Source of the DNA: Cyanophora paradoxa CCMP329
Taxonomy: Eukaryota; Plantae; Glaucophyta
Length of the DNA: 64,000 nt
Direction of reading: 5' to 3'
NCBI GenBank assembly: GCA_004431415.1
Contig: QPMI01000258.1
Location: 52,598-116,597, forward strand
Both the position numbers and the translations under genes were made by a program. The notes beneath the pieces are model-generated. The model had not been told where the DNA came from and made no database searches. It saw nothing but the letters and a program-made list of their open reading frames with translations. Positions 1-64,000 of this stretch are shown piece after piece (the first letter of the stretch is position 1; every line of letters starts with the position of its first letter).

Positions 1-46
1 CAGCGGCCGGCAGCCGTGTCAGGATCGTGAACTCTGAGCCCGGCGC

Positions 47-3000
47 TTATCGCGTAGGCCTGGGTGCGCTGCTCGCGTCCGCCTGGGGAGCGGGGCCCGC
101 CCCCGCGGCTCGCGAGCGCTGCGGCCCGAGGGCGTCGGCGCCGTCGGCAGATCCAGAGGGGCTCCGGGCCCCGCCGGGGGCCTCAGGCTCCTCCCCGCCC
201 ACGCCGCCGGGCGGGCGCGGCTGCCCGCTCGAGTGCATCTCCTGCAGGGGCCGCCCGTCCGACGTCTGCCGCAGCAGCACCTTCAAGAGGAAGAGCATCG
301 TGTCGCCTGCGCCCGCGGGGCTCGACACCGGCAGCCCAAGCCTCGCGAGGACTGTCGCGCACGGCTCTTCCAGTAGACGAAGTGGGCGGGGAGGACGCCG
401 AGGTACTCCGACAGCGACTCGTGCGCCCGCTCTGCGCCCGCCCCGAGCCGCCGCCGGTGAGCAGCCCGGGGCGGGGCGGGGCGGGGCGGGGCGGGGCACC
501 CTGGAGCATGAAGTCGAAGCGGAGGCCGCCGCGGAGGACCTCCTCGGGGTCCCGCTCCAGCTCCCGCTCCGCCTCGAGCTCCACGTCCCCCGCGCTCCCC
601 TCCCCCTCTCCGTCCCCCTCGCACCCCGAGCCCCCGCTCCCCGCCCCCGGCCCCTCCCGCCGCGCCCCCGCCCCCGCCCCCGCCGCGGGGCCGGGGCGTG
701 CCCTGGTGGGGCGGCGGGGAGGGGCGGAGGGCCATGCCCCGCAGGGGCTCCACGCCGGCGCCGGTGGAGGGCCCTCCCCGCTCCGCCCCCTCCTCCTCGC
801 TCTCCGTCCACGCCTCGCTCCCTACCGACCCCCGCCCCCAGCGCCGCCCGTCAGAAAGCAGCCAGGGGCGCGGTGCGAGGCGGGGGCGCGGGCACCGAGG
901 AGGCCGCGGGCGGGGCCGGGGCGGGGAGGCGCGCCGGCGCCTCTCGCGGTCGGCCATGCTGGCGAGGCCGGCCCCCGCGAAGGTGGCCCGCCCGGGGCGC
1001 CGGCCCCCGCCGCCTCCTCCCACCCCTCCTCTTCCTCGTCGCTCTCCTGCAGGTACGCGCTCGCCTCCGGGTCGGGCCGCGGCGAGCCGCCCCTGCCGCC
1101 CCCCGCCCGCCTTAGCCGCCGCCGCACAGCGCGGTCAGGAGCAGGGCGGGCGTGTGGCGGGGCGGGGCGGGGGCGGCACCGTCCATGTCCTGCATCTGCA
1201 GCGTGGCGGCGCTCGCGGCCGCCCGCGTGGGCCGGGGCGGCCGCGGGGCCTTGCTGGGCGAGGCCCCGCTGCCCTCGATGCTCTCCGCCCCGGACCCCGA
1301 CGCCAGCCCCTCCGCGCTCGCCGAGCCCAGAGACCCCGCCCCGGGCCGCCCACCGCCGCCCCGGCCCCGGCGGCGGCGCCGCCACCAGCGCTGGCACCGG
1401 GACGGGCCCGCGGGCCGGGGCGGGGCGGGCCCCAGAGGCGCCTGGGGAAGCCGCCGATGGCGCCGACGGCGCCGATGACGCGGTCCTTGATCGCCCCCGT
1501 GCGCGCCGACACGCTGCGCCCCCGCCAGCTCACCCCGCCCCGGCCGGGCGGGGGCGGGGCGGGGCGGGGGCGGGTCGGGGCGGGGGCGGGGCGGGGGCGG
1601 GGGCGGGCGCCTGTAGTGGGAGCGGAGGCCGCCGGTGCGCCAGTGGGGCAGCACGCAGGGCGCCTCCACCGCCCCGGGGCCGGCGCCGGCGCCCTGCACC
1701 AGCGCCTCCCCGCTCGACGCCAGCAGCGGCTCCAGCCGGTCTGCCCCCGCCCCGGCCCCGCTCAGTGATGCTCACGCCCCGCCCCTCTGCGGCCGGGAGC
1801 AGCGCGCACATGCGACGGGATCGTGCTGGGCGGGACCGGCGAGGGGCGAGTGAGCGGAGCGGGGCGGTACGGTGCAAGCCGGGCCCTGGCTGCGGTCGGA
1901 GGCAGCGCGCACGGGATGGAATATGTCTGCGCGCGAGGGCGGGTGCCACGGTGAGACCGGCGCTCGGGAAGGCAAGCGCGGCGGGCGGGGCGGACTGTAG
2001 ATGGGACAGCCGCGCAGGAGCATCGAGCGGCCGCGGGGCGCCCCGCGGAGGGTGAGGAAGACAGCGAGCTGCGGCACGGCCGTCAGCGGGTGGAGCTCAG
2101 CTGCGGACGGGCGAAGGCGGGGGCGGGGGTCGGACGGGGGAGCCGGCGCAGAAGAGGTTGGAGACGCGGAAGTCGAGGCGCGGGTAGCGCAGCGGGCGTC
2201 CCCCCGCCGCCAGCGGCTCCGGCTCCGCCTCCGCCGCCCCGTCCGGCACGTGCCCGTACCCCGGCTGGTGCCGCAGGATGTCGTACGCTGCAGGCGGACG
2301 TTGGTCGGCGCGGGGAGGGCGGGGAGGCGGGGGGCGGGGCGGACAGATGACGGAGCCGAGGGAGTGGCCGAAGACGGAGACGGGCCCGTCGAAGTCGGGG
2401 TGGCGCCCCATGAAGTCCCGGTACGTCCCGTTCAGCAGCGCCGTCACCTCCGAGATGATCACCTGCCCCCGCCCCGCCCCCGCTCGCCCCGCCGCGTTCC
2501 CGGGGGAGGGGGAGGGGCGGGGCCGGGGGCGCCTGCTCGTAGGTGGGGCTCATGTAGTACAGCACGTCGAGGAACGTGTCGTTCAGGAACCTGGGGCCCC
2601 GCGCGTCGGCCGCTGGGGAGGGGCCCCGGCCCCGGCCGCGCGGGCGGGAGAGGCGCCGCTCACATCCGGAACCGCTGCGCGAACGGCAGTGTGATCTCCT
2701 GCGCCGCGGCACCAGGTCAGCTCTGCGCGCTTCGAAACTGAACCTACTGTCATTATCCGCACACCTGCATGATTCTGCGTGCCGCGCGTCGGGCGCGCGG
2801 GCGCGGTTAGAGCAGTTGCGAAGAGGTGTGCGCAAAGCGCGCGCGCGCGGGGGGGACAGTGGCGCACTTGTCCACGCCGTGAAGATCGTGCAATCGCGAG
2901 TGCCACTCGACCTGGCGCCGGCGCGTGAGGCCGCAGTGCGCGAGGTGTCGCGGGCGCAGCGCGGCTACCGTCTCGAAGGCCACGTCGACGCCGTGAAGCC

Positions 3001-3453
3001 GCTCAGGGAAGTGCGATTTGAGAAGAACATCTCGATTCGTCCTCATCTGTGTTTGCAGGTCGGCGCGGCGCGGCGCGGCCTCCGCTAGGCCCGCCGCGAT
3101 ACCTTGGTGAGGTTGTCGCGGATGAAGGAGCCTTCGATTTGTTCGTTGTTCTTCCCCTTGGCCGTCCACTGCTGACTTCCGATTCCATGGACGACTGCAA
3201 AAGTGAAGCAGAGGTTGCGGGGTCAGCGCGAGCACGGCGGGGAGTTGCGTACACGAACGAATCAAAGAGGCATCTGGCGCGCGCAGGCGCGCTCAGGCGC
3301 ACCGATCACAAGGTGGTTAGGCTTCTTCGGCCGCGACTCGGCCTCGTAGTGCACGGCCCCCTTCTTGTGCGTGAGCGTATCGAGCGCTTGCAAGGGGCGC
3401 GGTTCGGGCGGTGGCGTTTCAGCCTGCCTGAAGCTTCGCAGCTTCTGGAGCAT
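47..3453 (-). CDS. DDHD-domain phospholipase A1 (PA-PLA1/SGR2/DDHD1 family), multi-exon
   Basis: Stitched exons give VEWHSRLH, FLNDTFLDVLYYMSP, the lipase motif VFGHSLGSVIC-YDIL, LDFRVSNLFCAGSP-LAVFLTLRG, IFHP..DPVA, RFDFMLQ and the C-terminal SEYLGVLPAHFVYWKSR-DTMLFLLK. Start codon uncertain. Confidence 0.85.
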
Positions 3454-3629
3454 CGCGCTCAGGCGCCTCCAGCGGCGGACCAGCGCTCCTGACGCTGCTA
3501 ACCGTCGAATCGTCGAACACAGAAACGTGCTTCTTGCGGATTCGAACCGTCGACCACAGAACTTCGCCCCCCCTTTTCAAACCGCGCCGGCCCGGCGCGC
3601 GCGCGCGCGCTCGGCTGCGCCCGATCGCG

Positions 3630-6102
3630 ATGGCTCCTCGAGCGGCTTTTTACCGACTGCACATTTGCGCAGCCGTCGTGACCGCGGCAAACCCAAAGCT
3701 CACGCAGCTCCCACACGAATGGGGAGCCGTGCGTCCTCCACCCGCTACGCAGGGCAGAAAGATGTAAAGCCGAGCGGTTCAAATTCGTCGACCCTCCGCG
3801 CGCTCGGCGAGCTGGAAAGGTGCTCCGCGACGCGCGCGAAGGAGACGCACCAGGCCCATGGCCCAGCCGCGGACAGACGAGGCTAACGGGACTTGCGCAG
3901 GTTCTGGCACGCCTGCTCGGGCATCGGCTACGGGAACGTGGTCGTCTGCGTGAAGCTCGAGGGGCCGCTCGTCCCCGAGCTCTTTCGAGCCGCCGTGAGC
4001 TTCTTCTCGCCCGGTCGCTTCGGTTCAGAACTGCGTGTCACATGCAAACCCGCCGCGCAGTGGCTCGCCTGCCTCCGGGAGCAGACAGCGCTCCGCGTCG
4101 CCGTCACGGGTGAGCTCGCTCACCCGGTCACCCGGCGCCTCGGTCGGAGCCTTGAGAGATCCAGCGCCACCGCAGAGGAGGCCGGGATCAAGTACTTTCG
4201 CTCGCTCTCCGAGTGGAGCGTGAGGCGGACGTTTGAAGGCGAGCGCCGCCGCCCGCACGCCGCCCGCGGCCGCCCCGCTGACCTCGGCGCGCCGGCCGGC
4301 ACGCAGTGGTGCAGTGCGCGAACGAAGAGGCGCGGGAGGAGGCGCGGCAGGCGGCCGGGGCGCGGCGCTTCGGGAACGAGGAGGCGCTGGCGCGGGCGTC
4401 GCTGCTCGTCGCCGACAACTCCGGGGCGCCGCGCACCGCTCCGAGCTCGTCCTCTCGCTCTGCGCCGCCGTCTGCGGTGCGACCCCCGCCCCGCCCCGGC
4501 CGACGGCGCGCGGGGGCGAGGGAGGGGCGGGGCAGACGGCAGCAACGCGGGGCGCTGGTCGCGGCGCTGCTCGGGCGCTACCGCGTGCTGCAGCGCCCGC
4601 CCTCGACCCTCCTCCCCAAGCCCCTCCCGCCCCGGCCGAGGCCCTCGCCCGCCCCCCGTCCTCGAGCGCGCCCGCGCCGCCCCCCGGCGCCCCTGCGCGG
4701 GGCCGCCCCGCCCGGCGTCGAGGCGGAGCCGCGGGCGGCGCGCCGGGGCCGCGGCGGCAGCGCTTCCTCTGCGCAGAGCTGGGCGAGGGGCCACGGGGGA
4801 GCTGCTGACGGCCTGCCGGCGCCGGGGGCCTCCCTCGGGGCCGCCCTCGCCGCCGCCTTCACCGCCGCCGCAGCGGGGGCCGGGCTCGTCGCCCCGGGCC
4901 CCCCGAGGGCCCCGAGGGGAGCCGCTGTGCGCCCCCGACCTGCGCGTCGGGCTGGACCTGCGGCGCCACTGGGAGGCCGCGCGGGGCGCCCCGGGCGGGG
5001 CGACGCGGCGTGCTACGCCGCCGTCCTCTCCGCGGGGGTCCCCCTCGGCCCCGCCACGCCCCTCTGGGAACTCGCGGCGGCCGCCCACGAGGCGATCCAC
5101 GGCGTCGTGCGCCGCCACGAGCACCTCGCCTGCCTGCGCGCCCCCGCCCCGCCCCGCTCCTCCGCTTCGGTGGCGGCTCACGTGGGGGCGGGGGCAGGAA
5201 CTCGATGGCGGGGCGCTGGCGCGGGGCGCGGCGCCGCTGCGCTCCCTGCGGCACCGCGCCGCCGGCGCCCTCGACATGCTCGCCCTCTCCCCCTCGGCGC
5301 CGTCCGCCCCGCCCCCGCCCCGCCCCCGCCCCCGGCGCCTTCGCGGGGGCCGACGCGGGGGCGGGCAGCTGCCGGGCTGGAGCCGGCGGGGTGCCCGCTG
5401 CGCGTGCGCTCCTTCGCGCAGTTCGTCGGCCTCGCGGGCCTCGGGCCCCGCGCCCACCTCGCCGCCGCCCTGCACCGCGACCGGTCCCCGCCCCCGCCCC
5501 GCCCCGCTGCGCTGCGGCGGCTGAGGGCGGGCAGGCTCTGCCTGTGGCTCTCGTGCGCGGAGGAGGCGGGGCCGGCGGGGCGGCGGGGCCCTCCTCGAGG
5601 GCGTCGCCGCGTGCCTGCGCGCCGCCGCCGCGGGGAGCCGCGCGTGGCGGAGGCGCTGCCGCCGCCCGCCGCCGCCGCCCTCGAGGCCGCCTTCGAGGAG
5701 GCCGCCCAATCCCTCGCCCGCAGGCAGCCCTCGTGCCCGCCCCGCCCCGCGGCCACCCCCTCCTCTACCCCCCTCCCGCCCCGCCCCGCCCCGCCCCCCG
5801 CCGCAGACACCGGCCCGGCCCCGGGCGGGGCCGTCGTGCTCCCCGCGGGGGCACGAAAGCCCTCCGCGGGGGAGCGAAAGCCCTCGGCGGGGGCGCGGAA
5901 GTCCTCCGCGGGGGCGCGGAGGGGGTCGGCGGGGGCGCGGAAGGCGTCGGGGGGGCCCGGGAGGCGGCCGACGTACGAGCCGCTGTGGGGCGGCGGGGGC
6001 GATCGGGAGGAGGGCGCGCGGACGCCGAAGCGCGCGTGGGGCCGCGACGAGCCGCCCGGCGTGCTCTTCGTGGGCCCCCCTACCCCCCTCGCGTACACGT
6101 AG
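3630..6102 (+). CDS. Condensation-fold/alcohol acetyltransferase-like (PapA5/Atf-like) protein, possibly plastid-targeted
   Basis: RALGELERFW..GNVVVCVKLEGPL, degenerate HxxxDG motif (LSLCAAVC|DG), ELLTACRRRGASLGAALAAAF, GLDLRRH and LWELAAAAHEAI match the CoA-dependent acyltransferase pattern. N-terminus MAPRAAFY. Apparent homopolymer frameshifts. Confidence 0.6.
5851..5955 (+). repeat. Degenerate 21-bp coding tandem repeat (xRKxSAG, about 5 copies)
   Basis: Encodes ARKPSAG ERKPSAG ARKSSAG ARRGSAG ARKASGG. Confidence 0.75.
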
Positions 6103-6223
6103 CCGCTCCTCGGGATCGGATCGGACTCGACGATGATGTACACGTGCGGGGACACAGGGGGAGGGCAAGGGGCGGGCGCGAGGGGGACGGGAGCGCCGTG
6201 GCCGAGGGGGGGCGGAGGGGGGC

Positions 6224-9200
6224 TCAGGAGGGGAGGAGCTCCTTGTAGCGCTCGGCGGTCTCCGGGGCGGCTTTCTTGGCGCGGACGAGGGCGAGGGTGT
6301 TCTGGTAGGAGGCGAGGGTGGCCGGCTCGAGGGCGGGCGCCGCCCCCGCCGCGTGCTCCTTGATGGAGTCGAGGAGCTGGTTGAGGAAGGCCGGGGTGAC
6401 GGCGGCCTCGGCGCCGGCGTCGAAGTAGTAGAGGGCCTGGTTGAGGAGCTCGACGAGGAGCTGCACGGGGCTCCCCGAGAGGGCGCTCCCCTCCGCCACC
6501 TTCACCGCCTTCTTCAGGCACTCCAGCACCCGCCGCCCGTCCCGCGGGAAGCCGCCCGCCTGCAGCTCCGCGGGGCGCCAGAAGAGGTGGGAGGCGAGGT
6601 AGGTGCAGCGGCACTGGTCCGGCTTCTTGAGGAGGCGCGTGCAGCTCTGCACGCACTTCACCGCCGCGCTCTCGTAGTCCTCGGCGCCCAGCGCCTCGAG
6701 GGAGGTGAGGCTCCCGATGATGAGCGTGAGCGCCGCGAACTGCTGCTTCGAGTCCGCGATCTCCTCCTCGAAGACCACGAAGGCCTGCGGGGCGCCTCGG
6801 GCCGGCGGCGGCCGGCGGGCGGCGCGAGGGCGGGCGCGGGGGCACCTGGGTGAGGAACTCGTAGGCGAAGTCGAGGACGCCGCAGCGGGCGGCCGCCTGC
6901 GCGCACTGCAGGAAGAGCCGCAGCGCCGTGTTCGGCACCACCTGCCCGCCCCCGCGCCCCCTCAGCCCGGCCCGCGGCGGCGCGGCGGGGCGGGCGGCTC
7001 GCCTGGACAAGGGGCAGCGCGGTCTGCAGCACGAACTTGAAGAGGTCGGCCGTCTTGGGGGTCACCTCCTCCCCCGCCGCCTCCTTCGCGCGGATCGCCG
7101 GCGCGAGCTGCCGGCCCGTCAGCGCGCGGCGGGGGCCCGGCGAGGAGCGGGAGGCGGGGGCCTTGAGGAGGGAGAAGATGAGGGGCGGGAGGGTGAACTT
7201 GATGCGCCGGGGCCCGCCAGCGGCGACGTGCTTGCGCGCGGAGGAGTACATCTGGAGGGGCGCTGGACGGGGCGGGGCGGGGCGGGGGCGGTGGCGGGGG
7301 CGGGGCGGGGCGGACGGCGAAGAGGGTGGCGGGGTCGGGTGCTGGAGGAGGTGGATGGCCCGCGCCACCAGGTTCTGCTCCTCCTCGAACTCCTCCTGCC
7401 CGCGAGCTCGCAGGGCGGGGCGCGGGGCGCGGGGCGCGGGCGGGCGGCGGGGCGCACGGGGTCCTCGTTGGCGTCCTCGTGGGGGCGGGGGCCGCCCCGG
7501 GGCCCTCCCCGTCCGCCGTCAGCGGCCGCACGAACTCGAAGAGGACCTCCACCTGCGAACAAAGTCAGGCCGGGTCGGGCGGGCGCGCCAGCGAGCGGGC
7601 GGGCGGGCGCCGCGGGGCCGGCGCGCGCGCGCCTTGGACGGCTCCTCGACGGCGCTGCGGTTGCGGACGACGGCCTGCAGCAGCGACGTCGCCACCGTCT
7701 TCCGCGTCTTGAACTGCCGGCGGCCGCTTGAACGGGCCTCTCGGCGGGCGCGGGGGGGCGGGGCGGGGGGTACCGGGAGGTAGGCGAGGAGGGCGGAGAA
7801 GTTCTTGAGCTCGAGGATGGTGAGGACGCGGGCCTTGTAGGAGGCGAGGGGCGTCGTCAGCAGCTGCACGAGGTTCCGCACCGCGGGGCCCTCCTCCAGC
7901 CTGCCCCGCCCCTCGGCGGCGGGGCCGAGGGGGCCGGGGCGGGGCGGGGCGCGGGGCGGGGCGGACTGGCGGAGGGCGATGGAGGAGAGGGCGACGGCGG
8001 CCTGGCCCAGGATCTGGCCCCCGGCGGCCCCGTCGGGCGGGAGGGGGGCGGGAGGAAGGGGGCCCCGGGGGCGCCGCGCACCTGGTCGACGTACTCGAGG
8101 CGGTCCGGGTAGCACTTGAGCGCGAAGTTGAGCAGCGCCACCTGCGCGCCCCGGGGGATGAGCGGGCGGGGCGGGGCAGGCGGGACAGGCGGGGCGGGGC
8201 GGGCGGGGCTGGGCGCCTGGAGGGAGAGGACGGCGGCGAGCTCGAGGTTGCCCTGCGCGTTGACGATCTTCGCGACGTTCTCCGAGAGCTGCCCGAACGC
8301 CCCGTACTCCTCCGAGATCCCGTTCTGCGCCGCGTACTGCCCCGCGCCCTGAGAGGCACGCGGGGCGGGGCGGGGCGGGGGCGGGGCGGGCCTTGGCGAG
8401 GCGGTCCATGAGGTTGACGAGGACGGCGCGGATGTCGACGCCCTGCTGCAGCTGCGCGCACGTCCCCAGGAACGCCTGCAGCGTCTCCAGGTGGAACTCG
8501 TCCGGGAACGCCTGCACCGCCCCCGCACCACGTTCGCGTGCCGCTGGGCCGGCGGGGAGGCCCGGGGCGGGGGGGCGGGCGGAGGGGCGGGCGGGCCTGG
8601 ATGATGATGTCCATGAGGTACTCCTGGGCGATGGGGTCCTTGCACGTCACGATCTGCTCCGTGATGCGGGGCAGCACTTGCTGCGGGGGCGTCACGCGCC
8701 GGCCGGGGGCCGGGGGCCGGGGGCCAGCGGCGGCGGGGGGCACCGTCTTGTAGGTCTCGAGGTCGACGCCCTCAATCTGGGAGAGGCGCACGAGGTTCGA
8801 GCCGACCAGCTGCCGCAGCTCCTTCCGCTCCCGCTCCCTGCTCCCCCGCCCCCCTCAGCCCCCGCCGCCCCCGCCGCACGCCCCACCGCCGCCCCCCGCA
8901 CCGCTTCTCCCGCTCCCGCAGCGGGCCCTGGTGCTGCATGCGCACCTGCGGGGCGGGGGCGGCTCGCGGGGTGCGGGGCGGGGCGGGGCGGGGGCGGGCG
9001 GGGCGGGGGCGTGCCCAGAGCTTGTTCATCTCGAGGAAGTTGCTGAGCACGAACTCGATCGAGTCCTTCACCGAGCCGCCCTCCCTGCCCGCCCCGCTCA
9101 GCGCCCCGCCCCGGCCCCCCGCCCCCGCCGCCCCGCCCGCACCCCTCGTACTCGTTCCCCGCCTGCCCGGGCGCCCGGTCCGGCAGCTTGTCCTTCGTGA

Positions 9201-10177
9201 GCTGCGAGAGGTAGGAGCGGAGGAAGAGGCCGCGGGTCGGGTGCTGCGCCCCGGGGTCAGCGTGTGGAGGTGGGGCGCGGGACGGGCGGGGGCGGGCCTG
9301 GACGCCGCGGCACATCTCGACGAGGTCGCGGAGGACCTCGCGCGCCGGCGCCTCCTTCGAGCGGATGTACACGCTCCCCACCGTGATCAGCAGGTACCTG
9401 CCCCGCCCCCCCGGCTCACCCCGCCCCCGCCCTCGCGCCCCCGGCGCCCCGCCGCGCTTACAGGCGCGGAATGATCTGCGTCGCGTGCTGCACGAGCTCG
9501 TACAGGTCGATCATCCGCGTCCCTGCGCCCGCGCCGTCGGCCGCTGGGGCCCCCACGGCGAGCCGGGCCCCGCACCGCTCTTGTTGGCCTCGCGGAAGTA
9601 CTGCTCCAGGTAGGAGAGCTCGTTGAACACCTTCATATCTGCGTGCGCTCGCGGGTTGGCGTCTGGACCACTTTCAGTGCGTACGCGGGGCCAAGCGCAC
9701 AGAGGTCGTAGTAGTTCTTGGGGCTCATGGAGCCGGTTCGCAGCTCCGAAAGCATCGCAGAGGCGTGCTTCAGCGCGTCCTTCAGCTTGTTCTGGTCCTG
9801 CGCGCCGGAATGTGTACGGGCGGAAGGGTGACGCGGTCAGACGGCGCGGCGCGTGGCGCAGGGGCGCCGCGAGCGTTCTCTGGCGGCTGGGGGGTCGCGT
9901 ACGAGGGCCTTTTTCATGTGGTACGCGCTGGACTTGACCACCATGCTGCGCGGGATGATCAACCGGCACCCCATCGGGCGGGACACGGGCGCGTCGGGGC
10001 TCGACGGCTGGTCGCCCTGGAAAGCGCAGCATTCCGGCGAACGACGAACCTGGCATCGTTGAGAAGCTTGTCCTGCTCCTCCTCCGGCGAGAGCATACGC
10101 GGCTGCTCCGCGACAGCCTGGCGGACAGGCGATCAGCGAGGGCACGTTCGCGCCCGCCGGAACGCGCGGCGGACCAT
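6224..10177 (-). CDS. VPS35: Retromer cargo-recognition subunit VPS35, many introns
   Basis: [122 protein letters not shown] probably sits on its own micro-exon at 10175-10177. Confidence 0.97.
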
Positions 10178-10218
10178 CTTTTGCTCCGAGTTTGTGTGTA
10201 CCCCCGCCCAGACCTCTA

Positions 10219-11477
10219 ATGAAGCTGCCCAGCGAAGCGTCGGCCTTCTCTTTCGCCCTCGCGGCGTTTCCGCGCAGTGGCGTCCGCGGGCCTTCCAGCT
10301 GCACCTCTCCGGCTCCGCCACCACGCGCCAGCATCTCGCCGGCGACGCGTGCGCCCGTCCGCGCCGGCCCGAGCGCTCCGGCGCGTCAGGCGTGCTGGGA
10401 GCTGTCAACAGGACTCCGTCACTTCGCCGCAGAGCGGGTTCGTCGCCCCGATCGATGCCACTCCTTTCCGCCCGCTCCGCCGCCCCTCCAGCCCTCTCAG
10501 TCGCCCAAAGGCCCATGTACTTCTCGTTTCGCATCCGTCCTAAGCGCCGTGGCGCCCGCTGCTGGCTCTAATCAACCGTAATGCCCCTCGAGATTTCTGT
10601 CTAAGCTAAGAGAGCGCGACGGGCGGCTTGACACTTCTCAACGTCTTCGAGAGCGCACCGCTGATCGGATGCCGACTTGCAGAGGGGCGGTTTCGCGGAG
10701 TCCTGCAGGCGAGCGGCTGCGGCGGCGCGGCACACATGCGAGCCCCGGCAGTTTGACGTCCAGTGCATGCGGGATCCCGGCAACGGTTTCTTGCGCGAGG
10801 CAAGCGTGGCATCCCGTGGGGCTCGCTCCTAGAGACTGACCTCCGCGGCGTGGCATCCCATAGATTAAGCGGTTCTCCGAAACTGACCTCGGCCGGGGGT
10901 TGATTTTCGGGACGGGCCTGTGGCTCCTCCTCTCGGGGCGCCTCTGGTGGCTCTTCGAGTCCGTTTTCATCCTGATGGCGATGCTCGCGGTCGGCGGCTT
11001 CGTGGGCGCCATCGTCTTCCGCAACTGGCTCTCCAAGCAGCGCGTGCGCCCCCCCCCGCGCCCGGCCGCCCCCCGAGCCCTGCCGGCGCTGAGGCGGGGC
11101 GGCGGGGCGGGCAGGTGATCAACTCGTGCCCGGTGTGCGGGAACACGGTGGAGCTGGCGCCGGCGGCGTCGCTGCTGACGCAGTGCCCCCAGTGCCGCTC
11201 CATCCTCCGCTTCGATCCCGAGGTCGGCGCCCCCCGGCGGGCCCGTCGCTCGCCGGCGCGGCGCTCAGCGCGGGGCAGGTGCTCGCCTTCGTGGTGGAGG
11301 AGAGCACGCGCAGCGCCTCCCCCAACGACCCCTTCGGCGGGCCCTTCGGCGGCAACTACCAGGTAGCCCCCGACCCTCGCCCCTCGCAAGCGCGGCGGAC
11401 TGAGCGCGCCGCAGCAAATGTACGACCCTAAAAATACAATAATCGAAGTGGAAGCCGAGGAGGTCAAGGACAAGTGA
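10219..11477 (+). CDS. Putative plastid membrane protein with two TM helices and a CxxC...CxxC zinc ribbon (cyanobacterial/plant-type conserved hypothetical)
   Basis: Hydrophobic GLWLLLSGRLWWLFESVFILMAMLAVGGFVGAIVF, then SCPVCG..QCPQC, C-terminal TIIEVEAEEV*. Ser/Ala/Arg-rich N-terminal exon resembles a transit peptide. Start uncertain. Confidence 0.6.
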
Positions 11478-11616
11478 GGCCGCAACGCGGCCGCGCCCCT
11501 CCGCCCCCGCTTTCAGCTTAGCTCTCCCCGTCTGCGCTCCCGAGGGTGCTTGCGGTTTCCATTTCATTGCGGAATGTAATCGAACCTATGTGAGCGTCAG
11601 CGTAGCATAGGGCAGT

Positions 11617-11649
11617 GTATGGCTGCCAAATAAAGGCAGCCTTGCTTAC
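11617..11649. repeat. Left terminal inverted repeat (itself a hairpin GGCTGCC-AAATAAA-GGCAGCC)
   Basis: Reverse complement of 15369-15396 except in the hairpin loop. Confidence 0.85.
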
Positions 11650-11808
11650 GCACATATGTACAAGGGGCGCACTTACAAGTTATAAGTGCGCCCCTGGGGT
11701 ACAAGCCTCAGTCTTGCTTCGCAGCCAAGGCCTCTAAGCTTCTTCCCGTTCGCGTGTCACCATCTTCAAGCCAGCGGCTGCATGGACCATCAGCTGTAGC
11801 AGTGCTAG

Positions 11809-13773
11809 ATGGGCACCGCGATAATTGGGCATGTCTGCCAATGCAAGGCCTCACCTCACTTTGCAGGAGGCTTTGTTGCATCCTGCATTCAAGCTGCAGT
11901 CCAACAGTGGAGAGCGATTGGAGCCAATGATGTCGTGCTCAACTGGATCTTGCGTGGTTTCCCTTTGTCAGGAGCGAGGCGGCTGCCAGCAGAGCGCCGG
12001 GCCAACCACAAGTCTGCGGCTGTGGACCATCAGGACTTTGTGAGAACCGAAATTCAGAAGCTTTTGCGCACGGGAGCGATCAGAGAAGTTGAAGAAGCTC
12101 AAGTGAACATTGTCTGCTCACTGTCCGTGGTGCCCAAGAAGACTGGATCCAAGTTGCGGCTCATCTGGGATGGCCGGCCTACCAATAAAGGCCTTCCGGA
12201 CATCCCCTTCAAGTATGAGACTCTTGAGCATGTTGCAGCCATGCTGCGCCAAGGCTGGTACATGTTCACTATTGACCTTGAATCTGGATACCACCACGTG
12301 CCAGTCTCACCGCAAGACTGGCGGAACATGGGCTTTGAGTTTGACAGCAAATTCTATGTGTACACAGTTTTGCCCTTCGGCCTCAAGCACTCACCGTTTG
12401 CATTCGTCAAGATCATGCGACAAGTGGTCAACTACTTCCGCCGCTTTGGCATCTTCGTGGTGAACTATGTTGACGACTGGTGGTTTGCTGCTCCAACCTA
12501 CGAGAAGGCCTGTGAATTGCGGGATTTCGTCCTCAAAACATTTGCTGCCCTCAAGCTTGTGGTCAACAGCAAATCTGAGCTCACCCCAGCACAGTCGGTG
12601 GCTTTCTTGGGCTTCATAGTGGACTCCGCCCGCATGTTGTTTGAAGTACCCCAAGACAAGCTTGGTCGTCTGCTTGCTTTGATCAAAGGGCTTCTGAAGA
12701 AAAAGAAATCAGCATCTGCACGTGAAATGGCCAAGGTCGCCGGCACCCTTGTGTCCATGGCACGGGGCTTGGCTCCAGCTCGCATCAAGACCAGGTCCCT
12801 CTTTCGATACATCAATGTCGTGGCAAGAGAATGGCATTGGAATCATCCAGTGGAGCTCACCAATGAGACTCGTCGGGAACTTGAGTGGTGGCTGGCCAAC
12901 ATCCACCGATACAATGGCCGCTGCCCTATTCGGCCTGAAAGGCTCCTTGTGTTGACTACGGATGCAAGCCATGTTGGTGCAGGAGCCTGGATCACTACCC
13001 GAATTGGTGATGCTCAACCTGTGGCTTGGGAGCTTGAGCCTGCCCCATTCCAGTGCCTGTGGAACCAAGAAGAAGCTCAGCAAATTTCGTCGTGGCGCGA
13101 GTTAATGGCAGTGCTTCGCGCTATGCAGCACTATCAAGGTTTATTGCGCAATCAGAACATCTTAGTTCGCTCGGACAACACAGTGACTGTGGCCTACATC
13201 AACAATGGTGGCGGAAGACATGAATACCTTTGCCGAGTTGCAGCAGCAATTTGGGATATTGCTCTGCTCAATTGCATCAGCATTGAAGCAGAACACATTC
13301 CTGGTGTTGACAATGAGTGGTCCGATGCTTTGAGTCGCTACTTTTACCCCGCCGACTACTCTTTGAAACCTGGGTATTTTGCCATGGTCAGTCGGACATT
13401 TGGACCTTTTGATATTGATCGTATGGCCTCATCAGCCAACACTCACCTAAATCGATACTTTTCCATTGATTTGAATGATCGACATGCTGAAGGATATGAT
13501 TGCTTTACAGCAACCTGGCGTGGTGCTCGTAATTACGTCTTTCCGGACCCAAATGTCCTCTTGCACCTTGTGTCACATGTCCGCCAGTGTAGGGCCTCGG
13601 CAGTTTTTATTGTCCCTCAGTGGCCCTCAGCTCCATGGTGGCCACAGTTGCAGCTTGCCTTGCGTGCACCTGCAATGGTGCTTGGCCCAGCATATGACGT
13701 GTGCTATCGCGGGCCTCGCTCGGCACAGTTACCTTCCTGGATTCTTGTTGCTCTTTATGTGTCGTGGGAGTAG
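11809..13773 (+). CDS. Reverse transcriptase + RNase H + Dam-like N6-adenine methyltransferase domain (DIRS pol)
   Basis: KLRLIWDGR, IDLESGYHHV, LPFGLKHSP, YVDD, FLGF; RNaseH TDAS..RE..SDN..NEWSDALSR; MTase-like DIDRMASSAN..YFS..DCF..W..NYVFP..PQWPSAPWW. Uninterrupted 654 aa. Confidence 0.95.
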   Translation: MGTAIIGHVCQCKASPHFAGGFVASCIQAAVQQWRAIGANDVVLNWILRGFPLSGARRLPAERRANHKSAAVDHQDFVRTEIQKLLRTGAIREVEEAQVNIVCSLSVVPKKTGSKLRLIWDGRPTNKGLPDIPFKYETLEHVAAMLRQGWYMFTIDLESGYHHVPVSPQDWRNMGFEFDSKFYVYTVLPFGLKHSPFAFVKIMRQVVNYFRRFGIFVVNYVDDWWFAAPTYEKACELRDFVLKTFAALKLVVNSKSELTPAQSVAFLGFIVDSARMLFEVPQDKLGRLLALIKGLLKKKKSASAREMAKVAGTLVSMARGLAPARIKTRSLFRYINVVAREWHWNHPVELTNETRRELEWWLANIHRYNGRCPIRPERLLVLTTDASHVGAGAWITTRIGDAQPVAWELEPAPFQCLWNQEEAQQISSWRELMAVLRAMQHYQGLLRNQNILVRSDNTVTVAYINNGGGRHEYLCRVAAAIWDIALLNCISIEAEHIPGVDNEWSDALSRYFYPADYSLKPGYFAMVSRTFGPFDIDRMASSANTHLNRYFSIDLNDRHAEGYDCFTATWRGARNYVFPDPNVLLHLVSHVRQCRASAVFIVPQWPSAPWWPQLQLALRAPAMVLGPAYDVCYRGPRSAQLPSWILVALYVSWE

Positions 13774-13928
13774 ATTGAAGGCTCTTGCTGCAGAATTCAA
13801 CTCCTGCTCATCTCTGCTCAGCTTACTTTGTCCAGCAACAGGGATAGAAAGCTTGAGTGGGGGCTTTAAAAAGAAGAAGAAGAAATGTAGTCTGACATAC
13901 CCTTGACTCTGGTGATGCAGGTGCTCGT

Positions 13929-14927
13929 ATGGCTGATCTGCTCAACCGGGTCACTTTCTACAGAACAAACTCTGTGAGCGAGCGAACCCAAAGCCTCTAC
14001 GCCCGCTGGGTCGTCCTCTATGAAGGCCATTGCGCGGTTCACTGCATTCCAGCCTGGCCACCAACAGCTTCTGGCGTCGCAACACTGCTGGTGGCTCTTG
14101 CTGATGAAGAGTACGGTCTCTCAGCAATTGACCAGTGTCACTCTGCTCTGCTACATCAGACAAGGCAGAGGATGTTGCCTACTACTGCATTTGCTCACCC
14201 CTTGTGCTGCAAACATTGCAAGGAATCGCCCGACTTTGTGGAAAACCAGCAAAGCAATCTGCATTGGTCACGTCCGTCCACCTGGAGGCGATTGCTCGTA
14301 CCTACGCTCGTTCCCCTCAAACAAGCTCCTTCGCGCCCTTGTGATGTTGCTTACCGGTTTCTTTGGCCTGTTGCGGCGTGGCGAAATCGTGGCACTCCGG
14401 CGGCAAGATGTGTCCATCCGCGCGGATCGCGTCGTGCTCTTCATTGCCGGTTCCAAGACCGATCGTCGTCGCCAAGGCGCGCAAGTTGTCTTGGGCGCCG
14501 TCCAGAGTCGGTCATCTGTCCGGTGTTCTGGTTTCGAACCTACTTGCGGACTCTAGCGCTCGCGGATCCGGGCGCACCTCTTTTTGGGCAGCTTCGGGAC
14601 GCAGCTCGTTCTCTGTCAGCTCAGACCGTGGCCTATGTTCTCCGGTTCGCATTTGACGCGGCGGGCTTGGACGCCACTGGTATCACACCTCATGGCTTGC
14701 GTCGCGGTGGAGCTACTGCTCTGGCTGCTGCGGGCGTGCCTGAAGAGCTTGTTCAAGCGGTTGGTCGCTGGTCTTTGTTGTCAGCGGTCTACCGACGCTA
14801 TATCGATTCTGCTGAGCGCCCGCCCTTGGCTGCGCTCATGGCTAGGCCTGGTGCTCGTTACGCTGGCCCGTCAGCTTCGCTGCAGTCATGTCGGCAGCAA
14901 GTCGCGCGTACTCGGCGCAGTAGTTGA
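13929..14927 (+). pseudogene. Tyrosine recombinase of the DIRS element; true reading passes through three frameshifts (about 14203, 14316, 14495)
   Basis: SAM-like N-terminus in frame A, LQGIAR..KQSALVTSVHLEAI in frame B, LLTGFFGLLRRGEI..SKTD..G in frame C, then CPV..HGLRRGGATA..GRW..RYI back in frame A. Confidence 0.85.
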
Positions 14928-15368
14928 TTGTCTAGTCTTAGAGTCTTGCTTCGCAGTTGTGCGCCTTTGCTGTGCTGTCGGCGCTTGTCTCCCTCGCTCA
15001 CAAGCGAGGGCAAGCTGTGTAACTTGCTGAGCGGCTTGTTCCCTAGCCGCTCGAGCGGCTTTGCTTAGCCGCTTTCAATGTGTGTTAGCAATGCCCATTG
15101 TTTACTATGCCTTCAGTCATCTTTAAGCCATTGTTAGTGCCAACCATTGATATCTTTTGATGAATAATTGATCAACAATTGATCACTAATGTTCAATCAT
15201 TCTACGTCCGCAAGACTCACTCTGCAGCGTGCGCTAGCTGATGTCCTCGAGCGCAGTTGCAGCTTGCCCTTCTTGTGAGCGAGCGAGTCATGATCTTAGC
15301 TTCGCGGCTTTGGCAAGCGCGAATCTAGACCTTCACTTCATGACAAGACATGTTGTGCTTAGCTTGCT

Positions 15369-15396
15369 GTAAGCAAGGCTGCCGTGGCAGCCATAC
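15369..15396. repeat. Right terminal inverted repeat (hairpin GGCTGCC-GT-GGCAGCC)
   Basis: Inverted match to 11617-11649. Confidence 0.85.
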
Positions 15397-15790
15397 GACT
15401 AGCTACTGATTGACGACTACATACAATTCTAGCTGGGATTTTTGGCGAACGCGGTGAACAAAAAGCGTGCAGATAGCGACAAAAAGGCTAGGAATACTGC
15501 CCAAGTTACAATTCTGGACATACACAATAGGGATAGGACCAACCGAGAAATAGAGCACGCTGTCGTCTAACATAGGGGGCCCGGCCGGGCTGCAACAAGC
15601 ATTTGGCGGACGTTTTCTCTGCACAAATGGGGGGCACTGAGGGGGCGCGCCGGCCACTACTCGACCGACCTGGAGAAGTACCCTGCGCGCATCCGAGTCG
15701 GCGGAGCGGGTCGCGAGGTGCGGGGCTCGGGCGGGCACCGGGGAAGCGCTTGGAGACGGGGGGCGAGGGGGCGTCCCCCGCCCGGTCGCG

Positions 15791-18033
15791 TCAGATGGGC
15801 TTGGTGCCGACGACGACGCTCCAGAAGCCGGTGGTGGGGCGGACGTCGACGTCCTGGAAGCCGGCCGCCTCCATCATCGCCACCAGCGTCCCCCGCATGT
15901 ACTGCTGCCCGTCCGTCCACTGCCCCCGCCCCGCCCCTCCCGTCAGCCGGCCCGGCCGCAGGCACGGGGGGGCGGAGCGTGGGAGGGGGCACGAAGAGCA
16001 TGTCGATGGAGACCATGGCGTTCTCCACCGGCGAGGCGTCTCCGTCGCTCACCAGCTGCCCGCCCCGCCCCCGCTCAGCCCCCCCGCCCCAGCCCTCCAG
16101 CGCGGGGCCGGCGGGAGGCGGGACCTTCTCGACGACGAGGCAGGCGCCGCCGGGCGGCAGTGCCTCGAAGGCCTTGCTGAGCAGCTCGGCGCCCTTCTCG
16201 TAGGGCCAGTCGTGCAGGATCTGCCCCGCGCAGCCGCCTCAGCGGGGCCGGCGCGCGGATGGCCCCGCCGGCCGGGGGGGGGGCGCGCCTGCGAGTAGAG
16301 GATGCAGTCGACGTCGGAGGGGTAGGGGTCGCTGCGGAGGGTCAGCGGGGCGGGGGGCGGGGGCGGGGGGAGGGCGGGGGGCGGGGCGCACGTGAACATG
16401 TTGCCGGCGACGGTGGTGGCGCGCCCGCGGAAGCCCGCCTCGTCGAAGAAGCCCAGCGCCACCTGCCCGCGGAGAGGAGCTGAGGCCAGGGCGCGCGGCG
16501 AGGGGCCGGGGCCGCGGCTGCGGGCGGGGGGCGGGGGGCGGGGGAGGGCGCGCCTCGCAGACGTGGGGGAGGTCCATGACGATGCCCCGCCCGAGGTCCG
16601 GGTGGCGCTGGAGGGCGGCGATGACGTAGGCGCCGGAGCCGCCGCCGACGTCGAGCAGCGTCCCGTGCTTCGAGAAGTCGTACGTCTGCGCCAGCGCGAT
16701 CGCCGGCCGCGCGCTGCCCTCCCCGCGTCAGGCGGGGCGGGCGGGGAGCGGGGCGGGGCGGGGAGGGCGGGGGCGCCTGATGGAGTGCATGGCGAGGGTG
16801 AAGGACTTGGCCTGCGCGGCGTTCTCCTCGTGCTCCTTCCACACGTCCTTGTCCTGCCCGTACACCCCCTGCCGCCCGCTCCTCATGCTCTCGTGCCCCC
16901 CGCAGGTCAGGGGCGGCAGCCGCGGCCGGCGCGGCGCGCGCGCGAGGGAGCGGGCGCTGGCGATGGGAAGGATATGAGGAGGGAGTGGGGGGTGATGAAG
17001 TGGTCGAACTCCATGGCGATGAGGCCGCCGAGGTAGAACGGCTCCCCCGGCACCAGGTACAGCGCCTGCCCCCGCGTGAGGCGGCGCCCCGTGGCGCCGG
17101 GGCGGGGTCGGCGGGGGCACCGCGGCGTCGGTGAGGCTGTAGCGGGCGACGGGGCCCGTGCCGGGCGAGGGCGGGCCCCCGGTCGGCGTCCGCGACTTGG
17201 CCTGCCCCGCCGCCCCCGCCGGGGCCCCGGGGGCGGGGGCGCCGATGGCGGAGGCGGACTTGGGCTTCGGGGGCGTGTTGTGGGGCGACGCGGCCGGCGT
17301 CTTCGAGTCGCCTTCGTGGGCCGCGGCCGGGGTGGGGGCGGCGTCGGGGGTCGGGGTGGAGGATTGGGGGTGGGGCGGGGCCGGGGCGGCGGGGGCGGTC
17401 TTGGAGACGATGGAGGAGAGGGCGGGGACCTTGGCGGCGACGGAGCGGATGTCGGCGATGAGGGCGCCCACCTTGGCCGAGACCTGCTCCTCCGCCGACG
17501 ACCCGATGACCCGCACCAGGCCCATCGCCCGCAGGCCCAGCACGAACGCCTCCGCCCCCCGCTTGCTCAGGTCGTACTTCTTGCACAGGTCGTGCACCGA
17601 CACCCCGTTCGCGCCCTTCGACTGGATGTACTTGAACACGCTGCGCGCCGCAATCAGCCGGCGCCCGCTGCGCAGCTGCGCCCCCATCCCATCGCTGCCC
17701 GTGCGGCCCGGGGTTTATTGAGGGTTCGGCGGCGGGAGAGGCCGTGAGCGCGGCCAACTCCGCCGTACTGGCGGCCGGCTAGAGGTTCTGCGCGCCGCGG
17801 GGCGCGGGGCGCGGGGTGCTGCGTGCGCACTCGAGTTTCACTGCGACGGTGAGCACGGCACTGCGACGATAAGACGAAACGACGAAGGTGAGTCGGCGAG
17901 GAGAGTCGCACGTACGCCACCCATGGGGCGCGAACCTCCGTCGGTTGGCGATGTAGCTGCTATAAATTGACGTGTCTTGGAGCTCAGGAAGCTCCAGGTT
18001 GGCGTCGCGCCGCGACGCGGTTGTGTTTCCCAT
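15791..18033 (-). CDS. SAM-dependent O-methyltransferase (Methyltransf_2, ASMT/COMT-like)
   Basis: SAVLTVAVKL dimerisation helix, RYSLTDAA-LYLVPG, FTLAMHS, LLDVGGGSG, VMDLPHV, AGNMF, ILHDW, LPPGG..VVE, AAGF. Confidence 0.9.
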
Positions 18034-18234
18034 GTATTATACGCGATGCTCGATAATCAGCGATGATCGCCGCTCCGAAGCGCTATTAGCGCTTGACAAT
18101 TCCGCGCCAGACTTCACGGGCGCCCTCTTGGTTGGCACCAGGGTTCCGGCACGACGGTACCCCCCTCGTTGGCCTTCGCAAAATTCAGCTTCCGGAGTTA
18201 AGCAGGACAATGAGGATTGAGGGATGAGGCCTAG

Positions 18235-19940
18235 CTATGGCCCATGGGAGGATTCAGGCTGAGAGAGGGCGGCGTCGGGGGAGCAGGCGGGGCCACTAGC
18301 GATCGGGGAAGGTGAGGGGCCGAGGTCGGGGGCGGGGTCGATGTTGTCTGGGGGCTGGAGGCGGGCGAGGAGGGCGGCGGCGGCGTGCACGGCGAGGCGG
18401 ACGCCGCAGAAGATGGGGCCGGCGAGGGGCCCGCACGCCAGGTACCGGGGGAGGCTCTCACGCAGGCTCGGGGGCGGGCGGGCGGCGAGGCGGCGGTAGA
18501 CGCGCTCGGTGCGGGCGGCGATGCGGGGCCAGGAGTAGAGGCGGGCGAGGGCGGCGTGGGCGGCGGCGCGGGCGGCGGCGGCGGGGCGGGGCCGGTGGAG
18601 GGCGGCGAGGAGGGCGTCGGCGAGGGGCCGGGGGGCGGGGGGCGCGAGGGCGGCGAGGGCCGGGGGCAGGACCTCGGGGAGGCCCCCGACGTCGGTGGAA
18701 ACGACGAAGAGGCCGCAGGCGGCGGCCTCGACGACGGCGATGCAGAAGGCCTCCGTGAGGGACGCGTTGAGGAAGACGTCGCCCCGCACCAGCAGCTCCC
18801 GCACCCGGCTGTGCGCCACGGGCCCCAGCAGCTCCACGCGCCCCTCCAGCTCGTGCCGCTCCCGCATCTCCTCCAGCGCCACCCGCCGCGGCCCGTCGCC
18901 CCCTGCCCGCCCCGCGCCGCGCCGCCTCAGCTCGGCCCCTCGCTCCCTCGCGCGGGGGCAGCGGGCACCGATGAGGAAGCGGACGCCGGGGAGGCGGCGG
19001 CAGACGTCGGGGATGACGCGCGCCAGCAGGTCCGTCCCCTTCCGCACCGTCATCCGGCTCAGCACCACCACCGTCCCTAGCCCCGCCCCGCTCAGGGCCC
19101 TCCGGAGGGCCGGCGGGGCGGCAGCGGCGGGGCGGGGCGCGCACTGCGCTCGGGGTCGTCGGGGCGGGGGGCGGGGTCCGGGGCGAAGGCGGCGGCGTCG
19201 ATGGCGTTGGGGATGACCGAGACGTCCCGCGGGTCCACGTGGCCCCTCAGGACCGTGTTCTCCTTGCTGCCCCGCCCAGCTCGCAGGGGCGGCGCGACGC
19301 GCGGCCGGCCAGGGCGGGGAGGGGCGCGCCTGGTGTGGGAGACGCAGATGACGTGGTCGACGTCGGAGAGCGTGAACTTAAGGACCTTGTTGATGTGGAT
19401 GCTCCCGACGTCCCCGAAGCCCGTCAGCGAGTGGTCCGTGAAGACCGTCCGGTAGCCCAGCACCCGCGCGTGCAGCAGCGCCTCGTTGCACATCGTCGAG
19501 AACGCCTGCTCCGAGCACGCGGTCAGGCGCCTGCCCGCACCCACGGCCCGGCCCACGCCTCGGCCCGCGCGGCCGCCCACTCGCCTGGTGGCCATGCACG
19601 ATATCGATGCGCTCGCGGATGAGGATCGTGCGGAAGAGCGGCAGGAAGGTGAAGATCGTGGGGAAGCTATTCTGGTTGTAGTACGTGGCCAGCGGCGCGT
19701 AGTAGACCTTCAGCCCGTTTGTCATGTACCGAACACCGTGCCGCTCGCCGTACGCGTGCGTGACCACCACAACCTGCACGCATCGTTCAGCTGCGGCACG
19801 CGCGGATCGGCTTGCGCGCAGGCGCCGCTCGCCTTGTGGCCGCGCTGAATCAAACATTGCGCGAGCTGGTAGAGGTGGCTCTCGACGCCGCCAACGTTCG
19901 GGTAGAAGAAATCCGACACGAAGCAGACCCGGAAGCGCAT
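18235..19940 (-). CDS. PIGA: Phosphatidylinositol N-acetylglucosaminyltransferase subunit A (GPI anchor biosynthesis)
   Basis: [96 protein letters not shown]. Confidence 0.97.
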
Positions 19941-20106
19941 AGAGCGCGAGCTCCGGCAAGAGGTGGGAAGAGACGCAGTACCCCAGACACCTGGCGGAGT
20001 CCAGGCGGACTAGGGACAAAAAAGGCAAGGCGCAACTGCCGCGTACGACTGAGGAACAGCACCAGCTACAGCAAACTCGTGAGTACGAGAGCCTCGAGTC
20101 GTGCAT

Positions 20107-21857
20107 ATGCAAACCGCCTTCCTGGGGCCGCCCGCGCCGCTCCCGAAAGCACAAGGCCACGTATGCATCAACCAAGCTGCAAAGTCGACACGAGCTCTGT
20201 CCTCCTCGGGCCTGCCGCGAAGAGTCGTTCGTGGGAGCAATCTCAAGAGGCAAGTCGGCAGCGGCCTGCGCGTCTTCAGTGGCCAGCGACCTCAGCACGC
20301 ATTCGCCGCCCTCCCTGCATTCCAATTCAGTGTCGTGGCTTGGCAGCCCGGTCGCGAGGACGTATACAAGCGTGCAACGGAGGGAGGGGACGAGCAGGAT
20401 GTGGATCTCTACGTCGACCCAGCGCTAATTGAGATTGGACCACGCATCGGTGCGTACCTGTTCGAACTGCACACGGCCGGAGCGCTTTCTTACCCATTCG
20501 GCGACAGGCGGCGGGGGCTTCGGCGAGGTCTTCCTCGCGCGGCAGCTTGCAGTGTCTGAAATGCAGAGCCGCGGGATCCGACAACAGCTGGATGCGTCAG
20601 CGCCAGCGGACACGAGCCCGAGGAGCGAGGCGGATCTCGAGGCATGGCTCGACGAAGTCCCCGGGGCGCGCCCGATGATCATGAAGAAGATGCTGGACAC
20701 GCCGGCCTCGCGGACCTTCGCCGAGGCGGAGCTCGCGGCGAACGCCAAGCTCGTGCGGCTCGGCTCGCCGCACGTCGCGCGCTTCCTGGGGAGCTACGCG
20801 GCGCCCGGCGGCGACCTCTGCATGCTCTTCGACTTTGAAGGCCTCGCCACCCTCCAGGTGCCGCCCCGCCGCCCCTCCCCATCCGCCCCTCGACGCGACC
20901 GCTCCCGGCGGCGCAGCGGGCGTTCGCGGATCGGAACGCGGTGACTCTGCTGGGGCCGATGCTGGGGACGGCGGGCCGGCTGGCGACGATGCGTGGCGCG
21001 CTGCGGGAGCTGCTGCGGGGGGTGGGGACGCTGCACGCCGCCGGCGTCGTGCACCGGGACATCAAGCCGGCCAACATCCTCCTCGGCCGCGACGGCCACC
21101 TCAAGGTGCCCACCTGCCCACCTGCCGGCCCGCCGGCCCGCCGGCCGGCGCAGCGGGGCAGGGGCTGAGGGGGCGGGGCCGGCGGCAGCTGATCGACCTC
21201 GGGGCGGCGGTGGACGTGTCGCGCTTCGTCGCGGAGCACGGCGCCGGCTCTCCGGCCGCCTCCCCCTCCAGCCCGCCCTCCGCCGGCGGCGAGGAGGAGC
21301 GCTGGGCCGGCTGCTCGCTCGCTCCCAAGTGCCCGTACGAGTGCCCGAACAAGCGGGCGCTGGAGGAGGCGGCGCTGGGCGACGGGGCGCCTCGCACGCG
21401 CCGGGACGCCCTCGCGGCCTGCCTCCGCGGCTCGGGCGACCGCCGCTACACCTGCCCCGAGGCCTGGGTCGACATGCGCCACCCCTACGCCTTCGGTGAG
21501 CCCGCCTCGAACACCCCCGGCGGGCGCCGCCGCCCTGACGCCGCCGCCACGCGCGCAGACGTGTACGCGGTGGGCGTGATCGCGCTGCAGCTCTCGGTGC
21601 CGGGCCTGATGGAGAACTCGGCGATGGTCGAGGCGATGCGGTGCCTGCGGCGCTGCGGGTACGACGCCGAGCGGTGGGCGGCGGGGCCCGTGCCGGGGGA
21701 GGGCCTCCCCGAGGGCTCCCTCCCCTTCCTGCGGGCCCTCCGCGAGGAGGCGGGCGGGGCCGCCTGGGACCTCCTGCGCGGCCTCCTCACCCGCGACCCC
21801 GCCCTCCGCATCTCCGCGCCCGACGCCCTCGCCCACCCCTGGCTCGCCGGCCCATGA
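20107..21857 (+). CDS. Ser/Thr protein kinase, STN7/STN8/STT7-like, putative plastid transit peptide
   Basis: GGGGFGEVF, HAAGVVHRDIKPANIL, LIDLGAAVD (DLG as in the STN7 family), FDVYAVGVIALQL, GAAWDLLRGLL..RISAPDALAHPW. N-terminus MQTAFL. Confidence 0.8.
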
Positions 21858-22350
21858 CCCCAGGCCCTGACGGCCGACGGCCCCGCCCCGGAGCAGGCTG
21901 CCAGCAATCGCATCCACGCGCGCGCCGCCTTCTTATAGTCGCCGAATTCGTGCAATGAAGATTGCGTAATTCTTTCTAGCATAGCCTAGTACGGTAGATC
22001 ACTTGCATGCGCAATTATTTTCAAGTTTTCAGTTTCAAGAGCTTAAGACTCTGAGAGGAATTTCAGTCTGCGAGCTGAGCCTCGGAGCGCTGTGCCGCAG
22101 TAGTAGTGCAGCACTGCAGCACCGCCTTCAATCTTCAATGCCTTCAAGATGCAGGGTCACTGAGTCAGGAGCCGCCGGCGCCAGATCATGACCAGCAGTA
22201 TTTCAGCAGCTGGCGGCGATGTAGATTCGTTCCGAGTGATCATGAGATTTCAACGTTTCTTTCCGGCCTGGCAGTGGCTAGACCGGTGTATGTCCGTTTC
22301 CGGTTGCGGTTCAATTCTCTCTATACAGGAGGCCGTCACTGGGGGGGACG

Positions 22351-24347
22351 TCATGCGGGCAGATGGGCGGAGGCGGGGGCGGCGGAGGGGAGGTGCGGCT
22401 CGGGTGCGGGCGAGGAGGAGGAGGGGGCGACGACGGGGGCGGCGGTGAGGGGCTGCACGCCGGCTGCGCGAGGGGCGGGGCAGAGTCAGACGCAAGGAAA
22501 GGCATGGGCGGGGGGCGGGCGGGGCGGCACAGGGGCCGGCGGCCTCGGCGAGGACATCGTCGAAGGGGTTGGAGCCGGGGGCGGCCTCGCCGGCCCCCGA
22601 GGGGCCCGCCTCCCCCTCCTCTCCGAAGTCCCCCTTCAGCAGCTTCTGCCCTGCGCCCCGGCGTTCCCTCAGCGCGCGCGAGCGCAGAGGCGCGAGAAGG
22701 GGGCGCGCCCGTCTGCGTGGCCGTCGACTTGATGACTGATTTGATGCCTGCGGGGCGGGGCGGCGTCAGGCGCGCCGCACCTCCGCGCAGGGCGGGGCGA
22801 GGGGCGTGCCGATGCGGCGGAGGTTGGTCGCCGCGATGCCGATGTTCCCCACCGCCTCCAGCGTGTCCTTCGCCGCCGCCGCCGCGTCCGCCCCGAACCT
22901 GCGAGGCCGCCCGTGAGCCGGCGCCGGCGGGCCGCTCGAGGGCGGCGCCGCGCGAGGGGAAGCACTTCTTCTCGACGACGGCGGTGGTGGCGGCGGCGGT
23001 GCTGCTGGCGACGATCTTGACGGCCGTCTCGAGGCCGACGTAGAGCTCCCCCACCGCCGAGAGCGCCGACGCCGCCACCGCCTTCGCCGCCGTCGCCTTC
23101 GGGCCACTCCCGCTCTCCTTCCCGATCCCCATCTGCCGCCGCCCCGCCTCGCATCCCCCCGGCTCACCGACGGGGCCGGGGCGGGACGGGCGGCGGGCCT
23201 TCTTCCCGTAGCTGCTCTCCGCGACGCTGGAGGCGACGGTGCTCGCGAGGCTCAGCGTCGTCGCCCGCAGGCCCGCCACCACCCCCGCCGACACTGCCGC
23301 CCCGTCGCCCCCGCCGCGGGGGCCGCCGGGGGCGGCGCGGCGCGGCGCGGCGCGGACCCTTCACGGCGAGGTTCGTCGCGTACTTGGTCTTGGCGAGGTT
23401 GGCGCGCAGCTTCGGGTCGATCGTCTTAGGCTTCTCCGCCGGCTTCACGCGCGCCTTCACGTACTCCCCGCCCCTGCGCGGCCCCCGTCGGCGCCGGCCC
23501 CGCCTGCGGCCGGCCCCCCGCGCGCGCCCCCGCGCACTTGGCGATGCCCTTCCCCAGCATCTCCGCGCCCTTCACGAGCGACGCCGACAGCAGCTTCGAC
23601 CCTGCGCCGCGTTGGCCGGCTGCGTGCGCGGCCGGCGGGGTCGGCGGGAGGGCGCGCCGCTCTCGAGGCCCGAGGCGAGGCGCGTGCCCCCCACCAGGAT
23701 CTTCTGATCCACCTTCTGCTTCCGCGTGAGCTGCCCCGCGCCCGCCGCCGACGACGAAGACGCCCCCTCGTCCGTCATGCCGGGCGTGTTAATCTCGCCC
23801 TCGACCTGCTCCCCGCTGAGCGAGCGCGAGCCGCGAGAAAAGCAAGAGGGGCTCGCCTCCTCGGCGGCGTGTGCGTCGCGCGTGCGGAAGAGGCTGTTCT
23901 CTGTCAGGATCTCCTCGAGCTCCTCCACCGCCTCCTCAGTGACCGTGCTGGCAGCTCGTCAGCGCGGAGCTCCAGCTCGGCGCCCGGCGCGCTCACGGAG
24001 GAAGCTCGATGCGGAAGAGCCGCGCCGGCGGCAGCGGGAAGACGTACTCCAGCGGCTTCATCCGCAGCACTGGCACCTGTGCAGCGTTCGCCGCGTGTCA
24101 GCGGCGCATGCCGTGCCGGCCCCGCCGCAGCACGCTGACGCACATTCTTCACGAGCGGGCACGTAAAGCCGTCCATGGTCACGAAGACGATGGTCTGCGG
24201 GGCCCCGGAGGCGTCCTCGGACTCAAGGGCGCAGACGCTCATGTCGCCCTCGCAGATCAGCGTCGAGGTCTCGCCCTCCACGGCATAGCAGCTCACGCCC
24301 TCGATGAGGAGCAGGCGTGCCGCCTCCGCCTCGCCGTCTTCCGCCAT
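22351..24347 (-). CDS. Senescence/spartin-associated domain protein (SPG20/ERD7-like)
   Basis: PLVKNVPVLR..YVFP, LVKGAEMLGKGI..GEYVKARVKP, ELYVGLETAVKIVASSTAAATTAVVEKKFG.DAAAAAKDTL; NPF motif near the C-terminus. Confidence 0.85.
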
Positions 24348-24500
24348 TGCAAACACGTCGGCGCGGGCCTGCAGCACAGCTGTGAGCGCTAGCTATGCTT
24401 GTGTGGCGCTGTCTTATGAGGAAGGAATGCGCTTCCGCGCACTGTCTTGTCGTTGAGGGTGCCGCCTTACACGTACCCGCGCCCCGCTCACACCCGGGTC

Positions 24501-26535
24501 ATGGACGCGCAGCAGCCAGCAGCGGGCGCGAAGGGAGCCGGCAAGGGCAAAGGACGAGGACGCGGGGCGCCTGCCCTCGCCGCCCTCCCCGCCCCTGCAG
24601 GAGCGGCGCGACCGGCGTCAGCGCCCGTCGCTGCAGGCCCGCCGCGCTTGGGCACCCTCGGCACGTTCTCAGCTATACAGCCACCCGCACAGGGCCGGTT
24701 AGGCACGATCGGGCCGAGCGTGGATGCTGGGGCCGCCGGCGAGAAGAAGGTACACGGTTTCGATGCGTACGACGCTCACGCGCGCTGACCGACGCGCAGG
24801 CACGCTTTGTTCCGACAGTTCCTGTCAGGAGAAAGAAGGACGGAACGTGCGCTCTGGCCCGCTCTTCGCCTCGTTCCTATTCCCGATGCGCCTGACGAGC
24901 GCGATCGTCGCCTGCAGAGGTCCGTCCGAGCCGCCGGCGAGCAGCAGCAACATCGACAGTCTACTAGCGGGCCCGATTCCCGTGCTATTACAGGTCCGAG
25001 ACCCGCACCCCTCGATCGTGCGATGCCGAACTGTCCCTAGGATGCCGCGCGGACGGACAGCGGTGAGGGCCGGGGGCGTTTCAAGCCCCGGACGAGCCAG
25101 ATGGGCAGTGCGTCTCACGCTCGCCGCGGCGCCGGAGCGCACGCGCTAAGCGGAGGCGCGTGCGCAGACCAGCAGAAGGGGAAGTTCGTGGCGGGCCTGG
25201 GCTCGGGCGGGGCGGCGGGGCGTGGCGGGCCCCTGCCGCTGAACGCCGCCTTCGGATCCAAGGGCATAGCCGGTGAGCGTCGACGCCTCCTCGCCCCCGC
25301 ATCCGCCTCTGCGTCGGGGGGCGGCTGAGGCGGGCGGGGCCAGTGCGGCGGCTGGGGCCCGGGGCGGCCAAAGCGGCGCAGGAGGAGGAGGAGAACGACG
25401 AGTTCGTTGGCGGCGTGTACCAGCCGATGGCGCTGCCGCTGCTGGACCCGAAGGCGCGGCGCAAGAAGGAGGCGGGGCGGCGGGCGAAGCAGGCGGCGGG
25501 GCGGGAGGTCAAGACAGAGCCGATGGAGGAGGAGGGCGTGCCGGTGGCGGTGGCGGTGAAGGTGGAGGAGGAGGGCGTGCCGGTGGCGGTGGCGGTGAAG
25601 GTGGAGGGGGAGGGGTCGGAGGGGGCGGGGCGGGGGCTGGGGCGCAAGCGGGAGAAGCGGGAGGACGCCGAGGGCGGCCTCTCCATGGAGCACGACGAGG
25701 ACGAGGACGACGAGGAGGACGACGAGGAGGAGGAGGAGGAGGCCGCCGCGGGGGACGAGCCCGAGGCCGCCCGGGGCGAGCGCGGGCCGGGGGCGCCGCC
25801 GGGGGAGGCGGAGGGGGAGGAGGAGGAGGATCTGGGGCGGTTCCTGGCGAGGCACCTGGGGGAGGGGGACGCGGCGGAGGACCGCATCTTCTTCGTGCAG
25901 CTGCCCTCCCACCTCCCCATCGCCCCGGCCCGCCTCGCCGCCCCCGCCCCGCCCCCCGCCGTCAAGCAGGAGCCTGCCGACGAGGCCGCCGAGGCCGCTG
26001 CGAAGCCCGACGGGCCCGACGCCGCCCCGAAGGCCCTCCCCGCGCCCCCCGCCGCCCCGGGCGCGCCCGGCCCGTCTGCCGGCCCGTCGGCGGGCCCGTC
26101 GGGGGCGGGGGCGGCGCCGGCGCTGGCGCCGTCGGTGAAGCTGGAGCCCGGGGCGAGCACGGCGAGTGCCTCGAGCGCGGCGGGGGCGATCCCGGGGGCC
26201 GGGGGCGGCGGGGAGGTCCCCCCGATCATGAACGTGGGGCAGCTGCCGTCGGGCGTGGCGGGGAAGCTGCTCCTGCACCGCAGCGGCCGCGTCCGCCTCC
26301 GCCTCGGCGACATCACGTACGACGTGCGCCCCGCCCCGCCCCGGGCCCCGGGGGCGCGGGGGCGCAGGGGAGAGCGGGGGCGGGGGCGGGGCAGGTGGCG
26401 GAGGGGAGCCGGTGCACGTTCATGCAGCAGGCGGCGGCGTGCGCGCCGGGGACGGGCCAGTGCTTCATCCTCGGCGACATCGGGCGGCGCATCGTGTGCA
26501 GCCCCGACATGGACTCCCTCCTCTCCCACCTCTAG
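24501..26535 (+). CDS. POLR3D: RNA polymerase III subunit RPC4 (RPC53)
   Basis: N-terminal RFVPTVPVRRKK, IFFVQLPSHLP, C-terminal LPSGVAGKLLLHRSGRVRLRLGDITYDV.EG..F.Q..LGDI.RRIVCSPD. Confidence 0.9.
25526..25606 (+). repeat. 39-bp direct tandem duplication in the RPC4 coding sequence (EEEGVPVAVAVKV x2)
   Basis: GAGGAGGAGGGCGTGCCGGTGGCGGTGGCGGTGAAGGTG repeated. Confidence 0.8.
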
Positions 26536-26609
26536 CGCCCGCCCCTCCGCCCCCGCCCGGCGCTCGCCTCTACACGCCGACTTGCATACAGTATACAAGG
26601 GCGCCCCAA

Positions 26610-26699
26610 TCACTTGTCGCGGGGGACGTGCGTCACGGGCTGCGGCCCAGGGTGGTTGTCGAACGTCGGGAGCTGCGGGGCGTCGGATCAGATCAGACA

Positions 26700-26731
<32 letters not shown>

Positions 26732-28328
26732 CGGAGGCGGGCGTGGGAGGGGAGGGGCGGGCAGGGCAGGGCGGGCCTTGATTGTGTGGCGCCAGGCGAG
26801 GTAGCGGAGGAAGACGGCGAAGGAGGCGGCGCCGGCGATGCGGGCGGAGAGGGGCACGCCGAGCGCCCGCATCGCCACGTACGCCGCCCCGCCCGCGATC
26901 GCCGTCTGCGCCCCGCCCCGCTCGAGGCGCCGGCGGCTGGCGGGGCGGGAGGGGGCGGGAGGGGGTGGGGGGGGCGGGCTACCGTGGCGTAGATCTCGTC
27001 GATGGAGTGGAGGATGCGGGGCGGGCGGCGGCAGAGCACGTCGCGCGTCATGCCCCCGAACGTCGACGTGATCCTGTCCCCAGTCACTCACCGCGGGGGG
27101 GTCGCGGGGGCCGCGCGGGGCGCACATGCTGGACATGACGCAGAGGATGGGGGGCAGGCCGGCGCGGATGCCGTTCTGGGCCCCGATCACGCAGAAGGCC
27201 CCGATCCCCAGCGCGTCCCTGCGCCCCGCTCCTCAGCGGCGGGGCGAGCCGGCGCCGCCCGAACCCGTGCCCCGCGCACCCCCAGAAGAGAATGTCGTCG
27301 TCCTGCAGGGGGCGGGAGCGTGAGGCGGGGCGGGGCGGGGCGAGGGGCGGGGCGGGCCTCGTCGATGACGCCCTGGCGCTGGAGCTCGGGCCAGACGAAG
27401 AAGGTGGCGAGGGCGGTGGCGAGGGAGAGCCAGATGTACTCCGTCTCCCCGTCCATCCAGAAGACCCGCCGCCCCAGCAGCATGTCCCGGATCGTGCCCC
27501 CGCCCACTGCAGCCCCGTCCCGCCCCGTGCGCCCCGGCGCGCCGGCGGGGCGGCGCGTGCGCACCGGCCGTGATGGTCCCGACGGCGAGGCAGCCGAGCA
27601 GGTCCATCCCAAACTTGCCTGCGCCGGGGTCGCCCTCGGGGGCCGCCGCGGGGCAGGATGGCCCGGGCCGGGGCGGCACCGGCGGTGACGGTGCCGGTGA
27701 GGGCGAAGACGACGGTGCCGAACCAGTCGAGGGCGCGCAGCATGCCGCGCACGCTCAGCTCCGGGTACCGCGTCATGCTGTCGTCCGGGATCGCCGGCTT
27801 CGCCTCCCGCGGCTCCTGCGGCTCCTCGCCGTCGCCCCGGCCGCCCCCGCCGCTGCCACCCCCGCCGCTCCCGCTCCCGCTCCCGCCGCCGCCTCCCGCG
27901 TTCGCACCGCCGTCCGCCGCCCGCATGACGAACGCGACGGGTGACTGCGACATGCGCACACTGAGCTTAACATGTTTTTGGCTCGGCCGATGGCGGGCCC
28001 AGCTTGGGAGCGGCCGCGCCGACTAGCTCTGAGCAGTCAGAACGGGGCGGCGGACCTGCTTGGAGAACGAGAGGAGCATCTCGCCGCCGTTGGCGAACGA
28101 GAACTTGAGCTCGTTGATGTGCGACTGGCCCGAGGCGATGGCGAGCACGCGCCCGAGCACCGTCGGCGCCGCCGCCCCGGAGCAGTAGAACTGGCGGGCC
28201 GCGCAGCTGGGGCCGGCCGACGTCGGGGCGGCCAGCGTCGCCGGCGACGGGCGGTTGACGACTCCGGCGCGGAGGCCGAGCAGACGCGGCGCGCCGCGCA
28301 TCAGCGGCGTAGCCGCAACGAAGGCCAT
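26610..28328 (-). CDS. UPF0126/TRIC-family (YadS-like) membrane protein with plastid-type transit peptide
   Basis: MAFVAATP transit peptide; LDWFGTVVFALTG..MDLLG..TAVGGGTIRDMLLG..VFW; second repeat DALGIGAF.V.G..TFGGMTRDVLC..P.IL..EIYAT. Confidence 0.9.
26700..26731. repeat. Poly-G run (32 nt) inside the last intron of the UPF0126 gene (poly-C on the sense strand)
   Basis: Directly visible homopolymer. Confidence 0.9.
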
Positions 28329-28718
28329 CTTCGAGCGGGAAACTTGTTCCGGCTTCTCTCCTTCGGTTTCTGCGCCTCTGGCTACCGCCGGGTTGGTGTA
28401 ACCGCCAGTCAGGTCTGGATCGACGCGCCGGGGTACAGGCGATTCGGCCCAACAGCCTGCGGGCTCGGGGTACAGTTTAATTTGCTCGGTTCAACTCAGC
28501 TCCTCGCGTGCCACCGTGACACCGATCCATACACTGCGGCCCTGCCAACACATGCACCCTGGCACAGGCCCAGCGCTGGCACACTTGAAAATGTCACAGC
28601 ACAAGTTGGGGGCGCCGGGCGCGAAAGGGATGGCCTAGCCTAGTACCCTCGCGCTCGGAGCCGGGCCCAGGCCCGTAGACGCGCGGCCGCCGACGGTTGG
28701 CGTCCAGTCGGCGGCGCG

Positions 28719-30634
28719 TCAGTGCTTGGCGCACTTGTGGCCGTCGTCGCGGCCCATCCCCAGCAGGCGCTTCATGCCCTCGTCTGGTGCGGCGGGGCGT
28801 CAGGGCGGCGGGCGCGGGCGGCGGGGGCGTGGGGCGGGGCGGACAGGAGGCCCAGCAGATGGCGGCGGATGGGGCGTGGAGGGCGACGCGCTCGCGGAGG
28901 CCGGCGGCGAGGGCCCGCGGGCCCTCCTCCGCCAGGATGCGCGCCAGCGTGTCCCGCGCCCCCTTGTAGCGCACCCCCTCCCCGAAGTGCGCGTGCCTGC
29001 CCCGCCCGTCAGCGCGCGTGCACGCACGCGCGGCGGAGCGGGCAGGGCGGGGCGGGCGCACAGGCGGCAGCCGGCGTGGTGCTCATGCCCGTGTGCGTGC
29101 GCGTGGCCTGCCGGCTGGAGCTCAGCGGGAGCAGACGGGGGGGGGCGGGGGCGGGGGGGCCGCACCGTGCTCGTGGTGGTGGTGGTGGTCGTGCGCGTGG
29201 CCGTGGCCGTGTGCGTGGGCGATGTGGAAGCCCTGCGTCTGGATCCGCGTCTTGATCTGCCCGCCCCGGTGAGCGGGGGCGGGTGGGCGCGGGGCGGGCG
29301 GGGCGGGCGGGGCGGGGGCGGGGCGGGCCACGTCGAGGGGGTTGGTGAGGGCGCCGGCGAGGGCCCCCGAGACGAAGCCCGAGGCGAGGTCGAGGGGCAT
29401 GCCGGCGGCGCCGGCCTCGCTCAGCGCCCGCCGCGCCTGCTCGAACGTCGCGAAGTACACCGCCGAGTACGGCACTGCCCGGCCCCCCCCCCGTCGGCCC
29501 CGCCCCGCCCCGCCCAGCCGCGAGGGCCCCGTGCGCGGCACGCGGACCGTTCATGACTGCGGGGAGGGGGGCGCGTGAGCGCGGGGGTGCGGGAGGGGGG
29601 CGGGGGCGGGGCGGGCACCGAGGGTGATGGGGAGGGAGGACCAGAGGGAGCGGTAGCCCTGCGAGACGCGCACCTCGGCCAGCACCGAGGCGATCGACCG
29701 GTGCGCCCCCGTCGCCAGCTGCTGCCGCTGCGCCCCCTCTCAGCGCGCCCACCGGCAGCGCACGGGCGGGCGGGCGGGCCGGCGCACCTGCTTGATGACG
29801 TCGAGGGGGACGGTCATCACGTCCTGCGCGATGGTCGCGACCCCGCCGGCCGCCGCCTCGGCCCAGGCGCTGTGGCCAGACTTGTCGAGCACCTCCTTCG
29901 CCACCTCGTACACCTGCGCCGGCGTTTCGGCGGGGCGCATGAGGCGCCGGGCGGGCGAATTCGAAGGCGGCGCGGACCGCGTAGAAGCTGCGCCGGCAGG
30001 CGAACGGTCAGCGGCCGGGCGCTTCCGAAGGAGGGCAGGGGCGAGGCGCGCACAGCGAGTGCGAGGGGCCGTTGCCGGCGGCGGCCGCGAGCACGCCGCG
30101 GAAGAGCCCGGCGCCGCCCTCTGCGTGCAGGATGCCCCGGAGCGTCTGCAGCATGCCGACCCTGCTCGCCGGGCCGCCCGCCGACAGCGCCTGCATCCTG
30201 CGCCGCGCGGCGTCGATTCGAGCGAGCCGAAGCCGAGAAGCTTCGAACCTCGTCTTGATCAGGTCAAGCGGGTGCATGGAGACTTGCTCGATTGTCCCTA
30301 TCGCTTGGGGGTCAGCGGCGGAGCGCGGCGCAGTCGCGGCGGCCGCCCTGACCTGCGAACGCCCCGGCCGCCATGTACCTGGCGTGAAGCACGTCAGCTC
30401 TCGCGCGTCGACGACAGGACGGGCGCCAGCCGACCGAATGAAGGCGTCGGTGCCCTCGTGCTCGTGGCCGTGGCTGTGGCTGTGGTGGTCGTGGCTGTGG
30501 TCGTGATGGTCGTGGTCGTGATGATCGTGCTCGCACGCTTTGTGGTCGTGGACGTGATGCGCGTGTCCGTCCGCCGACTTGGGCGGGCGCGCATCATTAT
30601 GCTCGCGCGCTCCACTGGCTGCTGGGCTTGACAT
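28719..30634 (-). CDS. Mitochondrial carrier, mitoferrin-like (MRS3/4, SLC25A28/37), with His-rich tracts
   Basis: Three carrier signatures HPLDLIKTRMQ, VPLDVIKQRQQ, NPLDVIKTRIQ; mitoferrin-like AGAFAG.IEQ, GPSHSL, SLPITL.MNVPYSAVYF, APSAAICW. Confidence 0.88.
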
Positions 30635-30789
30635 GCTGCCGAGCAGCTCAATTACGCCAGGAGCGGAAGTACGCAGCGCACGGCTCGACCGCGCGCACCG
30701 AAAGGTGATCCGTCTGGAGCTGGCGAGCTGCACGGGAGCTGCTGCAGCTGTGAGACTGGCGCGTCTACGGGGTGGTTGCGCAGAGCGCG

Positions 30790-32983
30790 GCGACGAACAG
30801 AAGAATGATGAGCCGGGGAACGAACTGGTGCCGGGTACAGCGGCGGCTCGCTTTGAGCCGAGTCGTTGGCGGCGTTATCGGCCGCAGAAGAGCTGGCTGA
30901 ATGTACAGCTGGAGGAGCGCCTAGCTCACTGTGTTTATGTCAGCTGCGGACGGGCCGAGCGTGGACCGGTCCGTCTGGCAGAAGCGCTACGAGAACGCGC
31001 TTGCCCTCCACGAGCGGGTGCGCCTGCAGCTCACAACTCATGCAGCTTGCGCGCCGGACATGCCGACCGACGCACTCGCAGAGCCGCTTTGAGAGCGCCA
31101 TCCTCGAGTTCTCCCGCTGCCTCTTCGTGCGCCCACGGCCTCTGCCTGCCTCTTCTTCCCGTAGCTAACGCGCGGCGCTGCTAGCTTGCCCCGGAGGACG
31201 CGGATCTCTACTACCGCCGGGGCCTCTCGTACTTGGCGTGCGGGGACGTCTCCTCGGCGGCGAGCAATTTCTTCCGGTGCGGCGGCGTCTGCTGCTGCGC
31301 CTCGCGGGGCGTGCTGAGGCTGGCGGGGCCAGGGCGCTCAAGCTCGACCCGGGGCTCGCGGAGGCGAAGGAGCAGCTCGCGCGGGCGTACGACCTCATCG
31401 GCTGCGCGCGCCTCGAGGAGCGCAACTTCGAGGCGGCGCTCGTGTGGTTCAAGAAGTGCGCGGAGCTCCAGCCGGGGGTCGCCCGCTACCACCTCCACAA
31501 GGCCCTCGCCCAGCTCGGCGTCAAGAACGCCGGCGAGGTCCGCCCCCGCCCCCTCGCCCCTGCACGAGGCGGGCCGCGGCCGACGAGGCCGGCCTGCTCG
31601 GCGCTGCGGGGCGCAGGCGCTCAAGGCGCTGAACGCGCACCTCGCGCTCGACCCGCGGAGCGTGCAGGGCCTCCTCATCCGCGCCAAGCTTTACGACCAC
31701 TACAAAAACGCGCGCCAGCCCGCCCGCTCGCCTGGAGCCCGCCGAGCCAGGCGCGCTGAGGCGGGAGCGCGCAGCGGGGCTTGGCGGCGGAGGACATGGA
31801 CGCGGTGCTGGAGATCGAGCCGGAGAACGCGGAGGCGCGGCGCTACAACGCGGCCTACAGGAAGCAGAGCGAGGCGCTGTTCCAGGACGCGTGCCAGGCG
31901 CTGCTGGCGGGGCGGGCGCAGGAGGCGGCGGGGATGCTGACGGAGGCGATCAAGCTGGAGCCGGAGGACGTGCGGCGCTACGTGCGGCGCGGCGTCGCCT
32001 ACCGCCAGCTCGGCCGCTTCAAGGAGGCCATCGACGACCTCAAGGAGGCCCTCGAGCGCAGCGCCGCCTCCGCCCTCGCCGCCCGCGGCGACCCCGAGGG
32101 CCCAGGCCCCGCCCTCCCGATGCCCCCTCCGGACCCCGAGGCTAGGCGGCAGCTCGCCGTCACCTTCAACGAGATGGGCGTCCAGCTCTTCAAGAAGGGC
32201 GCCACGGAGAAGGCCCGGCAGTGCTTCGACAACGCGTGCATCGCAGACCCCGCCGTCTCCGCCTTCCTCGTGAACCGCGGCGACTGCTCGCGCGCTATGC
32301 GCGACTTCGCGCGGGCCGAGGCGGACTACCGGGCGGCCCTGCGCCTCGACCCGGCCAACCGCGAGGCCGCCAAGCGCCTCGCCGTGCTGCTCGGCGCCCA
32401 GGGCAGCGCCCTCTTCAACCGCGCCCGCTACAGCGACGCCTACGAGCTCTACTCGCAGGCGCGCCCCGCGGCCCCCGAGGCGCCCCGGGCTGGCCGAGGG
32501 CCTGACGGGGCGGGCGGGCAGGCGATCCGGCACGCGCCGAACGTGGCGGCCTACTACGAGCACCGCGCCAAGTGCGACGCGGCGCTCGGGGTGCGTGGGG
32601 CGGGGGCGGGGGCGGGGTGGGGCGGGGGGGCGCTGAGGCGCGGGGCGCAGCGGAACGACCTGCTGGTGGGGGACCTCGAGGAGGTGCTGCGCCTGGAGCC
32701 CTCCAACCGCGCCGCCCACACCCAGCTCCTCCTCCTCCGCGGGCCCGCCCCCCGCCGCCCCGCCCCGCCCTCCCTCCCCGCCTCCCCGGCCCCGCCCCGC
32801 CCCCGCCCGCCACCAGAAGAGCCCGCCCCGCGCCTTCTAGCCCCGCCGCCTCCCCTCCTCCTCTGCCTCCGTCTCAACACACTTCTTCTCCCCCCCCCCC
32901 CCCCTCCCCCTTCCCCCCCTCTTCCTTCCCTCACCACCCCCCTCCCACGTGCACGTACCGAGAGTCGCGATTTCAATGCGTAA
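30790..32983 (+). CDS. TPR-repeat protein, TTC16-like
   Basis: Multiple TPRs (LYYRRGLSY, YVRRGVAYRQLGRFKEAIDDL, RQLAVTFNEMGV, FLVNRGDC..AEADY..AL.LDP). Start and end uncertain. Confidence 0.75.
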
Positions 32984-33011
32984 GAAATGGCGGATCGGTG
33001 AGGGGCGCCTG

Positions 33012-34192
33012 CTACTCGTCGGGCCCCGGGGGCGGGGCGGAGCGGATGGAGGAGAGGAAGGCACGCTGGCGGCGGGCCATCTCCGCGAGCGTCTCCCCCC
33101 GAATCTCCCGCACGAAGGCCGGCGAGAGGAGCGAGAGCAGGTACAGCGCCCGCTCGTCCAGCCCCTCCCCCTGCCGGGACCCCCCTCGGAGGGGGAAGGG
33201 GGGGGGGAGGGTGCGGGGGTACGCGGACGTCGCGGGGGAGGTCCTCGCTGCTGCCGAAGACCTCGTCCTGCATGCTGCGGCGGACCGCCTCGAGGGCGCG
33301 CGGGAGGGCCGTCGCCGCCGCGCTCCACCAGCCGGGGGCGGCGCGCATGGCCTCGTTGAAGGCGGTGTGCTTCTCGAGGAGGCCCGGGGCGGCGGCGGCG
33401 CCCACGAAGGCGAGCTGGGCCTTGGAGCGGGCCGTGAACCACCCGAACGCCCCCTCGTCCCCCGCGAAGTACCTGCCGCCCCCCCGCCGCCCTCAGCGAC
33501 GACGCCGCTGGCATGGGCTGGGAGCGCGGTGCGTGTGAGCGCGCCTGGCGAGGCCCAGGGCGTGGAGGGCGATCGCGAGGACGCTCTCCTCGCCATGCGC
33601 GCCGCGGTCCGCCCCGAGGGCCCCGCACCCGAGGGCCTCCTCGGGCCTCCCGCACGGCACGCCGCACTCGCGCAGCACGCCCCGCGCCAGCTCGGCCCCC
33701 TGCTCCACCAGCGCCTCCGCCCGCCGCCTCGCCCCCTCCGACCCCGCGAGGCACGCCGGCCCGCCGCTCGCTGCCAGCGTCCGCGCCGCCAGCGCCCGGC
33801 ACTTCAGCTGGAACGGCTTCTGAGGGGCGCAGCGGTTAGCGCTGGCGCCAGCGGCTGCTCGCCGCGGCCGCGGCCGCTGTCCGGATCCGTCGCGCACGGG
33901 GGTTTCTTGTAGATCCCGCAGCTCGAGGAGCTTCTTGTAGATCCCGCAACTGGCCTCCAGGCTCCCCGTCTTCGCCAAGCACGTCGCCACCCGCAGCATC
34001 GCACCCGGCGCCTCTGCCCGCGCCGCGTCACAAATGGTACACACGGACGGCCGGCCCCGTACCGCTCGCGTCCTGCTCCGTCGCGGTTTTCAGGGCTTTC
34101 AGCATGCTTGGGACGAGGCTTTGGGCGCGCTGCGGGTCGCCTGATTCCTCCCATCGGAGGACCTGCTGTACAACAGACTCCAGACCTTCCAT
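33012..34192 (-). CDS. Hypothetical helical protein, multi-exon
   Basis: Coherent exon peptides (MEGLESVVQQVLRWEE.., GAFGWFTARSKAQL.., LDERALYLLSLLSPAF) bounded by host-type introns. No family recognised. Confidence 0.5.
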
Positions 34193-34505
34193 AGCTCGCC
34201 GCCTGCGCCGCCGATTAGACGCTTTAAAGGCGCTTTGGGTCATATTGCATCGAATGCGGGCTCCAAGGGCCAGCGGCCGCGCGGCGGGGGCCGGGCGAGC
34301 TAGCGACTTCGCGGTTCGCGAAGGGGCGCGGGGGACGGGGACCGACCTGATGCGCGCCTAATTCGATCCGTTTTCTCTGCGACGACGTACGCGCCCTGTA
34401 CGTACGTGCGCGACGACGACTCTTTCAAACCAATGCGCCGAAAGCCCTCCCCCCCCTTTCGTGGGTACGCAGTCGTCAAGATTCCAGGGCAGAGTGCTGC
34501 CTGAG

Positions 34506-37966
<3,461 letters not shown>

Positions 37967-39114
37967 GCGCTCCCGGCGCCTCCGCAGCCCCTGCACAGTC
38001 TTAGCTCACAGCTTCCCCCATTTGTTTTCTCTCGCGCACAATGGTAGGCCTGCACATGTGATCATGAGCCCGGCAGTAGTCCACACGCGCGCACGCGCCG
38101 TCCTTTAATCTAGCTATAGATCTCCTCCCCGGGTCCCTTCTCTCTTCCAAGTTTGTTATCTTTCGCGCGGCCCCGTGCTCGTCGCAAGGGCCCAGGCCTG
38201 CTCTGGCCTGGGGCCTTTCGGGGGCCGCGCCACAGTCTGGCGGACAGTATTCGCACCAGCAGTCTCGCCTGCTTCTGCGATGGTACGCCGCCGCACATCC
38301 CATTCACTGATTTCCTGACCAAAGGTTCTCGCCGCGGCGCGATCGGCCCTCAGGGCCTTTTGGCGGGAGGCATGCGAGGGGGGCATGCCGCGATGCAACG
38401 GTGGTCCGACGGTTACTCAGGCCTAGATCTACTGGGCTAGACTCTGAGTCTTTGAGACATCGACTCTCAGAGTCTGATCATGAGATGTCTCGGATGATGA
38501 GATCTGCGAGGCTCCACTGGGCCCCAGGGCCACTAGCCAAGCGCGCGGGCCGGGGGGCCCGGGGCCTCAGCGGCCTGGCCATGGGGATCCGATGCTCCGG
38601 AGTTGAGGGTCACCGGGTGCTAGCAATGGCATGGCCTGCCACAGGCCGCGGCCAGCTGCAGGCTGCCCCGCCGCCGCCCTCATCATGAGACTAGTACTCC
38701 GAGAGCTTCAAGCTTCTTCAGAGGGGCGAGCTCCTTCAAAACTCGAGGCTCCAGGCTCGCTGGAAGTTTATTTGCAGGTTGCCATAACTCAGTAACTTTG
38801 ATGCTCTCCGAAGTCTGAAGACTCACGGAGTCTAGCATCAACGGGCGGGGGGCAAGGGGGGTGACGCTTCCAAGGTCCGAGGGGAGAGCCCGGCCGGGCT
38901 TATCGCAGGCAAATGCGTGCGACAAACCTGCGGGGGAGCCTCAGCACTCACCGAGGGTGGCGCGGGGCCGGGCGCGCGCACGGGCCAGCCACGGCCATCT
39001 TGCGAGCGTGCCAGACGACTATTCCGCGCGCCGAGCGCAAGCAGCGGAGGGGAGAGTGCTCGACGGCGCGCTGCACGTTTCTCCAGGAGGCGCGAGGCGC
39101 GAGCGGGCCGCGCC

Positions 39115-40816
39115 TCAGCGACCCCGCGCGGCGGCGCCGGCGGCCCCGCCGCGGGCGGCGCGGAGGCGGGCGCGGAGGGCGGCCTTGTGCTGCTCGATGG
39201 CCGCCTCCTGCGCCTCCACCTCCGCCCCCGCCGCCGCCGGAGCCTCGGCAGCCGCCGGTGAAGGCCCCGCCGCTTTTCCCGCCTCCGCGCCCGGGGCAGG
39301 CCCCTCGGCGGAGGCGGTCGCTTCAAGCTGCGCTGCAGCCGCCGGATGAGGCTCGGCCGCGGGGGCCGGCTGTGGTCCCGGCTGATCCGGCGGCGCCGGC
39401 CCGGGCTCCGGCTCCGCCCCCTTCTCCGCCTCCTCCTCATCGTCCCGGATGCGGGGGTTGTAGTAGAGGATCTCCGCGGCCGCCCCCCCCTCGTCGTCCC
39501 CACCGGCAGCGCCCGCGCATCCCGCCACCTCGCCGGAGGCCGCTCCCTCGGCGGCCGCGGCGCCGGCTCCGGGCCTCCACGCGGCCACCCAGTCCGCCGG
39601 CTGCGGCGGGGCCGGCGCTGGAGCGCTCCTCTGCGGCCCCGGCCCGCCGCGGCCGCGCGGGGGCCGCGGCCGCGGCCGCTGCGCTGGAGGGGGATCGGCG
39701 GGGGCGGGGCGGGGGCGGCGCGGGGCGGGGCGGCGGGAGAGCGGACGGGGGCGAGCTCGTCGTGGAACTCGCGGCGGGAGGCGCTGCGGGGCCCGTCGTT
39801 GAAGACCCGCCCGAAGCTCGGCAGCCACCCGTCGTCCTCCTCCTCCGCCGCCCCCGCCTTCCGCTTCGCCCCGATCGAGGCTGCCCGCTGCCGTCAGCCG
39901 TGCGCACACCTTCCGAAACCTCGAGGGGCGCGCCTTCGGGAGGGGCGGCCGGGGCGGGGGCCGGAAGCGCGCTGGGCGCCTCGTCCTCGTCGTCATCGAG
40001 CATCCAGGGGGGGATCGCTCCCGTGTGGACGTTCCCCTCCCGCGGCGCGCTCGCTCCTGTCGCAAACTGAGCAGAGGCCGGGCCCCCAGCCGCGCACAGC
40101 GCGCACCGGAGGTCGCGGCGCGTCGCTCCACCCTCGAAGATGAAGCTTCTGCGGCACCACGTTGGGCGAGAGAGCGCAGGAGGGTCACACGGAGTGCCGG
40201 CGCACGCGTATAGTCCGCGGCGGGCTCGCTCGGCGCGGCGGCCTGCAGCGCCCCGGCCGCCGCCACGGCCTCAGGATCCTGCTCCAGGAGCCCTTCATCG
40301 CCGATCCTCGATACGAACTGGGCGGCGGCCGATCGGTGCGGGCCCCGCGCGCGCGCTCCGCAGGATGCCGGCGTCGGACCTCGTCGAACGCGGCCTTCTG
40401 AAGGTAGAATTTCTCTCGCAGGTCCTTCGGCGCATTTTGCTCCCGCCAGAAATCCCACACGCGCCGGTTGTGCTCCCAGCTCGCGAGGTGCTGGATATGG
40501 CGCACGCTGAAAGCAGGGGCGGTCAGAGGACCCCACAGCGCGCGGGCGGGAGACGCTCCGCGCGAGCGCACCAATGGAAACGGCTTGGGCCGTCCTTTAC
40601 CTCCACTTCGCAGAAGCGGCACCAGAATGGCGACGCCTCCTTCGCGCTCGCGTCCTTCGCGGCGGGCGTCGAGAGGAAGAAGCGGATGTCGTCGATGCGG
40701 CGGAGGTCATTCTGCAGGACCTTGGCGAGCTTCTGCTGGTGCTTCTTGCTGTAAACGTGCCGCTTGCCCTCCTCGTGGTTGCGCCGACAGACAGTGCAGA
40801 GCTGGTACGCGGGCAT
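39115..40816 (-). CDS. CCDC84: CCDC84/CENATAC (TITAN-LIKE) zinc-finger protein
   Basis: CTVCRRNHEEGKRHVYSKKH, FWCRFC, IQHLASWEH..V..FW, GNVHTGAIPPW, WLPSFGRVFNDGPR..SRREF. The 3' end is uncertain and may extend to about 38683. Confidence 0.85.
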
Positions 40817-41028
40817 ACGCCCGCTACACAAGGGACGCGTACGCCTTAGCTACAAGCGAAACACGCGCGCAAAAGAGCGCGATCTACTGGTTGGTCCGCA
40901 TGAGTGGAGAGTCGACTGTACCCGCCCTGTCCGCGAAATTCGGCGAAAACCAGCCGCAAACAGAGCTAGGCCGCGCGGCGATGGTGCGCATGCTTGCACA
41001 GTGTAAACTATGACGTGACGCTCGCCTG

Positions 41029-43194
41029 ATGTTCGGGCGCAAGAAGTCGGTGCGCAGCGGATGTTGCCGACGCCGTAATCTGGATAAGCGCTGCTGCTTC
41101 CTTAGCTATTTAACTAGCGCGCGTATATGCTTTAAAGAGACAGCGAGATGCACTGCAGGGCAGCGCGCCCATAGCGTTGCAGTGCTCCGATCAAGTCGCT
41201 GACCTCTGGCACAGAACGACGGATCCGTTGGCGGCTCCTCGTCGCAGAAAAGCTCTTCCTCTGGTGCCAAAGCGCTCGGGGAGGGCAAGGCGGAGCACGC
41301 CGGCTCGCGCAGGAGCTCGAGCGACGAGGCGGCGGCAGAGGAGAACGGGCTGCGCCTGCTCGGGGACGCGGACCACCAGGACTCGGCGCGCGCGGTTGCG
41401 CATGGCGGGGCGCCCACGGCCACGGAGATCGCGCAGTACGGCATCTACCTCGGACTCAAGTACCCGGAGGACGCCTCGCTCGTTTGGATCGCAGAGCAGG
41501 CGATCCTCGCCCCGCTGCCCGGTCCGCCCTTCCCTCCAGCGCTCGCGCTCGCACCCGTCTGCAGGGTCCGGGCGCCTGAGACATGCGTGGCGCGCAGAGG
41601 GCTGGAGCGAGCACGTCGGGCCGCACGGGCAGATCTTCTACTACCACGAGAAGACGGACACGAGCCAGGCGGAGCACCCCGCCGACGATGTCTTCCGGTG
41701 CGGGGCCGGGCCAGGGCCACCGCGAGGCGGAGAGAGGCGCCTCACGTGCACGGGGCGGGGCGCGCAGAGCCATGATCCGCGAGCTTCGGGAGAAGCGGGC
41801 GGAGAAGGCGCGGCAGCAGCGGGCGCTGGAGGAGGCGCGCGCCGCGGAGCGCAGGACGGCCCTCGTCGCCTCCCTGCGCGCCGGCGCCTCGCCCCCGACC
41901 TCGCCCTCCCACGCCGGCCCCTCCCGCTCCCCTTCCTCGCCGGCCCCGGCGGCCCCCGCCGCCGCGAAGGTCTGCACGCCGGACGAGGTGCGCGCGGGCC
42001 GGCGCGGATGCAGGCTGTCATCGGAGCTGGAAGAAGGGCTGAGGCGGGGGCAGGTGCGGGACATGGCGGGGTTCCTGGGGATCGACGTGGAGCGGGAGGC
42101 GCACCTGCTCTGGATCGCCCGCGACACCCTCCTCGCCGCCCTGCCCGCCCCCTGGAGCGAGCTCGAGGCCCGCCCCCCCGCCCCCGCACGCCCCGCCCGC
42201 ACCCCACGCCCCGCCTCACGGCGCGGCGCAGGACGAGCAGGGGTGCCCGTACTACCACAACGCGCTGACGGGGGCGACGACGCGGCAGCACCCGCTCGAC
42301 GCCCCCACGCGCGGCAAGCTCCGCCGCGTGCGCGAGCTGCTGGCGGCCCGGGGCCTGCCGCAGCCCGGGGACGAGGACCACGCCCGCCTCGTGCGCTACA
42401 TCGCCGCCTCCCCGGCCCTCGACCTCTCGGTTCGTTCGCGCGCGCATCGCGGGACGGCCCCGGGTCGCCCGCCCTCGCCTGAGATCGCGCGTGGCGCAGG
42501 TGCCGGGGCGGCGGGGGCGCCGCGGCGCGTCTGGTGGGACTTCCTGAGGGAGGTGCCCCTGGAGGGGGAGCCCGACGGCCCCGCCCGCCTGCGCGCCGCC
42601 TCCCGCATTGCCGCCGCCTACCGCGCGGCCCGCGCCCGCCGCGCGCACGGGGCGGTCCTGCGGGGTCGGCGGGCGGCGCGGGCGGCCGGCGCGCTGCCGC
42701 CGCTGGTGTCCCTCGACGTGGCGTACGAGCGCTTCCGGCGGGGGCGGGAGGCGGGGCGGGGGGCGGCGGCGGGGCCGGGGCGCGAGGCCGGCGGCGTGCA
42801 CTACGACGCCGTCGTACCCTTCTACTTCGACCTGCCGGCGCCCTCAGGACCGGGGCCGGGGCCGGGGCCGGGGCACCTCCCCCCGCGCCCCCTCGGCCCG
42901 CCCCCTTCCAACGACACCCGCTTCTGGGCAACCAAGGCGTGCCCCCGCACATGCGCCCTTTCGCCCAGCGTTCTTGACGTGACATCCGCGCGCGCAGCTC
43001 CTGAACGATTTCAAGCGGCAGACCTCCATCTCCTAGCTCGAGCTCGGGCGCCGGCCCGAGTTATTTATTCGCCCCCTTGCTGTACACTATTCAATTTGCT
43101 TATTCGGATGCTATTGCTCGTTTCGCGGTTCATCGATCCATTGATCAGTCGGCGACTTGCTCGCGAGTGCAGAGCTAGAGCGATGCTGAAATAG
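41029..43194 (+). CDS. Protein with two CEP164-like helical+WW modules and an IQ-like motif
   Basis: PTATEIAQYGIYLG..LVWIAEQAILAPLP.GW..IFYYH..HPAD; EVRDMAGFLGID..LLWIARDTLLAALPAPW..PYYHN..HPLD; AASRIAAAYRAARAR. Boundaries uncertain. Confidence 0.7.
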
Positions 43195-43365
43195 CCGGGG
43201 TGGTTCAACGTATTGCACAAGTGGCCGCGGCTTGGGGCGCGGCCGGAGGGGTCGGGGCGGGCAGCGGACTGAGGGCCCGGGTGGGTGCGGGGCGGGGGCG
43301 GGGCGGGGGAGGGTGTGGGGCGGGCGGGGCGGGCGGGGGGGCGGGGCGGGCGGGGGGAGGGGCGC

Positions 43366-46324
43366 CTAGGCCTGGGCGACGTCGTCGAGGACCTTCTTGG
43401 CGCGGGTGAGGAGCTCGACGGACTTGGCGAGGCGCTTGCGCTGCTCCCCGATGGTGCCCTCCTCCTGCAGCAGGTCCCCGAACATGGTGTCCTTGAAGAG
43501 GGTGCTGATGAGGCGCTGCTCCAGCAGGTCCTTCACCTTGTTCACCATGAAGCACATGATCGCCTTGGGCACGCCGTCGATGATGTTCGAGCGCACGATG
43601 TTGAAGTACGTCTCCAGCAGCATCCGCGTCATCTCCAGCTCGATCTGCTCCTTCTTCGTCGCGTCGTCCAGCAGCGTCAGCTTCGTCGGCACGTTCGGCA
43701 GCACGTGCTCGTCGTCGTCGTCGGCCCGCTGCGGGCGCTGCTGCGTGCGCCCCGAGAGGCGCGGCGGCTCCTTCCCCTTCTTGTCCTTCTCCCAGAACTT
43801 CCAGTCGTCCTTGTCCTTGTCCGCGCGGCGCGGGTTCGGGCTGATGTCGCGCTCCAGCCGCTTCGCCTCCTCCGCCATCGTCTGCCCCCGCCCGTCAGGC
43901 CCTGCCCGAGGCCGGCGCGGCGCCGCGCGACCAAGCGGCGCACGTCCACGAGCGAGTGGAACTTGTCGCGCACGCTGTCCTTCGCCATGCTGAAGTCCGG
44001 GTGGTCCGTGTTCACGAACCCGAGCTCCTGCGCCGCCCCGGCGTCGGCGCGGCGCGGGGCGGGGCGGGGCGGGGCCGGGGCGGACGATGTTGATGAGGTC
44101 GTCGACGACGTCCTTGGTGGGGGTCTGGGACTCGCGGAGGAGCTCGTTGGCGATCTGGGTGACGCGCATCTTGAGGTTCGGGAAGCGGTCGAGCTCGGGC
44201 GAGTCGATCGACATCAGCAGGCGCCGCAGCTCGTTGTACACGAGGTCCACGCACTCCTGCGACGGCTGCTCCAGCAGCCTCACCTGCTTCTGCGAGATCT
44301 GCCCGCCCCGGGCGTCAGCGCGAGGCGGCAGAGGCGGGGGCGGCGGGGGGCGGGCCTGGATGAAGGGCTCCTCGGGGACGAAGAGGGGGGCGGAGGTGGC
44401 GCCCATGACGTTGCGGATGCAGGTGCGGATCTGGATGTCCGTGAGGCCCTCCAGCGCGTCCAGCCGCCGCACGGTGCTTGCGAAGATGTCGTTGAAGACG
44501 TACATGATCCGCGCCCCCCCGTACCTGCCCCGCCCCCTCAGGCCCATCCGGCCCGCGGAGCCGGGGGCGGGGGCGGGCGGACAGCTCGTCGATGGGGATG
44601 TCGAGCATGGTGCCATCGAGGGCATCGCGGAAGTCCTCGGCGTACGCGGAGAGGCACTGCAGCAGGATCGCGCCCTGCTCCGCCGGCGTGTTCGGGCCCT
44701 CCCCCAGCGCCTCCAGCTGCGTCTTGTACTCCTGCTGCATGTCGTTCACCTTGCGCTTGATCTCCGGCAGCGTGTTCTTGATGTGCTCCCCCAGCATCTG
44801 CCGCCGCCGCGCATCGGCGCCCTGGCGAGGAGCGGCGGGCGGGGCGGGCCGGGGCGGGCGGGGCACCCTGGAGAGCTTCTTGGCGAGCAGCTCGGTGCCG
44901 AGGGTGTGCGTGAGGTCCTTGTACACGGGGTGCGACATGAAGAAGGCCCGCTCCGCGTCCTTGGACGCCTGAATCGACTTCCGGCTGTTGATGTCCTGCT
45001 GGCTCCGGTTCACCACCCCGATGTACCCGCGCTTCAGGGGGATCACGCGGCCCGTCAAAATGTCTGCGCGCGGCGAGACAGGTCAGACGGCGCGGCGGGC
45101 GCGGTGTGTGTCGGGCCGCGGACCGGAGGCATCTGTGCCCTTGTCCATCAGATCCAGCTTCGTGATGACACCGACTGTCCGGTTGCCTGCAGCGAAGTCA
45201 GAGAGGAAGTCATGTGAGTACGATAACAAAGAGCAGACCATCAGGGTCCACCGCGCGCGCCAGCTGCAGCGCATCGGAATTTGCCAGATCGGTGTTGGCC
45301 GCTGTGACGGCCTGCGCGGCAAATCAGGGAGGAAAAAGAGGAGAGAAAGAAGCCACGCACAAGAATGATGGAGTTCGGGCGTGTGATGAACGAGAGCACC
45401 ATATCGCGAATGATTTGATCGATGTTCACGGGCTGGTCCCCTGGCAGAAGGCGTTAGCGTGTCTGACCGAATGCTGAGAGAAGAAAATACGAACCGACAG
45501 GCACTTTCGTGAGTCCGGGCAGATCGATGAGGGTCAGATTGACGACTGCGCAGGGGATCAATTCGACAACCGAAGGGAGGGATTGACATACACACCGTGA
45601 GGAGAATAGACACGAAGTGTGATAGGGTTCGGCGAGATGACCTGCCCGTGGCCGCAAATGCGATCCGTGTCGGCGATAATCTCTTCCCGGACAGCATCCC
45701 AGTTCGTGTACTGCTGCCCCGGTCTATGCTGGAACTCGGCGTATTCTGCAGGCGGAGTGAGCAATGCGCCAGCGGCGAGAATGTGAAGCGGCGGCGCGCC
45801 TTGTGTGCCTTGGGCGGTTTGGAACATCTGCAGGATACAGGGGCGACGAGTAACCAGCCCAGAGCCTCTGCAATGAGAGGACGCATGATTAAACTGCGGA
45901 ATGCACAACGTGGCCAGCGCGCAAACCGTGGCAAGAAATCGCGGCCTGCGTTTCGCCGTCAACAGTGCGAGCATGCGCGGCACGAGTGGCGGGGCACACC
46001 GACGAAGTTCTCCAGCACGGAGGATTTGCCCGACGACTGCCCGCCGACGACCGCTGCAAGTATACAATCAGACAGCCGAAGGCGCAGCCTCGGCAGCGGG
46101 GCCGCGGCCCACGCTCGAAACTCGAACGACATGCACAGAAGATGCTAGCAAGCTGGAAACGCACCGATTTGCGGAAGGTCGATGAGTTCATTCGGAGCCA
46201 TGCCCACTTGAGACAAGACATCCTTCGCGCGGCAGTCAAACACGGCCGCTGCATGAGAAAACACGCAAGATTAGCACACCTGAAGCCTGTTGACGAGCTG
46301 GATGAGGTCGTCGAGCTGCGCCAT
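43366..46324 (-). CDS. Dynamin-related GTPase (GTPase, middle and GED domains, no PH; Vps1/DRP1-like)
   Basis: LPQI.VVGGQSSGKSSVLE, GLVTRRP, LTLIDLPGLTK, TKLDLMD, GVVNRSQ, YGGARI, FVPE, YFNIVR.NIIDGVPKAIMCFMVN. Confidence 0.95.
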
Positions 46325-46538
46325 GGCGGCGGACTACGGAAGTGGTTCGCTGCCTGCGCGCTGCCGCCGGAGCTTCGCTGGTTCACGCGGCGAGCCCGTA
46401 CCTACGCCGCTTCGCCTGACACGGGCTACGTGGAGGCGGTCGGTCACCGGTACCTATGAATCGAACGACGTACCCCGAGCGAGTCCGGGTCCGAGCCGGG
46501 AGTCGGGTCTCTGTTGCGGCCCACAGTTCTTGGCCGCA

Positions 46539-49500
46539 ATGGACAAGCTTGTGAGCGACCCCCCGGCTCGTTTGTAACGCGCTGAACTGCTCGCAGATCC
46601 CGCTCATCAATAGTCTCCAAGATGTCTTGTGAGTCCTCCTGCCGCTGGCCGCGGCGCGCGAATTCGGCGACGCAGAACGCGCTAACATCACTTCGCAGTG
46701 CCCATCTTGGACTGACTTTCATCGACCTGCCGCAAATCGCGGTGCGCGGGTTTGCGTTCCACCTGAGCGCGCCCACCTGAAAGTCGAGCCACTCGTTCCG
46801 CCGTTCTCGTAGGTCGTCGGAGCCCAGTCTAGCGGCAAGTCTAGGTGTGTTTCTCGCCGCCGACCCCTCGCTCGTCCAGCGCCCGACCGCCCCGCAGTGT
46901 GCTCGAGAATGTCGTCGGCATCGATTTCCTTCCGCGTGGGTCCGGCATCGGTATGTCAGAAGTAGTTGTAGAGCGCGCTCCTGGTGTCGGTTGACCTGTC
47001 GCTCCGCAGTCACTCGCCGCCCTCTCGTTCTCCAGCTGTACAATCAGCCGGGGAGCGGTATGCGCGCTTAAATCGCATGCGCTCGATGCTTTCATTCATA
47101 GCTTGCGTCGCTCAGAGGAGTATGCCGAGTTCTTGCATGCCCCGGGCCGAAAGTGGTACAACTTCGAGGAGGTCCGCCAGGAAATCGTCGCGGATACTGA
47201 TCGCAAGACCGGCGGCAACCTCGGTATCTCTAATGATCCCATCAATCTGAAAATCTACTCGCCCAATGGTACGTTCGCGCTCCGCTTGTGATTTGATCCG
47301 CTCATTCTTTCGCCTCCCAGTTGTTAACCTTACGCTTGTCGATCTTCCTGGGCTGACGAAAGTGCCCGTCGGTGCGTGGGGGACCTTTACGCATCGCGCG
47401 GGCTTCTTGCTCACACACGCAAAGGGAACCAGCCTGCGGACATCGACCAGCAAATTCGCAACATGGTGATACACCACATTTCCAAGAAGAACACCATTAT
47501 TCTGGTCCGTTGGACAGTTTTCCAGGTCTCTGCTGTGAGCTGAACTCCGTGCAGGCCGTCACTGCCGCCAACACCGATCTTGCCAACTCCGACGCGCTCC
47601 AGCTCGGCAAGCAGGTCGACCCCGAGGGTGCTTTTCTACTCTTTGACCCTCTTTTCTTTCTTCGAGCTCACTTCTGTCGCAGGCGACCGCACTGTCGGCG
47701 TGCTGACGAAGCTGGACCTGATGGACCAAGGGACGGACGCCGGGGACATTCTCTCCGGGAAGACCCTGCCCCTCAAGCGCGGCTACATCGGCATCGTCAA
47801 CCGCAGCCAGAAGGACATCAACGACCGGCGCAGCATGGCCAACGCGAGGCAGAAGGAGCTCGAGTACTTCCACTCGCACCCCGTGTACAACCAGATGATG
47901 CACTGCTGCGGCACCTCCGTTCTCTCGACCAATCTGAACAAGGCACGCCGCCCGCCTCTCGCCCGAAACCTACGCTCCTGACCGCCCCCGCCTCGCAGAT
48001 CCTCATCCAGCACATCAAGACGAACCTGCCGGAGATTCGGCGTACCGTCGAGACCAAGCTGGACTCTGTGATGAAGGAGCTGGACGAGCTGGGCGGCCCT
48101 CGCTCCGATGACAAGGTCGGCCCCCGGCGCTCAGGGCTCCTCCCCGGCACCCTCTCACGAAACCGTCCTCTTAGAAAACGGAGCTGGTCAAGCTGCTGAA
48201 GAAGTATGCGAACGAGTTCCGTGCGGTGATCGAGGGCAAGTCCCAGGAGGTGTGGCTGACGAGCGGCGAGCTGTGCGTGCCCCCCCGCCCCGCCCTCCCG
48301 CGCCGCTGGCGGCGAGCCCCGCCGCAGGAAGGGAGGGGCGCGCATTCGTTACATCTTCACGGACATCTTCGTGCCCGCCATCCAGGAGCTCAACCCGCTC
48401 GAGGGCCTGAAGGACGAGGGTCCGCCCTGTCCATCCGGGGGTCCGGCGGGCGGCGCTGAGGGGCCTTGGGGGCAGAGATCATCAACGTGATCCGGAACGG
48501 GGCGGGCGTGAGCGGCGTGGGGACGATGCTGGTGCCGCGGATCGTGATCTCGCTGATCCAGCGGACGCTGGCGCGGTTCAAGGACCCGAGCCAGGAGTGC
48601 ATCAAGCTGGTGCGGGACGAGCTGCTCAAGATCTCGACGATGTGCGGGACGAAGCCGCTCTCCCGCTACGAGGACCTGCGCTCCGCCGTCCTCAACGAGG
48701 TCACCAACTACCTCAACCAGCAGTACACCCTCTGCCTCACCAAGGTCAACAACATCATCGAGATGCAGATGTCCTTCATCAACCTCGGTCCGCCCCGCCC
48801 GCCGCCCCGCCCTCGCCCGCGCCGCCCCCGCGCGCCCCTCTCTGACGTCAGGGCAGAGCACCCGGAGTGCCAGCGGGTGATCATGGCGATCAACCAGGAC
48901 CCGTCGCTGCTGACCAAGAAGGACGGCTTCTTCAAGAAGACCGAGAAGTTCGTCAAGAGCATCGTGCGCCCCGCCCCGCCCCGCCCCGCCGGCGACGCGC
49001 GCCCCGCCGACGCGCCCTGCAGCCGGTGCCCGACGTGGGGAAGAAGGACATCTCGCGGGAGACGAACGCGGTGAACCCAAGCGAGTCGCAGCGGAACCTG
49101 GCGGGGCAGACCAAGGCCGGCTGGCTTGAGAAGCAGGGCGCCAACTTCAAGGGGTGGAAGAAGCGCTACTTCCTGTACGACGGGACGCACTTCCACTGGT
49201 TCAACACCGACCAGAAGGGCGAGAAGGCCCGCGGCTCGCTCCCCATGCGGGACGCCCAGGTCCGCGAGGTCAACGGCAAGGACGGTGCGCCCCGCCGAGG
49301 CCCCCGCGCGCGCCCGCCCGCCCGCCGGGCGGCGCCGACCGACGCGGCGCAGGCTTCGTGTTCAGCGTCCGGACGCGGGAGCGCGAGATGTCGCTCCGCG
49401 CCGACACCGACAAGGAGCGCCGCGAGTGGGTCGCCCTCCTCAGCGCCTCCGGCCAGCCAGTGCGTCTTGCGCAGCGCCGCCCGCCCCGCCCCGCTGCGGG

Positions 49501-51131
49501 CGGCGCCGAGCGGTGCGCAGCTGCAGGACGAGCAGAAGGACGAGGAAGACGAGGAGGCAAAGCGGAAGGCGGACAAGGACAAGAAGAAGAAGGAGAAGGA
49601 GGAGGAGGAGGAGCGCGAGCGCGAGGAGAAGGAGCGTGAGAAGCGGGAGAAGAAGGGCCAGGGCCCGGACCCCTCGAAGATGTTCGGGGGCCAGTTCACG
49701 CAGCCGCCGAAGCCCGTCCGCAAGGTGGTCAACTACAGCGGCGGCTCGTCGGGCCCGACGAAGCGGCAGCCGCGGCGGCGCGGGGGCAGCCTCCTCGCCC
49801 GCTACCCCGTCCCCGAACACCTCCAGATCCACCTTCCCGACGTCCGCTGCCCCTCCAGCCCCTCCCGGGGCCCGCCATCCCGCTGACCCCCGCCCCGCAG
49901 GTCCCCTACTCAATCCGCCCGCCCGTCGCCCAGCGCGAGCTGCAGATGCTCGCCACCGCCAGTGCGCCCCGCCCCGCCCTCCGTGCTCAAGGCGGCCCGG
50001 CGCCTATACGAATGGGCGCGCAGAGGCGCAGCTGGGGGCGTACTTCCACGTGGTGCGGAAGATCGTGCGGGACTTGGTGCCCAAGTCGGCGATGAACTTC
50101 ATGGTGAACGAGGCCAAGCTCGGCATGTCCTTCCTCGTCGGTGTCATGTCCGCCAAGGCGAGCCCGCCCCCGCCCGCCCCGCCCGAGCCCTCCCCCCACC
50201 GGCTGACGATCCGCGCAGGACAACCTGGACGAGCTGATGCGCGAGTCGTCGGCGATCGCGGCGCAGCGGGACAAGCTCGACCAGCAGCTGAAGGCGCTGC
50301 AGCGTGCGCAGAAGATCCTGCAGGAGGCGCAGAACCTCGACGAGGGCTCCGTCGCCTCCGGCATGAAGAAGCTCGACCTCCCGCCCCCGGGCTCCCTCCC
50401 CTCCTTCCCCGCCCCCTCCCCGCCCACCTCCTTCTCCGCCCCGCCCACCTCCGCCCCGCCCCTCCCCGCCCGCCCCGCCGCCCCCGCCGGGCCGGGCTTC
50501 TTCCCGGGCAGCCAGCCGGCGCCGGGGCCCCCGTCGCCGCCGCGGCCGCGCCGGCGCCGGGAGGCTTCGGCTTCCCGCAGGCGGCCCCCGCCGCGCCGGC
50601 GCCGGGCTACCCCGGCTTCCCCGGGCGGCGCCGGGGCAGCCGAACCCCTTCTTCGCGGCGCAGCAGGCGGCGCAGCAGGCGGCGCAGCAGGCCGGCCAGC
50701 AGGCAGTGAACACGGCGGCGGCGGTGGGCACGCAGGCGGCGGCGGCGCACCTCGCGGCGCAGTACGGCCTGCCGCAGGGGGCGGCGTCGGCGGCGGCGTC
50801 GGCGGCGACGCCGGCGGTGGCGAACGCGATGACCAACGCGGCGGCGGCGGCGATCGCGTCGAAGCCCAACCCGGCCGCCTACCTCTCCTCCATCCCCGGC
50901 GGGGTCACCCTCCCCACCTCCTCCTCCCCCACCGGCGTCCGCCCGGGCTCCCCCGAGACGCCCACGGGGGCGGCCGGCGCCAAGCCCACCGACTGGATGT
51001 CCATGTTCGCCTCGGCGCGGGGCGCGGCCGGCGGTCCTGCCGTCACCAAGTCCCCCTCCATCCCGGAGGCGCTCAGCAAGAACACGCCGGCGGCGCCCGC
51101 CATGCCCTCCTTCCCCTTCATGAAGAAGTGA
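46539..51131 (+). CDS. Dynamin with PH domain, GED and proline-rich tail (classical dynamin-like architecture)
   Basis: [35 protein letters not shown]; PH domain [35 protein letters not shown]; [26 protein letters not shown]; Pro/Ala-rich tail with NPFF. Confidence 0.92.
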
Positions 51132-51407
51132 GGGCCCGGCCCCGGCCCCGGCGCGGCCCAGCGCCCCGCCCCTGTACAATTCCCACCGGCCAGCCGTGTA
51201 GACTAGCCGCTCCCCATGTGTTACCCTGCATGTACAACCACACACGAATTCGAACCGATCGCATTGCCCAGTGTGTGCATGCGCATCGTGCATGTGGCAT
51301 GCATGGGTCCTATTCGAATTGTGCAGAAACAACAGAACTACGAAGACAGCGGTATATGCAGCGGTTACTTACGGGCGGGGCTTCGAGCGTCAATCGCGAT
51401 CGCGGGG

Positions 51408-54400
51408 TCAGAGGTCGGCGCGGAAGGCGCAGTCGAAGTCGGCCTCCGCCGCGTCCTCAGCGAGCGCCCCGCACTCTTCCTCCTCCAGCGCCCCCAGCTG
51501 CGCACCCGCCCCCGCCGCCGCTCGCTCCGGCGCGGGGCGGCGAGGGCGGGGCGGGGCCGCGCACCGGCAGGCCGCCGGCCTCGCACGACTCGACGAGGGC
51601 GTAGCGCGTCTCGTACATGTCCTGCCGCGCCCGTCAGGCTGCAGTCATTCTGAGCGCGCTGGGGGAAGGCGCGCACGAGGTAGCGCGGGGTGGCCGGCAC
51701 GAGGTCGGCCGCGGCCCCGCTGCGCGTGGGGTGAGGGGCGCTGCCGGGGGCGAGTGGCGGGGCGGGGAGAGGCGGGGCGGACGGGGCGAAGGCGGCGGGG
51801 CCGGGGAGGGCGGGGGCGGAGGCGGCGTGGAGGATGCCGTCGGCGTCGAGGGCCTCGTCGAGGACCTGCAGGGCCCCCGCCTCCAGCTGGAAGACCGGGT
51901 AGCTCGCCGGCTCCGCCGACAGGTGCTTGATCCGCACCACGCCTGCACCCCCCCGCCCCGCACGCTCGCAGGAGGAGGCGGGCGGGGCGGGGCGGGGCCG
52001 CACGGGTGCCGGAGCTGTGGTCGCCGAAGGAGAAGAAGGGGCGCGACTGGATGACGACCGGCGTGCACGTCGCCGCCTCGTGCACCTGCGCGGGGCCGGC
52101 CGCGTCGGCGCTGGCCGGACGCGGCGGGGGGGGCGGGGCGGGCGGACGGGGGCCGGGGTGCAGGCGGGCTGGGCCGGGGTGCAGACGGGCTCGCGGGGCA
52201 CGCAGGTCTGGGCAGCCTCCACGCGGCACGTCGGCCCGCACCCGTCGCCGCCGGCCCCGTTCCCGTCGTCGCCTGCCGCCCCGCGAGAATGAGAGGCGCT
52301 GCCTCGCCGCTCGCGGGGCGGCGCAGGCGGGAGGGGACAGGCGCCGCGCACACTCCTCGCCCCCGTTGCGGACGCCGTCGCCTGCGAAAGCGCGCGCCGG
52401 CGGGTCAGGGGCGGGGGCCCCGCGCCGTGCGGGGGGGCGCACCGCAGAAGGGGAGGCGGTGGCAGTCGTCGCCGCAGCGGCCGCCGCGGCTCCCGTTCGC
52501 CGGCTCCCCCTCGTCGCACTCCTCCCCCGTGTCCAGGATCTGGCAGCCGGCGCCGCCTCTCAGGCGGCGGGGCGGGGCGGGGCGGGGCGGGCGGGGCGGG
52601 CGGGGCGGACGGCGTTGCCGCAGGCGGGGATGTAGATGGAGCGGCAGTCGAAGGTGCAGGTGGAGCCGGCGGCGCCGTTCTTCTCCGCGCCGGCGTCGCA
52701 CGCCTCGCCGGCGTCCACCACCCCGTTCCCGCACCGCGCCACGTAGTCCGCCGCGCACTCGCTGCTGCACCCGCTGCGCCCCAGACGCGCCCCGTCAGCA
52801 CGCGCGCTCGAGCGAGTCGACAGGGTCCCGCCGGCACCTGTTCGGGACGCCGTTCGAGGGGCCCAGGTCGCAGTCCTGCCGGCCGGCGGTTGGGGGGATC
52901 AGGGCGGGGGCCCGGGCGGGGCCGCGCGGGGCGGGGGCAGGGGCGCGCCTCGCCCTCATCGACGACGCCGTTGCCGCAGTGGCCGACGTAGACGACGCGG
53001 CACGACGCCGAGCAGCTCGACCCGTGCGCCCCGTTCGCCGCCCCCAGGTCGCACCTGCGCCCCGCCGTCAGATCCGTATGCAACGGAGGAGCGAGCCGGC
53101 GCGAGGGCGCCGCACTCTTCGCCGCCCGTGCGGGTGCCGTCCCCTGCAGGGCCGTCGGTCAGTCGGGTCGGCCAGGCGGGGCCTGCTCCGCGGACGGCTC
53201 GGCACGAACCGCAGAAGGGGGCGACGCGGCACTCTGCGGAGCAGTGGCTCGTGGGCCGCCCGTTGAGCTCCCCCGAGTCGCACTCCTGCGGCCCGAGAGG
53301 GCGGGTCAGGGCTCAGAGGCGGCGCGCGCGCGGGCCGGCGCCGCCGGGCGACCTCGCTGCCGTTCAGCTTGCCGTCGCCGCCTGCCCCGCTCGTCAGCCG
53401 GCTCGAGCCGGGGCGGGGCGAAGGGCGCTCGTGGCTCACAGTAGGGGAGGCGGGAGCAGGTCTCCGAGCAGTGCGAGTTGGGGGCTCCGTTCTTCGGCCC
53501 CTCGTCGCTGCGGGGAGGCAGCCGGCGTGAGCGCTCCCCAGGTGACGCGAAGCGCAGCCGCGGGCAGGCGCGCGGAGCCGCACCAGAACTCGCCGTGGTC
53601 CAGCACTCCGTTCCCGCACTGCGGCACGTACGCCTGCCGGGCCAAGGGCGCCACGTCAGCCGACCGGCGGGGGCGGCGGCAGAGAGCGGGGCGGGGCGGG
53701 CCTTGTGGCAGTCGATGGCGCAGCCGGAGGAGGGCGCGCCGTTCTCGTCGCCCTTGTCGCACCTGCCGGGCCGGCTCGCGTCGGCCGGGGCGGGGGGAGC
53801 GCCGGCGCACGGGGCGCACTCCTCGCGGCCGTTTCGGATGCCGTCCCCGCCTGCCGCGGCCCTCAGCGACAGGAAGAGGAGGCGAGAGAGCGGGGGCGGG
53901 AGGGGCGGACAGTGGGGCGCCACCGTGCAGTCGGCGGTGCAGTGCGAGGGGCTCGCCGCCGTCCCGTTGAGCGCCCCGTCGTCGCCTGCCGCGCCCGTCA
54001 GCCGCCGGCGAGCGTCCCCGCGCCCTTCCCCTCGCCCTCCCGCTCACACTTCTCGGAGCCCGTCTTCAGCCCGTCGCCGCCTGCGCCGGCCCCGCGTGAG
54101 CGGGCGGCGCAGAAGAGGGGCCGGCGGGCCGGCGGGGGCGGACAGTAGCGCTCGAAGCGGCAGGCGGCGGAGCAGTGGCTCTCCGAGGCATCCGTCCCGT
54201 TGGCCGCCCCGTCGTCGCCTGCCCGCGCCCCGCGCTGTGAGCAGCTGCCGGCGCCGCGCTGGGGGAGGCGGCGCGTACACTCCTCGCCCTCCCCGAGGGC
54301 CCCGTCGCCGCAGTGCGGCATCACCGCGCACTCGGCGCTGCAGTGCGACGGGTTCTCCTCCGCGTCCCGGCTCCCGTTCTCGTGCCCCTCGTCGCACTCC

Positions 54401-55830
54401 TCCCCCTCCTCCACCCGCCCGTTCCTGCCCGTCCCCTCGAGCTGAGCTGGGCGGCCCGCCGGCGACCGAAACAGGCGGGGCCGGCGGGGCGCACCCGCAG
54501 GTCGGCTCGGGGGTGCACTCCTTGGTGCAGCCGGAGCCCTCCTCGCCGTTCTTCGCGCCGGCGTCGCTGCGCGCGGGGATCAGACACGCGGCCTCGGGCC
54601 GGCCACACACGCGCGCACCACTCCTCTCCCGCCGACACGATCTGCTCGCGAGGGTCAGCGCGCGGGGCGGAGGGGCGGGCGGGGCGGGGCGGGGCGGGGA
54701 CGGGCGGGGCGCGGACCTCGTCACCGCACCAGAGCTCGCGGGTGCAGTCGTGGCGGCAGTGCGACTCGGGGGTCGAGTTGTGCTCCCCGTCGTCGCAGTT
54801 CTCGCTCCCCTCCACGATCCCGTTCCCGCACACCGCGTTGCTCGGCTTGTTGATCACGCACCGGCCCGTGCGGCACTCCGTCTGCTCCACCGGCACCGAG
54901 AGCGCCGGCGCCGCCGAGGTGATGAGCGCCCCCTCCGGCCCCGACGAGACGGCGAGCGCGGGGAGCGGCATCGGCAGGTCGGGCGCCGCGCCGTTCGCCG
55001 CCGCCTGCGCCGTCGAGCCGCTGACCGAGTACGAGGCCCAGCCGCCGCTGTACTTGGAGACCACCGGGGTGAACGCCGTCGTGTACGCGCTGCGCTGCCG
55101 CGTCGGGGGCGGTGGCCAACGCGCGCGGGCGGGTGCGGAGGGCGCGAGGGCACCTGCCGCTGTAAACCGGCGGGCCGCTATAAAGGTCCGTCTCCTCGGG
55201 GAGGGGCGAGGGGGGCGGGGAGATGGAGACGCGGGCCGCCTCGACGGGCGTCGGTGAGGGCGGAGGAGATATAGTAACGCGGAACTGCGAGGTGCCGAAC
55301 GACGGCATCTCGCAGTCCTCCTCCTCCTCCTCCGCCGCCGGCGCCGGGGCCCTGACTGCCCACGGCAGGCGCATCGGCGGCGGCTTCACAAGCGTCTCGC
55401 TGAGCTTCAGCGCCGCAATCGCCACGTTGGCATCCCCTAGTACGAGCTTCTCGAAGTCGTCCACGGGCTCACCGGACTGCGCGGGGCGGCCGTCAACGAC
55501 TCGCGCAGCAGCCGTCAACGCGTCGGTGCCGCTAGGGGCGAGCGGGGTCGCGCGCGAGGTAGGTAACTCGACAGTATAAGCTGCAAGAAGACAAAGAGCT
55601 AAGTTGCTAGCTCGGCAGAACGGATCAGTGGTTTCTCCGAGAGACGTCGGCGCCGAATCATCGATCCACACCGCGCGGTCGCCGGAGAGTGGGGTGTGTC
55701 ATGTCGGTCTAGTTAGCATTGCCACAGTGATGCCCTTTCGTCCCAGACGCCCCGCGACTGGCTACCCCACAGCCGCCAAACAAACGCACCACCGCGACCA
55801 CCTCGGCGAGCACCGTGGGGACCTCATCCA
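51408..55830 (-). CDS. Putative secreted/surface protein with about 13 Myxococcus-type cysteine-rich repeats (DUF4215-like)
   Basis: Repeated CG(N/D)GxxxxxE(E)CDxGxxNG...SxCSxxC units, e.g. CGNGIVEGSENCDDG, CGNGVVDAGEACDAG, CGDGVRNGGEECDDGN. Start and signal peptide not resolved. Confidence 0.8.
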
Positions 55831-56068
55831 GTCGGTCTTGGTGTCCCCGCATCGTCCCGAGGGGGTGGAGGCTGGTCGCTGCAGCAGCTGGAGAGCTCAC
55901 CGATGCACCGACACCTGCAGGGGGGTAGAGGACCATGCGAGGTTGGGAGGAGGTTGGAGACCACGGGCGGGGCATCGGAGCGCTCGCGTGCGGCTTGTGC
56001 GAACCAGCTGCAGCCCCTAGCGGGGGGTCGCGCAGCTTCTGCATCTTCGGGCAGTTACTTGCCTCGTC

Positions 56069-59000
56069 ATGCGGGGAGCGGTAACCGTCTCGCCTAGCTC
56101 GCCGGGCGCTTCTGTTGGGGAGGTTACGCCGGCGCTGCTTAGCTACCTCCCCGCCGGCATCCTAGCGAGCCCCGCAAGCTTGGAGCAGCTTGGCGCGCTG
56201 TCGCAGGGCGTGAAAGCCTCCAGCACAGTTCATTACGGCGCCGCGTTGCTTATCGATGGTGCGCGCTGCTTGCCGGAGGGCTGCTGCCGCGTCTGACGCG
56301 TCGCGCAGTTAAAGGCTTCTCCTCTCTCGCGCGCACCTTAGTAGCAGCCGATGCAGCGACGAGTAGCGAGAAGCTTACGAAGACTTTGTGTGCATATCTA
56401 AAGCGCGTACTCTGCGCGTTGCACGCGCGCGGCATGGACGTCCTGCTCTTCGCGGTAAGCCTGCCCGCCTGCGGCGACGCGCAAGTGCGGGGCCGGCTTC
56501 GACGCGGCTGGGCCGGCAGGGGGACTCGGTGCTGGCGTTCCTGCGGGCGGCGGACGAGGGGGCGCGGGCGCTGGCGGAGGCGGCGGGGGTGGCGGCGGAG
56601 GCGGCGTTGGAGGTGCGCGGGATCGCCTTCGAGAAGCGCGGACACCGGCTCGTCGCCCACACCGGCCTCGGCGCCGGCGAGCTCCGCCAGGTCCCCTCCC
56701 TCGCCCCGGCCGCCCCAGCCGCCGGGGCGGGGGTGACGGGGGCGGGGGCAGTACCTGCTGCGGGGGGCGGAGGGGCGGAGCCACGGGGTGTACGCGGGGG
56801 AGCTCGTGGCGCAGGTCTGCGAGGCCCAGCGCCGCTCCAGGGACGACCAGGTGCCCCCTCCCCGCGCCCTCTCCCGCCCCGCCCCCCGCGACACCCCGCT
56901 CCGGCAGGTCCTCCTCTCCCCCGCCGCCGCCGCCCTCCTCGCCCCCCGCTGCGGCCCCGGGCCGGCCCCCGACCCCTCCGGCCACCGCCTCCTGCTCTCT
57001 CTCGCCCCCACGGCCGCCCTTCCGCCGCTGGCGCCGGCCGGGGGCGGCAGTGCGAGTGCGGGGCGGTGCTGCCGACGGCGGCGGGCCCCGGGCCGGCGGC
57101 GGCGCTGCAGGGGTACGCGGCGGCAGTGGCGTCGCTGGCCCCGGGCCCCGTCGCCTCGGGCGAGGCCTCCGCCTTCTGGACCAACGAGATCCGTACCGTG
57201 CGCCCGCCCTCCCCACTGTCCCCGCGCCCCTGTGGATCGGCCGGAGCGGGGGCCTTCGAGTTGCCAGCCGGCCTGACGCCGGGGCGGGGCCAGATCTGGC
57301 TGGTCTTCGCCTCGTTCCCGGAGCTGGACGTGGAGCGGGGCGGGGAGGGGGCGCCCCCCGCCCCCGACTCCCTCCACTCCTCCTCGGGCACAGCTGGTGC
57401 CTGCCCCCGCCGGGGCCCTCTGAGGCGCCGGGGGCGGGGGCGTGACGCGGGGCGGGCAGGGGAGCTGGACGGGCGGCTGACGACGCGGCACGCGGCGCGC
57501 TTCGGGCAGGTCGTCCGCTCCCTCCACGCCGTCTGCGCCGAGTTCGGCGGCGGTGCCCCCCGCCCCCGAGCCCCCCTCCCCTCTCGCGCCCTGATGCCCT
57601 CTCGTGTGCCGCGGGGCAGCTGTTACGAAGTGCTGGATCGACGACAAGGGCGCCAGCGCGCTGCTCGCCTTCGGGACGCCGGCGGAGGCGGCCGCCGCGC
57701 GCCCCGGGGCGAGCATCGGGGAGGAGAACCACGCGGAGCGCGCCCTGCGCGCCGCCCTCGCCCTCGCCGCCTGGTTCCAGGCCGCACGCGCACCCCTCGC
57801 CTGCGGCGTGCGCCTCTCGTCCGCCCCGCGTCTGGTGCCTCGGGGGCTTGACGGGTCGGGGCGGGGCGTCAGATCGCGGGAGGCAGGACCTTCCGGGGCA
57901 CCCTCGGGGCGCCCTGCCGCCGCGAATTTGCTCTCATGGGTGGCGCTGTCATCCTCAGCGCGCGCCTCATGAGCGCCGCACGCGCCCTCGCCTCCGGCGG
58001 GGGGGCGTCGCAGCAGATCCTGTGCGACGCGGGGACGGCGGCGGCGGCGGAGGAGCGGGGCCGGCGGCTGCCGTTCCGCCTCGAGGCGATGCCCCCGGTC
58101 GAGTGCAAGGGCTTCGACGCCCCCGTCGCCGTCTTCCGGCCGGCCCCGGAGGCCCCCGACCAGGCCCCCGCCTCGGGGCCGGGCTCGGGGGACGAGGCCC
58201 CCGCGCCGGGCCCGGCTGCGGGGCGCTCGCTGTCGGCGTCGCTGGGGCCGCCGGGGACGCCGGGGCGCGCCGACCCTCGGAGACGACCGCGGGGCGGCCC
58301 TCCGGGCGCACCTCGTGGGGCGGCGGCGCCGAGGGGGCGCCCCCGCCCCAGTTCGGGCGGGAGGCGGAGCTCACCCGCGTCTCCGAGGCGATCGACGCCG
58401 CCTGCGCCGGACGCGGCGCCACCCTCTTCATCGAGGGCGAGCCGGCGCGCCCCGATCTCCCCGCCCCGCCCCGCCCCGCCCTCGCGCGCTCCTCGCTGCT
58501 GAAGGCGGGGCCGGGGCGCAGGGGACTGGGAAGACGGTGTTTGCGGGGGAGGTGCTGCGCGCCTGCGCCGCGCGCCGGGTCGCCGTGCTGCGCACCGAGG
58601 GCGACGGGGCCCGCGAGCCGGCGCCGCTCGCCGCCCTCGCCGCGCTCGTCGCCGGGCTGGCGGACGTGGCGCGGGGCGGGGCGGCCTTCGCGGCGGGCCT
58701 CGCGCAGCGCGGCCTGCTCCCCGAGGAGGACGCTCTCGCCCTCCACGCCCTCCTCTGCCCCCGTCCGCCCCCGCGCCCCCCGCCCCGCCCCTTCTCCCTC
58801 CCCTCCTCTCGTGACGCCGGGCCGCAGCGGAGGTCGAGGCTGTGCCCGTGCGGGGCGGCGTGTCGGGGGCGGGGTCGGACGAGGAGCAGCAGGGGCCGGG
58901 CTCGTACCGCGGGTGCCGCCCGCCCCGCGCCCCGCCCCGCCCCTGCCCTCAGCTGGGGGCAGGTCACGGACGTCGCTGCCGGGGGGCGCCCTCTTCGGGG

Positions 59001-62000
59001 CGGCCCCCGCGGGGCGCGCCGGCGCCATCCTCGCCCGCCTCGTCGGCGCCCTCGAGAGCCGCCCCCCGCCCCGGAGCACCCGCGCCCCGGGGCCCCCGAG
59101 CCGCCGCCCCCCTCGCCCCGCCCCGTCGCCCTCGTCGTTGAGGACGCGGTGCGGCGCCCCGGCTCCCCCCCACTTGCCCCCTCCGTCCCCGCACGCTCAC
59201 CCCCCGGGCCCGCAGCACTGGCTCGACGTGCCCTCTCCCCTCCCTTGTCCCCGCCCCGCGGTTCGAGCTCGCGCTGAGGCGCGGCCGCAGACCTCGTCGT
59301 GGTTCGTGCTGCGGCAGTTGCGGGACGCGTGCCCGCGGCTGCTGCTCGTCCTCACGGCGCGCCCGATGCGGGACCCGCCGCGCGAGTACCTCCTGCTCTC
59401 GGGCTCCCTCCACGGGGACGACGACCTCTCGCCCCCCGCCCTCCTCTCCCCCGCCGCCAGCCTCGCCCCGGGGCCCTCGCCCCTCTCCCGCGCCTCCTCC
59501 GCCGCCGCCGCGCCCTCCCCGCGGGGCTCGGCGGGGGCTGCGCACGGGAAGGAGCGGGAGCAGGCGCTGCGGCGCGCCATCTCGGCCGCCCTCGCCCGCG
59601 CCGCCTCCCACAGCGCCTCCGAGGCCTCCGCCTCCGCCCAGCGCCCCTCCGCCGCCGGGCTCCAGGCGGCGGGCAAGGGGCACGGGGCGCGCTCCCCCGC
59701 CGCCCCCCCGAGCTCTTCCACGTGCGCCTCGGGCCCTGCCCCGCGACGCCGCCGCCGCCCTCTTCACCGTCTGCGCCCCGCCCGCCCGCCCCCGCGCCTG
59801 AGGCCGTCTGAGGGGCGGCTGAGGCGGGGCGCGGGGGCGCAGAGCCTCTCGGAGCGGCTGCAGGCGCGCTGGGCCCCCGGGCGATGGCGGAGGCCGTCAC
59901 CAAAGCCGCCGGCGTCCGTGCGCAGCCGGCCGCCCGCCCTCGCCCTTTTCGCGCGCCGGCGGCGCCCTCTGAGGCGGGGCGCGGGGCAGCGCTCTTCATC
60001 GTGGAGCTGGTGCGGCAGCGGGCGCGGCAGCTGCACGAGGCCGCGCCAGGCGCCCCCGCCCCGCCCCCCTCCGAGCTCGCCAGGCCCCCGCCGCACGCCG
60101 GCCCGCCCGCCTCGGTCTCCTTCTCCATCCCGGACACCATCCAGCAGGCGCTCTCCCCGCCGCCCCGCACCCGCAATCGACCCCGCCGCGCTCTGACGCT
60201 CGCCCCGCGGCAGGTGATCCTGGGGCAGGTGGACCGCCTCAGCGGGGCCGCCAAGGCCGTGCTGAAGATCGGGGCCGTCGTGGGGAGCGGCTTCACGCGC
60301 GCCGCCGTGCAGGCGATCGACCCGACGGGGATGGACCCCGCGCTCGTCTGCTCCGCCCTCCAGGAACTGCGCCGCGCCGGCCTCCTCCGGCCGCTCCGCG
60401 CGGGGCCGGCGGGGCGGGGCGGGGGCGCGGAGGAGTGGCCGGGGCCGGGGACGCCCCTCGGGTTCCCCCACAGCCTCGTCCCCGAGGCCGTCTACGCGAG
60501 CATGACCTCCGTGCCCGCCCCGCCCCCGCCCCGCCCCGCCCCGCCCCGCCCCCGCCCCCGCCCGGCGCGAGACGGTCCCGGGCCCGCCGCAGACGCAGAA
60601 GCGGGAGATCCACCGCGCCTACGCGCGCCTCCTCGAGACGGCCCTCAACGAGCGCACCGGCCGCGGCGCCGCCGCCGCCGCCGCCATCGCCGCCCTCGGC
60701 GGCGCCCGCCCGGGGCCCGCCATCCTCGCGTTCGCCAGCATCCCCACGCGCCCCCGCCCCCGCCGCCCGCCCTGAGGCGCGCGGGCAGGGCGCACTGGAA
60801 GGGGGGGGAGGAGTACGAGCGGGCGCTGGTGTACCTGGAGCGGGCGGCGGAGGGGGCGTACGGGGCGGGGGCGCTGCGGGAGGCGCGCCGCCACCTCTCC
60901 GAGCTCGTCGCCCTCATCGACATGCTGGTCCGTCCCCGAGGTCTGCTTTTCATGGCTCCCCTCCGTTCACGGGGCTCCGCAGGGGGCGGCGGGCCCCGTG
61001 GCGCCCCTGCCCGAGCACCTGCGCCCCGCGGGGGTCGCCCCGCTGCCCCTCGCCCGCTCCCGCTCCGCCTCCTCCGCCCTCCCCTCCACCTCCTCCCTCC
61101 TCCCCTTCGGCACCGCCGCCGACCGCCTCGCCCACTGGCGCCGCGCCCGCTGGTCCGCCCTCCGCGCCTGGGCCTTCGTCGGTGCGCCCCGCCCTGCCCC
61201 GCCCGCCCGTCCGCGCCATCCCCCAGTCCGACGGAGGCGGGGGCAGAGTACCTGGCGGCGGACACCGAAGCGGCCCTCGAGCTCGCGGTCCGCACGCCCG
61301 CCCCGCCCGCCCGCCCGCGCCGCCGGCGCGGGGCGAGGCGGGGGCACGGGCAGGGGCGTGTCTGGAGAGCCTCGGGGAGCGGCCGCCGGCCCCCACGGCC
61401 TCCCCCGTCGCCCTCCTCCGTGCGCCCCGGCCCCCACACCTGCTTCGCCGCGCATCCGACCCGCCCGTCCCCGCAGGCCTCCGCGCTCGCGCGCGAGGCG
61501 CCGCCTCTCGCGTCGCAGCGGCGCCGGCGGGGCGCCCCGGGGCGGCCGACGCGGCGGCGGCAGCGGCGCGCGGGGCCCGCACCGCCGCAGTCGACTGCAT
61601 GACCCTCGTGCATCTGTGAGGCCCCCCCCGCCCCGCCCCGGCCCGCCGCTCCGCGCCGAGGGACGCGGTGCAGGTGCTCGGCGCGGGCGGCGGGGGAGGG
61701 GGGGCGGGGGGAGCGGGATGGCGGGCGATGTCGCTGGCGGCGGCGGTGCGGGGGGCGGGCCTGGCGGAGGACGCGCTCGTCTCCCCGGCCTCCCGCGCCC
61801 GCGCCTTCGCCGCCTTCGCCGCCGCCCTCACCGGTGCCGCCCCAGCCCCCCAGCCCCCGGCCGGCCGCGAGCGAGGGACGCGTTTGGGCAGCGCACGGGG
61901 CGCACAGGGGGGCGGAGCGGGTGCTGGCGCGGGCGCTGGAGCTCGCGCAGGGCGCCGGCGACGACTCGGCCCTCGCCGCGGCCTTTTCCGCCGCCGCCCA

Positions 62001-62897
62001 CCACGCGGGCACCCTCGGCCGGCGCGCCCGCCCCCACCGCGCCCCGCCCGCCCCGCCCCGCCCTTGACGCCGGGGCAGCTTTGAGGAGGCGGAGGCGCTG
62101 CTGGGGGAGGCGCTGGCGTGCGCGGAGCGGGGCGTCGGGGCGCCCGCCCCGGGCGGCATCGCGGCGGCGCGTGCCCTCTGCCTACTCCTCCTCGGCCGCC
62201 TCCCGAGGCCGGCGAGGAGGCCCGCCGCGGCCTCTTCCTCCTCCAGCGCACCGGCGGCGACCCGCGCGCCGCCGCCTCCTGCGCCGCCCTCGCCGCCTTC
62301 GTCCGCCCCCGCGCCGCCTCCTCCTCGGACCGGCGCTTCTCACTCTTCGCAGGCGGCGCTGCTGCAGGGGCGGGAGGAGGAGGCGCGGGGGGCGCTCGCG
62401 GGGCTCTCGCACGAGGAGCGGGCGGCGGCGCGGTGGCGCTGGGGCGCGCCGCTGCGGGGCGACCTGTGCGAGGCGCTCGCCGCCTCGCGGGGGACGCTCG
62501 ACATGGGCCCCGCCTATGCAGTCGCAGCCGACACGCTGCGGCACTGGCGCGAGGCCCGCCGCGAGACCTCCTGGCTCCACGCCTGTCCGCCCCCTCCCCG
62601 CCCTGCCCCGCCCTCGAGCAAGCGGGCCCCTGACGGAGCGGGGGGCGGGACACTGTGACAGTCCTGATCTTCGCGGCGTGCGACCTGCTGCAGCGGCACG
62701 AGGCGGCCTGCCTCGCCCGCTACGGGCCCGTCCCGGTCCGCGCGCCACCCCCCGCCCCCCTCTCTGGGCTTTCAGGCCGCTGAGGCGGGGCGGGGCGGGG
62801 CAGTCGCGGCTGGAGCGGCTGTGCGGGTGCCGCGTGGTCTTTGCGGAGGAGGCGCTGCCCGGGGACGCCGCCGACCGCGCCGGCCTCGAGTGCGAGG

Positions 62898-62932
<35 letters not shown>

Positions 62933-63270
62933 CGCCTCCTCGCCGCCAGCTGCAGGGCCGTCCCGCGCTGGCGCCCCTCCGCGACCTCTTCGGCGCCGCG
63001 CGCGCCCTCCTGCCCCTCGAGCGCCGCGCCGCGCTCCTGCGGCGGGCGGCGGCGGCCTTCCGGGGCGCCGGGCTGCGGGTCTTCGAGGCGGTGGCCCTCG
63101 CGCGGCTCGCCCCGCTCGAGGCGAGCCCCGAGGCGGCGGCGGCGGCGGCCGAGGCGGCGCTGGCGCTGGCGGCGGAGACGGGCCTGCGCATCCCCGCCGT
63201 CGAGAAGCTGCGGGCCGGCATCCGCCGCCAGAGCACCGCCGACGGCAAACCCACCGCCACCTGGGGCTAG
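56069..63270 (+). CDS. ADCY10/soluble adenylyl cyclase-like protein: two class III cyclase domains + STAND NTPase + helical/TPR tail
   Basis: C1 LLID|VKGFS..FA|GDS..HTGLGAG; C2 NEIR..VF..DDKG..LAFG..AERAL..G.V..SARLM; FGREAEL, Walker A IEGEP|GTGKT, Walker B VVEDAHWLD, LVLTARP, IPDTIQ..DRLS..LKIGAVVG, FPHSLV.EAVY. Confidence 0.85.
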
Positions 63271-63349
63271 GCCTGCCCCCCGCTTGCCCTTCCCCGCATG
63301 CGACTTTGGAATGAACGACTCGCATTCGGCATGCACTGGCGCCTGATTG

Positions 63350-64000
63350 AGGCGGGGGCGGTGCTGGGTTTCGGTGGGCAGCCGGGGTGGCCTAGTAGCC
63401 GGGGATGCTCAGGTTGGTGGCGGCGTGCGCGTTCTCGTTGCGCTTGCGCGGCCGCCGCGGCGGCTTCGTGTCCTCCGGCCCCGTTCCCAGCGCCGGCACC
63501 ATTTGCCTGCGCGCACTTCAGCGGGGCCGGGCGGGGCGGCGGAGAGAGGGGTGCGGCGCGCCGGTTGGGGTGCTCCTCGATCCTGTAGGCCGGCTCGTAG
63601 GGGCGGCGGGAGTGCAGGGGCGCGCCGCACGCCAGCCCCTCCACGGGGCAGGGACACGAGGCGAGCGCCCCGCCGGCCGCCTCCTCCAGCTCCCGCACGC
63701 ACCGGTAGCACGTCTCCAGGTGCGCTGCGCCCGCCCCGCCTGAGCCGCGCCCCGCCCCCGGCTCGACGGGGCGGGGGGCGGGGGGGCACCGGCGGGGCAG
63801 TTGAACTGGACGCGGCCCTCGCGCGGGTTGCGCCGCTTGAGCTGCAAGCACCGCCAGCAGTCCAGGATGGTCTTGTTGAGCGGCACCTCCCGGAACGCCT
63901 GCCACCCGCTCAGGCGAGGCGGCGGGGGCGCCGGAGGCGCGGGGCGGGCGCCGCACCCGCTCGACGTGCGTGATGGGGCGGTGGCAGTGGAGGCACGTGG
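63350..64000 (-). CDS. 3' part of a Cys-rich (zinc-finger-like) hypothetical protein, truncated by the window edge
   Basis: Exon peptides CLHCHRPI, LDCWRC..FNCP, CYRC..CPCPVEGLACG flanked by host-type introns. Confidence 0.45.

Follow-up and report, generated by a model that had tools for sequence, protein, structure and literature searches.

Dynamins that combine a PH domain with a Pro-rich tail (PRD) are, in the textbook view, restricted to animals and plant DRP2, and it is still debated whether this layout arose once or repeatedly. Two divergent dynamin genes of the glaucophyte Cyanophora paradoxa CCMP329, located in the 64,000-nt stretch of DNA analysed here (the window, part of contig tig00001086), raise the question of whether the same layout could have been assembled in this lineage independently of animals. 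One of them (gene A) encodes a PH-less protein and the other (gene B) a protein with both a PH domain and a Pro-rich tail. The reading that we prefer, with a probability of roughly 0.6, is that they are expressed divergent paralogues, that gene A is of the Drp1/Dnm1/DRP3 type, that gene B is one member of a glaucophyte-wide family with PH domain and tail, and that both of these parts were gained independently of animal dynamin.

Gene models and transcripts

The divergent orientation described in a first-pass annotation of the window, with 214 bp between the start codons at 46324 and 46539, was confirmed by spliced gene models. Gene A is located on the minus strand (46324..43366, ATG at 46324, stop at 43366) and comprises 16 exons encoding 684 aa; the exons are an exact spliced match to the EukProt protein P0001 (Cyanophora paradoxa tig00001086_g6871.t1, 684 aa). 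Gene B is located on the plus strand (46539..51131, ATG at 46539, stop at 51129-51131) and comprises 22 exons encoding about 1120 aa, as modelled from the joints of RNA contigs. Fifteen of its introns were read directly from these joints with GT/GC..AG ends, and the 6 remaining ones were placed by homology and canonical splice sites within the lengths set by the contigs. Joints were present in the RNA runs X1, X3, and X6, representing three studies, and absent from the DNA run X15. Contigs of 2.7–2.8 kb from X1, X3, and X6 span the GTPase and the PH exon at 49023-49283 and continue to the GED, and an overlapping RNA contig extends the transcript to 51125. All domains of gene B are connected by spliced RNA contigs, which settles the initial doubt as to whether the PH exons are part of the dynamin mRNA.

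Domain architecture of gene B

Exon-by-exon Pfam analysis of gene B revealed Dynamin_N, Dynamin_M, PH, and GED. The product is arranged in the order GTPase, middle domain, PH, charged linker, GED, and Pro/Ala-rich tail; every part of the architecture proposed from the first reading, including the NPFF motif in the tail, was present. The GTPase domain (46733..47720, exons 3–11; Pfam Dynamin_N on exon; all features of gene B are on the plus strand) has a canonical P-loop and is 58–74% identical to those of the glaucophyte orthologues. It is followed by the middle (stalk) domain (47739..48870; Pfam Dynamin_M on exon ORFs) and the PH domain (49098..49447), which is encoded by exons 17 and 18, split by an intron at 49285-49352, and scored 33.5 bits with Pfam PH for exon 17 alone. 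The translation then shows a Lys/Glu-rich charged linker (aa 645–692; 49521..49664) in a region covered by RNA contigs. Next come a pre-GED block, conserved in the alignment of all four B-type proteins, and the GED itself (49785..50335, exons 19–22; Pfam GED on exon pieces). The tail (50351..51128) contains 19% Pro and 27% Ala and ends in KK; the motif scan detected PPLPAR (50456-50473), NPF within NPFF (50643-50651), and DWMSMF (50991-51008).

The tail is a single open frame only with two G bases that are present in the RNA contigs and that the window does not have, one after 50523 and one after 50622. With both bases added, the frame runs 2, 1, 0 and reaches the conserved C-terminus. The assembly has probably lost one nucleotide at each of the two sites.

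Sequence searches for gene B were performed with single exons or database orthologues as queries, and the joined gene B model, built from the window, was used for alignment, trees, and local profile search. The protein collections searched yielded no full-length product of gene B. A library-wide HMMER search yielded no protein identical to the exact 104-aa middle-domain exon (best match P0121, 53%), and searches seeded with P0121 and P0233 returned no annotated Cyanophora gene B protein. A Cyanophora gene B protein model of at least 460 aa, shorter fragments apart, seems to be absent from the collections. In practical terms, gene B should be flagged twice, once for lacking a full-length entry in these collections and once for two probable single-base errors in the assembly at its tail.

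Glaucophyte relatives of gene B

Gloeochaete has one A-type transcript (P0384) and two B-type transcripts (P0233 and P0234/P0345), and a third glaucophyte-like transcriptome contains one further B-type sequence, P0121. The architecture of gene B is retained in the complete transcripts P0233 and P0234/P0345 and is also found in P0121, where a frameshifted N-terminal GTPase part is located on the same contig (L001). P0121, P0233, and P0234 have also kept the C-terminal motif. Pfam scores for the PH domain of the B-type orthologues were 45–63 bits. B-type tails contain 19–29% Pro, and three of the four proteins carry one PPxPxR; in P0121, neither the SH3 nor the NPF motif is present in strict form. 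Judging from these sequences, gene B is a member of a glaucophyte-wide family.

Affiliation of gene A

In agreement with the first-pass description of a PH-less paralogue, Pfam identified Dynamin_N, Dynamin_M, and GED in the gene A protein and no PH domain. The parts follow one another as GTPase, middle domain, a charged insert at the site where PH would sit, and GED; the insert is disordered. Compared with PDB sequences, the stalk of gene A scored 199 bits to CmDnm1 and 189 bits to DNM1L, about twice as high as to classical dynamin (Dyn1, about 105 bits). The best named matches were oomycete dynamin-1-like, fungal DNM1, and plant DRP3A. Gene A resembles Drp1/Dnm1/DRP3 in its architecture, with neither PH nor PRD, as well as in stalk similarity, and we classify it on sequence grounds as a dynamin of this type; the tree backbone gave no resolution for its position around the Drp1/DRP3 group, including in the stalk-only tree. 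In none of the sequence searches did a second Drp1-type protein of Cyanophora come up. Dynamins of the Drp1/Dnm1 type divide mitochondria and peroxisomes, and a role in mitochondrial and peroxisomal scission is most likely for gene A as well.

Affiliation of the PH domain of gene B

When compared with PDB sequences, the glaucophyte PH profile matched TAPP1 with 56.6 bits, myosin X with 59.9 bits, and GRP1 with 35 bits, and no dynamin was among the top 60 PDB matches. The PH domain of gene B scored 130 bits to this profile; the PH domains of animal dynamins reached 2–7 bits, against 57 for TAPP1. The AlphaFold model (pLDDT 87) has a PH fold with TAPP1 as the best fold match (TM 0.81), and dynamins were absent from its 50 best fold matches. 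An ESM Atlas feature search with the PH domain returned generic PH clusters only, with scores under 0.9. Considering sequence (57 bits) and fold (TM 0.81) together, PH domains of the TAPP1/DAPP1/cytohesin type are the best match, and they share with gene B the basic strand motif K-x-G...K-x-W-K-K/R-R-Y/F-F. They sit in adaptor or exchange-factor proteins, whereas the PH domain of gene B sits inside a dynamin stalk. By profile scores and predicted fold, the latter is TAPP1/DAPP1-like and outside the dynamin PH subfamily.

Stalk similarity and phylogenetic position

The stalk of gene B scored 150 bits to DNM1L, 148 bits to CmDnm1, and 92–104 bits to Dyn; in the same comparison, the PH domain of TAPP1 aligned and that of dynamin did not. 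The GTPase domain scored 395–424 bits to Dyn1 and DymA. Drp1/Dnm1/DRP3 is the family most similar to gene B in stalk and GED, the difference being a folded PH domain in place of the variable insert and an additional 260-aa tail.

In the best tree, which was calculated without plant DRP1, plant DRP2, and fungal Vps1, two A-type and four B-type sequences were grouped with support of 98/99 (A clade 100/99, B clade 100/100), and animal Dyn stood apart from A and B (100/100). The GTPase phylogeny that had been suggested at the outset gave the same grouping of A and B, with support of 98, plant DRP1/DRP2 and Vps1 again being outside the tree. In the stalk-only tree, gene B formed a long branch without resolved position and Dyn grouped elsewhere; the signal that joins A and B comes mainly from the GTPase domain. 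AU tests did not reject a clade of gene B and animal Dyn (p 0.31 and 0.073). Since the GTPase moves between A and B (see below), concerted evolution could create a false sister relationship of the two.

Head-to-head arrangement and sequence exchange

The 214-bp intergenic region between the two start codons (46325..46538) is presumed to be a shared bidirectional promoter. The 5′ ends of RNA contigs extend the 5′ UTR of gene B at least to 46483, so that the upstream DNA shared by both genes cannot exceed about 160 bp. No notable repeats were found in the intergenic region, and no Rfam family or tRNA within 41000-53500. Genes of Cyanophora are densely packed, with a mean spacing of 770 bp (PMC6704402).

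The four shared intron positions initially noticed (SPH/N|VV, VPVG|, IIL|AV, and DPxG|) are real, being in the same alignment column and phase, and two more were found, LSR|ML vs. LNK|IL (phase 0) and one just before GGAR (phase 2), so that A and B have 6 positions in common. In public DNA and RNA contigs, a B-like variant of gene A exon 9 (45239..45311, minus strand; X15 record 3, loose ends at 47604) is the same as the homologous exon of gene B over 58 nt. The window's own A and B copies of this exon are about 82% alike, with no exact match over 20 nt. Gene conversion within the window, hinted at by the contig cross-over at 47604, was rejected because the window exons are only about 82% identical and the identical tract occurs exclusively in public contigs. 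Residues 1–275 of Gloeochaete B2 are 85–92% identical to Gloeochaete A. As far as these identities go, the GTPase domain demonstrably recombines between A and B.

We infer that the head-to-head layout most likely goes back to an old inverted tandem duplication, or to an old linkage, and linkage of this kind would still permit sequence exchange between both genes. A more detailed history can be put forward only tentatively. According to it, a classical-style scission dynamin with PH domain and Pro-rich tail would have arisen in glaucophytes from a Drp1-type parent, and parent and derived gene would have been head-to-head neighbours from a time before the split of Cyanophora and Gloeochaete, with a shared promoter region of ~160 bp and with sequence still being swapped, as in the entire GTPase domain of Gloeochaete B2 and the 58-nt tract in Cyanophora reads.

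Origin and possible role of gene B

Gene B has the five-part layout of the classical dynamins of animals and other Holozoa (DNM1-3, shibire; Creolimax CFRG3188), namely GTPase, middle domain, PH at the stalk tip, GED, and Pro-rich tail with an SH3-ligand motif, and its GTPase is about 62% identical to theirs. It differs from them in the TAPP1/DAPP1-like PH domain, the stalk nearer to Drp1, the Ala-rich tail with a single PxxPxR, one NPF, and a DWMxMF end, the long Lys/Glu linker and conserved pre-GED block, and the position outside the Dyn clade in the best trees. Because the PH domain is spliced in, is conserved in glaucophytes, and belongs to another subfamily, and because gene B falls outside the animal Dyn clade, independent assembly of the classical layout appears likely, the PH domain and the tail most probably having been acquired separately from those of animal dynamin. 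The independent evolution suggested in the first-pass annotation is thus upheld as likely by the PH subfamily and the trees, whereas the AU tests leave gene B with animal Dyn standing (p 0.07–0.31). The same tests (p 0.31, 0.073), together with the identical domain order and a GTPase 62–63% identical to those of animal dynamins, would fit an orthologue of the animal/holozoan classical dynamin that dates back to an early eukaryote, survived here, and disappeared from most other lineages; we consider this very improbable, as the best trees join gene B to glaucophyte A (98/99), Dyn is elsewhere in the stalk-only tree, the stalk scores 150 bits to Drp1 vs. about 100 to Dyn, and the PH subfamilies differ (2–7 bits vs. 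57 bits to TAPP1). Orthology with the plant DRP2 (or DRP1/DRP2) lineage, which would place a PH dynamin in the ancestor of Archaeplastida and make A/B a parallel of DRP1/DRP2, has a somewhat better chance and is still unlikely. Plant DRP2A/B is, like gene B, a PH+PRD dynamin of this supergroup that occurs beside PH-less dynamins, with the same domain order including the Pro-rich tail; glaucophytes were outside the scope of Langley et al., and DRP1 and DRP2 outside that of our trees. However, the GTPase of DRP2 is strongly diverged (PMC1277907, PMC11789081) and that of gene B canonical, and green algae are reported to be without DRP2 (PMC11789081). Among the 120 best matches listed for a B-type middle+PH+GED query (≥283 bits), there were many Viridiplantae DRP3 and no DRP1 or DRP2, though both fit the length filter, and the GTPase of Arabidopsis DRP1A was the least similar of the canonical dynamins (306 bits vs. 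347–424).

The product of gene B may polymerise via its stalk on membrane necks, with the PH domain anchoring it to phosphoinositide-marked membrane and the tail recruiting it by way of SH3 and EH adaptors; hydrolysis of GTP would then lead to scission of endocytic or post-Golgi buds. Candidate motifs in the tail are one class II SH3 ligand, one NPF, the kind of motif bound by EH domains, and the conserved DWMxMF...KK end. Lipid binding, adaptor binding, and cellular role are predicted here from the domains and motifs. Action in cytokinesis or in division of the cyanelle outer envelope, where gene B would replace DRP5B, rather than in vesicle scission, is improbable; in DRP5A/B, too, the middle domain and the GED are separated by a PH domain. 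Cyanophora is without DRP5B, and the literature offers no mechanism for constriction of the outer envelope (PMC6704402, PMC4164004). Against such a division role stand the tail motifs (SH3 ligand and NPF), which are typical of endocytic adaptors, a PH domain that looks by sequence and model like a plasma-membrane/endosome phosphoinositide type, and the absence of any affinity to the DRP5 group in all searches. About equally improbable is the model in which A and B are regulated together and assemble with each other into a two-component endocytic machine. The short distance between the genes, RNA contigs covering both, and GTPase domains interchangeable between A and B in Gloeochaete would favour it; on the other hand, the stalk of gene A is of the Drp1/Dnm1 type, gene A is the only such Cyanophora protein in the searches made, and Cyanophora genes are closely spaced anyway. 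The DRP1+DRP2-like endocytic pair envisaged at first is unsupported, since gene A looks like an organelle-fission dynamin.

The initial view of PH dynamins as characteristic of animals, their close relatives, and plant DRP2 was too narrow, for PH-bearing dynamins also occur in Trimastix marina and one further genome assembly; insertion of PH at the stalk tip occurs in other protists too. Under our preferred reading, the B-type protein would be an additional clean case of convergent domain assembly and a new point from which to reconstruct the ancestral state of Archaeplastida, and the family may serve as a natural test of how much PH identity matters to dynamin function. If gene B is indeed derived from a Drp1-type parent and still paired with it head to head, the two genes would evolve together as a unit, and endocytic dynamins would have arisen independently a third time.

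The dynamin gene pair

Two dynamin genes lie head to head in the window, with start codons at 46324 (gene A, minus strand) and 46539 (gene B, plus strand), and the gene coordinates confirmed the 214-bp spacing reported in the first-pass annotation. RNA contigs of gene B begin at 46483–46521; therefore, at most about 160 bp separate its 5' UTR from the start codon of gene A. The two proteins are 46% identical across 672 aligned positions, and six intron positions coincide between the genes in identical phase: the four noticed at first pass and two more. The G+C content of the window was 60–82%, and the DNA is nuclear; this composition fits the published description of the Cyanophora genome as GC-rich, with numerous short introns and densely packed genes (PMC6704402). 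Across 43366–51131, intron G+C was 0.45–0.75 near the shared 5' ends and climbed to 0.8–0.95 at both 3' ends, so that a G+C trough is centred on the promoter. Introns of both genes were C-rich on their respective sense strands.

A 419-aa open frame over the 3' half of gene A matched, in a database search, the 684-aa protein EP00741_Cyanophora_paradoxa_P007100 (tig00001086_g6871.t1), whose 16 exons map without mismatch on the minus strand between 46324 and 43366; this identifies the window as nuclear sequence from the glaucophyte Cyanophora paradoxa. Spliced mapping gave introns of 49–111 nt with GT/GC..AG boundaries. The Pfam scan detected Dynamin_N, Dynamin_M, and GED but not PH; a charged insert of about 60 residues separates the middle domain from GED. 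In a comparison with proteins of solved structure, the half containing the stalk and GED scored 199 bits to Cyanidioschyzon Dnm1 (6FGZ) and 189 bits to human DNM1L vs. only about 105 bits to dynamin-1. The GTPase half showed generic dynamin similarity, and the top named database matches were oomycete "dynamin-1-like", fungal DNM1, and plant DRP3A. By sequence, gene A is thus a dynamin of the Drp1/Dnm1/DRP3 type. Such dynamins divide mitochondria and peroxisomes in other organisms.

Structure and expression of gene B

Public sequencing runs of the same organism were compared with window positions 45850–51250. Three RNA runs from three studies (X1, X3, and X6) each contained about half of the words of this stretch and one contig of 2.7–2.8 kb. 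These contigs omit 46551–46596, 46629–46698, and further segments with GT..AG ends (one GC..AG); none of the splice joints occurred in the DNA run X15. A single RNA contig links the GTPase, middle-domain, first PH (49023–49283), linker, and GED exons, and contigs of all three runs join the PH exon to the GTPase and GED exons, which establishes that it is spliced into the mRNA. The tail is carried by a second RNA contig (50474–51125), overlapping the X6 contig, which extends to 50532. Fifteen introns were taken directly from RNA-contig joints, and the remaining six were placed with three guides: the internal lengths of the contigs, canonical splice sites, and orthologue similarity. The resulting model (46539–51131, plus strand) has 22 exons and about 1120 residues. 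Database queries were single exons or database orthologues, and the joined model entered local scripts only. Exon-wise Pfam searches recovered Dynamin_N, Dynamin_M, PH (33.5 bits with exon 17 alone), and GED. The model also has the charged linker and a Pro/Ala-rich tail with the NPFF motif, and the initial reading of the architecture holds.

The X1 and X3 contigs contain two additional G bases, one following 50523 and one following 50622. If both are inserted, the reading frame passes from 2 to 1 to 0 and stops at 51129–51131, at a C-terminus conserved in orthologues; without them, it continues stop-free and without homology. At each site the assembly has probably lost one base, but the DNA evidence there is thin. 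Both sites sit in G/C runs. Searches of the protein collections recovered no full-length Cyanophora gene B protein, although EukProt does include the adjacent gene A; the public annotation may lack gene B or have it only in fragments.

Relatives in glaucophytes

When the 104-residue middle-domain exon of gene B was searched against the whole library with HMMER, a single match reached E <= 1e-10, the 837-aa protein P0121 (53% identity), with Dynamin_M, PH (63 bits), GED, and a Pro/Ala tail. On its transcript contig, the N-terminal GTPase part is present as well, but in a shifted frame. With P0121 as the query, a word search led to two complete transcripts with the full B architecture, P0233 (1064 aa; B1) and P0234 (1082 aa; B2), and no further protein with a PH domain among the 120 best matches. 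P0233 belongs to Gloeochaete wittrockiana (EukProt EP00276); P0234 and P0345, both B2, derive from the same two Gloeochaete samples. Since an A-type dynamin (P0384) occurs in Gloeochaete too, the A/B pair is older than the split between Cyanophora and Gloeochaete. All four B proteins share a conserved block immediately before GED and a C-terminal DWMxMF...KK motif, and three of them have exactly one PPxPxR followed by one NPF. Gene B is thus a real, expressed gene conserved in glaucophytes, and its architecture, as judged by these sequences, is a family trait.

Exchange between A and B

In a sliding comparison, residues 1–275 of Gloeochaete B2 (the GTPase; loci L005 and L006) were 85–92% identical to the A-type P0384, and the rest was 75–85% identical to B1, with a breakpoint near the GTPase/middle boundary. 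B2 also adjoined Gloeochaete A in the GTPase-only tree (support 99). B2 is thus a natural chimera, in which a GTPase domain has moved between A and B. In Cyanophora, an X15 DNA contig that matches the window collinearly from gene B to gene A carries a tract identical to gene B in the first part of gene A exon 9 (45262–45319, corresponding to 47547–47604 in gene B exon 10). The tract comprises 58 nt, including 8 intron bases. RNA contigs in all three RNA runs likewise depart from gene B at 47604 and proceed with gene A sequence. The window's own two copies are about 82% alike, approximately one base in six being different, and all differences are synonymous. The variant in the public contigs may represent either an allele produced by gene conversion or a difference between strains, and hints that exchange continues in Cyanophora.

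Phylogeny and origin of the PH domain

In a maximum-likelihood tree of 37 proteins and 662 conserved columns, the two A-types (100/99) and four B-types (100/100) were joined at 98/99; animal and Creolimax dynamins formed their own clade (100/100), and the backbone was unresolved. The six glaucophyte proteins clustered again in the GTPase-only tree (98). This grouping calls for caution since the GTPase domain has moved between A and B. In the stalk-only tree, B was a long unplaced branch, with neither A nor animal dynamin. The AU test did not reject B with animal dynamin either for 61 rows (p 0.31) or for 37 rows (p 0.073; likelihood drop 20.7 units). The conserved domains alone therefore favour, without proof, an origin of B within glaucophytes.

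The stalk and GED of B scored 150 bits to DNM1L and 148 bits to CmDnm1 vs. 92–104 bits to dynamin-1/3, and in this search the TAPP1 PH domain was aligned and the dynamin PH domain was not. The glaucophyte PH profile scored 130 bits for Cyanophora B vs. 2–7 bits for animal dynamin PH domains. Its matches among PDB sequences were TAPP1 (56.6 bits), myosin X, centaurin, pleckstrin, cytohesin/GRP1, and DAPP1, with no dynamin among the 60 best. The AlphaFold model of the B PH domain (pLDDT 87) has the standard PH fold of seven strands and one helix; its nearest structural match was TAPP1 (TM 0.81), and no dynamin occurred among 50 structural matches. A link to plant DRP2 appears unlikely: the Arabidopsis DRP1A GTPase was the canonical dynamin least similar to B (306 bits vs. 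347–424 bits), and DRP1 and DRP2 were absent among the best matches of a search with the stalk, PH, and GED of B, where plant DRP3 was numerous. Taken together, the PH profile, PH structure, stalk, and plant-family evidence make it most likely that the donor of the domain was an ordinary PH protein that binds phosphoinositides and that the acquisition was independent of animals.

Possible role and evolutionary significance

By analogy with solved dynamins, the B stalk would assemble into helices around membrane necks. Its motifs suggest that the PH domain, placed at the tip of the stalk, would touch phosphoinositides and that the tail may direct the protein to places marked by adaptors with SH3 and EH domains. 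As its role we prefer vesicle scission, at the plasma membrane or at endosomes, with a probability of roughly one half; action in cytokinesis or in division of the cyanelle envelope is a weaker alternative. The idea that both genes form a two-component machine like DRP1 and DRP2 found no support because A resembles organelle-fission dynamin and such gene spacing is common in this genome. A more plausible reading of their adjacency is an inverted duplication or a linkage, in either case old, that allows exchange.

Langley et al. (2025) found PH domains in no dynamins other than animal Dyn and plant DRP2; they report DRP2 as missing from green algae, suggest an ancestral plant DRP1/2 with PH, and do not mention glaucophytes. 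The one dynamin mentioned in the Cyanophora genome paper is DRP5A-like, and literature searches on glaucophytes and dynamin with a PH domain or endocytosis yielded no account of the gene B protein. Trimastix marina P0399 (EP00771 P001598; 1107 aa), in which an N-terminal RA/FERM module is fused to a complete dynamin with PH between the middle domain and GED, is a further lineage-specific PH dynamin. An intron-containing gene (P0169; GCA_030267505.1, BRYB01000699.1, L002 87–2443) encodes Dynamin_M, PH (62 bits), and GED and no Pro-rich tail; its PH domain is unrelated to that of glaucophytes (11 bits). PH insertion at the middle/GED site of dynamin is evidently recurrent, and gene B is probably a lineage-specific dynamin that arrived at the classical architecture by convergence.
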